Part shown: positions 1 to 64,000 of the stretch, one piece after another
How positions within the stretch are numbered: position 1 is the first letter of the stretch
How the letters are laid out: each line of letters starts with the position of its first letter
NCBI GenBank assembly: GCA_001662655.1
Contig: KV460236.1
Length of the DNA stretch: 64,000 bases
Direction: 5' to 3' (one strand)
From: Pseudogymnoascus verrucosus
Lineage: Eukaryota
The notes under the pieces: generated by a model
What the model was told of the DNA's origin: nothing
The model's input: only the letters and a program-made list of their open reading frames with translations
Database searches by the model: none
Made by a program: the position numbers and the translations under genes

Positions 1-210
1 CCAGCGATCGACCACCTCTCGACTTTTTGTGTTCTCTCCCGTGTCTCCGCTTGTGAAAGCAGCAGCAGAGCACACAGCAAGCAAGTCCATACGTGCCGAA
101 CCTCCAACCTCACCAAACCTTGGAAACTTTCCCCCCCATTCGATCACCAAAACACCCACCGACTCTGCCGCCAGATTCATCCTGTTCATAATTCACCCTC
201 TGGCTGCAAG

Positions 211-390
211 GTGAACATTCACGAGGTTCGCTTCCCTTGTACCCCACAGCCCCAAACGGCCCTCTTCTTTTTCGCGCCACTCGTGATCCATCCATCCATC
301 CATCCCTCCAACAAACTATTTGTCCACCACCACCACCACCACCTCCATCCAGCCCAACAACAATTGATGCTAACTACCTTGACCTTACAG
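211..390 (+). other. Probable 5'UTR intron of the LARP1-like gene
   Basis: AAG|GTGAAC donor at 211, GCTAAC branch at ~369, TTACAG acceptor ending 390. Confidence 0.55.
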
Positions 391-945
391 AGTCCATCTT
401 TACCAATCGATTCCCACTTAGCCCATTTCGCCCTCGCGAGCACGAGTTCCAGCGCTGGGGCCCATTGCATTTCGCAACCCACACTTTTCATCGCTCGCGC
501 TCTGGTTTCGCGGCGGGATTTCAGATCGTGACAACCTAACCACAAGAGTCCACAGACGACGACCGACTTCTACACCGATACAACTCGACTCTGGTCGATT
601 CTCGAAGAGGTCTCACTCAGGTTACACCTGTTCTTCTGGGCACTTCCGATCACCCGATCTCTCTCTCTCTCTCTACAATTGTGGCTTGAACTCTTAACCA
701 GAACAAGTTGCAAGGCATAACTTTTTTTCTCGGTGAATCGACAACACGAATCCTGAGAGGCAATCGTACGTGCCGTGCGGGGAGGTCTAGCAACACCTCT
801 CCGCTCATCCACCTTTGGAGGTGCTGAACTTCTTTCAGCCGTAATAGCGGAAGACCCCGATACCCAAGCATTTTCGCCCTCGGAAATCGCTTCTACTCCC
901 AAAAGTCTTTTTTTCGACCACCCACCACACACACACATCTACACG

Positions 946-3900
946 ATGACTACCACAGCAACAACAAGAGAGTCGGCCGCGGCTTTCTCATACGCGCAGG
1001 CTGCAAAAGGTCGCGCTGCGGCGAACGCCTCGCTGCTCTCAAGTCAGAATACCTCGGGCACAAACACACCATCGAAAGATATGAGCCTGTCCGTTGAGTC
1101 CTCGCTGGACTTCAGCAATACCGCAGCCACGTCTGATGCTGATCGGAGCACCAACGGTGACGCCGATGTCAAGGTTCCCGGAACCCTAGCCAGCTCGACC
1201 ACTGCGTCCTTCCAGAACTCGGTCCCCACATCGCCGAGCTACGGGACCGCTTCGACATCAACACTTCCCCGCGAGGAGGAGGCTGCTGCTGCACCGAAGC
1301 TGTCGGACTCGCCATGGGACCGACTAGCCGCGTCCGAGACCGTCTCTGAGAAGCCAGAGGGCGATCGACGAAAGACGAGGAAAGGAAAGAAGGACAAGAA
1401 CGCCGACAAGGATGCCGAGAAAGAGAAGGAGGAGCCAAAGCCAGCGGAGATCCTGGTTGCAGCACCACCGCCTGCCGTAAATTTCTGGCAGCAGCGCATG
1501 GCCTCGAAGCCAGCGTCCGAGGAGCCCACAGCGGCCGAGGCGTCGACTGAGGTGAAGCCCGCCGAGAAGAGGAAACCCAAGGCCGATGAGGGCGAGAAGT
1601 CCGCTGGCCCGAGCCAGAACGGAACTGCACGAGAGACCAAGGGTCAGAAGAAGAACGGCGAGTCGTCCAGGGGGAAGGAGGATTACAACAAGAGATCTGC
1701 CCCGCGAGGAAGCCGAGTAGGCGACAAAGACGAGAAGGCTGCTGCGAACCAGCTGCCACCGCCCGTTGGAGACGCCGTTTCATGGCCTACCCCGGAGACT
1801 GCTCTGGAGGAGGAGAAGCGCAAGGCGCAGGAGAAGATTGATAAGGATGAGAAGGACGCTGAGTCCAGCGCGAATAAGCAGCCGAGGCAGAAGGAGAAGT
1901 GGGTTAGCGTGCCGTATACACCATCCGTCACTTTCAACACCCCGCTGCCAGCTCGTGGAGCTAGAGGCCGTGCGGGACGTCCTGCTGGTCGCGATGGCGG
2001 CGGCCGTGGTGGTCAGTCATCGAATGATGGGCACGGTGGAGACAAGACTGTCTCTTCTGAGAATACCGGCTCTGATAACCGCGAGCGTGGCAGAGACAGC
2101 AATGGCAGTGGCCGCGCTACGTCTCTCCCACCTAACGCCTCCAAGAGGTCTGCAGGCGATTCGTATCGTGATGCGCGCAAGCCCTCTACTGCTGAGAAGA
2201 AGACCGAGTCCGCGGCAGCAAAGGCCGACGCCGCAGCGTCTTCCAATGGTCGTCGATCATCCATCGCGACACAGACAGAGTCTACCAATGGCCCAAGTGA
2301 TGGCGCGAGGTCTCAGAAGAATGAGCAGCCAAACGGCACCTCTGATTCGCATGCTCACCCGCACTCTGCCGGCTATGACATGCGCAGCGAGTTCAATGCC
2401 CGCGCCGGCGACTTCCAGAAGGACGCCAACGGACACCAAGGGCGTGAGCGCGGCGAGGGTCGCTCTGAGCGCGGCCGTGGCGGATACCGTGGCCGCGGCA
2501 ACCACGGCAACTTCGCCAACGGACAGCAACATCCTCAGCAGGCCTACAGCAATGGCCAGGTCCAGCAGCCAGTTAACGGCTACAACATGAGACCGAATGG
2601 CCCATACAGCCCCACTCCCCCATCCCAGCCATTTCCGGGTGGCTTCCCGCAGCCGGCGCAGCGTGGACGCAGTGGAGCTCCTCCGCCGCGATCGCAGTCG
2701 AACCCGAATTCGGGACCGATGTATCCGAGGTATCCGGGGAACCCGAATGGGCCCCCGATGATGTCGCCGATTGCTACGAATGGTGCTATGTTTGATTACC
2801 CTGGTATGCAGAGCATGAGCGCTGTGCCGTACAACCCATATGTGGAGCCTTACTCTGTTATGGCTATGGTTACGATGCAGTTGGAGTATTACTTCTCCAT
2901 CGACAACTTGTGCAAGGATGTTTTCCTGAGGAAGCACATGGACTCGCAAGGATTTGTCTTCCTGTCCTTCATCGCAGGATTCAAGAGAATCCAGTCCCTC
3001 ACTCAGGACTTTGAGCTCCTCCGCTACTCGTGCCAGGAGTCTGATGTCATCGAGATTGTCGTCGGAGACGACGGCGTCGATAGGCTCAGGAGAAACGACG
3101 GCTGGGAGAAGTGGGTTCTTCCTATTGAGGAGAGAGATGAGGCCGCGAGGAACAAGGGCCCAGAGAGGTTCTACCGTCAATCGCATCCTCGCGGGCAGCA
3201 GATGCCTCAGCGAATGATGCCCCAGGGCCCACAAGGAGGACCCCCGCCACCATTCTCCCCGAACGGTGTCCAGAGCTTCACTCCCTACGCTGCTGGGTCG
3301 CCGAATATGAACGGCGAGAACGGATTCGTTCCTCCTCCCATGCACGATTCGCCGCTCTCGGCTGCGGTGCCGGAGTTTGCGCCTGCGCCGGCGTTCAATC
3401 CGGCGGACTATGTTGATGTTCCTACTACGTTTGCGGATGAGGAGATTACCAGCCTGACTGTTGTGTACAGCCAGAAGGCGTCTGGGGAGGCTCCGCAGAG
3501 GGTTCCGTATAATGGGAACTCGAGGACTTTCTCGAATGGTTCGATTGATGCGCGTGTCATCGCTGAGGAGCTCCAGGAGGCTGAGAAGCGTCAGGGTCGC
3601 CCACTTACAAACGGCAGCAGTGAGAGCTCGGAGATGTAAGTTATACCTGTGTCACTACATCTATATATCAGTTTTCTAATCCACCACAGCTCTCCCGAAC
3701 GCCTAAGGAACTCCCTAAGCCCCTCAACCATGTCCCCCACGCGCCTCGTCTTCGGCAACGCCCCCCCCGTCATGTGGCTCAAAAGCCAAGTCGACGCCAC
3801 CTCCCCCCCCTCCGAATCCAAGACCAGCGAGCCCTACACCATGATCCGCTCGCGCGCCCTCTCCAACCGCCCTTCCTCCCCCCCCGCCGACGTCGACAAC

Positions 3901-4254
3901 GACATGAAAGTCCTCTACCAGTTCTGGGCGCATTTCCTGATCCGCAACTTCAACCCCCAGATGTACGAGGAGTTCCGGCGGTGCGCGCACGAGGACGCGG
4001 GGCGCCAGGCGATGTTTGGAATGAATCACCTCGTGACGTTCTATGATGAGGTGCTGAATAGCAAGAAGCGCACGGTGCCGGAGGTGTTTGCCAGGCATTA
4101 TGTGGAGTTGGTGAGGGAGGAGGATAGGGCGAAGGATAGGCCTGCTTTTGCGAAGTTGAGGGCGGCGTGGAGGAATGGCGCGTTGGATATGAAGAGTCGG
4201 AAGAAGGTGGATGGGTTTGTGGATCCGGTGTTGAGGGAGGAGTTGGAGAGGTAG
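946..4254 (+). CDS. La-motif RNA-binding protein, LARP1-like with C-terminal DM15-like region; 2 exons (946-3635, 3690-4254)
   Basis: La motif QLEYYFSIDNLCKDVFLRKHMDSQGFV; RGG-rich middle; intron GTAAGT(3636)..CTAAT..CACAG(3689) joins in frame to SPERLR...LYQFWAHFLIRNFNPQMYEEFRR (DM15-like). Confidence 0.9.
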
Positions 4255-6616
4255 AAGGTTTGTCGCTGTTTATGCTTCGCTCTCTCGCTCTTCCGTTTCT
4301 GCAACCTTCGATATCTTGGCCCTACCTACCTACCTCTTACGAATGCTAAGATACCTCTTCGTTTTCGACATGTCCGTTTACACAACTACACCACAACTAC
4401 GCATCGCCATGCAGGCGTCCCTCTGGACCTTTTTGTCACCGATATACCTACTTTAATGAGCGCCACTCTCTCGCATAAAAACTTCATTTGAACTACTACT
4501 ACACTTTTCGGATCATAAAGGAACACGCACACACTCTTCTCTTTTTTCTTTCTACAAAAATCTCGGGATAACCAAACCGCAGCAATTGTTCAAGTAATAA
4601 AAACCAAACCAACGCCCCTTGTGTGGAAAATTCGGGATATCGGAATTTGCTTTTTTTGCTTCTTTTTATTTTTTTGTGTACACCAACTGCTTTCACGCAA
4701 CTATGCAAGGAAAAACCCGCGCACGCCGCACGGAAAACGAGCCGACTAGGTCTTCGTTATTAGCTTCTTATGGAAAAATTCGTTTATCTAACGACGACAT
4801 CGTTCTTCTCAAGATTTGAAAACTCTTTTTTGTCTTTTGCAACAACACACAAAACTGGCCCACACTTGCCCGACACTTTGCTGGCGTTGAAAATATGGGG
4901 AGGGGGTTGGGAAAAATTGCGTATTTGGACATCCTTTTGTTGCGAATGGGATGGATTTTGTGTGACTTTTGTTTTTTGTTTTTTTGTGTTTGTGCGTTGC
5001 GGTCGTGTGCTTTTTTTGTGTGAAGATATCTGGACTGCTCTGTCTGCTTCATGGCTGCGGAAGGAAGTGCCGACGACGACTGCCACAGGGCACGACTTTT
5101 TCCAAACCTAGCCAGCCCTTGGACTTGGGTAAAGAAAATATGGGATCCAAACAGCAACACCACCACCCACAGCCAGCCATTGCCACCGTCTTCCTTCCTA
5201 CCACCAAATTGCGCGACGGGAGTCTGCACTTTTTCTTCACTTTTACGTCCCACGGGTTTTTCTTCTTCTACGCATAGACAAGGGGGGGGAAGCGTTGGGA
5301 TTTTCCCAGGATTTTTTCGTGGGTTTGCCTGGTTTTCGGAGCCGGGCTGGGGTGGAGGGTCGCGTGGGCGGGAAGGGTTAAGGGGCGGGGGGGTGGGGAT
5401 GGGGGACAGAGGGGGGAAAGGGAAATAGGGAAGGGAAGGGGGGGGAGGGGGGAATGATATGATCAACTTCGTTTGGGACTTTGTTGTTACTGTAATTATA
5501 GAAAATTAACTGAAAACTTGGGTGGGGATATGGGGATAGGGGGCGGGGGGGATGGAGAATGTTGAGAATTTTTTGATATTGATATTTGTGTTGGATGTGC
5601 TTTTTTGTGATTATTTTGTGATTATGACTGACTGGGTTATAAATATAAATGGGGTGAATAAAGTCGACGCGTGCGGGTTTGGGTAAGAGAGTATCTACGA
5701 ACTATGTCTCGATCGTCCACACTCCTCGTTTAGAAGTCATGTATGTAACACATCATATCTACGCAGCTCAAGTATACGAAATCCATTTCTCGTAAAAAAA
5801 AGTATATAATCATCAGGCATTACCCCCCCCATCCTACCATCCCAACCCAACTTCTCCCCAATTCCCACACACATAAAGAACCCAGGAGTTGAGTCCCATT
5901 TTATCCTGCATCCTTGCAAAGGTCTGAGATCTGAGATCTGAAATATAAAAAAGACATCGCGGAAATAAAACATAAACTAAGTAAGAAAAAAAAAAAACGT
6001 ATTTAATAGTAGGAAACCCCCCCCCCCCCCCCGAACCCAATCCCATCCACCCTACCACATCCAACCACCGTTCGTTCGTTCGTTTCGTGGGTATCCGCCG
6101 CTCGTAATTCGTATCGTGTCTCATCCCGCACTCGCTGTGCAGGGTAGGTAGGTAGGGTACTCGTATAAAATCGTGTGTCGAAAGTACGAAAAAAAAACCT
6201 CCATGCAAGCTTGCGTCGATCTGCAGGTCACTTGCAGGCGGGGAAGGAGGAAGTTGGGCGCAAAGAGGCACAGAGGTATAAAATATCGGGGTTGGCTCTG
6301 GGCTTCAAGTGCGTCGAGCTAATCACAGGGGGGGTGGAAAATCAGTTTTGTATTCTTGCGATAAGGTAAGAACGAACGAACTCCATACACGAGATGAAGA
6401 AATGCAGGCATGGTGATGCCGGTTGGGTAAATGAAAAGAAGATGGATAAATAAGCAGGCAGGAAGGCGTTGTGGAGGCTGGCTGGCGATGCGGGTGGCGG
6501 CGCGAAGTATGTGCTAGGGTATCATTGCTTGGAGTCCCTGACTCCATTCTGAAGAAGAATGCGTTGTATTGTAAAGTTTCATAACGTCGTAACGGTCGTG
6601 TCAAAAAAAGAAGTCT

Positions 6617-8965
6617 TCATCGCCTGCGAGAGTCCCGCGAGTCTCGAGAATCAAACCCCGGAGGCCGGGGCAAGTCCGGAGCATACGGCGCGTAGGGATC
6701 ATCGTCGATATAGAGGCGTTGACGACTATTCCTCGCATCCGGGGGAGAGAGATCCGACGACGACTGGTAAGGCGCGTCTGCGATGCGGCGACTAGGAGAG
6801 ACGCGTCTGCTGCGCCCTTGGTCGGAGCGGGTGGCAGCGCGATCGCAGCGTTTTTGGTGGCGTTCTGCGCGTTCGATTTGGGCTTTGCGGTATTCCTCTC
6901 TCATTTCGCTCATTTCTTTCCATTCTGATTGTCGGGTTAGTAAATTTGGAGAGTAGTATAATAGCAGTTGCAGAAAATACTTACCAGAGATAGCACCCTT
7001 GATACCAAGGCCAGCAATGCCCACCGAAGCCGCCGTCCGCATCCTCGCCTTCGCCTTCTCCTTCCTCGCCTCTTCCGGAGTCATATCCCCCTCCGCCACC
7101 GCCTTATGCCCCGCCTTCCGCTTCTCCACACTCTGATATATATTATGCGCCGCATGAATGGTCGCCACGGTCGCAAGACCAGCAGTAAGAAATTGCTTAC
7201 CTTTCATCTTCTTGATCCTCTTGTTATCATCTGTAGAGGAGCCAAGACTGTCAGAATCGCTAATCGCTTGTTTGCCTTCGGCTACTCGCCTGTTTCTGCC
7301 GTCCGACCCCCTGTGGCTGCGCCGGTCATCGTAGTCCCTGTCCCGGTGCTTGTCGTCGCGGCGGTTACGGTCGTAGTCGTCGTCTGAGGAATCCAAGTCC
7401 CGATCTCTATCTCTGTCGTCGCGGTGGCGGCGAGATGACGACTTGTGGCTGCGCACGTCGCTGCGCGAGTCGTCCATGTCGCGGTCCCTGTCCCGTCTGC
7501 TGCTGCCGTGGCGGTCGTCGGCGGCGTCGTTCAGACCGAGTGCTGCTAGGCCCTTTCGCGCGTAGTCGGTGACGCTCTTGCTGCGCTTGGGGCGTCTGGA
7601 TTCTTGGCTGTCTTCTGAGCCGGATCTTCTTCGGCGGTCGTCGCGAGAGCGGGATGTCGAGCGGTCGTGGTGCTTCTTGGCAGCGAAGGCTCCTAGACCT
7701 GCAGTTGCAAGAGCAGCGAGTGGCATTGCCGATCTGGAACGAGAACGGTGACGGCCACCTCCGCCGTGGGAAGACTTGCCATCGTCGCTTCGAGCTCCGT
7801 TGATCAGTCTGTTTCCTGCCAAACCGCCAACAACAGCTTCCAAGAGATGGCGTTTGCTGTTGTGCTCTGGGTTGTCGCCAGCAGCGGCTGCGCCAACACC
7901 ACCAGCTCCAATGGCAGCTGTCAAGATGCGCTTGCCTTTAGCACCGTTCCACCCCCCTGGCTCGTTGCGAACGCGGAAGGCCTCAGCTGCACCAGCGAGT
8001 AAAGCAGCCTTTGCAGCCTGCTGGAATTTAGCAACACCCTCAGGTGACTTGCCTCGGCCTCGCTCGCCATCTCCCTTGGTTCGACGGCTGCCGCGGCTCG
8101 ATTCGCTGCTGTGACGTCTGCGACGGTCATCGCGATCATCGCGGTCACGGCGGTCACCACGGTCGCTGCGGTCGTCGTCATGGCCACCCATAGCTTTTGC
8201 AGCTGCGCCCAGGCCAGCAAGGCCCATGGCCCCTTCGACGATGGATTTTCTGCGGCTCTTCTTGGGCTTCTCTTCCTTCTCCTCCTCTGAACAGTACTCG
8301 ATTGCGTGTCCATCCCTGTCGTAGGCGATAGCGTGTTTCTCCTTGACCTCCTTTTCCTTCTTGTCGGCGAACTTCTTCGTATAGATATCAGCACCCTCAA
8401 AGCCAGCGAAGGCACCAGCAGCGCCAACAGCAGCGGTGGCTAGTATGTTTCGGTCCTTGCGCTCGCCTCCGTGCGTCTTGGATTGGCGATAGTCCCATAG
8501 CTCCTTGCCGCCAACAGCCAAAGCGGCGCCGCCGACAGCTGCCATGATCTTCTGGTTGCGCGACAGCGAGCGGCGTCTCCTTACGCCCTTCTTCTCCTTC
8601 TCACCGCCCGTCGAACGGCGATCATCGTCTCTGTCTCGTTCGGAGCGTCTGGTGTCTCCGAGGTACTGGCCGTACTGGGGGTGTCGGTCGACCGAGCGGG
8701 ATCGCGCAGGAGGGCCATAGCGATCATCCGTACCGGGCGGCGGAAAGGCTCTGGGGACTTCTTCGATGGAGAGGTCGCTATCTTCTCGTCCGCGAAGTGT
8801 CAAATCTTGTCGCGATGAGACATATGGTGGGTCGACAATAGCCGGGCCTCTGACGTACGTATCCGTGGTTTCGTAACGAGGGTCGTCCCGCTCGTCCCGG
8901 TGGTGGTGCCGGTGCGATCGGTGCCGCCGTGGAGCTTCGGTCTCGTAGGAGTCGTAGGTTGACAT
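6617..8965 (-). CDS. Arg/Asp/Ser-rich fungal protein with glycine-zipper-like segments (DUF3824-like); intron 6925-6984
   Basis: Repeated AAVGAAGAFAG / LTAGLATVATIHAAH motifs; removing 60-nt GTAAGT..CTAAC..CAG intron gives GIKGAIS-EWKEM. Confidence 0.7.
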   Translation of the reverse strand: MSTYDSYETEAPRRHRSHRHHHRDERDDPRYETTDTYVRGPAIVDPPYVSSRQDLTLRGREDSDLSIEEVPRAFPPPGTDDRYGPPARSRSVDRHPQYGQYLGDTRRSERDRDDDRRSTGGEKEKKGVRRRRSLSRNQKIMAAVGGAALAVGGKELWDYRQSKTHGGERKDRNILATAAVGAAGAFAGFEGADIYTKKFADKKEKEVKEKHAIAYDRDGHAIEYCSEEEKEEKPKKSRRKSIVEGAMGLAGLGAAAKAMGGHDDDRSDRGDRRDRDDRDDRRRRHSSESSRGSRRTKGDGERGRGKSPEGVAKFQQAAKAALLAGAAEAFRVRNEPGGWNGAKGKRILTAAIGAGGVGAAAAGDNPEHNSKRHLLEAVVGGLAGNRLINGARSDDGKSSHGGGGRHRSRSRSAMPLAALATAGLGAFAAKKHHDRSTSRSRDDRRRRSGSEDSQESRRPKRSKSVTDYARKGLAALGLNDAADDRHGSSRRDRDRDMDDSRSDVRSHKSSSRRHRDDRDRDRDLDSSDDDYDRNRRDDKHRDRDYDDRRSHRGSDGRNRRVAEGKQAISDSDSLGSSTDDNKRIKKMKGKQFLTAGLATVATIHAAHNIYQSVEKRKAGHKAVAEGDMTPEEARKEKAKARMRTAASVGIAGLGIKGAISGKYFLQLLLYYSPNLLTRQSEWKEMSEMREEYRKAQIERAERHQKRCDRAATRSDQGRSRRVSPSRRIADAPYQSSSDLSPPDARNSRQRLYIDDDPYAPYAPDLPRPPGFDSRDSRDSRRR

Positions 8966-11188
8966 TATGGCGACGGATATGTTAAATCAGAACAACGTCT
9001 GCGTCAACACCTGGAGATGAAGTTTGCGACGAGCTTTGGGTAGCAACCAGGCTTTGAACCCTGTGCGATGAGTAGATTGTAGAGCTCACTATAGATCCAA
9101 GGCTATATTGCACTAGGGAATATGTTGAAGCCAAGAGCGATAGTGAGTGTAAGCAAGAGAGCTAAGATAGCAGTGAAGTTGAAGTATAAGGTGGCGATGA
9201 TGATGATGATGATGAATAGAAAGTTGTTACTGTGTGGGAAGGGTTTCAGGTTATCCTGTAGAAGGCTGGCGGGGGTGTTGGTTGGAGGGGTAAGTCGGCA
9301 CCCAGTGAGTTAGCTTGGCAGAGAGATGGGTGAGTGAGCGAATAATAAAGTGGAGGGGTTGGAACGAGGGGCATTAATTATACGCTTCCTCCACTACTTA
9401 TGCAGTAGTGAGAGCGCATAGAAAGCGCCATATAATTTGTTACTCGTTGACTCGTTGATATATCATGGGATTCATGCACGTAACGTCCAGTGGCTGAGCT
9501 CCAAGAGGCCCTTTTGCGCCTATTAGGCCTCTTTACCCCTACATTTCAGTCGACGCCCTTCACTGAAAACACCCTTCTGCGCACTAAATGTGGCACTGCT
9601 AGAGGTACCCGCCGCTACTTTACTTACCTTTACTGATGGTTTGTTGACAGACAGCGACGACGCAAGGTACGAAAAGTGCTTCTAGCATACGTCCATGGCT
9701 CTGTCATGCGAGCTAGCATAGGGGAAAGTGGAGTTCTAGGAGTCAGGCAGGCATCAAATATCATCCTCCCCAGACACAATATGGTGCAGAAGTCTCGTCT
9801 GACAGAGTCTAGATGCTAGAAAAATAAATACCTCGTGAAAGGATTTGTACCAGACGACGAGGCTGTCTCTGGCTGTCTCTGGCGTGACATCCCATACGAT
9901 GGGGGGTGTGCCGCATAGGGCGCCTGACAACCCCTTCACACTCCACTAGTCGACCACAACAGCTCAGGATCCGAGAAATTGTTGGAGAGGATGCATATAT
10001 CCCTAAGACACAGCCACCAGCTGGAAGCGCACACAACGCGCACAGCGCCACAGACATGCAGCATCCTACGGTCTGTATGTGGCTGGTCTGGAAGCAGGGG
10101 AGATATCTATATGGATTACCTCTCGGTGACATCGCCAAGAGGTTTCCCCTTCATCCTACCATCGTTCTATTCACTCTAGGCAGCTAGCCGGAGTTGCCGC
10201 TGCAAGTACCTGTCCGTGGCATCTACGAGCTATGTTCCTTTATATGCAGCCTCTCATCTTTACGTAACGGGTCTTCCGGGCTCACAAGTTTGTGAAATCC
10301 ATCAAGTCTCCACCGCCTACCGCCGGATTGTCTAGAGCGTCTCCTAGGCGCTTGCCCGACGGGAAATTCGGAGTGATTCACCGAGAAATAATATATCGAG
10401 ACCCGAATATCGTGAGATCAGTGTTCTATTTTAAAGATCCCCATCTCCACGAGTGGATACTACCTGATTTTCCCTCCAGGTAACGTAACAAGAATGACGA
10501 AAGGGCAGGATTGACATTCCAGAACACTATATCCCACTTCTACCTGGTGGGGGTTTCGTCATGGGCGGGCAGAGACACAGCCACAACCCGCGCCGGCGCC
10601 ACATCCTCGACGCCACACATATGAAAACGACAATAGATTTCATAAATACGTATCACGTGATATACGCGCTTGTGAATTGCCGAGATGTTCCACACCAAGT
10701 TCCAACTTTCCCCATGTACCGGCGCTAAGAACCTTGCAATGCATACTATGCTTAGCTCACAAGCAATGGCAGAGCAACGAAGTCGGGGATGTCGATCATG
10801 GAGCCCCAGAACTACGATCTTCACGATTTCACTGCTTCAATAATGTTGAATTGCCAAACGATCGGCCCACATAGCGTATCTGCTACAGGTTTTGCCCGTT
10901 GATCCGTCGGACCATATCCGTTCACTAAGGCAATCCTTGCCCGATAAGGGGTACATGACGACAAATCATCATCATACTCTATTGTATCTTTGATATATGT
11001 CATACTATCATAATGATAAAAATGCTATCAACAGATTAGTAAGAATGATTTAATATAAGGGTAGGAGTCCTCATTTCCAGTCCTCTCTTCCATTCGAATT
11101 TCAAAAGTTCAAAAGTCTTGTCTACATATCACAACTGCTCTTCATTTTCCACGCCTCAAAAATCTTAATAAGCTCCACTCACTTCAAA

Positions 11189-11766
11189 ATGCAATTCCAA
11201 TACTTAGCCGTCGCCCTCCTCAGCGGCCTTGCCATCGCTACCCCAGATCTCCAGCAGCCAGAGAAGCGTGTTGAGTAAGTTCTCACCCCCTTCACCAAAC
11301 TCCCACAAAGCAATATCCTAACATCCCTCCCAGTATCGTCGGAGATGTCACCTCTGCAGCCGGCGGAGCAGTCAGCAGCGCCCTCGGCGGCATCACCAGC
11401 GCCGTCGGCAGCATCACCGGCGGCGGCTCCTCCGCCCAGGAGACCGGCGCCTCTTCCGGCAGCGAAGCCTCGTCCACCGCCAGCTCCGAGGCATCCTCCT
11501 CCACCGGCAGCGAGTCGTCGTCCGCCACCGAGTCCTCCTCCACCGGCAGCGAGTCGTCGTCCGCCACTGAGTCCTCCTCTACCGGAAGCGAGTCGTCGTC
11601 CGCTACCGAGTCCTCCTCCACCGGCAGCGAGACTGGAGCCTCCTCTACTGGAGCCTCCTCTACTGGAGGAGCCGGAAGCTCGGGCACCAGCACCGGAGGC
11701 GCCATGAGGACCGCTGCTCCTATGGCTGGTCTCTTGGGTGCTGCTGGATTTATGCTTGTGTTGTAA
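11189..11766 (+). CDS. Small secreted Ser/Thr/Gly-rich, probably GPI-anchored cell-wall protein (~172 aa); exons 11189-11274, 11334-11766
   Basis: Signal peptide MQFQYLAVALLSGLAIA, KR site, intron GTAAGT..CTAAC..CAG, S/T repeats, hydrophobic tail GGAMRTAAPMAGLLGAAGFMLVL*; correct frame absent from ORF track. Confidence 0.85.
11494..11632 (+). repeat. 39-bp coding minisatellite (~3.5 copies, SSSTGSESSSATE)
   Basis: TCCTCCTCCACCGGCAGCGAGTCGTCGTCCGCCACCGAG unit repeated with synonymous changes. Confidence 0.85.
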
Positions 11767-12088
11767 GCGGCGCAGTTTTTCGCAGTACGAACGAGTCCAG
11801 TTGAGGAAAAGGATCAAACTGGAAGTTATATATAGCTCGGCGCCCGGTAATAGATTATTGGTATAATAATTAATTAGTTTAGAGTAGATTAAAAATCAAC
11901 GTGTGCATAATAAGTACTGTTGTATAAATTGTTCAGGCTTGCTTTCATTTGGAGTGATAAAAATATGTCCCATGTTCCAACGCATTACGTGCATTTTGAT
12001 ATGCATGGTATGTCCGGACACGAAAAGTAATAGCTCCCTCATATTGTTGAAACCCCAAAGGAACAACCTTAAGGCCATCTTCCCGCCT

Positions 12089-12700
12089 CTACTCAACATA
12101 CAACCCCTTCTCCCTATGCCAATCCTCCAAACTAAGATGATACTTCTTAACCACGACCTTCTTCCCCTCCGGCCACCGCACCCACTCCGGCTTGCTCCCC
12201 TCCAAAATACACACCATCTCCTCCGGCACCGGCAACTCCGTATCAATCGCCGACGCAAAAGGATGAATCAGCTCCGGCCACTCCGCATCGTAATTCCACA
12301 ACATCGTGCTGCAGTTCGAGCAGAATGAGCGCTCGGATGTGCATTTCTGCTCTTTTTTGGTGCCCCTGTCTTTTATCGCGCTGTACTTCCTATATAACCC
12401 TCCTTGTTAGTCGTCAAACTTAAAATAGAGTAGGCGTGGTTCGGTGGAAAGAGAGGCGCACTTGATTAGTTCCTTTCCCTTTTTGATGTCGAGAGAGGAG
12501 GTTATGGCGCCGAGGTTGACGGCGCCGTTGTAGCCGCCGACTTTGCGGCAGATGCTGCAGGGGCAGAGTTGGTAGGGGACGGGGGTGTTGCTGTCGACGG
12601 TGAATTCGACGCCGCCGCACTGGCAGCTTCCTTCGAGTTTCCTGTGGGTGTTAGGATTGCGGGGTTAAGTTTATGGAGTCTGGGGGGTTTACATTGGCAT
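12089..12700 (-). CDS. GFA/CENP-V (Mss4-like) zinc-binding protein, 3 exons
   Basis: Spliced MPMKLEGSCQCGGVEF...CPCSICRK...RSFCSNCSTMLW; 8-nt first exon, canonical introns. Confidence 0.85.
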
Positions 12701-13431
12701 TTTGAGACCCGGCTTAGAGCTGATGGTAGGTGTTGGTTGTGAAGCTGGTATATGATGATGGGAGTGGCTACGAATGGAATTTTGAATGGAACAATACGGA
12801 ATATATATAATTCCTAGAGTATGACTCCTAATCTATAGATAGTTCAAGGAGCAAAATCCTACAAATCATAAAGAAGCCTACCATTTTTGACCAGCGTCGT
12901 CATCGATAAGTCATATGAAGCTACACTTCCGCGCCCAAAACGGAGCCATGCAGATGCGGTTCAAATTCCGTGGATACATTCACCAATAAGAGATTAGGAG
13001 ATTAATTACGCTTACAGATGCTTCAGGACACCTTTCAATCTGTCGTTGGTTCAAGCAGCGTCGTGGTCGAAAACGCGGGGAACCTTGTCGTCGTCATTGA
13101 TAAGCAGTGTCCGGACGATAAGCTGGTGCCCGGAACGGATGAATATTGAGCCGGGCCATATCCAACCCCCATACAGATGGTATACCAACGACAGATTTCT
13201 TACGCCAAGAGAGACTTTCGGACACTTTTCAATCTGCTCTTAATAAGATAATTACCTTACTAAATTCGAAGAACAAACTTGTCATTCGTAAGCTGCCTCG
13301 TCACCAAGAAGCAGCCAAGAAGTGGCTGTTCTGCGCCCAGAGCGGAAAAACGTAATTCCGGCTGAAATACGGAAGTCCATAGGTAGTTCAGTCGCAGCAT
13401 CGCCGACGAGGGAGAGATACCAACCGACACA

Positions 13432-13945
13432 ATGAGTTCTTTTGGATCACCTGGTGGGGGGAAGATGAACACGAGGCCCACGCCGTAAGTCTTTGTGCGC
13501 GGAATATATTGGCTAGTTGGAGTTGGGCTTGAGGGCTGACTGATCGTGTAGTCCGGAACGTGGAAGCTTCCCTCTTGATCATGATGGTAAGTCACCTCTC
13601 TGTCTCACGACCGACCCATTGGGTGGGAGGGGGATATTATGCTAACATCTACTTTTTAGGGGAGTGCAAGGACGTTATGAAGAAGTACCTGGGGTGTATG
13701 AAGAGACTCAAGGGCATGAACGACCCCGAATGCCGAAATCTGGCAAAGGCGTACCTTACGTGCCGCATGGACAAGTGCGTACCCCTGATGAGATACCGAA
13801 TATACTGCTTGGGATAGTGAGCTGATAGCGATGTAGCAACCTGATGGCGAGAGACGAATTTAAGAATCTGGGGTTCGCCGATGAACCACCCAAAGACAAT
13901 AAGAAGGGGGATGGGAAAGAGGAGAAGAAGGAGATTCTGTGGTAG
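13432..13945 (+). CDS. COX19: Cytochrome c oxidase assembly protein Cox19 (twin CX9C), 4 exons
   Basis: MSSFGSPGG..PTP|PERGSFPLDHDG|ECKDVMKKYLGC...ECRNLAKAYLTCRMD|NLMARDEFKNLGF. Confidence 0.93.
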
Positions 13946-14396
13946 ATACGGCGCCGGAGTGGCGCAATGTGGGGAGTGTGAGATATGTATGAGATATATG
14001 GAGAAGGTTGTGAGATATGTATGATATTAGCAAGAAGGGCGTTGAAAAAGCATAGCAAGGGGCGTTGGTTGGAACAACCAGGAAGCATAGCTAGTTGCCG
14101 GAAGGTATATTGCGGAATTATATAATACCCATTCCACTTTCATCCATAATTTTTAAGATGCTTTGTGACTTTCATTTCTTGCATTCTGCACAATCATATA
14201 AGTTATTGGATGTGCAGTGTCGAGCGTCTGGATTGAGGTTAAATGACTTGCTTTAGAGCCATGTATCAACCAATTAGGCGAGGAGCGCAACCACCAGCGC
14301 GGCTACAACAGTTGCACTTCCCATGCATCCCCCCCATTGAGATAACCAGTTTCCGAAGGTCAGCTAAAATGCGATAGACGGAAGCAAGCCTAAACC

Positions 14397-16742
14397 ATGA
14401 GTGTAGACTCAAGCCTGTTAGGCGTCGCCTTGATCGTGCGGTCCAAAGACGGTCCCCGCTTCATCTTCCATTACCCTCCACGTCTAAAGCCCAATGAACG
14501 TACCATCCGGCCTCCTTACGGCACGGAGCTCGACCCCACCGCGCCAGAAGACGCCGATGACATCGAGCCCGATGCAGACGATGAGCTTGATGATCGGGAT
14601 TACTCTCTGTACAACAGCCTCGAAGGGCTGGGGCTTGGTAAGAAATCACGTCACGTGAACCCGTGGGAAGGAGACGACCATTTCGAGCTCCCAGATGGAC
14701 AGCATGTGGTGCCTTGGGAATATCTGGATTCTTTCCATACGAAGGATTTGGCGAGCATTTTGACGCCGGCAAGGGCGTTTCATAAGAGGTGTTTTGAGTT
14801 GACGCTTGATCCGCTGACGTTTGTGACGTATCCCATGCATATCCGTGAGGATGGGCGATGGAAGAAGAAGAAGAGGGAGAAGAGGAGCCGTAGGCGGAAG
14901 GAGGAAGAGGAGAGACAGGAGAATGGGTCTATTGCCGATGATACGGCTATATCGGAAAGCCCAGCTGAGACGTCCGGGGTGGAGGACGACGCGAGAAACG
15001 TCAGGAAGCCGAAAGGGACATCTTTCGCGTCTGACGACACTAATGATGGCGGGATGACTATGTTCAATTTGGTGTTTATTATGAATCCGAAGACGACAGA
15101 GGCTCCGATGAGGGTTTCGGATATGTTTGAACATGTGGCGAAGGATATCAACAAGGCCCTGAGATATGCCCAGAACTACAGTAATTACGTCTGGAAGGAA
15201 TCAGAGCGTATATTGAACTTGAAAGAGAAGGCAAAGGAAGAACGTCGTCCAATGAGCACTCTCTGGGACACTATTTTACGGAAGTCTTCGCTGGCGCAAA
15301 CGATGAAAACTATCTACACGTCAATATCCAACAATAGTATTGCTGTCGTCCAGCTGCTCAGCGATCCACCCGTGCGGCTCTCTGTTCAGATACCCAAACC
15401 ATACTTTCTGTCAATGCTGCCCGAGTTTGACGAGCCTTCCATGCCAGGCTTGTGGATCACGACTGCCAACTTCTTTGGCGACCAGGAAAATGAGGACGAG
15501 ACCTCACTTCTCTCCAAGCACTTTGCTCTTCTACTCCTCGATGACGAGGACAAAATCATTGCAGATATCCAAAGCGATGGCGGTGAGCTCACCGGGCCGC
15601 TACTCGAATACCTCAAGATCGTGAGGCCTACTCTCTCATTCCACCAAACAGCACAGCAGCATGCAATCTCTCTGAATGATATTCGCATTCTCGCCCAGCA
15701 TCTCATCTACCACCGTCGCGCCATTGCAGTTCCTCCGCTCCATCCACGAGACACCTACATCCTGTCTCCTAATTGCCCCATGGCGTCTCTCCCTCAATTT
15801 TGTGCCCTCTGGTCACAGAAGTTCCCTCTCGCACCGCCTTTACCTACCTTCTTGAGCGCCCTCAGCCATGCCCCGAGACCCTACAAAACCTTTATACCCA
15901 CCAAAACACATAGGCCAATATATACGGCGATGCTTGCCTTCCTTCTTCGCCACGGATGGGCAACTCAACTCCGCACGTTTGCCTGGATTATCGCGTGGCC
16001 GGAGATCAAATATGAAGTGCAACATGCCCTTGACGGCGCCGCTATTCGAGACGCACATGCTGAAGCAATGGAAGAACCCAAAGAAGATTCTACCGCGGCT
16101 ATCCCTAAGACTCCAACGCCAGCTACACCATTACCCACCTATCCGCATGCACAGGCAGCACCGTCAACGCCGCCAATAAATTCCGAGGCAACTGCGGAGA
16201 AGGCTCGCGTAAGGAGGCTTAGAGATAAGGCCGTCCAGGATCTTGCTGATTTCAATGCGAAACCAAAGCCAGAGGCGACGAAAAATCCAAGTCTGAATAC
16301 GGCACAGCATTTGGTGAGGATACAGCCACAGCTTATCCTGGATCCGATGAGAGCTGAACACGTGGATTCTATGTACCTATCTGCTATCGCAAATCGTCTA
16401 GAGGGTGGCGGGCCGGAGGATGAATCCAAAGGCGCTGGGGCCGGCAGGACTGGCACAACTGCCGCAACTGGGCCGGTTGGTAAATCTGCAGTTGTTACTG
16501 GGAGCTTAGCACAGTCCGTTGGTGCTTTGGGGACATTGCCTAAGTTTGGAGGTATTGGGGCTGATGGTAGCGGTATCGGCGGCCTTAAGAAAGATAAGAA
16601 GCGCTTTTTGAAATGGGCTAAGTATTTTGATGGCAGGACGAGTATTGAGCGCATCGCGCTGTTGGAGGGGGTTCAGAGGAAAGAAGTGTGGGCGCAGGTC
16701 GCGGCCTGGGATGAGTATTTACTGGTGGTTAAGCATTGGTGA
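14397..16742 (+). CDS. NPR3: Nitrogen permease regulator 3 (SEACIT/GATOR1 subunit)
   Basis: LLGVALIVRSKDGPRFIFHYPP N-terminus, MFNLVFIMNP, YFDG..IERI, C-terminal VVKHW. Confidence 0.9.
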   Translation: MSVDSSLLGVALIVRSKDGPRFIFHYPPRLKPNERTIRPPYGTELDPTAPEDADDIEPDADDELDDRDYSLYNSLEGLGLGKKSRHVNPWEGDDHFELPDGQHVVPWEYLDSFHTKDLASILTPARAFHKRCFELTLDPLTFVTYPMHIREDGRWKKKKREKRSRRRKEEEERQENGSIADDTAISESPAETSGVEDDARNVRKPKGTSFASDDTNDGGMTMFNLVFIMNPKTTEAPMRVSDMFEHVAKDINKALRYAQNYSNYVWKESERILNLKEKAKEERRPMSTLWDTILRKSSLAQTMKTIYTSISNNSIAVVQLLSDPPVRLSVQIPKPYFLSMLPEFDEPSMPGLWITTANFFGDQENEDETSLLSKHFALLLLDDEDKIIADIQSDGGELTGPLLEYLKIVRPTLSFHQTAQQHAISLNDIRILAQHLIYHRRAIAVPPLHPRDTYILSPNCPMASLPQFCALWSQKFPLAPPLPTFLSALSHAPRPYKTFIPTKTHRPIYTAMLAFLLRHGWATQLRTFAWIIAWPEIKYEVQHALDGAAIRDAHAEAMEEPKEDSTAAIPKTPTPATPLPTYPHAQAAPSTPPINSEATAEKARVRRLRDKAVQDLADFNAKPKPEATKNPSLNTAQHLVRIQPQLILDPMRAEHVDSMYLSAIANRLEGGGPEDESKGAGAGRTGTTAATGPVGKSAVVTGSLAQSVGALGTLPKFGGIGADGSGIGGLKKDKKRFLKWAKYFDGRTSIERIALLEGVQRKEVWAQVAAWDEYLLVVKHW

Positions 16743-17037
16743 TCTTATAGATCAGAGGAGGGATCAAGGAAGAACGATCATAGCAACTATGCTATAAACG
16801 AGCCCTCTGAATCTCTACGAACTATGATAGCCATATTATATGGAAACTTAAAAATACGTATATCAGGATTTAATTATGTTCAATGTGATAGAGAATCAAA
16901 ATATACATTGGAAGAGATAAATATGTGCAAGCTAAGCCAATTCCTTTCGTTCAGTTCGCTGGCAACATTGTCATACCATTCAAGCTCTCATCAGGTGCCC
17001 CACCGATCTGCAATACAGTCTAAGAATGCAGAACTCT

Positions 17038-18179
17038 TTACAAAGCAGCAATAGCATTGTAGGCAGCCTTGGGGTTGAAGCTGGAGTCAAAGAGCAGCGG
17101 GTTGGAGCTAGCCCTCCACGAATCCTTGTCGCTAACACCCCAAACAGTTATTCCCACACACTTCGGAATGTTCAGGCAAGCCTTAGCAACCTATTTTACG
17201 TTAGCTGCCACTCTTGGCAAAGCATAGATATAGGAGTGAACATACAGCGACGTAGTCTGATTCTCCAGCATTAACAATATCAAGCTCAGTAACTGCAATT
17301 TCCGAAACGCTGGATCCAGCAAGAGCTGTAAGGGCGGCTTCTGCACTGGAGCCAAGGCCAGCAGTGAGATGTCCTTGGGATCCAATACCATCAATGGGAA
17401 CGCCAGCGGCGATCCACTTGTTGACATATTTGATCATTCCCTGGGTCTTGGCGTAGTTCGCCTGATCAAGGCTGTTCCTCCGTTAGCATCACGAACAGAT
17501 CTCCCATTAGATGAGAAAACTTACTTGTAGTCGTTGATGTAGAGCTTCGCGTTCGGGTCAGCAGCACGTGCGGCCTCGAAGGCGATGCGCACGAAGTCCT
17601 CGCCGAGGACGTTAGAGAAGACAGACGATCTCAGAGTTCCGTCCTCGTTGAAGATCTCATTGACAACATCCCAGGCGTAGACCTTGCCTTTATACCTTCC
17701 GATCTCAGTGGTGACGTGGTTCTGAATGACCGAAGTCAAAGTTGCCTTGTCAGTGATGGCCGAAACCCACCCCGGAAGCTGGCTGTGCCACACGGTGGTG
17801 TGTCCGCGAACAAGCTTGCCGTTGGTCGTGGCCCAATTTACGAGATAGTCGAGTCCTCCAAAGTTGAAGTTACCCTGAGATGCTGCTGTTATCAGAATTT
17901 GGTTATATATGCTCTTGGAATAGAATGCATACACTCAATCGTATCCCACTTTCCACTGTTCTCTGGAGTTACCTGTCCGAAGTCGGCCTGGATGATAGCA
18001 GCATTCTTGTCGGCATTAAGGCGGCCCTGGTCTGTGGCAACGCCGAAATACTTCTTTCCGTGGCCAACGAAGACTTCGTTCAGGCTGGTAGCGGCCTGGC
18101 GACTGAGGAGAGTCTTCTCATGTGGGGCAGCAAGTGCCAGTGGTGCCAGGAGGGCGGCGGCGACGAAAGAGTAATGCAT
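17038..18179 (-). CDS. Secreted GH10 endo-1,4-beta-xylanase, no CBM, ~4 exons
   Basis: Signal peptide, [27 protein letters not shown] (acid/base), LYINDY, VTELDI (nucleophile), ends [12 protein letters not shown]. Confidence 0.93.
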
Positions 18180-18377
18180 TTTGAATGGTGGTTATGAGAT
18201 ATGATAACGGTGATGAAAGTCCTCTATGTGCCAACAATTTGCGAGATCGTCTCCCATATATACCTTTCTATTTATCCGTATTTCCGTCACACTGGACAAG
18301 CGGAACTACACAAGGCCTGTTCCAGTGTTTCGTCCATATGAGAAGCTGTCATCGTTAGTCTCGATCATAAATAGTTA

Positions 18378-18547
18378 CCCCACATCCCCGCAACAGCATA
18401 GAATAGCCTAGTGCCGATCCCTTGGGTTTTGGCTGAAGCCACAATAAGGATATACCGATGACGATCGAGAGCCTCCAGCAGCTATAGCGAATAATATAAT
18501 GACGACGCTCGTAACCCTCTCCAAGCTCGGCAGTTGCTCAGGCTAAA
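18378..18547. promoter_or_regulatory. Putative XlnR and CreA sites upstream of xylanase
   Basis: GGCTAAA 18541-18547, GGCTGA 18431-18436; SYGGRG on minus strand at 18378-18383, 18386-18391, 18473-18478. Confidence 0.5.
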
Positions 18548-19410
18548 TGCAGTTGGCTCAGTACCTGGCTCGGGACTACGCGGGCTATGCGCATTAACCT
18601 TGTTTATATATCTGAAACGGGACAGAGAGGCGCTGATTTACCGCTTACCTGCCGATACAGGAAATCTTATATTAACAGTCCCAGTCTAAGTTGGCAACTT
18701 TTCACATCTCTTGAGATCAACCCAGCTAATCTCCATTGCTGGCAATCACATAGAATAACCGTGTTCCATCGGACATATGGTAATGTGGCCAATAGCAGGG
18801 GTTTATAAGTGCCTGAATTGAAATTGATGATGTGTTCGAAATAATCGTTGTAGATGACGACTTGTGTTTGAATGTGACTTTATTATATTTCCTTAGGCAG
18901 TAATTAGGTTAAGCTTGCTTTCAGCCACGACCTCACGAGCAGGAGTGCACTCCTGGAAAATTATTGTGATGAACAAGGTAAGCCGAGGTTAGCATTGATT
19001 TGCCTACGTGCTGTCATCTATGTCCTCGCTTTTCCAAACCAGATAGACTTCCTTGATACCGCAAGCCGGCCATCAGTCGTCTTCCAACAGCCCCACTGGT
19101 GTATTGGGTGTTGGAATAAGACAGGCCCCCAATTGTATATTATTCTCGGACGAGGCTAATTCGGATTCTTGTCGTTTGGAATCCAAACGATATCCCCTTC
19201 ACAGGATTCCGCGTTTAGCCTTGGCGGAATTTTCATTCGAGCTTCACGGCGTATATAACGGAGACTTAGGAGTGGTTCGGATGTGTGTCGAAAGCCATTT
19301 GATCCATCTGGAATATCATTTCCAAAACACCGCACCCGATGGTATTCCAGGTCATGATCATAGCTTCATCTCTCGGCATGACCGCCAACTGGATCTTCCT
19401 GGCCAATAGT

Positions 19411-20954
19411 TCATCCGATACTATCTTTCTTCTCTCGTTCCCTCTCCGCCTTATTAATCGTCTTCTCCGGCCAGTTCCTCGCAATATCTATGTTTTCTCT
19501 CGGAGCCAACATTTCGAGAACAAGGAAGATCAAATAATCGATAACCATGCATAAGCAAAAGAGCTTCCCTGCCCAGATGCCGCAACCGTAATATCTCTTT
19601 AGTCGGTCAATGAGAGCGAAGCTTTGCACACCCGCACGGCCCCTCGTAGCGCTCCAACTCGCAGCGTCGGCGGCATCATATCCGTAGAATTCTGCCTCGC
19701 TAAGAACGCCAGATATTCCATCGTAGACTCTTTCTGTTCGGCGGGCAACATCTATCCAAGAATACATCATCTTCACTTGGTCATGAAAGCGCTCCGTTCG
19801 AACCTTGTTTGCACGTAGAGCAGCGATGGCTTTGCCCGTTGCCGCCACCAAATCATCCTCTTCCGGCTTTGCGAACACGGTCATATGTGCTGGCAAGACT
19901 TCCGGAATACCACCAACTTGGGTGCAAACAACGTAAAGGCCACAGCTCGCAGCTTCCACAATCACGGTTCCGAATGCCTCTGTTAAACTTGGGTGGAGGT
20001 AAATATGTCCTCGCACCATAACATCTCGGACCTCTTCGTGTCGCACTGGCCCAAGCAATTCAACGCGGTCCTGGAGAACATTCCTTTCCAGCATTTGCTC
20101 GAGGTCTATGGCTTTGGGCCCTGAACCCGCAATGATAAACCTTACATTTGGGTGGGCTGCGAGTATCCGCGGGATAGCTGCAATAAGCAGATCAGTTCCC
20201 TTGTTATAAAATAGCCTCGATATAACAGCTATTGTAATGGTATCGTTCGGCCCTAGATAATGAGGTAGGGGAGTAGCTGCCTGGGCATTAAAATTTTGTA
20301 ACTGGTTATCGGGTCCATTCGAGTATGCTGGATGTGACAAAGGTCGAAAGTTCTCGGCGACAACGGCGTTTGGTATAACTGAGACCATCAAGGGGTCAAG
20401 CGACGCTCTTAAAACTGTGTTCTCTTTACTGTGTAATGTCAGTATCGCCGATACACTTTCAGGGGTTTCGTATAAACCTACCAGGTATGGCTAACACAAA
20501 TAACATGGTCAACATCACTCAAGGTGAACTTCAGCAATTTGTTTGTCAGGATACTCCCTGCATCCGCAAACCCAAAAAGCGAATGATCCGTAAACACCGT
20601 CCGTAGTCCCATAGTCCTCGCATGCAGAATTGCCTCGTGGCAAAAACTACTCAAACTCGCATGGCCATGTACGATTTCAATCTGCTCCCTGATAATGATG
20701 TTTCTGAAGGTCGGGAAGAACGAAAAGACCGTCGGAAACGTTGTGGCGCGGTATATAACGAGGAAAGGCACATGGTAGACTTTCAGCCCATTCGTAAGGT
20801 AGCGCACGCCGGTTCTACCTTCATAGGCATGCGTTATAATGATGACCTTGTGGCCGCGATCGATTAACTTTGTCGAAAGTTGGTAAATATGGCTTTCAAT
20901 TCCTCCTGGTTGCGGAAAGAAGAAATCGCAAGCCATAGCAATGTTATAACCCAT
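19411..20954 (-). CDS. SPT14: GPI-GlcNAc transferase catalytic subunit PIG-A/Gpi3, 2 exons
   Basis: [52 protein letters not shown]. Confidence 0.95.
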
Positions 20955-21257
20955 TGTGAAGGTTGAAGGGACCAAAAGCCCGCTGGAGAACCAAGCGGCT
21001 CCTCAAGTCTAGTGATACCGCATAGTTGGTGTTAAGGAGTCTCCCCCAAAGAAGTCGCAAGATGTTGATTGTTATCCCTAAGAGACTCTGTGACCCTGTC
21101 GGCTGTGTCGCATCGTAGAATTCAGGTGCTGTCCAGCGAATCAGCGTGCGGCGCTCGATAACGCCGATAGGGCCGATAAAGACTCGATTTCGAAAAGTTC
21201 CTTCCAGATCGCGAACAAGAGCGACAGCGCTTCAAACAGGCTACAACAATTGCTGCA

Positions 21258-23861
21258 ATGTCCTCTTCACTATATGCTCGATATGTGCCTCCGAAGAAGA
21301 AGGTGACTACGGAGCCTACCATAGTTCCAAATGTAGTTGTACCGCAACCACAACCAACTCCACCTCAACCATCACAACAACGCCCGCCGCAGCCATATAT
21401 CCATCCTTCCAGGGCAAATCTAAACATTGTCCCCGCTCAGCAACCAAAAATTGCGCCCAAAAGAAAACATGAAGATTCAACCGGAGGCCGAAATGAATCT
21501 GCGTCAAAGTTCAAAAAATCCAAAAAGTCACCAAATGGTCCCCCGAAAGATTTGAAAGTAGCGCAACGACCACCGCCACCGGCGCAATCAAATACCGCCC
21601 AATATGAGAGCAAAGAAGAGAAGAGGGCCGCCAAGATTGCACGAAGAGCGCATCAAAGAGCATTGGAGCAGGGACTAGAAGTAGAGGAGAAACCGCAGCT
21701 GCAAACGGCACTCGTCACAGACGAGAAACCGGTTGAAGTCAAGCCCAAGGAGAAAAAAGCGCCAAAAAGGCCTAAAAAGAAGGCAGACAAGGAAGATACA
21801 GATGAATCAGACCAAGAAGGTGAAGAAGGGGATGCAAAGCATAAATCAGTCTTGGCAAAAAGGGCGAAGTCTCTGAAGAAGGCCGAGAAGATTGCTCGAA
21901 AGGAAAAGCAGAGAGCACTCGAAAGAGGGGAGGATGTTGAGATGGAAGATGCTGAAAAGCCGCAAGAGGCCGAAGTCGAGCTTCATGCCCTTGAACCTCT
22001 CCCACAGCCAGAGCCCGTGCCAGAAGCTCCCCCCATCTCAATATACTCAGCTTTGCCTTCTTGGCTTGGAAGTCCGATATCCGTTGCGCCCACCGCTACA
22101 GCACAGTTCGAAGACCTCGGCCTTCCTAGTGCAGTTATCGAGTCGCTCAAAAAATCGGGGATTCCAAGTGCATTTGCAGTTCAGGCTGCTGTACTTTCAC
22201 TTCTTCTTCCCGGGCCCAAGAAGCAGCCAGGAGATGTCCTCGTATCAGCCGCGACTGGATCAGGAAAAACACTTGCGTATGTTTTGCCAATGGTGGAGGA
22301 CATCAGCCAGACTATGGTTACTCAGTTGAGGGGCCTGATAGTAATGCCTACGAGAGAGCTCGTCACTCAAGCCCGGGAGGTATCAGATATGTGTGCCAAT
22401 GCTTATGGCACTGGAAGCAGAAGACATATTAATATCGGTGTAGCCATTGGCAACCAGACATTGAGGCAAGAGCAAGCATCCCTGATGAAGCAGGACTATG
22501 TTTATGACCCCAAAGAATATCGTGCACGCCAAGAACGCATAAACGCTGCGTGGAGTGGGTCGTCAATCGGAGACGAAGTCGCAAATCTTCTCATGGAGGA
22601 GGATATTTCGACTCCTATCGATCACATTGTTCAATACAGTCCTAAGGTGGACATCATGATTTGCACGCCTGGTCGATTGGTTGAGCATTTGAAATCTACC
22701 CCTGGCTTCACGCTCGAGCACTTAAAGTGGCTAGTTATCGATGAGGCAGACAAGTTACTTGATCAAAGCTTCCAGCAATGGCTGGAGACGGTAATGGCCA
22801 GTCTTACCTCCCGTGAAACGGCTGCACCCAGCCAGTTGAGGTCAAAGGACAGAATAACCAAGGTTGTGCTGAGTGCTACAATGACGCGAGACATTGGTCT
22901 TTTGTCACAACTGAAGCTGAATAAGCCTAAATTTGTCGTCCTCGAGGGCAATGAGGGTATGGAGGCTGGGGAAGGGCAAGTGGACACTCTGAACTTGCCG
23001 GACACGCTCCACGAATCTGCCATAAAGATTGATCAAGAAGGATTGAAGCCGCTCTATTTGCTTGAAGTTCTCAAGAGGAATGGTTTACTTGAGCCAAAGA
23101 GTTTGCCCCAGGAGGACGACTCAGATACTTCCAGCTCCGGTTCAGACAGTGACACTTCAGACGATGACTCTGATGATGATACCTCTTCTTCTGGATCCTC
23201 GTCGGGCTCCGATTCGAGTTCATCGGGTGACGATTTTTCTTCTGGTGATTCTTCGGACGACGACTCTTCATCGTCCAGTGATGCGTCATCAACAACTTCA
23301 GTGCCTTCTAAGAAGCTCCCAGCGAAAAAGCCGGCAGCTATCATCAATCTTGCCAAGCCTCATGGTGTTCTTATCTTCACCAAATCCAACGAAAGCGCTG
23401 TTCGTCTCTCGCGTCTACTAGCTCTCCTTGTTCCATCTCGCGCCTCTGAAATCGGAGCCATTACCTCCACTACATCGCGAAAGCGCACACTGCGCTCCTT
23501 CCGCAGCGGCGCCCTTTCCGTCCTCATCGCATCCGACCTTGTAGCCAGAGGTCTGGATCTGCCCAACTTGGCACACGTGGTAAACTACGATATGCCTACG
23601 AGCATCACGAGCTACGTGCACAGAGTTGGAAGAACAGCGCGTGCAGGCAAGGAGGGAGCAGCAACTACACTGTTTTCAGCAACGGAGGGAAGGTGGTTCT
23701 GGAATGACATTGCCAGGAGTGGAGGCGTCAAGAGGAAAACAAAGGTTGAGAGAATTACAATTTCTGCCAAGGATGTGTTCTCGGATGATCAGAAACAAGA
23801 GTACGAAGCGGCTTTGGAGAAGCTTGGAGAGGAGACTAGGGGATACAAGGAGACGAACTAA
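21258..23861 (+). CDS. DBP6: DEAD-box RNA helicase, Dbp6/DDX51 family
   Basis: AFAVQ Q-motif, AATGSGKT, PTRELV, TPGRL, DEAD, SAT, ARGLD, HRVGRTARAG; N-terminal YARYVPP. Confidence 0.9.
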   Translation: MSSSLYARYVPPKKKVTTEPTIVPNVVVPQPQPTPPQPSQQRPPQPYIHPSRANLNIVPAQQPKIAPKRKHEDSTGGRNESASKFKKSKKSPNGPPKDLKVAQRPPPPAQSNTAQYESKEEKRAAKIARRAHQRALEQGLEVEEKPQLQTALVTDEKPVEVKPKEKKAPKRPKKKADKEDTDESDQEGEEGDAKHKSVLAKRAKSLKKAEKIARKEKQRALERGEDVEMEDAEKPQEAEVELHALEPLPQPEPVPEAPPISIYSALPSWLGSPISVAPTATAQFEDLGLPSAVIESLKKSGIPSAFAVQAAVLSLLLPGPKKQPGDVLVSAATGSGKTLAYVLPMVEDISQTMVTQLRGLIVMPTRELVTQAREVSDMCANAYGTGSRRHINIGVAIGNQTLRQEQASLMKQDYVYDPKEYRARQERINAAWSGSSIGDEVANLLMEEDISTPIDHIVQYSPKVDIMICTPGRLVEHLKSTPGFTLEHLKWLVIDEADKLLDQSFQQWLETVMASLTSRETAAPSQLRSKDRITKVVLSATMTRDIGLLSQLKLNKPKFVVLEGNEGMEAGEGQVDTLNLPDTLHESAIKIDQEGLKPLYLLEVLKRNGLLEPKSLPQEDDSDTSSSGSDSDTSDDDSDDDTSSSGSSSGSDSSSSGDDFSSGDSSDDDSSSSSDASSTTSVPSKKLPAKKPAAIINLAKPHGVLIFTKSNESAVRLSRLLALLVPSRASEIGAITSTTSRKRTLRSFRSGALSVLIASDLVARGLDLPNLAHVVNYDMPTSITSYVHRVGRTARAGKEGAATTLFSATEGRWFWNDIARSGGVKRKTKVERITISAKDVFSDDQKQEYEAALEKLGEETRGYKETN

Positions 23862-24024
23862 ACCACTGGAGATACCATGCATATAGTTTGAATACATAAG
23901 GCGGGTGCCAAACCATCTACCATAAATACCCCATAATCAAAATTCTCTTTCGTGGCAGCCTGTTGCACCAATGTCCTCATCGCCAACATTATTATAAGTG
24001 TGATAAAACATATATTTGTACCTA

Positions 24025-24828
24025 TCATGTGCTCTTCACCGGCGGCTTCCTAAACGGCCTCGCATTATTCGCATTCTGGCAAAGCACTGGCGTCTCTCCC
24101 TTCGTCTCCCAGCCCTTCTCCCTCTTAACCGTTCCCACCTTCGTGTACTTCTTGTGATTCGCAAAGAAATCCACCCAGTGCTTCAGGGCTTTGTATGCCT
24201 TCTCCTTTGCTATCTCTAGCTCCTCCTCTTGTAGGGCTGCCATCTCCTCCGTGGTATACTGCGCATCCACTTCTGGTGTGCTCTTGGGAAGGAACATCCC
24301 TTCTACGCCACGCATATCGGGACTGATATCGCTGTTGAAGCAGGTGGTCACCAAGGCTCGCGAACAGTCGGCGCCGCCGAGTTGGTGGTACGAGCCGCCT
24401 GGGCCGTAGAAGCGGCGTCCGTCGGTCACATCGTAGATTGTGCCGTTGACGGCTAGGTAAATGGGCTTGGTGGGGTCGCTGCCATCATATTGCCCTAGCT
24501 CGGCATCTGTGAGTTGGACTGGTGCTGCCTGGAAGACGTCTTAGTATCAATACCTTCAACGGAACCGGGCCGGGGTACTAACTAGCATTGACTGCCAGTA
24601 GGATATATATGTTGCGCGGGGTCGTTTGAGGCCCCAGAGCACATTGTCGCGGGTTACGAACCAGCTGGCAAGGCCGGAGAGGAGGAGCAGCAATGTGATA
24701 GTCCGTAGTACCTCAAGGACGGTGATCTTTGAACGGTCTTCTTCTTTCGCCAGCGAGGCCGCAGTTGGAGCGGACACGTCCTCTGCTCCAGTCTTTGACC
24801 TGGTGTTTCGTTGCCGAACTTCTGACAT
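24025..24828 (-). CDS. Membrane-associated progesterone-receptor-type cytochrome b5 heme/steroid-binding protein, 2 exons
   Basis: N-terminal TM helix; spliced LTDAELGQYDGSDPTKPIYLAVNGTIYDVTDGRRFYGPGGSY. Confidence 0.88.
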
Positions 24829-25531
24829 TATGACGGTAGTCGCCGGAGCTTGCGGTAACTTGGGGTGATTCAGACTCAAGACGTTCTTCAAAGATATATA
24901 TACAGGGAATGGAGGATAATGAGGACAGATAGCAAGGTAGTCAGCTATCGAAGATCTTTAACTATTAAACCTTCACGTCCCGGCTGAACTCATAACCCGC
25001 ATCCAATTGGCCTATGAGTTGCGTTCTGGATATTAATATAAGTTCAGAAGACCATTCGTAAATAGATTGAAGCCATTGGTCTGTTATGCATATGGTGGTA
25101 AACGTATGATGACGGACCCCGTACCTTTTTATATCTGAGGCGGGGGGGGTTTCAAGAAGTACCAAATCTTATCGGTGCCATAATCAGCCACCTCCAGTTT
25201 CGAAAAAGGGTCGGGCTCTAAAAAGAATATCGTGTGTGCTACTAAGATTATACGTTGGAGGGCTCACAGTATCTACAATTATAGTACACTGTCATGATTC
25301 TTCGGCATTGTAAGGCACAAAAAAATTGCATATACGAGTCACAGGTAATGAAGAAAAGACTGTCGTCCTGAATCCCATGTCATTTGATATGCTACACCGA
25401 AGAGAGTTCCGAAAGACCCAGCAAATGCCTTCCCTTATCATGCCCCTCTACTAACTCTGACCGTAGTCGATATTGTAGGATAGGGTTCATAACATCGTGT
25501 AACACCAGATACCAAATCTCAAAAGAATCCT

Positions 25532-26449
25532 CTACTCGTCGGCGGTGATCGCACGAGCTATTGACATGTTAGTGTTGTTGCTTTGATGATTTTAAATGGT
25601 TCTCCAATAAACGTACTGTAGATGCTCAGCGCACTGTGCGAGACAACCTTCTTGATGATGCCCTTCTCCTCCAAGTCGGCCAAACATCTGCGGGCAACGG
25701 AGCCGTTGATCTTCATTCTGTCGACCAGGACCGCGACGGTGATCAGGCGGTAGGTCTGGACATCTTTGTAAAGCTTGTCAGAGGTGGCCTTGTCGAGGAG
25801 GACGGCGTGTTGGGCCTTGTCCTTGACTATAATGCGATTCAGTCAGCGATGGGCCTCCAGGTAACAGCTCATGCGGTGGGATTATCTCGCAGCGCAGAGG
25901 AGCAGAGTGGAAGTTTACGCACCCTTTCCCTTCGACCACTTCTTCTTAGCCTTCTTGGGTCCGGTGTTTGCTGGAGCCTATCATAATAGGTTAGTATGTG
26001 GTAATGAATGCACGCGGCTATTCGACGTCTGGCTAGCATATTTGACGCGAGAGCGAGTCTGGTAGCTTGTCTGTCGCAGAGTTCGTGCCTTCCGTAAGAG
26101 ACGGGCATTTCGAAGCGACAGTCTCTGGAAGCTGGGTTGCTAATATGGATTGGCGCGCTGGGAATTCGAGGTTTCTTGTTGCCAACTCGATGCGGACAGA
26201 AACTCGTACCCATCCGACGCAGGCGAATTTTTTCCCCTCTTTCAGTGCGGAGGTCACATAGCAAGAACCTCAGTCGTTCGTTTGAGCGAACCTTTGTGGA
26301 CTTGGCCGTTGACGATATGTGCGAGTGGCGAGGGGTGTTGGTGCGTCCAGAAATGCCGCCAGAGTGTCGTTCGAATCAAATATGCGTAGCCAGACGTCGA
26401 AAATAATTGTATCGCCAACATATTTTTGAAAGGAATCCAAACTCACCAT
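25532..26449 (-). CDS. RPS25: 40S ribosomal protein S25, 4 exons (first coding exon = ATG only)
   Basis: M|APANTGPKKAKKKWSKGK|VKDKAQHAVLLDKATSDKLYKDVQTYRLITVAVLVDRMKINGSVAR...IY|TRAITADE*. Confidence 0.95.
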
Positions 26450-26692
26450 TTTGTTGTCGTGTGTGGTGATGTCGGATGGATTCTCGCAATCCAGAGTGGT
26501 TTGAGGTGTGCAAAATCTTAGGGTTTGCTGGGTGGGCCGACTGGCCCTAGACTAAATTCTGCCTAGCTTCACCAGACGTTAGCGCACACAACTCGGTAAG
26601 CATTTTCGCGAATTGAGCAACAGAATTAACGACGAGGCCGACGCTCAATTTCTTCACCAATCCATCCGACATCGACATCGACAATCGCAATC
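26450..26692. promoter_or_regulatory. Bidirectional RPS25/RPS5 promoter with TTAGGG / CCCTAG elements
   Basis: 243 bp between divergent ATGs; TTAGGGTTT at 26518, GGCCCTAG at ~26543. Confidence 0.6.
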
Positions 26693-27589
26693 ATGTCTGA
26701 CAGCGGAGAAATCGAAGTTGAGGCCATCCAGGGCTACCAGGTTCTGCCCAAGGATGTTACCGCTGAGATTGGCAGCATCAAGCTGTTCAACAAGTGGGTT
26801 CGTAAACCCGACGACTTTATCGAGTCGACTTCTAGGCGCGAGGAACAATGGGGCTGACGATATTTTTACAGGCTTACGATGAGGTTGAGGTCCGCGATAT
26901 CTCTTTGACGTAAGAATCCCTATTCCGCGACTTGGTTGGAGAGTTGGACAGCGGCGCACGCACAAAAAAAGAGCCATTCTGGGGCCAGAACAAGAAGGAG
27001 CCATGAGAACAACGGCTAACATACAACTCTACAGCGATTACATCCAGATCCGTGCCCCAGTCTACATCTCCCACTCCGCTGGCCGTTACGCCGCAAAGCG
27101 CTTCAGGAAGGCACAATGCCCGATCATCGAGCGTCTCACCAACTCTCTCATGATGAACGGCCGCAACAACGGAAAGAAGCTCATGGCTGTCCGCATCGTC
27201 GCCCACGCCTTTGAGATCGTACGTGCCCAACTGCAACATGCTGCCAACTACCGTCCACTAACAATTTTCAGGTCCACATCATGACCGACCAGAACCCCAT
27301 CCAAGTCGCCGTCGATGCCATCGTCAACTGCGGACCTCGCGAGGACTCCACCCGTATCGGATCCGCCGGTACCGTCCGTCGTCAAGCCGTCGATGTCTCC
27401 CCTCTCCGCCGTGTCAACCAGGCCATCGCTCTCCTCACAATCGGTGCCCGCGAGGCCTCTTTCCGCAACGTCAAGTCCGTCGCTGAGTGCTTGGCTGAGG
27501 AGCTGATCAACGCTGCCAAGGGAAGCAGCAACTCGTACGCCATCAAGAAGAAGGACGAGTTGGAGCGTGTTGCCAAGTCCAACAGATAA
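26693..27589 (+). CDS. RPS5: 40S ribosomal protein S5 (uS7), 4 exons
   Basis: [44 protein letters not shown]. Confidence 0.97.
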
Positions 27590-28056
27590 ATATTGTCTCG
27601 TTTTCCTGGGCATGGATGGAGTGGAACGGATGGGTTTTGCATGTTTTCGAGCTTTGTCTTTATGGGGCTATGCAAGGATGCAGAATGTCACGTAGATTGC
27701 TCATTTGAATGCTACACTCATGAAACAAACATACTTAGCACCTGTACCATTCTGAGATTATCGGTTCTACTTGATTGTGAATGTTCTGAGTTCCCTTCTA
27801 ACACGCACCGAGGAACCAGAGGGGCAGTAGAGTATTACTCTCTCCTATTGAAGTTAGGCTGTGGAAACCGAAGAGTTCTCATATTTCAGAAGCAAGTTAT
27901 GAGTAGCAGTTGCCCCTATATCAAGAGAAAATAAAAGCCACAGGTTTTTTATACTAATAACATTTTAGTTATAATATACAATATACATAGTGAGCAGCGT
28001 TCAACCCAACCATCCCACCACCACACAACACAACACAACTCCCTCCCTACATCCCC

Positions 28057-28812
28057 TCACCTCGGCACCTTAGGGAACACACTCATATCATACCCATTCC
28101 CCTTCTCCAACGCCCTCCTATACGCCGGTCTATCATAACACCTCTGCAACCACTCATCCAGCCTCGGAAACTCCACTCCCAAATCCAAATACCCCCTATG
28201 CCTAACCATCGTCATCGGAAACTCCAAAATCACATCCGCCCTCCCCGGCCGCTCCCCCATAAAGAACCCCCCCTCTGGCCCCCCCACCAACTCCCTCTCC
28301 AAACTCCCCAACTGCTTCCGCAACTCCGGTCCATCCAACACCCCACCCATGGGCCCCTCCCCAGTGCGTATCAGCCCGAAATCAAGCATCATAATGAACC
28401 CCGTCGCTCTCTGCAGATTCGTGCACGCCATGGAGGTGATAACTTCATCTCTCACCCAGTCCCCATCTTTCAACCCAAACTTGTCGTCAGTGTCGAAGGT
28501 GCGGATTAGGTATGTAGCGATGGCCAGCGATTCTGGGATGGTGCGGTTTCCATCTTTGGGGCCGGTGATGAGGAGGGGTGCTGTGCCGTGGGGGGAGACG
28601 GCGACGAGGGCGGGGGGGGATTGGAATGGGGCGGTGGGGTGGGTGGGGGGGTTGCGGGTGTGCAGGATGAGGTTGTATTCTATGTCTAGCTCTTCGAGGA
28701 GCCAGAGAATGCGTTGGGATTGTGAGTTCTGTGGTGGGGTTAGCAAGCTGAGGGGAAGGGTGGTGGGGGAACGCACGTTGAGGTGGTGGAAGGTGGGCTT
28801 GTTGTCTGACAT
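28057..28812 (-). CDS. Glutathione S-transferase (Gtt1-like); in-frame 48-nt intron 28729-28776
   Basis: HHLN|NSQSQRILWLLEEL, ESLAIATYL, GRADVILEFP, RPAYRRALEKG. Confidence 0.9.
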   Translation of the reverse strand: MSDNKPTFHHLNVRSPTTLPLSLLTPPQNSQSQRILWLLEELDIEYNLILHTRNPPTHPTAPFQSPPALVAVSPHGTAPLLITGPKDGNRTIPESLAIATYLIRTFDTDDKFGLKDGDWVRDEVITSMACTNLQRATGFIMMLDFGLIRTGEGPMGGVLDGPELRKQLGSLERELVGGPEGGFFMGERPGRADVILEFPMTMVRHRGYLDLGVEFPRLDEWLQRCYDRPAYRRALEKGNGYDMSVFPKVPR

Positions 28813-29580
28813 TGTGATTGTGGGGATGTTTCGCCGCGGGGTGTTGTTGGAATTGAAGAGGGTTGATGAGAGAGAAATGGATAAGGCGGGGAGAGCTATA
28901 CATATACTTCTTCAACTAACCTATTGATGTCGTCGTCGATGACTATTTTGTAGGATATATTATTATTATTACCAAGATCGTGGTCTAGACCAAACCACTT
29001 ATAAATACGGACTTTAACAGACGCCCGAATTCAACTAGGTTTAAACTCCTTCAGAGTCACAAAAAACACCATGGAATTATCGGACACCGTTCCCTGTATC
29101 TCCGCCCCTTGTAACTCCCCGTTTTGGGAAACTCCAAAAAGATCCCATGACCAAAAATATCAAAAAATCAAATACCAAACAAAACATCATAGTTATTAAG
29201 TTGACTAATTATCTACAGAGCTCCCCTTATGCGCCTTTCTCTCTAAACAAGAACGGCGATAAACGCGCTCCAGATCGAAAATGATAAAAAGAGTCAACTA
29301 CTCCGAAAAAAAAACAGCAGGCAACCACCAAACACCATATGACCGTTTTTGATAACACCGTACACCGAGTGCTATGCGGCGCTGCTTATAGAAAAACAAA
29401 CAGGTACTCAATTCAAATTCTCTCTTCCATCGTTCCATTTCGCCCCTAAACCCTGTCCCCCACGTTCCGGTTCGTCCCGGTCATCGCCGGTATGTCCAGA
29501 AAACTCCAGACCAACCGATATTCACGTACTCCTCTGGCATTCGTAATTCCATATTACAGTCATATTCCTGACTCATTGCT

Positions 29581-31590
29581 TCAAGCCCTGTTCATCCGTC
29601 CTCTTGACATACTCCGCGCGCTCCGGGGCGCCGTCGCCATTCCCGAGCTCAACGGCGCGGACACCTCGCGACCCTTCTTGGGTGTCATCAACTTGCTCAC
29701 TTGCGTCTGGTGCATGCTCCTTGCTCGACCTCTGCGTTCGCGGATCATAGCCAGGGCTTCCTCTCTGGACATCGTGGGGCTTAGCGCCGGGTCGAGGGAG
29801 GATGAGACGGCGGGGGTGGAAGAGGGGCGCTCGATAAGTGTCGAGTCGGAATCGGACGGTAGTGCTAGAGGGACTCTAGTTGTGGTTGAGATTGTGTGGA
29901 AGATTGGCTCGGAGTGCTCTTCATGGATGTGAGCTGGTGGGGTTGGGGCGGCTGGGCTTGATGATTCGACAGTTGGGTTTATGGCGTTGTTAAGATGCGA
30001 GGGGAACTTCTTGTTGAAAGCGGCACGATCTGTGGATTTTTGCCTGCTGTGTGAGAACCTTGGGCTTGCAGCATGTGAAGGATCCAAGGACTCGTTCCTT
30101 CCGTGGTTGCGGTAAGATGGCACCTCTTGGGGCGCCTCACTCATGCGCTGTGGACTCTGGCGATGAATGATGGTTGCCTCGCTCTCGGCGGGGCTGGGTG
30201 GTGCATCGAGAAGCGACATGAGAGATGCGCCTTCGGGGAGGATTGCAGCACTTGGTGGTTCACACGAAGGGGTTCTGGCGTGGAATGAGGGGCGGTTGGG
30301 GGTGTTGGAGAAGTTGATTAGAGGCTCGGCCCTCGATGGCTGGTACTGCTTCGGAGGAGAGATCCAAGGAGATTCTTGTGGCGGAGGTGAGACGGTGCGG
30401 AAAATTCCTTCTGCGGGGATGAATAATGTGCGTTGGAGCGCCTCGTTTGCGCGTCCTATATCGGATTCTTCGAGTTGGTCTTCGTCCTCTGTTACCTCCT
30501 CAGGTTTGATAAGTTCCTCTCTTGTCGTGTCTGGCCCAGCTGTCCGCATTGCCTTTGGAGAAAAGGCGGGCAACGGAATGCCCGTCCTCTCGGAGACTTT
30601 GCAAGAGCAGCAGTTGAAACGGCACTCCACTTCCATAAACTCCACTTGGTCAAAGGCTCGGTCAGCCCTATGCTGTTCCCACTCCAAAGCCCGCTTGAGA
30701 TTCTCGATTTCATCTTCGCTTGCAAGAGAAGACATGACAGAAATTCTCCGCAGAGGAGCGGTCGCCTTTCTTGGAGAAGCAAACTCGTCGTCTTCGCTCA
30801 GCTTTGGCAAGGGAAGTTGCCCCTCAGCGGCTATCCTCGCAACCTCCTCATTCTTTGCAATAGTCCTCAGTGCATCCCGCTCTTGTTCCACCAATTTCAT
30901 TTTTTCCACCATTCCTGCAAACTCCTCTTGAAGCCCCACCAGTTGGTATCGCGCCTCGAATGCCTCTTGTTCTCTCTTATTACTGCGCTCTTTCTCATCG
31001 TCCACATCCGATTGTGATTTCCTCAATTGTGTGCGCACAGCTTTGAGTTCTTCCTGCAGTTTGACGATGACAGATTGTGATTTAAAGGTGTCCTTTCGTG
31101 CCCTCCTGATTTCCTTCTCCCATAATGCTTGCGTGTGCCCGTGTGTCTCTTTCGCTCTGCCATAGTTTTCCTAGAAAGAGTTAGCATCATATACATTTAG
31201 CTTCGTGGCATTGAACCTTACCATGACGTTTTCCAGCCTTACTCCCACTTTCCTCTCCCTATCTTTGCCCTCCTGCACCTCTTTCCTTAACGATCGTGCC
31301 TCATCTCTGTATCGGCGCATCTCTGATTCAGCCTCCTCTCGTCCCAACATTGCGCGCTTGAGAGCCGCATCGTTCGTTCTCCGTTCCAGCGCCTTCCCTT
31401 GGAAGGCCAAAGTGTCGAACTTTGCCGCTTTCTCGTGCACGGAGCTGTCCCTCGAGTGACTTTGCTCCTGGTCGAACAGGCGCACTCTCGCTGAGGTATC
31501 TACATCGTATCGTTGCTGGTTGACTCTGTCAGGAGAAACCTGGTTGAGCGGGGCCCCGGACGAGGCCGGAAATTTGTAGTTTGGATCCAT
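29581..31590 (-). CDS. Uncharacterised fungal coiled-coil protein, 2 exons (intron ~31172-31221)
   Basis: AALKRAMLGREEAE coiled coil, MEVECRFNCCSC, low-complexity tail with REEALAMIRERRGRARS. Confidence 0.75.
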
Positions 31591-32764
31591 CGGTATCCGA
31601 AGATCTGTGAATGTGAGGATTGTGGACGTATGCACTGGTGACAATTACACCGAAGACCCCGATTATGTGGACTGTGATATCGATGATCGTGTATCGTTGA
31701 CTCGGTTACGCGCAATCCTGGGTTCTTCAACCGTGCAGTAAACACAGACGTCAAATGCGGCCTAGCGAGTTTTCGCGGTTGCTATGGCTGTACGGCACGT
31801 CTAGCTGCATCTGGACATTTGATAACAGGTCACGTGCCGATAACCGCCAACAGAAAAATTTATGGGACGAAAACGAGATAGGGAGGGATTAGCGGGTAGT
31901 ATTTCCCCTTATTAGGGTCTGGAGCAACTACGGAGAAGGACTAGAGTTATCTATCCATCCATGTACGGAGCACAGTCAAGAAATTTGTATCCATTTGGAT
32001 CCGTTTCTCCGTCCGGAGTATGTCCAGGTATACTATGGAGACTCAAATTCCTTGTTTGACGGCTCCGTAATTGCCGCATCGCACGTGACTAACAGCCTAC
32101 AGTCTACAACCTCGGATCGGTTTTTTCTCCTTTTCCTTGGGTGACCTTGGTTGTAACAACAGGGAACATGTTACTAATGACTCGGGCTGGGAAAAAATAA
32201 TAACGAAATAGTAAATCAAAATGGCCTTCATAACGAGTACTAAATGTCCATTTGCATAGTTTCTTCATACTCTTGACATATACGGTATCTCGGCTTACCC
32301 GCATTTTTTTTTGCCTACAATCAGACTATAAATGGATATCTGCAATTTGAATTTGAATGGCCAATTTTGTCGTATTGGACCTTGGTACATGCCTTGGGCT
32401 GCAAGTCTGTAAATTGAGACATTTTGCTGTAACATTAGTGGTTCAGTGCTGGTAAAAACTGTGGTTCTAACAAGCCCCAACTGGCCCCAACTGGCCCCAA
32501 TGGACCCAACCCCATGCTAATATTTGTTCCGTTGCGGCAAAAGATCATGTCCCGAATCGCCCCGACACAATTTTCTTAGCGCGTGTCGCTAGCACGCTCC
32601 TCATCGCTCGCCTACTCAAAATTCTGTCTTCCTCCCCTTCTTTTAAATACTTCCATCCTATTGCCGTTCTCTACATCACCAGTTTCTTCATTCTCGTAGA
32701 ACACATCTCCCCTCAATCCTTCTTCTGCAAATTTGTCAAGTTTATTCTTTGATAAACCGCAAAA

Positions 32765-34313
32765 ATGGGTGCCGTCGTCGAAGATAAGAAGTCCTTCATG
32801 GGCATGCCCGTAAGTTTTCTCTCCATCCGTCCGATCACCTCAGCCAGCACCATCCACATTCAGCACATCTCATCAGCAATCGACTTCAACGCCATCATGC
32901 AGCATCTACAGATCTCAATGGACATCATACTGCCATTTTCAAGATGATTGGATGCTTCAATTGGTTGTCGCGGAGCTGTATGAGATGGTGTTGTGGTCGA
33001 TTGAAATTTTCACGTTCGCTCCTTTATTCCAGTAACTAACTCAATTCTTCAATAGGGCTTCGTTGTCGATTTCTTGAGTATGTCAAACCACATCCAATAC
33101 CTTCCAGCGATAAATTCGATGAAATTGCTGCTGCCAGCAACGGACCGAATTTTCCGCACCCTGAAGGCTTTATCAACAACGATCAATACTGACAATTGCT
33201 CCCAGTGGGTGGTGTCTCCGCCGCCGTCTCCAAGACTGCCGCTGCTCCTATCGAGCGTGTCAAGCTCCTGATCCAGAACCAGGTATGTTGCAAAACCCTT
33301 ATACTCCGAAACACTCCAATCTGCAGTGCTGTAAACATCGCGCCTAGCTCGCCATCTCCCCAGGTGACATAGGTAGCTCAAACGCGTCAGCGATGTTCCG
33401 GTGCTTGCTTTTCGGGGCTGTTTTTGGGATGTTTTTCAGGAACCAATTGCTAATACGCAACTTTAGGATGAGATGTTGAAGTCTGGTCGTCTCGACCGCA
33501 AGTACGATGGTATCACTGAGTGCTTCAAGCGTACCATCAACCAGGAGGGTGTCGCTTCCCTCTGGAGAGGAAACACCGCCAACGTCATCCGTTACTTCCC
33601 TACCCAGGCCCTTAACTTCGCTTTCCGCGACACCTACAAGGCCATGTTCGCCTTCAAGAAGGAGCGTGATGGATACGCCAAGTGGATGATGGGTAACCTC
33701 GCATCCGGTGGTGTAAGTTTTGTTCTGCCTTTGATCGTAAGATTTTTACTGACTGATATAGGCTGCTGGTGCCACTTCCCTCCTCTTCGTCTACTCCCTG
33801 GATTACGCCCGTACCCGTCTTGCCAACGATAACAAGAACGCCAAGAGCGGTGGTGAGCGCCAGTTCAACGGCTTAGTCGATGTCTACAAGAAGACCCTCG
33901 CTTCCGACGGTATTGCCGGTCTTTACCGTGGTTTCGCTCCCTCCGTCTTCGGTATCGTCGTCTACCGTGGTCTCTACTTCGGAATGTACGATTCCATCAA
34001 GCCAGTTCTCCTCGTCGGCCCTCTTGAGGGTAACTTCCTTGCTTCTTTCGCTCTCGGATGGTCCGTCACCACTGGTGCTGGTATCGCTTCTTACCCTCTG
34101 GATACTATCCGTCGTCGCATGATGATGACCTCTGGTGAGGCCGTCAAGTACAAGGGCTCCTTCGATGCTGGTCGCCAGATCATCGCCAAGGAGGGTGTCA
34201 GGTCTCTCTTCAAGGGTGCTGGTGCCAACATCCTTCGTGGTGTTGCCGGTGCCGGTGTCCTGTCCATCTACGATCAGATGCAGCTGATCCTTTTCGGAAA
34301 GGCCTTCAAATAG
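32765..34313 (+). CDS. AAC: Mitochondrial ADP/ATP carrier; exons 32765-32809, 33056-33077, 33206-33282, 33467-33712, 33762-34313
   Basis: [37 protein letters not shown], signature RRRMMM; exon phases sum correctly. Confidence 0.97.
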
Positions 34314-35077
34314 ATAACTCGACCAGTTATGGGTAGTAGTGGATAAAAATGGTGTGTGACGGGAGGTTCTGATAATGGTGTGCTACGATGGACGTTGTTG
34401 GGAGCCGGGTGGATAAGTTGTTGCAGACATCCATTGCCATGGTTCTGGAGCAGCTTGCGGTTGTTAAGGGTAGACCTTGATGCTGCTGTACTTTATAGCC
34501 TACGCAATTTTTTCCTGATGTATTTCTCTTGACTTTTTGATAACGATCAAACACCCCACTGGATTTTATTTTTTTCTCTTCGTTGGCTGTTTCGCGCGCA
34601 CATGCGACGATAGATATGGGACTTGATTATGAAATAGAGAGGCTTACTTTAACCGCGCCGTGCATTACGTATCGTGACGTTTATCGTGATTCCCCTTGCA
34701 GCGTAGACGCCGTGTTATGCAACTCTCCCGTGTCACGAGTACAGAGCCGATGCAGTCCTTGGTTGGTAGGCAATTGCATTTAAGTGGGCTTTTTGTGCCG
34801 TTTAACTCCCGTGGTGAGCCCTATTCGCGGTACAGTATTTGGGATTCTGTAATAGATATCCTCGGCTCCCATTATGGCTTGGTTACTTTCAGCATAGGAT
34901 TTAACCACAGAATAATGTGTGGCAATTTCATATAAATACTAGTTGTGGTTTTAAAAATAGTCTTTCATTTCCTAATATTTATAGCATCTCGAGAAAAATA
35001 AATCACAATGAATGATATTGATAATATCCACTACAACAAGACCCCTAAAATACCCCATACAGCTACAAACCACCACC

Positions 35078-36904
35078 CTACCCACTCAGAAACCCCCTCT
35101 GCTGATTCCTCGCAAGCTCCGCCGTAAACGCATCAATCTTCACCGCAATCAAAACACATTCCACCGCACTCTTATCATTCGAAGCCGCCTGCACCCTCAC
35201 CCTCCACTGCCCCGTCCTAACAGTCCAGACCTCGCTCTCCGCGCCTCCCTCCACTCTCCTCCTCTTCCTCGACGGCGCATCCACATCCACCACACCATCT
35301 TCCTCCATCTTCACCCCACTCTCCCCCTCCTCCTCCTCCTTCCACACCTTCCCATCCAGCACAATCGAACTTCCCCCCTCAAACACAACCTTCACACCCC
35401 CTTCCCCCAACGTCCCACTCGCCGGGCTCTCAGGCTGACTCCCCGCTCCACTCCCCATCAGCAGACCCATGGGACGTGCATTGGGCATGTTGATTTTATT
35501 AGCCAGTACCTCGACGAGGCGATTAACTCTTTTCTTCGCATCGCCGGAGAACTCAGCGCGCATGGTGTCGACGTCAAGACGTGTGCATTCCCCACTGATC
35601 TCGATGATGAGCTCGTGCGGCGTGGTGTCAACGAAAGGACGCATGTAGTGCACCCACCCCGACATACTGGGCGCGGAGTAGCGGAGATGTCTTGCGAAAG
35701 GCTCGGGAGAGGGGACAGTCTGGAAGGGTGCATCGAAGGTGATGCTTAGGCCCGGCTGGCGGATATCTTCTAATCGGATAGTTATCTCATCCTTCCCGCG
35801 CTGGAGATTATGCGATATAGAATGCGGTATGAGTTTCTGCTCCAGCCCCTTGAAGAGGAAATATCTACAATCTCTAAGCAGTTCGGCACGGTGGGCTTCG
35901 TTGCGGATGTGCAGCGGGTAGCCCTTGAGCATGTGGATTAGCTCAGCGAAGACTTCGCCGGAGCGGCTGGGGACGGCGGGGGGGACGATGGAGGGCGGCC
36001 GAAGGAGGCCGGCGCGGTCGAGGCCGGGGAAGACGGCGTCGGTGGAGGAGAACATGACGGCGAAGCCGAGGGTGAAGTAGTTGGGGGTGTCGCCGGGGGC
36101 GGTGAAGAGGTCTTTTTGAACGCGGAATTCGCGCCCGCCGATGGAGATGTAGATGTTGTCTTCAAAGAGCTGGCTTACTAGCCTTGGTACTGGGAATGGG
36201 ATTAATAGAGGCTGGGGATGGGGTGGCAGGTGCACTTACGTTGGTAGAATTGGGCGTCGGCGAATAGCTTGACGAAGTGCGATCCATCGCGGGGCTGGAT
36301 GTGGTAGCCCTGTAGATGCCGCGATATATCGGAGAATATCGTGGGATCTCGGTCGATGTATAACGTCTTGATTCCTTGGTCTGGTTCGCCCTGTGCCCTG
36401 CGGGTCTCGGCCGTGGCTAGCTGGCACTTAAAGTACTCCGAGAAATATGAGGGTGCTCTAGGTTTCTCAGCTGGGGTTCTAAACGCTGTAGAAGGTGGTA
36501 TAAAAAGATATGTTTCGTGAGATAACAGGGAATAGCTTGCAGACAGTATGTTTGCATGTGAAGGAAAAGGGGGTCATATAACTCAATGGCTCAATATTCA
36601 GGTGAATAATCACCAATTCGATGGAGACCAAAGTCATCTTGACGCGTCCAGACACCCATCCCCATCACCACATGCACTCCCCAATATGAAAAACGAGCCA
36701 GAACCAGACAAGACAGATAGAAATAATAAATTACATACCATCAGAACTGATACTGGCCCCGCTCAACCTAAATAGCTTGCTCCCGATCTGAATCGGAAAC
36801 ACCTTCTCGTGTGGCAAAACATGAGGGATCTCTAGTCCCCTCACCGTCGCCGGATCTCTCACAATTCCCGGGGCTCCGTGTCCATTCCCCATTAAGCTCG
36901 CCAT
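35078..36904 (-). CDS. Tandem BTB/POZ-domain fungal protein (YLR108C/YDR132C-like), 3 exons
   Basis: Exon 1 LPHEKVFPIQIGSKLFRLSGASISSD, exon 2 APSYF...LYIDRDP...DAQFY, exon 3 IGGREF..PNYF..LLRDCRYF. Confidence 0.8.
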
Positions 36905-37605
36905 CACTGCGGATGATGTCTTCTGACAATGGGACGCGCAGAAAGGCGATTGTTCACAAGCCCACGTGTGTGACGTCGATTACACGTGACGACGTGTTTG
37001 GCACTCTCGTCTGGCCAAGTCGGTATCAATTATAGAGTGCTTTCCTCAGTTAAAACGGCGATTGGAGAGGAAAGGTGACAGGATGTGGGGATTTGATGTT
37101 GCTTTCTCAATTCCAGATCACACTGGGATGATTGTGTCAGCACAGCTATCCTTCTTTTGGCGTACCTCTCCGGTGTGTCACGTGATCCAACATTGTGCCT
37201 GTTCAGCATAATTTAACCCAAAACTGTAAAACCGACATGGAATTTACCTAACAGTATGTAGTTTGAGATGGAAATTATTTAAAATTACGTGTATATCGTA
37301 TTTATAATACTATCTTACAGCGAAGTCTTGGGGATTTTGATTATGTTCCCAGCAAAATACAATTTTCAATGCATGCACAGATGATTTATTTTAAAACTTT
37401 TAAAATAAAAATATAGAATGTCCACATTCAATTCTCTCAATACTTAAAAAATCAAATACTCCATCGCGATAGCCGCGGTATACGAGTGTAGAAAAAAGAC
37501 TCAAAATTATAGCACGCCTCTTCCCATGGCCTTTCCCCTTTCCCTCCTCTAAATTGTCATACAGTTGTTTTATCACACCAAAACCCCCATCACAGACCCG
37601 CCACT

Positions 37606-38405
37606 TTACAGCAGCATGGCAGCACCGAGAGCGACGAGACCAGCCAAGTATGGTGCGTTAAGAGTGCCGGCACCGCCGCCTGGAATGGTGGTAGAGTTGC
37701 TGACGCCCGAACCAGCACCGACAGAGCCAGCGCTGGTATCAGTGCTAGAGGTGGTGTCGGTGCCCGAGGTGGTATCGGTACCAGAGGTGGTATCGGTGCC
37801 AGTGCTAGATCCAGAGCCGGAGCTGGTGTCCGATCCGTTGCTGGAGCCGGTGTTGGTTCCAGTGTTGGTGTTTCCACTTGGTGCCACGGTGACTGGTGCA
37901 GCTGCAGCGCCAGCGATGTAGGCGTCGAGGGAGCGGGATGCGTTCTTAGCGGTGCTGCGGGAAGGTTAGATTTTATTTCTGTATGATTAACGGCATTCTG
38001 AACTTACTTCTCGTTGATGACCATCACCATGCCGTTCTGGCAATGCTTGCCCTGGGCGCAGTACAGCCAGATTGGAGTCTTATCGACGATGGGAATAGTG
38101 TATAGTGGAGCGGTCGTTGCGTCAGCTGCTACAGGCATGAATCCAGTGCTGATGCCGGTGACGTTTGTGCCAGCTCCCAGAGGTAGACATGGTGCATCGA
38201 AGGTGGACTGGGTGACGGTGTGGTTTCCAACGCCGAACTGGAACTGAACCATGTCGCCGACATCAGCGACGAGGTTGTTCGGGGAGAAGGTGAGAGTGTT
38301 GGTCTTGCCGGAAACCCAAACCACATGGACCTTGACCTGTCCCTGGGCGAAGACGGTGGAGGAGTAGAGGGCCGCGGCGGCAAGGGTGATCTTTGAGAAT
38401 TGCAT
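37606..38405 (-). CDS. Secreted cupredoxin-domain, Ser/Thr-rich, probably GPI-anchored protein, 2 exons
   Basis: Signal peptide, NHTVTQSTFDAPC, WLYCAQGKHCQNGMVMVIN (Cu ligands), TDTTSG repeats, hydrophobic C-tail. Confidence 0.9.
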
Positions 38406-39872
38406 GATGAAGTTGGTTGAGTGAAAATTGATTGATTTCGTGGAGATGATGAGAGTTGAATTGAACGAATGTGGATTTTCTGAAGGCGACTAGCGCTTTA
38501 TGATTGAACTGACCGGCAGGACTTATTAACAAGTAGAAGTGAAGAATGAAAGATGAAAATGGACAATAGAAAGCGAAGAGAACAACAGCAGAAAGACGCA
38601 GGATAAGGAAGAAAAGGAAGTTTGGAAACAAGTGGGAAGAGGAAAGCATAAATAAGGAAAGGAAGGAAATTGGCTTGGGTGTCTGGGACCTCTGGCCCTG
38701 CGTTTGAGGGCCTCAGGGGGGAGATAGTGGTGGGACGGGAGAAGAGAAAAAGCTGGCGTGGCTTGGGGACCTAGTATGGTATTGAAACTGTTTCGTGAAG
38801 GTCATCGGATATGGGAGCCACAATAGCCAAGACGTATTGACGTCCCATCAACTTCGTTGAAGGGGTTCAAAGGGGTGTTGCATTGGCGGCCGGGAAGGTA
38901 GCGCCGTGCGCCTTGGCCTCGACCACGGCAGCCAGGTTATTCCTGTCAACGGCGTTGTGTCACTTCAGCCTCCATCGTCAACGATGTACGCACCGGCGTA
39001 CGTCGTAGCTCACGAAGACTGAACGAAGTATTAAACAATTCTCACAAATCTGGATCAGTACACGAATAAAGTACGTATGCTTCAATGCTTCAAACTATTC
39101 GTAAATAACGTACGAGTCTCCCATATTCATCTCGGACAGCACAGGCCGCCGGATCTTGAAGTGCCCGCCCAGAGGTTGCTGGGGTCAAATCTGAAGCACA
39201 CAAGGGTTTTGTCGTGGTCGCGGAATGCTGCTCTGAGGTTAAGCGAGTTTCATAGAACCGCTCAGGCCTGGCCGGCATCAGACGAAGCCACCAGCCAAGG
39301 GAACCAACGCACGCACCATTGTAATTGACGAGAACGGTAGTTTTTAATTTGCATCTTAATTGAGATTGGATAACCTTATCGTTTCTGCATAGCCGAAAGC
39401 GATGGAACGAAACAAGCGTAGACATTGAAGCTCAACATATACGATCACGTGATCTGACATATTGTACGAGACCATTTGTTCAGTCCAGCTCCGAGGGTGG
39501 TACATGGACATGATCTTTCGCTTCTTAGTATCCTTATCCTTTGTAGGATTTGGGGTATTCGGTCATGGCGCTCGTGGCCGGATTCGTTCGGCCTTCCCCG
39601 TATCTCCCACAATCGTACCTTCTGTGTGTGCCTTCGAATTCAGTGTCTTTACTTCGACCGTTGTCTCATAAGGCAGCTCTTTCATAAGCGCTTGGCTTGG
39701 CTGGCTTCTGAGCACAGCGAGCCTACCTGTACTAATATTTCTGTGCTGAACTTCGTCAATGTCGATGGATCTCATGTCCGAAGCAGCGTGCCGCCCGAGG
39801 TATCCCCCCTGACGAACCCCTTTGGAAACCTCTCATGATAAATATTCCATCACAACACTCAATCATTCCCCT

Positions 39873-40374
39873 TCAAAAATCAAGTACCAGCTGCGGCGCT
39901 AACTTCTCCAAATCCTCAACCTGTAAATGCCACATTAGCCCCTTATCCTCACCCCCACCATGCCCACGTTCCATTAGAACAACATACCTCCAAAAACCCA
40001 TCTCCCTTCCCATCCCCTCCCCTCTCATACGCCGCCCTCGCAATCGCCTCCCTCACGAAGGTTTCCATATACTTCCCCACCGCTTTATCCGCGCCCCTAC
40101 TAATCCTCGTGCGCTCGTCCGCAAAGAACTCCGTCAGCAGCGTCGTTAAAAGAGCCGGAGGTATGGTCTCAGTGGGCGCATCGGGCGCGAGGGCGTTTTC
40201 ATCATCGTTGTCATCGGGGTTGGGGCGTGAGGAGGGGGTTTCGGTGGTTGTCGTGGCTGTGGTGCGAGAGGAGGAGGGGGCGGGGGCGGGTTTGGCGCGT
40301 GAGGATGTGCTGCCAGTGGAGGGGCGTTGGGGTTTGAATGGTTTGGTCTTTGAGGCGGAGCGGTCGGGTGGCAT
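39873..40374 (-). CDS. MHF2: CENP-X/Mhf2 histone-fold protein, 2 exons
   Basis: IPPALLTTLL..F..TRIS..A...GKYMETFVREAIARA...FLE|VEDLEKLAPQLVLDF*. Confidence 0.88.
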
Positions 40375-40900
40375 AGTGTCGGATGGGGATATTGGGGGCT
40401 TCAGTGTTTAATCTTGTGTTGGAGGCTGGGATGGGAGTATGTTTGTTCCCAGGGTTGAAGGCGTGTTGGCGTGAGGAGTAGGACGCGAGGCATGGGAGGT
40501 TTTGACGCGTCGACACGTGACCTGAGCCCAAAATGTACATAACGTCATATACCCTGGCCGCCTCTCATTTAAACTTCATTCTTTCACCATCTATACTTGA
40601 AGTATATTTGAAAAATAAAGAGCGAGAAGAGTGAACTTACCCATGTTAGTAGCCGCAAAAATTAGCCGTGTTCAGCTGATCTATTACGTCGAAAACTGGG
40701 AGCCAGAGTTGGGTTAGCTAAGGTAAGACGCATAGTCAGCTTACCTATCGTATTACCTTCCCTATTCAAGGTTGAATTAAGTTATGTAGTACATAGATGA
40801 TACACCCTGTTCGTAATCTGATTTTACATCCCTAGACATTTGTCTCCCTCTCACGCCAACACGGCCTAAGCCTCAAATCTGCAAGTGTAAGGCAATCATC

Positions 40901-42094
40901 ATGACATCTAACCTCGCTCATATCGCCAGCAAAATCCAACAGCAGGTCTCAGAGCTGCAACCTAGTAATGAAGAACAGCGATTGAGCCTTCTTCAGTCTG
41001 CCCGTGCCCTCGTCAACGAACTCGAAAAACCCCATGAACGCATCATGCGCATGTGCTATCATGAGAGCGCAATCTTCATGGCAACAAAAGTTCTCATTGA
41101 CCTGGGCATTTTTAAAATCCTCACAAAGACCTCCGAGCCAATAACCGCATCTAAGCTAGCCCAAGATACTGGCGCAAACCGTGCTCTTGTAGAGCGTCTC
41201 CTTAAGCACGTTGCAGTCGAGTTCTTCGTGGATGAAGCCGGGCCAGATACATACATTGCGAACGACATCACACGGTGCATTGCATCATCTGGGGGCCAAG
41301 GAACGATCGAGGATACATTCCAGATCGTCCGCGTTGCCAACGCGGTTCCTGACTTTCTAAGGGAAACCAACTACGCGAATCCGACGGACAAGGATAAGAC
41401 TACGTGGAAGTATGCGTACAAGACAGACCAGCACTATTTCGAGTATGTGAATAGTCCTGGGCGGGAGCGGAATCTAGAGGCGTTCTGCAATCATATGGAA
41501 TTCAAGACGGTTGGGCTAAAGTGGTATGAAGTGCCGGAGATTATGGAGGCTGCGCTTGGGGATGCGAAGGTTGGAAAGGATGATGTCCTGCTTATTGATG
41601 TTGGAGGCAACGGTGGACACGACTTAATCGGCTTTCATACAGCACATCCGTCCATGCCAGGCCGCTTGATCCTCCAAGACCTTCCCGCAATCATCCAATC
41701 CCTCGACTCTGCTGCGCTAGCCCAGCAGGGCATCGAAGTCATGGGTCACGACTTCTTCACGTCCCAGCCTATCCACGGTGCTAAAGCGTACTATCTCAAG
41801 ATGTGCCTACATGACTGGCCGAACCCGCAATGCATTCAAATCCTCTCACAACTAAAGCATGCCCTGAAGCCCGGGTATAGTAGGATCTTGTTGAATGAGA
41901 TTGTGGTCCCGGACGAGAAGGCAGGATGGTTTGAAACTAGTGTGGATCTGCTAATGATGCAGGTGCATTCAGCGCAGGAGCGGAGGGAGCGAGAGTGGGT
42001 AGCTTTAGTGGATGCGGTAGATGGGTTAAGGGTTAAGCATATATGGGATGTGGACGGGGCCGTGGAGAAGGTTATCGAGATTGAGGCGGTTTGA
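40901..42094 (+). CDS. SAM-dependent O-methyltransferase (fungal secondary-metabolite/Methyltransf_2 type), intronless
   Basis: LLIDVGGNGGHD, LILQDLP, GHDFF, YYLKMCLHDW, AQERREREW. Confidence 0.92.
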   Translation: MTSNLAHIASKIQQQVSELQPSNEEQRLSLLQSARALVNELEKPHERIMRMCYHESAIFMATKVLIDLGIFKILTKTSEPITASKLAQDTGANRALVERLLKHVAVEFFVDEAGPDTYIANDITRCIASSGGQGTIEDTFQIVRVANAVPDFLRETNYANPTDKDKTTWKYAYKTDQHYFEYVNSPGRERNLEAFCNHMEFKTVGLKWYEVPEIMEAALGDAKVGKDDVLLIDVGGNGGHDLIGFHTAHPSMPGRLILQDLPAIIQSLDSAALAQQGIEVMGHDFFTSQPIHGAKAYYLKMCLHDWPNPQCIQILSQLKHALKPGYSRILLNEIVVPDEKAGWFETSVDLLMMQVHSAQERREREWVALVDAVDGLRVKHIWDVDGAVEKVIEIEAV

Positions 42095-42411
42095 GGCACT
42101 TGGAAGCAAACCTCATTTAGAGTTCTGGTTCTAGAAGTAAAAAAACATCCAGCTTCCTAGTTAACTCGGGCTAGATGGCGATGCTGTCATGTATGCAGCC
42201 ACCAAGGTCAGTCACAGCTAAACTCCGTAAGTTATAATTGTAATTTATTTTTATACATATCTAAAGTACAATGCTTGAAATATTGAATATGTAAAGGGTG
42301 AATACTACCACAAGGAGAGCCGTGTCAACCGTTCGTGGCAGCAGAAGTCGCACTGAGAACCCCAACCACCACCATCGACCTAAAAAACCGAGATCTCAGG
42401 GACCATCCGAT

Positions 42412-43637
42412 CTATTTCGTCATCCCCTTATACGCCACAATTCTCCTATCCCCCGCATACTCGGTCAGGGTATACCACTCTCCCCTCGCCTCATGATAAC
42501 TGAGATCCTCCGCCCCAGCCGGAAACCAGCCTTTGGCCAACTTCGCCGCGTTGCCCGGAATCCAACTCCACAAATCCGCAGCAGGCGACGCGCTGCGCGC
42601 AAAATAGAACTTGCCCTTCCATGACATCCCGCCTTGCATCTTGAGGATGTTGATGCACGATGCCCAGGTCGCGGTGGCAACATTGGCCGTTGTAGCGAGC
42701 TTGCGGGTCGTGTAGTCGAGGGGGTAGCGGATGACGCGGATGGGCGTCTTGACATCGGTTTCTTGGTATTCGCCGATAATGAGACTGTCAGGGGTGGTGC
42801 TGCGGTCGAGAGAGACCCAGGAGTGGCGGAAGGGGGAGTCGGGTTGTTTGGATTTCCAGTCGAATTTCCTGTCAGGCGGTCAAAATCAGACTCTGCGCCG
42901 ATGACCTGTGGGAATCGGGAAGAGTCAATGACTTACCACATCTGAGGAAGCACGTATGCGTAGTTGTTGGCAGAGTATTTCCCCGTCTTCGGATCCTTCC
43001 CCACTCTGTCCCCAGCGCCGACAGCCCACATACTACTCACGTTGAACACGCGGAGTCCATTGTCCGTATCCACAACATACAGCGCATCACCATACCACAT
43101 AATTCCTCCCGCGTGCACCGAGACCTCTTTGAAATCATCATCCGCACTCGGCTCTACGAGCAACACATGGCGATACTTATGCGTTGAGCGATCAATAAAG
43201 CTGATCCGTGCCTTCTTCTTCTCGTTCGCCGCGGCCTCCTTCTGGTACCAGCTCACGGCCCAGACGGAATGGCCTTCATACTTCCCATTCCCGAGAGCGT
43301 CACCAGAGCTGCTGATTCCCTGGGGATAGTATTTCTTCGTGTCGTCGTCGCCGTCGTTCCAGCCCCAGCTCTCGACAGGTTTGCCGTTACCAGTTTTTGG
43401 GGCTTTCTTGACGAGTTGTCGGTTTGCGTTTGTGAGGACCTGGGTCATGGAGACGGTCTTGAAGTGCTTAGAGAGCTTGGTGGTGTGGGTGTTGGCGGAG
43501 TAGGTGAGCTTGAAGTTTTTGGCGTCGAGGAGGGGGAGTTTGGCATCGTTGCGGTTGCAAGTTCGAGGATCTGCAGCTGCGACAGCGGCGGTGGCAAGGA
43601 GGCCGAGGGTGAGGAAGGAGGGAACAATCATCTTCAA
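42412..43637 (-). CDS. Secreted protein of unknown function resembling actinobacterial secreted proteins; 2 exons (intron ~42869-42936)
   Basis: Signal peptide; YYPQGISSSGDA, VSWY, YRHVLLVEP, HAGGIMWYG, YVLPQ|, SLDRSTTPDSLIIGEY, EDLSY. Confidence 0.8.
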
Positions 43638-45231
43638 GAATGGAATGAGTGAAGATTTAGTTTGTAGATTGGTGGATATTAGAGACAGGTTTTTTTTTGT
43701 TTCGACGGGTCCTTATGAGACTTTATAGAAATATTGTTACAAGGCCTAGAGCGGGTTTCTGATGCCTACCCCCTCAGCCTCGTAAAAAACATACTGGATC
43801 TTCGCTCATCTCATCCTTTAAGATTATTGTCCACTCCCTCCTCACCCCAGCCTCCCTCCTACCGCCGCTCTTGCAGCCGAAAATCACCGAAACGGTCCCA
43901 AACTGTCTCTCCTCGACGCCACACTTACCCACAGTGCATATCCACGAGGCAAACCGCGGGAAGCTATACGGCGCTAGTAATGTAGATCATCGAGCTTACT
44001 TCGATGTCGTGTTCTTAAAATAAGACATGGAGCAATAATCCCACCGCCTTACACCCTAAGCAACCCCCTAGCTCAAAATTAGTTACTGCCCATGAGAATT
44101 TGCTATGCAGCTTGTGCAGATTGAAATTAGGTCCACCCTTTGGGAACAGGGGTTTCGTGCCGCCGTCATTTATTCCGGGAATTTCTGGGGGGAGGTCGTA
44201 ATCGAGGGATCTGCTTCCCCGCGCACGCTATGGATAAGCAAGAAGGACGGAGCACGCGATCAAAAATACGATCAAAAACAATATACAATGTTGCGTTCTC
44301 ACCACATATCTCCTTCGGATATCAACTGAATACTTTCTAACTCTATCTTCAAGCAAGACTAGAGATGTTGAAGGCTGTACATATTCGGAGAAATGACACT
44401 ATTTTGACATTAGCGTTCACAAGCTTCCACCTGTCAAATCCAAAATATGCCTTGCCAAGCCTTCTAAGCCACCCGCCCCTCCATCCATAAGCCCCCTGAA
44501 TTCTCCCGCCGCCCTCCCCGCTTTAAGTCCAAACAATATTCAACTTTCTCACATGAATGCTGGCTCTTATAATTCACCAAACCCGAAGCCGACCTGGTTA
44601 TGATCCATGTTCTCCCTCGAGCACGAGTCTCTACTAAATCTTTAAAAAGTCAACCTTTCATCGTTTCTATCACTACGTAGAGCATATCAGCAGAGCTTCT
44701 GAGGTTGTCTACCCTCTTTATGCAAAGCTAAGAGCCCTCTTGAGAGTAATTCACCGACCAAATAACCCGAAAGTGAAAGCTTGGCTCTCTATCCTACTTT
44801 CACTCATGGTTCGCCCTGTCCACCCTGCTCACCCTGTTCACCCTGCTCACCTATGGCCATCTATATGTCACGGTGTAACGTGTCCCAAGTTGAGACTACA
44901 TAGAACACTGGCACTGGTGATACCTAATTTATACTCCAATCGTACCCTACAACGTCCCCCACAGACGAAACCTGCCCCAAGGAATAGGTTTCACTGTTCC
45001 GTGGAATACCATTTGACCATGACAACGCTGACCATGATTACACGACAAAGAGGGTCCCGATGGGTTATCCTGACCCGCCTGTTAATGTTGCCCTTTCTAG
45101 CATAGGTAGTGAATGAACGTAGATCAAGCCTTTATCATGACTATTAAGGGTCTAGAAACCTGGCTTTAGTTCAACCCTCGACTGCTATCTAGAATCATTC
45201 TGTACCCACTTAATTATCCCATATTCTCATC

Positions 45232-46100
45232 ATGCATATCTCAACCATGCTTACTCTGGCCGTTTCGATTTTAGCTGCAGGGACCACTGCCATTACCGGC
45301 GATGAAGGAGTTGCTGAGTTTCAAAAGTTGGCGACTGCAATTACAGCATATAATAATTAGCTCTCGATGGTAAACGAGGGAAATGGACTATATGAGGGTT
45401 AAGTAAGTGGAATTTGCGCATTCCTTCGTAGATTTTATGAAAGTCTCAATCAACGAAAGTTTCGTATTATAGAGGGCTTCTATAGGACTGTTTAAGTTGA
45501 GGGATGCCTTTGGAGCCAGTATTGCGAAGTTTCAGGAAGGCGCCGACCCTGAAGAACCAGTCAGTATTTTAACCCCGAGGGATTAGGAATCCAAATTCCC
45601 CAACTGTCTTTCTAACTTTCGGGTGTCTCTAGCCACAGGAAGTTTCGGACGCTGACCGGAGCCGAATGCTAGCGGAAGCAAAAACGGTAGTTAACGCCAG
45701 CGCCCGATCTTACGGACAGTTTCTAATATATGGTATAGTTTCTCGATCTTGTCGGTAACACCATGAGCGAGCTTTATAGAATCCGTGACATTACAACGGC
45801 AACCCCGCATCACTATGATATCCAGAGCGCACTTGAACCTATCGTATCGGAAGATATTTCATCAAGCACATCACTCACAGGCGTAAGTACGAATATACCG
45901 TGCTCAACTGCCACACTGCGCTCTCACTAGACTATGCAACTAACAATAAGCCTCTACAGATTTATGTAAAGCTCCAAGTCTGGCTACCCCTGAGTAGCCT
46001 GCAACAGGCATCAGATTTGTTTAACCCACAAATAAACTCTCTGCCGTCGCAAGGGCCTATAGAACACTATGAATGCTATTCGAAGGGTTACTTCAGCTAA
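45232..46100 (+). pseudogene. 5-exon small secreted protein gene (~198 codons) with two premature stops in exon 1
   Basis: Exons 45232-45402, 45473-45559, 45633-45686, 45739-45882, 45960-46100, all phase 0 with GT..AG; signal peptide MHISTMLTLAVSILAAGTTA; TAG 45358, TAA 45400. Confidence 0.75.
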
Positions 46101-46440
46101 AAGCGCTGCTCTTATAGCTATGATTAAAGAACAGAAAAATTGCATCAGAGGGTGTATTATATTGACACGCTCAGTAGGGTTTTTACGGGTTTCCCCTAGC
46201 TGCTTCGGCCACAATGGGCGAGCACAAACTGTCGCGAAAATTCAACTTGGATTGGAGTTTAAACTGCTGCTGCCTGAATTGCGCATCGTGGGTTGCTCCA
46301 ATTCAAGGCACATGACATGCTTTTTTACATCGTCGTAGCAGCCCCATTCAATGAAATGGAGGGGGTTGCAATGTATAATTTTCAACCATGGTTTAGAAGG
46401 TCCTAGAACGAGAGCAAGTATCCAGTCGATGGCACCCATC

Positions 46441-48328
46441 TCATCCCGAACCTGCCATATTCTCATTATTCCACCCTTCCCCATCATCACCCCCCAATAG
46501 CCCCACCCCAAACTCCCCATCTCCACTCACCATCCCCAGCATCTCCTCATCCAAGAGCCCGCCCCAAAACTCCCGCTCTCTCACCGCTAATTTCCGGGAC
46601 GCGAATATCTCCTGTGCCGCACCTTTCACCTGCCCTTGCGCTTTCCGAGCAGAGGGCCAGACAGCAGCTATGGTTTTGAGAGCTCCGGTATATAGACGGA
46701 TTTGCTGCTTGATCTCCTCGTTCTTCGCCACCCCGTCCAACCCAGCCCAGCGCGACAAATCAACAATAGCACCTAACGTAACGACACAAGTAAAGAAGTG
46801 CGTGTGCAACGTCAGAGGGACGGGGAGGGCAATGAGTGATGCGATGTCGAAGGCGGCTTGGACTACTTTTGCAGCGTGGATATTATACGTTGGCCCGCCA
46901 GTGGTGGGCTGATGGGGAGCGCAGGACGTGATAGTTTGTGTAGGTGCAGTGTCTAGGTGGGCATGCGGTCTATGGAGAAGCAGTGTGGACCTGTTTGCCA
47001 GAATCAGTTGGGGGGCTTAACGCATGGTTTAACTGGCAACTTTCGACTTGACTTCTAGATTATGTAGGGAGACGTAGTATGAGGGAGTGGTTATGGTGTA
47101 AAAGGCTAAGCACTTACGCGTATGTAATCATATGGGCCTGGAATAGCATCTCGTCCACTCTCCCATCCTCGACTACAATCCTCTTTGTAGACGGGAGATG
47201 GAGGCTCCAGTTCACGAGGTAGGCATCCGTCTTCGCGATTAGCGGGTCGTCTGGGAAGATGGGCTTTGGGATGGCGAGAATTCGCGCGAGATTGGAGATG
47301 GCGGCAATGCGATAAGTGAAGGAGGAGAAGACGGTGTCGTCGTCTGAAAATTCTTCGTCGTTGAATTCTTCTAGAGAACGAGGAGAGGGTATGTTCTAGG
47401 GCTGTTAACCGACCGCCGGCGAAGGGGGGATATTAACTACTAACTCCAGATATATAGTTCCCCTCCTCGCAAGGAAGTCCAACTCCCTCCCCGACCCCAT
47501 CTAATCTAACAGAGCTAGCCTGATGCACACCAGCAACCATCCCATCTAGCACCACGCACTCCCACCACGTCCTGCGCCAACTCTCCTCTATCACACTATT
47601 TCCGCCGCCATTCCTCTCTGCGAACCACTCATGCTGCATGCCGATCTCTAGGGCAACATCTACCGCCTGATTAAAGAAGGCTAGGGCGCGTTTTAGTTCC
47701 CCGCTTCCGTCCAATCCGATAGCGATGAGTAGGTTGGCCTGCACAGCGTAGCCATCATGTGGACAGAGGGGAGAAGAGATCTGGTGGACTGCTTCGGCGA
47801 GGAGAAGGGGAGTGTGAGAGGGCTGAATGTGGAAAGAGGTGAGATAGGTGATTGCGGCGAGGAGGTGTGGAAGGGGGCGTAGGGAGAGGAGCGTGAGGAG
47901 CGCGGGGAACGGGGGAAGGAAGGGGTGGGCCGGATGGATGTAGTGGTAGTATGCTGGGAGGTAATCGGTGGTTGCTGCTATGGGCTGGCATGTAATGTCT
48001 GTGTTAGTCAGGGGAGAGTTAGTGAGGCGGGGGATAGTAGGCGACCCCAGGGTTATTGTAGGAGAATTAGCAATAGATATGGCTAGACTCGCAGTCAGTA
48101 CTGTAATCAAAGACATTATGAGCACCCACTTGGCGAATTTACTCCTCTAACCCTTCCCCTCTTCCTATACCCCCGCCGCGACTGAACGAAGCTGCACTGT
48201 AGGTCCTTAGACACGCAACGCGCGCACGGCTTGACGCCGTCGCATTTTAAGTGTCGAGAACGGCAGGCGACGCATGCGGCGGCGGCGGGGACGACGTGCT
48301 TAGTCTGTTCATCGGTAGGGGTGTTCAT
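46441..48328 (-). CDS. Zn(II)2Cys6 transcription factor with fungal-TF middle homology region, ~4 exons
   Basis: ACVACRSRHLKCDGVKPCARCVSKDLQCSF; YYHYIHPAHPFLP; EESWRRTWWE; MLFQAHM; LLLHRP. Confidence 0.92.
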
Positions 48329-48830
48329 GTTATTGTGCTACGTTTTGTGTTGCGTAGGGTGTAAACATGGCTGAAGTGTGATGATGCTAATCTATAGTTT
48401 TAACGTTTAATGTTTAATCGCGATGGTGGCGGAGATACCAATAAACATGTATAAGTACAAGCGGAGCCTATTTAATATAGTGGCGAGTGATGTATAAGTA
48501 CAAATTTATATATGTACGTGCGGGGACTATTATGGTCCCCGATCTAGCCTATGCGGATAAAAGTGGTTCCTTCCCCATTCTAGTCCCCGAGGTCGCCGAT
48601 GAATTTCCATCCCTGTTTGTACATACGTTATGTTAATGCCATCATTTTTATTCGGGGCGAAATATTGTGGACGAGTCGAATTAACACATCTTATTACTAT
48701 AATGCAAGATAACTTATAATGGGCTTAAATAAATACTAATATCAATATCGAGACTAAGCATGACTGGATTGAAGTTGTCGGCCGTACCTGGAGTTAGGTT
48801 AGCCCCAACGTCACGACGACCAGCTTAGGT

Positions 48831-48883
48831 CAACTCGGGGACCTCAGCCCAACTCGGGGACCTCAGCTCAACTCGGGGACCTT
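48831..48883 (+). repeat. 19-bp direct repeat x3 (CAACTCGGGGACCTCAGCY) in TF/ABC divergent promoter
   Basis: caactcggggacctcagcc caactcggggacctcagct caactcggggacct. Confidence 0.9.
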
Positions 48884-49023
48884 GACAGAACGAAATCTCT
48901 ATCCTCGTCCCCGTCTACCCTTCCATTAGTAAATCCTTCCCAACTACTTTCACCTATAAGAGCCATGGCCGCCAGCCTCCTATCCCACCAACACGCTAAT
49001 CCCTATACTCCCATCGTTAAGCC

Positions 49024-51152
49024 ATGGCAGCCCCTCACCAACGGAACGGACATTATGTCCAGCAACAGGATACCTACTCCCCAGATCTCGAGCGCCGACC
49101 TACTGACGCGCACCTGCGGAATACTACAGTGAAGAATTTTGCATGGCAGGACATTACTGTCACCGTCAAGGACAATAAGACGAAGGAGCCCAAGGCCCTC
49201 TTACAGGGCGTTAGCGGGATTGTAAATGCAGGTATGTACCTCGTCTTGTCACTTAACCTACCACCTCCAACACACATACCCACGCTCCTAATAGCACAAT
49301 TTCCACTACTAATTATAACTTCCAGGCGAAATATGCGCCCTAATGGGCCCCTCCGGCTGTGGCAAAACCACCCTCCTCAACGTCCTTGCCCACCGCGCCG
49401 CCGCCTCTGGAGCCGACACTACGGGCTCAACGCTCGTGGATGGCGGCGCCGTGTCGACCGAGGCGTTTCGCCGGATGAGCTCATACGTTGAGCAGGAGGA
49501 TGCGCTCATCGGCTCGTTGACCGTGAAGGAGACGATGATGTTTGCTGCGAGGTTGGGAGGCGCGAGGTATGATTGTTCTGTTCTATAATAAGTTACTTGA
49601 TAGGCGATGTTGATATGTCTTCTACAGTGGATTGTCTAAATCAGAGAGAATGGATCGTGTAGATGGCCTGCTCGATGCATTCGGACTCCGTAACCAAAGC
49701 GATACGCTCATTGGGACTCCGATTAGAAAGGGGATCAGTGGGGGTCAAAAGAGGCGAGTCAGCGTTGCCAGCCAGCTGATCACAGGCCCGAAGCTGTTGT
49801 TCCTGGATGAACCGACTAGTGGCCTTGATTCCGCCGCCAGCTGGGAGGTAATATCGTTCATCAAGAGCATTGCGCAGAAGAACAATGTAAGTTGCGACCC
49901 CGACTGCTTTCTCAACAGTATTTAGTACTAATACACTGGGTGATAGTTGATCGTTATAGCCTCCATCCACCAGCCCTCCTCTTCCACCTTCCGCCTCTTC
50001 GACAAAGTCCTCCTCCTATCCTCCGGCCGCCCACACTACTTCGGCTCTGTCCCCGACCTAGCCCCTTTCCTCGAGACGATGGGCCACCCCGTCCCCCTCC
50101 AAACCAACACCGCCGAGTTCGTCCTTGAGCTAATGAACGTCGACTTCGCGCCCGACCAAGACGCCGCGAGGGCACAGCTGGACGGAATGCAAGAGGCATG
50201 GGAGGCGTCTTCCATGTCCGCAGCTATCGGGACAGAAATCGGAATCGTCGCCCAGAAATGCAACAATAGTAAAACAGCATCCGACGCCAAAGGCGCCCGT
50301 GCAAGCTTCCTCACTATAGTACTAGCGCTGCTACATCGCTCCTTCATCAAGAGTTATCGCGATGTTGTCGCCTACGGCATCCGCATCGCGATGTACCTCG
50401 GTCTCGCCATCATGATGGGCACCGTCTGGCTCCGCCTCGGAGACGACCAGCGCTTCATCCAGCCCTTCATCAACGCCATCTTCTTCGGGAGTGCATTTAT
50501 GTCCTTCATGGCCGTCGCCTACGTGCCCGCCTTCCTCGAGGACCGGGCGACGTTTGTAAAGGAACGGGCGAATGGACTGTATGGCGCGCTCCCATTCGTT
50601 GTGGCGAACTTCCTCATAGGGCTACCATATTTATTTCTCATCACAGTACTGTTTAGTATTGTGGCATACTGGTTGTCGGGGTTTGAACCGACAGCAAATG
50701 CATTTTTTACTTGGATCATGTGGTTATTTTTGGATCTGCTGGCTGCGGAGAGTTTGGTAGTGTTGGTGTCGTCCTTGTTTCCTAACTTCGTCGTGGCGCT
50801 CGCGCTGACCGCCTTCGCCAACGGACTCTGGATGAGCGTCGGCGGCTTCCTCGTTCCTCCCACCGTCCTCAATGTCTTCTGGTACTACGCGTTCTCGTTC
50901 ATCGACTACCAGCGCTGGGTGTTCCAGGGCATGATGGTGAACCAGTTCCAGAACCAGACGTATGGGTGTGGCGTGGGGTGTAATTGTATGTACCAGACTG
51001 ATCTTGCGTCCCAGTGTCGGATTGAGGGGACGGGGATACTGGGTCAGTATGGGTATGCGACTAATCGACAGGGACGCTGGGTGGGGATCCTTATTGGGAT
51101 TATTGCCGGATACAGAATACTCGGCTGGCTCGTGTTGGTTTTCCGGAAGTAG
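49024..51152 (+). CDS. ABCG-type half transporter (NBD-TMD), 4 exons
   Basis: Walker [10 protein letters not shown], signature [10 protein letters not shown], Walker [20 protein letters not shown]2 membrane domain with ~6 TMs. Confidence 0.95.
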
Positions 51153-51743
51153 GAGGGGAGGAATTTATGGAGGTAATGTTTAAAAGTTTTGTGAGTGAGT
51201 CGTGGTATGATAATGGGCTGGCTAAATCTACTCTGTTGTTTATATTTTCTTCACGCAAAATAGTCTCGCGTCTGTGTTAGTAGCTCGTTACGCTCAAGAG
51301 AGGAGTCTGTACCAAAAATTCAACTTGTATTGAAATTTAAACTGCCGTCACTTGAATCGTAGCTGTATTTCCGCATAGATTGTTCATGGAGCCCCTGAGT
51401 ACAATCTTTCCTACCGGGGTTTCACTGGTACCCTTCGTTGATGATTGGCGACGCTAGTCATGCATGATAGATGCATAGAACGGTGTTGGATCCAAAATTG
51501 GAAGGCGATGAAGCTTCAAATCCTTCGCCGCCACTATGTAGGGTATTCGCCGCGGCGCATACGTGCAGGGAACATGCTAGCTGCAGTACTGTCGGGTTGG
51601 TTTACGCTTGGGACCAGCATACACTTTGAACATTGGGATTCTTCTGAAGGCTTCATTCTTCCCTATAGTTCTACCTTGACAGTTGAATTCTTCAGAATAG
51701 ACCTACTTGCTACTAACCAACGCAAGAACACCCATCAATCATT

Positions 51744-54032
51744 ATGAATCACGCACAAGCATCTATTAGACGTCCACCGCAACCCCCTATCAACTTCGCC
51801 GTACTAGTAGACCCGGCCTCAGTGCTCCAGGCCAGCAACAAACTATGTGAGAATCTACAACAATTCGTAGACAATCTGGTATCTACGATCACCCCAGCAA
51901 AGGCGACATTTGACAATGTTGTCCTACAACTTCTACAGCACGAGAATGAGATGCAGCGGACATCCAACCTCATCACCATTCTCTCCCTCGTCGCACCTGA
52001 CACAGCACTTAGAAATGCTGCGGCCGAAGCTTCGGAGAAGGTTTCTCACTGCTTGATGGATTGCAAAGAGAGCAATGAGGATTTGTTCCGTCTTATAGAC
52101 GCTGTGTACCAGCGACAGAAAGATGACCAGACACTCGACCCTGAGAGCCGCAAGGCCCTCGTGGAGGAGAGACAGAGTTATTTCCGCAAAGGCCTAGGCC
52201 TATCAAACGATCCCATAGAAGAAGACACCAGCGGCAAGGGTGAAACTAGCTCTAACTCCGCGACGTTCAGATATAATACGCGCAGGTTACAAACCATTCA
52301 ATCAGAATTCCTCAAAAACCTAGATGAAAAACCTCATCACATCTGGCTTACCGGCGCCGAGCTCACCGGAGTCCCAGAAGATGCACTTTATGGACTTGAG
52401 ACTGGGACTGGAGAGTTTGACGGCAAATTAGGGCTGGATCTGAATGGCATGCAAGCTAGATGGATGTTGACTGTTGCGAGCTCGCCGGCGACGAGGGAGA
52501 AGATTTATTTGGAAAGTAGACGGATTGTAAGTTGGCACAGTCCAATTCTTTTTTTCTGCAACTGGTCCCTCTGGGGGTGTTCTCACTTTCATTCGATTTT
52601 GTAGTTTGATTCTAACACTTCACAGGCAAAAGAAAACATCCCCCTCTTCCACGAAGCAATCCATCTCCGCCACCAATCCGCCCTCCTCCTAGGCTACCCC
52701 AGCCGCCTCGCCTTCAAAACCGAAACTACAATGGCCAAAACCTCCTCCGCCGTATCCGATCTCCTAACTCCCCTCCGCGATCTCATCATTCACCACTTAC
52801 CAACCGATCTCTCCAAGCTGATGGACCTAAAAAAGCTCGATCCCGCCGCCCAGGACCAGCCAAATGCTGATGTGATACTCTGGTCCGATATCCCGTATTA
52901 CACCCGTCTTTATGAGGAACAGAATTACGCAGTCGACCAAGCCCAAATCGCCAAATACTTCCCCCTTTATGAGACGGTTTCGAAGATGCTGGCTTTATTC
53001 GGCAAACTTTTCGGCTTCGAGTTTATTGAACTCACAAACCGTGAAGCCAACTCAGCTGCTGAGCAGGTGAAGGAGGGGCTCATATGGCACCCCGACGTCC
53101 ACCTCTACAGAGTCTACGACGACCCCCAAGCCGGCGGGGAATTCGCAGGATACCTCTACCTCGACCTACACCCCCGCCCCAGCAAGAGCGGGGGCGCCCA
53201 ATGCCGCCCTCTGCAACTAGGATTCTCCCTCCCAAACGGCCAGCGGCACCACCCCTCACCCGTCTTACTTACCAACTTCCCCAAACCCTCATCATTATCG
53301 GGGAAGTCCTCGCCGTCCCTACTGCAGCACTCCGACGTAGTCCTACTCTTCCACGAGCTCGGACACGGGATACATGACCTCTCCGGCCGGTGTCGATACT
53401 CTCGTTTCCATGGCGCGGAGACGGTGGTGGATTTTTCGGAGGCGCCGTCGCAGATGTTGGAGAATTGGTGTTGGGATGCTTGCGCCCTCAAAGTTTTATC
53501 TGGGCATTATGAGACGGGGGAAGTGTTGCCGGATGAGGTGATTGACTCGCTGTTGAGGACTAGAACTGTTCTTTCTGCTGCGAAGATGATGCCGCAGCTG
53601 AGGATGACGGTTTTTGATGGGGCTGTGCATTCAGAAGCTGTGGAGGGGGGAGAAGTTGACGTAGCTAAGATATATGCGGAGTGTGATAAGCTCGGTGGAA
53701 TTAGGAGTATTGGTGAGGAGTAAGTACCCCCTATCGTTCTCACACCGGAGCAAATTGATGAATGAAACTATAGATACGGATACACAACATACAGACACCT
53801 CTTTACCGGAAGCGACGCAGGGATGTACGGGTATATATGGTCGAAAGTTCTAGCTATGGATATGTTTGATACGGTCTTCAAGAAGGATCCTCTAGATGGC
53901 GAGGCGGGGAGGAGGTATAGGCGTATGGTGCTTGAGAAAGGGGGGAGCCAGAATGAGATGGAGACGGTTGTTCAGTTTCTTGGTCGGAGGCCGACTTCTG
54001 AAGCTTTTTATAAGTCGTTAGGTCTGGAGTAA
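51744..54032 (+). CDS. Metallopeptidase M3 (thimet oligopeptidase/saccharolysin-like), 3 exons, no signal peptide
   Basis: YLYLDLHPRPSK, LFHELGHGIH (HExxH), DFSEAPSQMLENW, YGYIWS, FLGRRP. Confidence 0.92.
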
Positions 54033-54387
54033 GTTCAAAACCGTAGTTATCCTGCGGCGCGGATTATTAGGTCAGTAGACCAAAAGGATCACTTTGCACG
54101 GCTCATTTGTACCAGTGAGTGAGAAGTTAAGTATTATATACTACGCCCAATCATGGATCCATCCAGGGTCTCGTCTCAATAGTGAATTATTGCAAGATCC
54201 CTCCGTTGTGCGAGCACACCACCGCTTCTCCACCAACCAACCCTCCTGGGAAATCCCTGAAGAACTATCTAAGTCTTCTCTTCCACAAAATTGACATCTA
54301 GTCAATGAACAATCCCTATATACAAAACGCCGCATTCTCGAGTCTATAGTTTCTACCCCATGTCCCAGCTCAGCTGGCCTCCCTCTC

Positions 54388-55770
54388 TTATACGGAGCTC
54401 GACAAATCCTTATTAGCCCACCCCAGGGTGTTATCCCCGCCATCGAAAACAACAAACTGAGCCTTCAGCGCCACATCTCCAAAGATGCTGAATCCGAGAG
54501 CGTCACTGCTTTGAATCCCGCCAAAGCACGTCGTCTTTGTGATCGCGGCGTAGTTCATGAAGTGTCCCGGGATGACGCCGCGGTACTCCTCAACGCCGAA
54601 GGTGAAGCTCGGCAGGGTGGTGTTGCAGGGGAACGTGTAGCCGCCCTGGAGAGCATCGAACTTGGCACCGCTGACCGCCGACCAGTAGATGTCGACCATG
54701 CCGCTGGGGAGGAGGAGAAGGCTGGTTCCGGTGTCGGCGATGGCGTACCAGCTGCTGGCGTTGAAGCTTGAGTTGCCGACTTGGAATCCGGAGGGGTTGA
54801 AGCCCCAGAAGCCGCGCGAGTTGTCGACGGGGGTGTACTGGATCTCTCCGGTGTACTCTGACGCGTTGATGTAGCCGAAGTCGTAACTCCCAGCTGCCTG
54901 CTTCATCAGGTTGACGGTGAAGAGAGGGCTTGCGAGGTCGTTCATGGCGTTCTCGAAGAAAGTCTTCTGTTGCACTGGTTGCACGGTGTTGATGGTGCCG
55001 TAGGCAAGTCCGAGAAGACCGGAGGAAGCAGCATCGGCTTGGAAGGAGGAAGAGACCTGTTGGGCGGACTCAACAGCCTGAGACTGAACAGTCACGCCGC
55101 CAATGGAAACGACATCAGTGTAGACGATGCCGGAAGATGCGCTTCCATCGCCGTAGGTGATGTCCCAGGTTGCCCCTTCCATCTTCTTTGCAGTAGAACT
55201 GAGGGTGGGGTTGTACTCGACTTGGCCATTTTGCTGGTTCTCAGGGGTTTCGTTGGTGTTCACCCAGAGGTCTGCGGAGCCGGTATCAAAGTTAAGGTTG
55301 ACTGTTTGTGGTGGGGTGCCTATTTGAACCGGGGACAAATATTCACGGTCGAAAGCTTCTGGGATTGTCTCAACGGTGCCTGCAAGAAGTGTAAGTTTTG
55401 TGGTACAAATATGATATAAAAGTGAATACTAACCGAAGTTGACGTTCGACACATTGAGAGGTGCTGAGACGCCATCTGTGCCTTGAAGGCGTCCGACAAT
55501 GCCAGCGATGGCGTTGGCGAGCTGATCCGGGAAAAGAACATTGAACTTCTTGTACGTCTTTGCTAACTCGACGGTTCCGGAATTTGCGGTGCGCTTGTAC
55601 TTTGGGTTGTGGTGTTGGTTGATTTTGAAGGTTGACCCGCCGAGGACGAGCGGTCCTTTGCGGTAGTGCTTGGAGAACTTGGACTTGTGTCTTGGAGATG
55701 CATCAACACCCCATGCTGTGAGTGACAGTACCAGCAAAACTGCTGAAAGTAACTTAATGAATGTGTGCAT
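54388..55770 (-). CDS. Secreted aspartic protease (aspergillopepsin/endothiapepsin-like, A1), 2 exons
   Basis: Signal + propeptide; FDTGSADLW, IADTGTSLL, CFGGIQS, IFGDVALKAQFVVFD. Confidence 0.95.
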
Positions 55771-58270
55771 CTTGTCTGCTTCGAAATACAGACAGATGGC
55801 GTGGTAAAAGAGTGGCTAAACCAAAGGAATGTATCGCAAGCAATGTTGCGGAAAATGAAGGTTTATAACGAAAGAGCACCAGGAAAGGAAGATGCAAAAG
55901 CTCAGGAAATCGAATGGAAGACTACCAACAGTCTTAACAGGGATTAGGAGGGAAGGGGACAACGCATGACACTATTTTATATACCCGCAGCATGAAAAAG
56001 AGTGGATGAAGTGGGTGAAAGTGGGTGAATTGGAGATCGGCAAGGCTATGGGAGGAGGGGGGAGGGGGGAGGTAGATTGGAGGAGGCTCCATATGCGACG
56101 ATGCGATAGTTGGGGGGGTTTGAGAGGTTAAATTGTTAAAAATAACAGGCATGAAGGAGCGAAAAGAGTAAGTGCGATCGATCAACCAAGCACGGAAAGT
56201 AAGGCCAAGCTGAGCTTGCGGTGAGCTTGCATGAATTAGGCACGTTACAGGCCAACAAGGCATTGCGAAACAGTCTGATATAACAGGACCATGCAAGGGA
56301 CAGCTGTGGCCAACAACTGAACAACAACATTTCGAGGGTAAGTAAGCGCCAACCCAGCCAACTACACCACTCCAATTGAGTTGGCCGCCGTCCATTTACT
56401 GCCTACATCCCCATGCTCCAACCGATCTCACATAGATCTCAGAATATGGCGGTTGACCGAAGGAATACCGCAACTATTGGCGCAGCAGGAACGGGGGTAA
56501 GAAAAGCGCAACCGGCCTGTTAAAATGCCAACTCGATACTTTGAGTATAGTGGTCGTGGTTTCAAGGTCGACAGGGGTGTTCTATCCTGTCCAGTGTGTC
56601 GTCCCAGTTAAGAATCCACTTCCGCCTATCGAAATTCCCTTATCACCCATAGCATCGTCATTGCGGACGTCGAGGATTCCAGCCAAGACAACTGCGCCCG
56701 CCAGCGCTGTCGCGAAGTTCGGGTTCCGGGGGGAGTTGGCGGGTGTGTGCAGGAAGTGCAGGAATGTGCCGAGAGTTATATTGATGTGAGGATCAAACAT
56801 GAGGTTTGACATGTCGGTGATATACTCTTTGTGCAATGCCAGACTCTGGGCGGTTAGAGTATGTATTCACTCAACAAATGCAAAAAAAACCAGCTTCACG
56901 ATCGCAAAAAGAGGGGTTCCCATTTCCCCAGAGTCCTCACAACAACCATCTCCGCATGTGCGTGCACCTTCCAAGTTCCCTTTACTCCAGATCACCCCCC
57001 GAAATCACCGAGTCGAGGCAAGAGCCACGCCGTCACTGCCACGCCGTCCTTTCCTTGCCCCGACTTTGGGTGCTAAGGCGCTAGATGGTGATCTGTATTT
57101 ACTGAGCGGCATACCCTAGTAGAAGTGTATTTTACCCGCTAACACCCCCACGGTCCCTGACGATCGATCCTGATGGGGATTGTACACAGCCGCGTCGGTT
57201 GTTATGATGGATTGAGTGGATGGGGGAAGATTGGCGTTGGGTTATCATGGGATGGAGATCTGAGGTGTGTTGTCAGACTGTGTTGAAGTGCTGACTATCG
57301 GAATCCCTTGCTGAAAGGTTAGTACTGGACGTAGTTTCAATACGGCTCCTCGAGTAGAGTATATCCAAGACGCCAACAGTCATGATTAGAATGTACTCAG
57401 TCTGTGACGTTCTCAACCCCTCCAAACCCTCATAGCTCATGTTAATTGTTGATATCTTTGTCCCTGAGGAGACCTACAATATAGAGGTCTTAAACGGCCG
57501 ATCTATATGAATCGGGTGCGGCCTACCGGGCCATACCATGGTGAATATCTTCGCACGTATATAAGAATAGCTGTATAGATGTGCTGAGTGATCTTCTGAC
57601 GAGGCAACGTCTGTGAGAGTCACCTTTGCACTTTATCATCAGAAAGCATAGCAGCACTGTACTCTGTTCTCCTGGCGTTACGTTCTAGGAATCCCAGACC
57701 CTCTAGATCCTCCAGACCAACTCAGGTGACCTTCTATATGTTCCCGCCACAGATCCCAGAGAAATACTTATGCATCCACTCAAGTTACTTGTTATTAAGG
57801 CGGTGTGACAACCGGTTGTGTGAGAAGTGAGCGCCGCCATATATGATGGACTTCTTTGCGACAGGAAGTGAGGCTGACCTTCCCCCCCCCCCTTTCCAAA
57901 ACATGGCACGCAACAACGACCAGCAGCCGAATCTTGAGAGGAGATAAGAGAATCCGAGATGGACACTGGGAAACGCAGAGTAGATGTTGATCCCTCTCCC
58001 TTCTGGGAAATACGTGGCTAGAACTGGTATCGTACTGGCGATGTTAATAGCACAGATCATATGATGACATTCTGATAGCGGTGATGTTTCTGTAAGTCAT
58101 TAATTCCCGTATTGATATTCTCCGACTCCAAATTCCGCATATGGCTTTTCCTCGTCTAATCGAAATGTTAAAAACAGCGCCGTAGGGAAAACCTATAATA
58201 CACCAGCATCCTCATCCGTCACGACCGCGCACCTGAACCCAAACCATTCCCCATCCTCAGCATCCCCCAC

Positions 58271-59307
58271 CTAATGCCTCTCCCCCTCCCCACTCTCCTC
58301 GCCCATCTCCACATCCTCCGCCTCCGCCGCCACATCCGCATCCGCATCCGTATCATCCCCCTCCGCCAACCTCTTCTTATCCCTACTCTCCGCCTCCTCC
58401 CAGCCCTCATACTCTCCCTCCTCAAACCTACGACAATAATCGCCCTGCTTCTCCGACCCTAGGTTCGTCCATTTCCTCGCAAGGTCCTGGTCGACGTCGT
58501 ATGTTCCCTCCTTGATCTTTTGTCTGTTCGCTACGAGGAGAACGGAGCGCATGGACTTGACGAATACGTCGAAGCCGCTGCGTGGTTGGCGGGGGGCGGA
58601 GGTGCCGTTGGCTTGCGAGGAGCGAGTCGTTGATGCACCGGCCGCGGCGGCGTTGGAGGGGTTGGATGCTGAGCGGCCGTTCGCAGAGCCAGCGAAAGAG
58701 GCCTGACGCGACCCATTCCCATGCGACAGCCCAGAAGCAGCATCAGGCTGATCCTGGAGGAAATCCGGTGCACGTCTTCCGCGCTTCGTCCTCAGAGGTT
58801 TCTCCTTCGGCTATATCGAACCATTAGTCTCCTTGTCCTTCTTCCTTCTTCTCTCCACGGAAAAAACGTAGGGCGACATACCGTAGGTGGAGGGCTGGGA
58901 CTGCCATCTGAGTCCTCAACGTTTGTAGAGGTGCGCTTGGCGAGCTGCTCAAGGAGGAAGGCGCGCTCGAGACGCATCTTTTCGATGCCGCGGCGCATGC
59001 GCAGGAGGCGGATTCTAGAGGCGTCGTTGGCTTCTTCGACGGTCTTCATGCGGTGGCGGAGTTGGATGCATTTTCGGCGGTAGGCTTCTTCCACGGAGGG
59101 AGGGAGGGTTGGAGGGGGAGCGTTGGCTGCTGGGTGATAATTAGCTTGGGGGGTTCGGTTTGAAGGCATTGTGATAGCGTAGGGCCATGCGGCGGCGTCT
59201 GATCTGGTGAAAAGACAAACGGGGCGTAACATCTCTTGCGATCTGCCCAGCCCTTTGTTGCGATCGTAGTAAAGAAACGGAAATCACTAACCAGGAGGAA
59301 GCACCAT
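58271..59307 (-). CDS. INO80-associated HMG-box protein (Nhp10-like), 3 exons
   Basis: MVLPP|AANAPPPTLPPSVEEAYRRKC...RLERAFLLEQL...SPPPT|PKEKPLRTKRGR; degenerate HMG box PRSGFDVFVKS...LARKWTNLG; acidic tail. Confidence 0.8.
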
Positions 59308-59757
59308 CGTGCCAATGATTAATGTTTGGGAGCGGCTATAATGCGGATAGTCAATCGTATATGCGGTGAGGTGAGTGGATATAGGCGCAGGGTAGCCAGC
59401 TGTGAAGTTGAGATGTGACGGCCATAATTCGCGTCGATAACAATGATGGCTATCACATCGAGATTCGGAAGATACGTACCTTCTTCCAGCAACGTGTTGC
59501 GCACGCACCCATACCGCGCCATCCCAAAGTTCCTCAACGTCACTTGCTCTAACTGTACTTATTACCTTGCTCTATTTCATTTGAGTCGGCATTGAGAATA
59601 GCAATTATCTCCCACATTCCTTGGCCCCCTCTATTGCCGGCAACAATAGAAGAAGGCTTCCCGCCTGCGAGCTATGACAACGTCGCCCCCGAGCAACGGC
59701 GTCACAAACTCCCCACGTCGCCCTTCAGCTGCTTCAAGAGCCACCGCGCCCTCGGTT

Positions 59758-62521
59758 ATGACAATGAATGGCCACTTTGCTGCGGTCGGCGATGCGCCGA
59801 CTAAGGAGCAGTATGAGCATGGCATACAGGTTATAGACGATGAGAAGGAGTACAAGTATGCGCCGCGAAGCACCCTGGCGACCTGCAGAACTGACGTTAT
59901 GGTAGTCCGAATCTCAATACCTTTCTCCAGCAGACCGGCACGGCGCAAGCTGGCTTCAATTACCACCTTATTTCCGTGTTTGGCTCCCAGTCGACGGGAA
60001 AGTCGACGCTGCTGAACTACCTGTTTGGAACGGCCTTTGGTGTCATGTCGGAGAGCGAGCGCAGACAGACTACGAAGGGAATATGGATGTCCAAGAACAA
60101 GCGCGAGTCAGACGATAGAGGAGCGCATAAGATGGCTGAGAATATCTTGGTCATGGATGTGGAGGGCACTGATGGTCGAGAGAGGGGGGAGGACCAGGAC
60201 TTCGAGAGGAAGAGCGCATTATTCGCCCTGGCGACTAGCGAAGTCCTCATAATCAACATTTGGGAGCATCAGGTTGGGCTATACCAGGGCGCGAATATGG
60301 GACTCTTGAAGACGGTGTTTGAAGTCAACCTACAGTTGTTTTTGAAGGATAAGCAGTAAGTTTGCAAGATTACCCCTTTAAGGCCCCGAAACTGACAATT
60401 CAGGGCCAACCCCCGCTCACTCCTGTTCTTCGTTATTCGTGACCATATCGGGACAACCCCGCTCTCAAATTTACAACAAACGCTTATTCAGGATCTCACC
60501 AAAATATGGTCGTCTCTCTCGAAGCCTAAGGGACTCGAAAAATCACGTATAGAGGACTACTTCGACTTCGCATTTGCAGCGCTACCCCACAAGATCCTGC
60601 AGCCAGAGAAGTTTGAGGAAGAGGTACTCAAGTTGGGAACGAGATTCAGAGCAGGTCACCGCGTCTCGAAGCCTGATGATACACACACAGACCAGGAACT
60701 TGAAGGCGGCGTCTTCCTCCCAGAATACCACAGGCGCATTCCCGCGGACGGCTTCTCAGTATATGCTGCAGGCGTATGGGAGCAGATCGTGCATAACAAA
60801 GACCTTGATCTCCCAACACAGCAAGAGCTCCTCGCACAGTTCCGTTGCGACGAGATTGCGCGGGAAGTTCTTGTAGCCTTTGACGAGACCATCGCTCCCC
60901 TGGAAGAGAAGCAGGCGGAAGGCACTAGGCTTGGTAACCTTATCGTTATTGCTGAGCTTGGAATAAGTGGTCTTAAGGCAAGATCTGCTGCCGTTAAGGC
61001 GTTCGAAGCAGAGGCAAGCCGTTACCACAAGGGAGTCTACTCACGCAAGCGTGTGGAACTCGAATCTAAAATCGATACTCGCCTGAAGGCCTTGTACCAT
61101 GGCCAACTCTCCGCCGTGCACAAGGCGGGCGTCAAGTCATTCAGCGACGCCGTCGGAAATGCCGTTAAAATTGGACAGAAGAAGGGCGCTTCATATGAGT
61201 TTGCGGAGATCGTGGAGAAGGAGAAGACTAAGGCATTGGAGACCTTTGAGTGCGAAGCGAAAAGCCTTGCCGTCCCAGGCGTTCCATGGGCAAACTTCAA
61301 GCAGCAGTACAAGCTTTTCGAAAAGGAGCTTGATGAAGTCAGCGCGCGCTTAAGGCGAGAGGAAATGCGCCGACTGGCGACCCGGATCGAACGCTGGGTT
61401 AAGTCTCGCCTCGGGGAATCCGTAGGCTTGGAATTCAACAAGCTCGGATCGGGTCGTGGGGGTTCTGGTGCGCCCGAGGAGGGAACCAAGCCGACCGAGA
61501 AGGACCTCTGGGACCGGATATGGACACTCTTCACTTCCACAGTCAAGGAAGCCGAGACACGATTCCTCGACCGCGCACAAAGCTTTGACGCAAGCGAGTC
61601 CGAGAAGGAGGTCGGCTTGTGGCGTCTGAGGAGAAAATCGTGGGCTGTGCTGCGAGTACGAATCGATGAAGAGGTGATGGAAGGTAATATTCTGCTTAAA
61701 CTGAGAGAAAACTTCGAGGACAAGTTCCGCTACGATGACGCTGGTGTGCCGAGGATATGGAGGCCAACAGATGATATTGAGGGTATCTACACCAAGGCAC
61801 GTGAATCTACGCTAGCCCTCATTCCGTTATTGTCGAGATTCAGACTTGCGGAGAGCTATGCGCCGCCGCCGCTACCGGACTGGATCGGGCATGCGCCTGA
61901 TGCTGTTGTACCGGATGACGAGGAGGATTTAACCCCTATAGGCGGCGTGGACGAGGAAGAAGGAAAGAGCTTGGAGGAGGAGATGACTGTGCTCAGCGAG
62001 GCGAAGCGACAGGATCTAGTTGTGAGATTCAAAAAGATGGCAGACGGTGTCTACGTCGAGGCAAAGCGCAGTGCAATCGGCGGCGTGACACAAGTCCCGC
62101 TGTACTTCTGGGCCTTAATGGTTGCTCTTGGGTGGAATGAGATTGTGGCTGGTAAGTTCACACTGTATCCCCTCTCCATATCCGCAAAACTAACGCACCC
62201 GTAGTCATCCGCAATCCGATCTACTTCATCTTCCTCATTCTCGCCGGCATCGGCGCCTACGTGACATACACGCTCAACCTCTGGGGTCCGATCATCAAGA
62301 TGTCCAATGCGGCAGCGCAGCAGGCGTTGGACATTGGCAAGGAGCGCCTGCGCGATTTCCTGGAGTCGAATGATGCGGGGAGGCAGGCGCTGAATATGGC
62401 GTCGGCGAAGGAGGATAGTGATAATATTAGCATGCAGTCTTTGGATAGCAGGGGGAGGAGGAAGGCGAGGATGGCGAGGGGGAAGGGGGAGGATGATAGT
62501 GAGGAGGAGAGGGACTTGTAA
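59758..62521 (+). CDS. SEY1: Dynamin-like ER-fusion GTPase Sey1/RHD3, 4 exons (start 59674/59758/59764 uncertain)
   Basis: [57 protein letters not shown] hairpin. Confidence 0.96.
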
Positions 62522-62883
62522 AGGTTTTGGGATGGGGGTATGAAGGTATGAAGTAATGATGGATGGGATGGGAGGGGCGGCTGGGGGAGGGGTGGAATTG
62601 TATGTAGTGGGGTAGATTAGGGTCGTGATATAGTACATGTTTTAACTTAGATGAAGAGACATCTAGTTTATACTGGGTTACTGATATTTATGTCTGTCTA
62701 TACAGTTATTATTCCTACTTCTGATCAACCTTGGATCCCGTGAGTAACCGTGACCGTCCAGGAACCAGGCATATCCTACTGTAAATTCCGTATATATGTA
62801 TTCAACCAAAACGCCGCCATCCAATCCCTTAGTCCAACGCCAGTAGGAAAGTCATTTACCCATACACATCTCAAACCTCCTTC

Positions 62884-64000
62884 TCAGAATGCTTCCACAC
62901 CAGCCTTCCTACCGAACCAATTGCCAAGTTCATCATCCGCCTTCTGCTCCTTCCCACTATCAGCACTGAAATAATCAGTAACCCGATGCGTCTCCTCATC
63001 CTCCTCCGCAGGCCAATCCACAGTAACCGCCATAGCCTTGTTATCCTCCAACAAATCCTTAGTCGTCGACCAGGAAAAGCGGCATTCAGGACCCCAGCCA
63101 AAAACCGGATCGATATTGCGCTTCAGCCAGGTCGAGCAACGTGCATCTGATGGATAGCCGGATCCCCAGTCTGCTTCGGGCGCTGGTGCGTCCTCGGAGT
63201 CACCCATTGTAACGTCTTCTTTGCCTGCCGCATCCTCGTTGGAGCCGCCATACGCCTCATAGAGCACCTCTAGCGCCCTATCTCTCGTGACCTTCGCGCA
63301 GACACTGGCCGCGCTGACACAGGGATACAAACTATCCGCCTTCTTCGCCACGGTGATAGAGGCGGTAGGGAATATGCGTTCGAGCTTCTTCTGGTACGGG
63401 CCAGGTTGGCCAATGGTATCGATGTAGATTTCCCTCACATTAACGCCCATCTCGTATACCGTCTTGATGAGGTGGATAGTTGCGTCCATGGCCTGCTCGT
63501 TCAAGTTGTACGTCGCGGGCCTCATCATATTGGCGGAGATCGCTCGTGCGGAGAGGACCGAGACGGCCCATCCGCAGTTATCGTAGAGGCTGCTTGGGTC
63601 GGGGGATGTGGCGGGGGCGGGCGGCACGGTTGGCGTGCAGAGCGTCTCCATTAACTGGGCGCGGAAGCCGGCGGTGAGGACTTTGGAGTCGTCGAAGTGG
63701 TGGGTTTTGGAGAGGAGAGGCGTGGAGAGGGGGATGGGGAGGTAGAATGCGCCGTAGACCATGGGGCCGAGGACGGGACCCCGCCCTGCTTCGTCAACGC
63801 CGAGAGCGCATGGTGGACCGGCGGGTGGTTTGGGTAGCGGAGTTGAGGATGGGGCGGCGGGTGCTGCTGATGGTTCTTTTGGAGGAGGAGACGAGGATGA
63901 GGGAGCAGGTGGTGACGGTGCGATTGGAAGGAGGGATGGCGGGACTGGGGAGAAATGCGTGTATGATTCGCCGGAGAAAAGTGTGGAGTGGATGACTGAG
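62884..64000 (-). CDS. RNH201: RNase H2 catalytic subunit A, 5'-truncated by the window edge
   Basis: CALGVDEAGRGPVLGPMVYG, DDSKVL, YIDTIG, KKADSLYPCVSAASVCAKVTRD, WGSGYPSD. Confidence 0.95.
   Translation of the reverse strand, partial: SVIHSTLFSGESYTHFSPVPPSLLPIAPSPPAPSSSSPPPKEPSAAPAAPSSTPLPKPPAGPPCALGVDEAGRGPVLGPMVYGAFYLPIPLSTPLLSKTHHFDDSKVLTAGFRAQLMETLCTPTVPPAPATSPDPSSLYDNCGWAVSVLSARAISANMMRPATYNLNEQAMDATIHLIKTVYEMGVNVREIYIDTIGQPGPYQKKLERIFPTASITVAKKADSLYPCVSAASVCAKVTRDRALEVLYEAYGGSNEDAAGKEDVTMGDSEDAPAPEADWGSGYPSDARCSTWLKRNIDPVFGWGPECRFSWSTTKDLLEDNKAMAVTVDWPAEEDEETHRVTDYFSADSGKEQKADDELGNWFGRKAGVEAF

Follow-up and report, generated by a model that had tools for sequence, protein, structure and literature searches.

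Zinc-cluster transcription factors read CGG triplets. One of them is Gal4, which has several UAS in the divergent GAL1-GAL10 promoter and, in dimeric form, recognizes two half-sites at a constant distance, CGG-N11-CCG. Another system is that of Pdr1 and Pdr3 in Saccharomyces cerevisiae, in which PDRE sites are located upstream of PDR5, of SNQ2 and of PDR3 itself, the last case being the autoregulation of PDR3. The targets of Pdr1 and Pdr3 are full-size transporters, whose genes do not lie beside those of the regulators. In Aspergillus fumigatus, the Zn2Cys6 factor AtrR drives the ABCG exporter gene abcG1 (cdr1B), cyp51A being also a target, and it has been described to bind its own promoter as well as tandem sites upstream of abcG1 (PMC6414702). 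AtrR is not encoded beside its targets, and abcG1 codes for a full-size PDR transporter. Promoter duplications can also modify a system of this type, as TR34 and TR46 are reported to duplicate, in the promoter of cyp51A, the sites for SrbA and for AtrR, raising transcription (PMC9239056). Other zinc-cluster proteins are described as monomers that recognize asymmetric sites. Pho7 of Schizosaccharomyces pombe has a site with a single CGG and a 14-bp footprint, and AlcR of Aspergillus nidulans binds as a monomer on WGCGG (PMC6265462). TerR of Aspergillus terreus, a monomer without coiled coil, is described as having higher affinity when T precedes CGG (PMC4360782). The half-size fungal ABC-G proteins are called WBC transporters; for the related fungal groups, a survey of 2010 gives no known function (PMC2848647).

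The locus that we describe here lies in a 64-kb window (the whole stretch of 64,000 nucleotides that was analysed) and, like AtrR and abcG1, is a candidate pair of a Zn2Cys6 factor and an ABCG transporter. The first-pass annotation had proposed that a Zn2Cys6 factor and an ABCG half-transporter are encoded divergently, and the domain matches given below agree with it. The regulator gene (46441..48328, minus strand) codes for 554 aa in an open spliced frame, with coding segments at 48328..48130, 48082..47445, 47395..47118 and 46990..46444 and the stop codon at 46443..46441; the exon junctions were placed by tblastn of relatives and enumeration of GT..AG pairs. Exon 1 carries an intact, canonical zinc cluster (Zn_clus, PF00172, E=2e-10, 41 bits vs a cut-off of 21), in which cysteines 19, 22, 29, 35, 38 and 45 have the spacing CX2CX6CX5CX2CX6C, and it matches the DNA-binding domains of Put3 (1e-7), Pho7 (2e-4), Gal4 and Leu3 in the PDB. 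A weak match to Fungal_trans (PF04082, 23.7 bits vs a cut-off of 23) was obtained with exon 2 alone, and the relatives of the protein bear a precomputed PF04082 label. Of the 20 residues that follow the zinc cluster seven are basic, and a Pro/Ser/Thr-rich stretch comes after them. Within the 90 residues past the last zinc-binding Cys there are 12 Pro, with at most 9 residues in a row that are neither Pro nor Gly and at most 20 in a row without Pro. Judged by this Pro/Gly content, the regulator is without room for a coiled coil of the Gal4 type.

The transporter gene (49024..51152, plus strand) codes for 637 aa, also in an open spliced frame, through segments 49024..49231, 49326..49566, 49628..49886 and 49947..51152, the last of which includes the stop codon. 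Its exon junctions were read by eye and the spliced frame was then verified. ABC_tran falls on exons 2 and 3 and ABC2_membrane (E=3e-35) on exon 4. By this predicted domain order, one NBD and then one TMD, the protein is a half-size ABCG of reverse topology, that is, of the WBC type. Both the NBD-then-TMD order and the length are like those of the fungal half-size ABC-G proteins (about 620-640 aa), and among the best 120 of 1,933 matches there are relatives of 618-640 aa that have the same Pfam set and 63-93% identity.

Between both start codons, at 48328 on the minus strand and 49024 on the plus strand, there is an intergenic region of 695 bp (48329..49023, 44% G+C), in accordance with the span of about 695 bp annotated before, which we presume to be a bidirectional promoter. 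A word search on both strands found the heptamer CGGGGAC seven times within it, exactly at the positions and in the orientations annotated: 48521(+), 48535(-), 48583(-), 48836(+), 48855(+), 48874(+) and 48907(-). The copies form two groups, which we call A (sites 1-3, 193-261 bp upstream of the ATG of the regulator) and B (sites 4-7, 111-188 bp before the transporter ATG), with 246 bp of A+T-rich, motif-free sequence between them. In group A, sites 1 (+) and 2 (-) make up a palindrome, CGGGGAC-TATTATG-GTCCCCG (48521-48541, 193-213 bp before the regulator ATG), so that direct reading confirms the inverted pair that had been claimed; the same palindrome can be read as CGG-N15-CCG. Site 3 (48583..48589, minus strand) lies within 48577-48601, a diverged copy of the segment 48529-48553 around site 2, and it overlaps a CCGAGG sequence. 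In group B, sites 4-6 are all on the plus strand and are carried by a 19-bp tandem repeat, and site 7 (48907..48913, minus strand) lies 111-117 bp before the transporter ATG. Tandem Repeats Finder placed this repeat, also part of the earlier annotation, at 48831-48882 on the plus strand (period 19, 2.7 copies, 96% matches, score 97), 144-188 bp before the transporter ATG. Its unit is CAACTCGGGGACCTCAGCC, and CGGGGAC is present in each full unit.

Each group of sites stands upstream of a TATA-like element of its own gene. A candidate TATA box for the regulator, TATAAA at 48505..48510 on the minus strand, about 177 bp before the ATG, was found in a scan for TATAWA, and 11 bp separate it from the palindrome. 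Direct reading gives a candidate for the transporter in TATAAG, at 48955..48960 on the plus strand, 64 bp before the ATG. Another ATG, which is out of frame with the transporter, stands upstream of its start codon at 48965. No tRNA was found in a search of the intergenic region, and there was no Rfam match at E<=1 across 44000-52000.

The heptamer is sharply delimited. Its 7-bp core is invariant in all seven copies, and the flanks outside the tandem array have the level of information expected for so few sequences. T precedes CGG in five of the seven copies, and TCGGGGAC is likewise the reading of five of the seven. The start-to-start distances between neighbouring sites within the groups are 14, 48, 19, 19 and 33 bp; being irregular, they imply that a fixed half-site spacing is absent. 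The single inverted pair has N15 between its halves, the direct copies in tandem have N16, and the other distances follow no rule, which is not the arrangement of a dimeric-type site. There are 15 CGG or CCG triplets in the intergenic region, and seven of them belong to CGGGGAC.

Outside this region, the copies of the heptamer are in coding sequence. An eighth copy, absent from the earlier list, is located at 48286..48292 (plus strand) in exon 1 of the regulator, where it falls on Val-Val-Pro-Ala-Ala codons. The remaining four copies in the window, at 14452, 21429, 50049 and 55330, are all in long ORFs with Pfam matches. As these other copies are coding, all the non-coding CGGGGAC of the 64 kb is concentrated in this one intergenic region.

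The whole window contains 12 copies of CGGGGAC vs 9.13 expected from shuffles, and 12 was reached in 19 of 100 shuffles; thus, there is no overall excess of the word. Variants with one mismatch are not enriched in the window either (185 vs 189.5). It is the distribution that is peculiar, as eight of the 12 copies lie inside 628 bp and CGGGGAC is the most clustered 7-mer of the window, low-complexity words aside. The expectation of about 0.1 copies proposed in the first-pass annotation is of the right order, since the four background copies in about 63.4 kb correspond to about 0.04 per 695 bp. For comparison, an order-3 Markov model was used to simulate 150 windows of 64 kb, and in each of them we took the complex 7-mer with the most copies inside 400 bp. 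This maximum was 3 copies in 34 of the windows, 4 copies in 114 and 5 copies in 2, and it never reached 7. The cluster observed has 7 copies, or 5 when the tandem repeat is collapsed to one. The annotation had added that the four copies outside the repeat exceed chance by themselves. The order of its expectation holds, but the independence of these copies was overstated, as two of them have 19 of 25 bases in common. With three copies in tandem and sites 2 and 3 in one duplication, the strict count of independent copies is four.

All copies begin with CGG, so the suggestion that they contain the half-site of zinc-cluster proteins was well founded. The intergenic region was also scanned with consensuses of known sites (PDRE, Tac1-type and others). 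Within 48329-49023 there were 0 matches to each of the drug-response elements, namely PDRE (TCCGYGGR), ATRE (CGG-N12-CCG) and the Tac1-type site (CGG-N4-CGG). Neither TCG-N5-CGA nor TCGG-N3-CCGA had any match in the intergenic region, and the same was true there for AflR-type, GliZ-type, STRE (AGGGG), Gcn4 and PacC sites. The CreA-type consensus is SYGGRG, and it fits one of the seven copies, which is site 1 read as GCGGGG; the other copies have T or A before CGGGG, which restricts the fit to that site. Single matches to TTAGTAA, CCGAGG, CCAAT and HGATAR are not above chance. The ATRE consensus used, CGG(N)12CCG, is confirmed in PMC6414702. A published link of CGGGGAC to a zinc-cluster factor was not found, judged by titles and abstracts.

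The observation that started this analysis is confirmed, and the interpretation given to it earlier, a switch of factor and exporter, is supported in part, the response of this switch to a ligand being a conjecture. The CGGGGAC copies are probably binding sites of a regulator. We propose that the 695-bp region may act as a common bidirectional promoter with one cluster of CGGGGAC cis-elements before each gene. A Zn2Cys6 protein would most likely read the CGG triplet together with the four bases after it, and the simplest candidate for this reader would be the adjacent factor, in which case positive autoregulation would be coupled to induction of the ABCG half-transporter, an outcome that has been suggested for AtrR. 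We favour this bidirectional promoter tentatively, with a probability that falls somewhat short of even. From the features of the locus we infer the function of the sites, the protein that binds them, its monomeric mode, the autoregulation and the effect of the duplication.

Concerning the mode of binding, the absence of room for a coiled coil leads us to think that the regulator would bind as a monomer to single asymmetric sites, as AlcR, Pho7 and TerR do. Monomeric binding would explain why one heptamer is present in both orientations and at irregular spacings. The intergenic region is like the promoters controlled by these three proteins in having multiple asymmetric sites with a single CGG, and a coiled coil, for which the regulator has no room, is absent from them. 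Moreover, the presence of T before CGG in most sites is in line with the preference of TerR, and the zinc-cluster domain of the regulator matches Pho7 in the PDB. The sites themselves differ from CGGGGAC, being WGCGG for AlcR, TCG(G/C)(A/T)xxTTxAA for Pho7 and TCGGHHWYHCGGH for TerR as they are given in the papers cited above. The targets of AlcR, Pho7 and TerR are also different, as they are metabolic or biosynthetic genes and not a transporter partner. For the present regulator the monomeric mode is a proposal.

The comparison with the transporter circuits has also two sides. Like Pdr1/Pdr3, the locus comprises a zinc-cluster regulator and several copies of a short CGG-containing element at an ABCG promoter, but PDRE sites of the TCCGCGGA type are lacking in it, just as the ATRE of AtrR is. 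Like GAL1-GAL10, and like pathway regulators that are divergent with their target, it has several candidate sites in a common bidirectional promoter; unlike the Gal4 sites, these comprise a single inverted pair (N15) and are otherwise spaced irregularly. The differences from the Pdr1/Pdr3 and AtrR circuits lie in the motif, in the half-size transporter, in the adjacency of the genes and likely in the monomeric mode.

With respect to the tandem repeat, a recent 19-bp duplication could have raised the number of transporter-side sites from 2 to 4. The first-pass annotation compared such an amplification to the repeat expansions of the cyp51A promoter. The part of this comparison that stands is that a head-to-tail duplication in a promoter multiplies a candidate site; the likeness of the 19-bp repeat to TR34, a polymorphism that is documented and whose effect has been measured, is formal only. 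Bringing these elements together, it can be envisaged that TCGGGGACY is the monomer element of an autoregulator without coiled coil that drives a WBC-type half-transporter, the two genes being a module private to Pseudogymnoascus in which a recent 19-bp duplication doubled the transporter-side sites. As a whole we consider this detailed version rather unlikely.

The alternative that survives best is neutral local duplication, in which one or two ancestral segments would have been copied as the 19-bp tandem, a 48-bp direct duplication and the palindrome, CGGGGAC being simply what the copies still hold in common. Besides the three copies in tandem, there is resemblance between most of the others. 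Sites 2 and 3 belong to a diverged 48-bp direct duplication with 19 of 25 bases identical (D2, 76% over 25 nt), sites 3 and 7 have 14 of 18 bases in common (D3) and sites 1 and 3 have 13 of 15 (I2). Short tandem arrays are no rarity in the window either, in which 14 rows of the repeat search correspond to about 9 of them. The other local repeat clusters there consist of runs with a short period, of repeats in coding sequence and of a few TGAGATA copies grouped at another promoter (13979-14017). Moreover, when only four independent copies are counted the statistic becomes unremarkable, because 116 of the 150 simulations reach 4 for any 7-mer anywhere. Against neutral duplication, all seven copies have an identical core, and outside the tandem array their flanks come close to background. 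The copies also occupy both strands and fall into a group before each gene, with 246 bp between the groups, and a search of the window with blastn-short found no second copy of any intergenic part, with only the self match and one 13-nt chance match. On balance, we find a purely neutral origin somewhat doubtful.

A different objection accepts the sites as functional and assigns them to another factor, which might be another zinc-cluster protein, for instance one of general xenobiotic or stress response, or a C2H2 protein; in this view the regulator gene would be adjacent by coincidence or would be a target as well. The sharp limits of the core and the clustering of its copies speak for function without any tie to the neighbouring protein, and the GGGG core would suit a C2H2 zinc-finger protein. 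Site 1 offers in addition a fit to the CreA-type consensus, and a single TTAGTAA at 48926, which we take to be AP-1/Yap1-like, suggests that further regulators may act on the transporter promoter. However, the CreA-type fit is limited to one of the seven copies and the AGGGG stress element is absent from the region. A motif led by CGG in the own promoter of a zinc-cluster gene is, moreover, the classical signature of autoregulation, as in the case described for AtrR (PMC6414702). For these reasons we regard control by an unrelated factor as quite improbable.

The remnant of a mobile element, with terminal repeats at 48534-48554 and 48823-48843, or a structured RNA or DNA hairpin is extremely improbable: two inverted pairs connect both groups (I1, 21 nt and 76% complementary; I3, 16 nt and 81%), but their complementarity is mostly that of the heptamer, direct reading reveals no target-site duplication at the ends of the arms, no second copy exists in the window, Rfam gives no match, and the fold of the DNA at the palindrome is not better than that of shuffled sequence (z=-0.5).

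If the sites of the proposed bidirectional promoter are real, they provide a hypothesis for a new zinc-cluster specificity, consisting of one asymmetric site of 7-9 bp whose reader is probably a monomer. They would also define a two-gene system for half-size ABCG export, which would be of use because the 2010 survey assigned no function to this family (PMC2848647). In that case, the number of sites would have grown by tandem duplication within a promoter of a wild soil or cave fungus. Should the more detailed version with a monomeric autoregulator be true, the locus would be a case like TR34 that arose in nature, away from azole use in the clinic or in agriculture, and it would open the first way to the regulation of the fungal half-size ABCG family, which is uncharacterised. 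We give modest weight to all this, as a testable lead and not as a surprise, since pairs of a regulator and a transporter with repeated CGG motifs are familiar, and the current understanding is left unchanged by this locus. Literature on this Pseudogymnoascus regulator/ABC transporter locus was not found, judged by titles and abstracts.

The relatives of the two proteins are distributed in a different way. Among the best 120 of 1,933 matches, the last exon of the transporter has 79-93% identity to Pseudogymnoascus proteins and 63-71% to half-transporters of 618-656 aa of Aspergillus, Penicillium and other Leotiomycetes. For the regulator, exon 2 gave 48 matches, of which the best is a protein of Pseudogymnoascus sp. 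with 97% identity; two others have 87-89%, a protein of Cephalotrichum gorgonifer has 62%, and the remaining ones have at most 46%. Orthologues of one or both proteins are present among these matches in seven or more strains or species of Pseudogymnoascus. This distribution indicates that the transporter family is old and conserved and that the regulator is restricted to a lineage. Cephalotrichum gorgonifer has the best relative of both proteins outside the genus among the matches listed. The pair is apparently unlinked in that fungus, as the two matches come from contigs that differ in length (2.46 Mb and 1.15 Mb), and the pairing of regulator and transporter may not be old.

The motif, its clustering, the identities of the two genes and the tandem repeat are observations, and they are set in a neighbourhood that was surveyed by a domain scan of 46 of the 90 ORFs of at least 130 aa, with overlapping antisense frames left out. 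A biosynthetic gene cluster with its pathway-specific regulator was considered and rejected, as no PKS, NRPS or terpene synthase is present in the scanned ORFs and CGGGGAC appears in no other promoter of the 64-kb window. The genes recognized in the scan are in good part housekeeping ones: LARP1-like, NPR3, PIG-A, DEAD-box helicase, mitochondrial carrier, INO80F, Sey1 and RNase H2. Further ORFs code for a GST, an O-methyltransferase and two peptidases, an M3 peptidase and an aspartic protease.

The four closest relatives of the Zn2Cys6 regulator found in the protein searches (P0121-P0124) have public gene models of 398-498 aa that do not include the zinc-cluster exon, and these models start at or past the equivalent of position 48116 in the window. 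The exon is intact in the window (region 48083-48328) and is also present in the more distant regulator relatives P0125 and P0128. The models of P0121-P0124 are probably mis-annotated at their 5' end. Among the matches listed, the best one outside the genus is, for both the regulator and the ABCG half-transporter, the Sordariomycete Cephalotrichum gorgonifer, with identities of 77% for the transporter (P0005) and 62% for the regulator (P0124), the two matches lying on contigs that differ in length. Other Leotiomycetes rank below it, with at most 71% for the transporter and at most 46% for the regulator among the same matches. Such an order of similarity may reflect either gene transfer or differential loss.

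The intergenic region between both genes holds further motifs besides the CGGGGAC sites. An exact 14-bp direct repeat, ATGTATAAGTACAA (repeat D4), is found at 48447-48460 and 48490-48503, with its copies 43 bp apart, in the stretch that separates the regulator's start codon from the palindrome formed by the first two CGGGGAC sites. On the transporter side, a single copy of TTAGTAA, a motif of the AP-1/Yap1 type, is located at 48926-48932, 92 bp upstream of the transporter ATG and between the seventh CGGGGAC site and the candidate TATA box TATAAG; the frequency of this lone motif in the intergenic region is not above chance. Directly downstream of TATAAG (48955) there is an upstream ATG at 48965, the context of which nearly matches that of the main start (AGCCATGGCCGCC versus AGCCATGGCAGCC at 49020, repeat D5). 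The frame that it opens has 55 codons (48965-49132) and overlaps the transporter ATG at 49024 in a different reading frame. As this ATG lies just past TATAAG, it may or may not be part of the transporter mRNA.

On the 3' side of the regulator gene, 4.3 kb past its end, there is an O-methyltransferase gene (40817-42094) with a Methyltransf_2 and a dimerisation domain. Between these two genes (42100-46400), the ORFs 42412-43712 and 44638-45105 gave no Pfam match. Elsewhere in the window, 11367-11668 is made up of nested tandem repeats whose periods range from 15 to 39 bp, the largest being 39 bp in 3.5 copies with 92% matches; the ORF that contains them, 11179-11895 (-), has no Pfam match. Long C/G homopolymer runs are present at 5284-5530, with 16 overlapping CCCCCCC words inside 700 bp. 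Finally, TGAGATA occurs three times inside 39 bp (13979-14017), with two further copies close by at 13789 and 14338, and constitutes another small promoter motif cluster, upstream of an NPR3-like gene (ORF 14394-16742).
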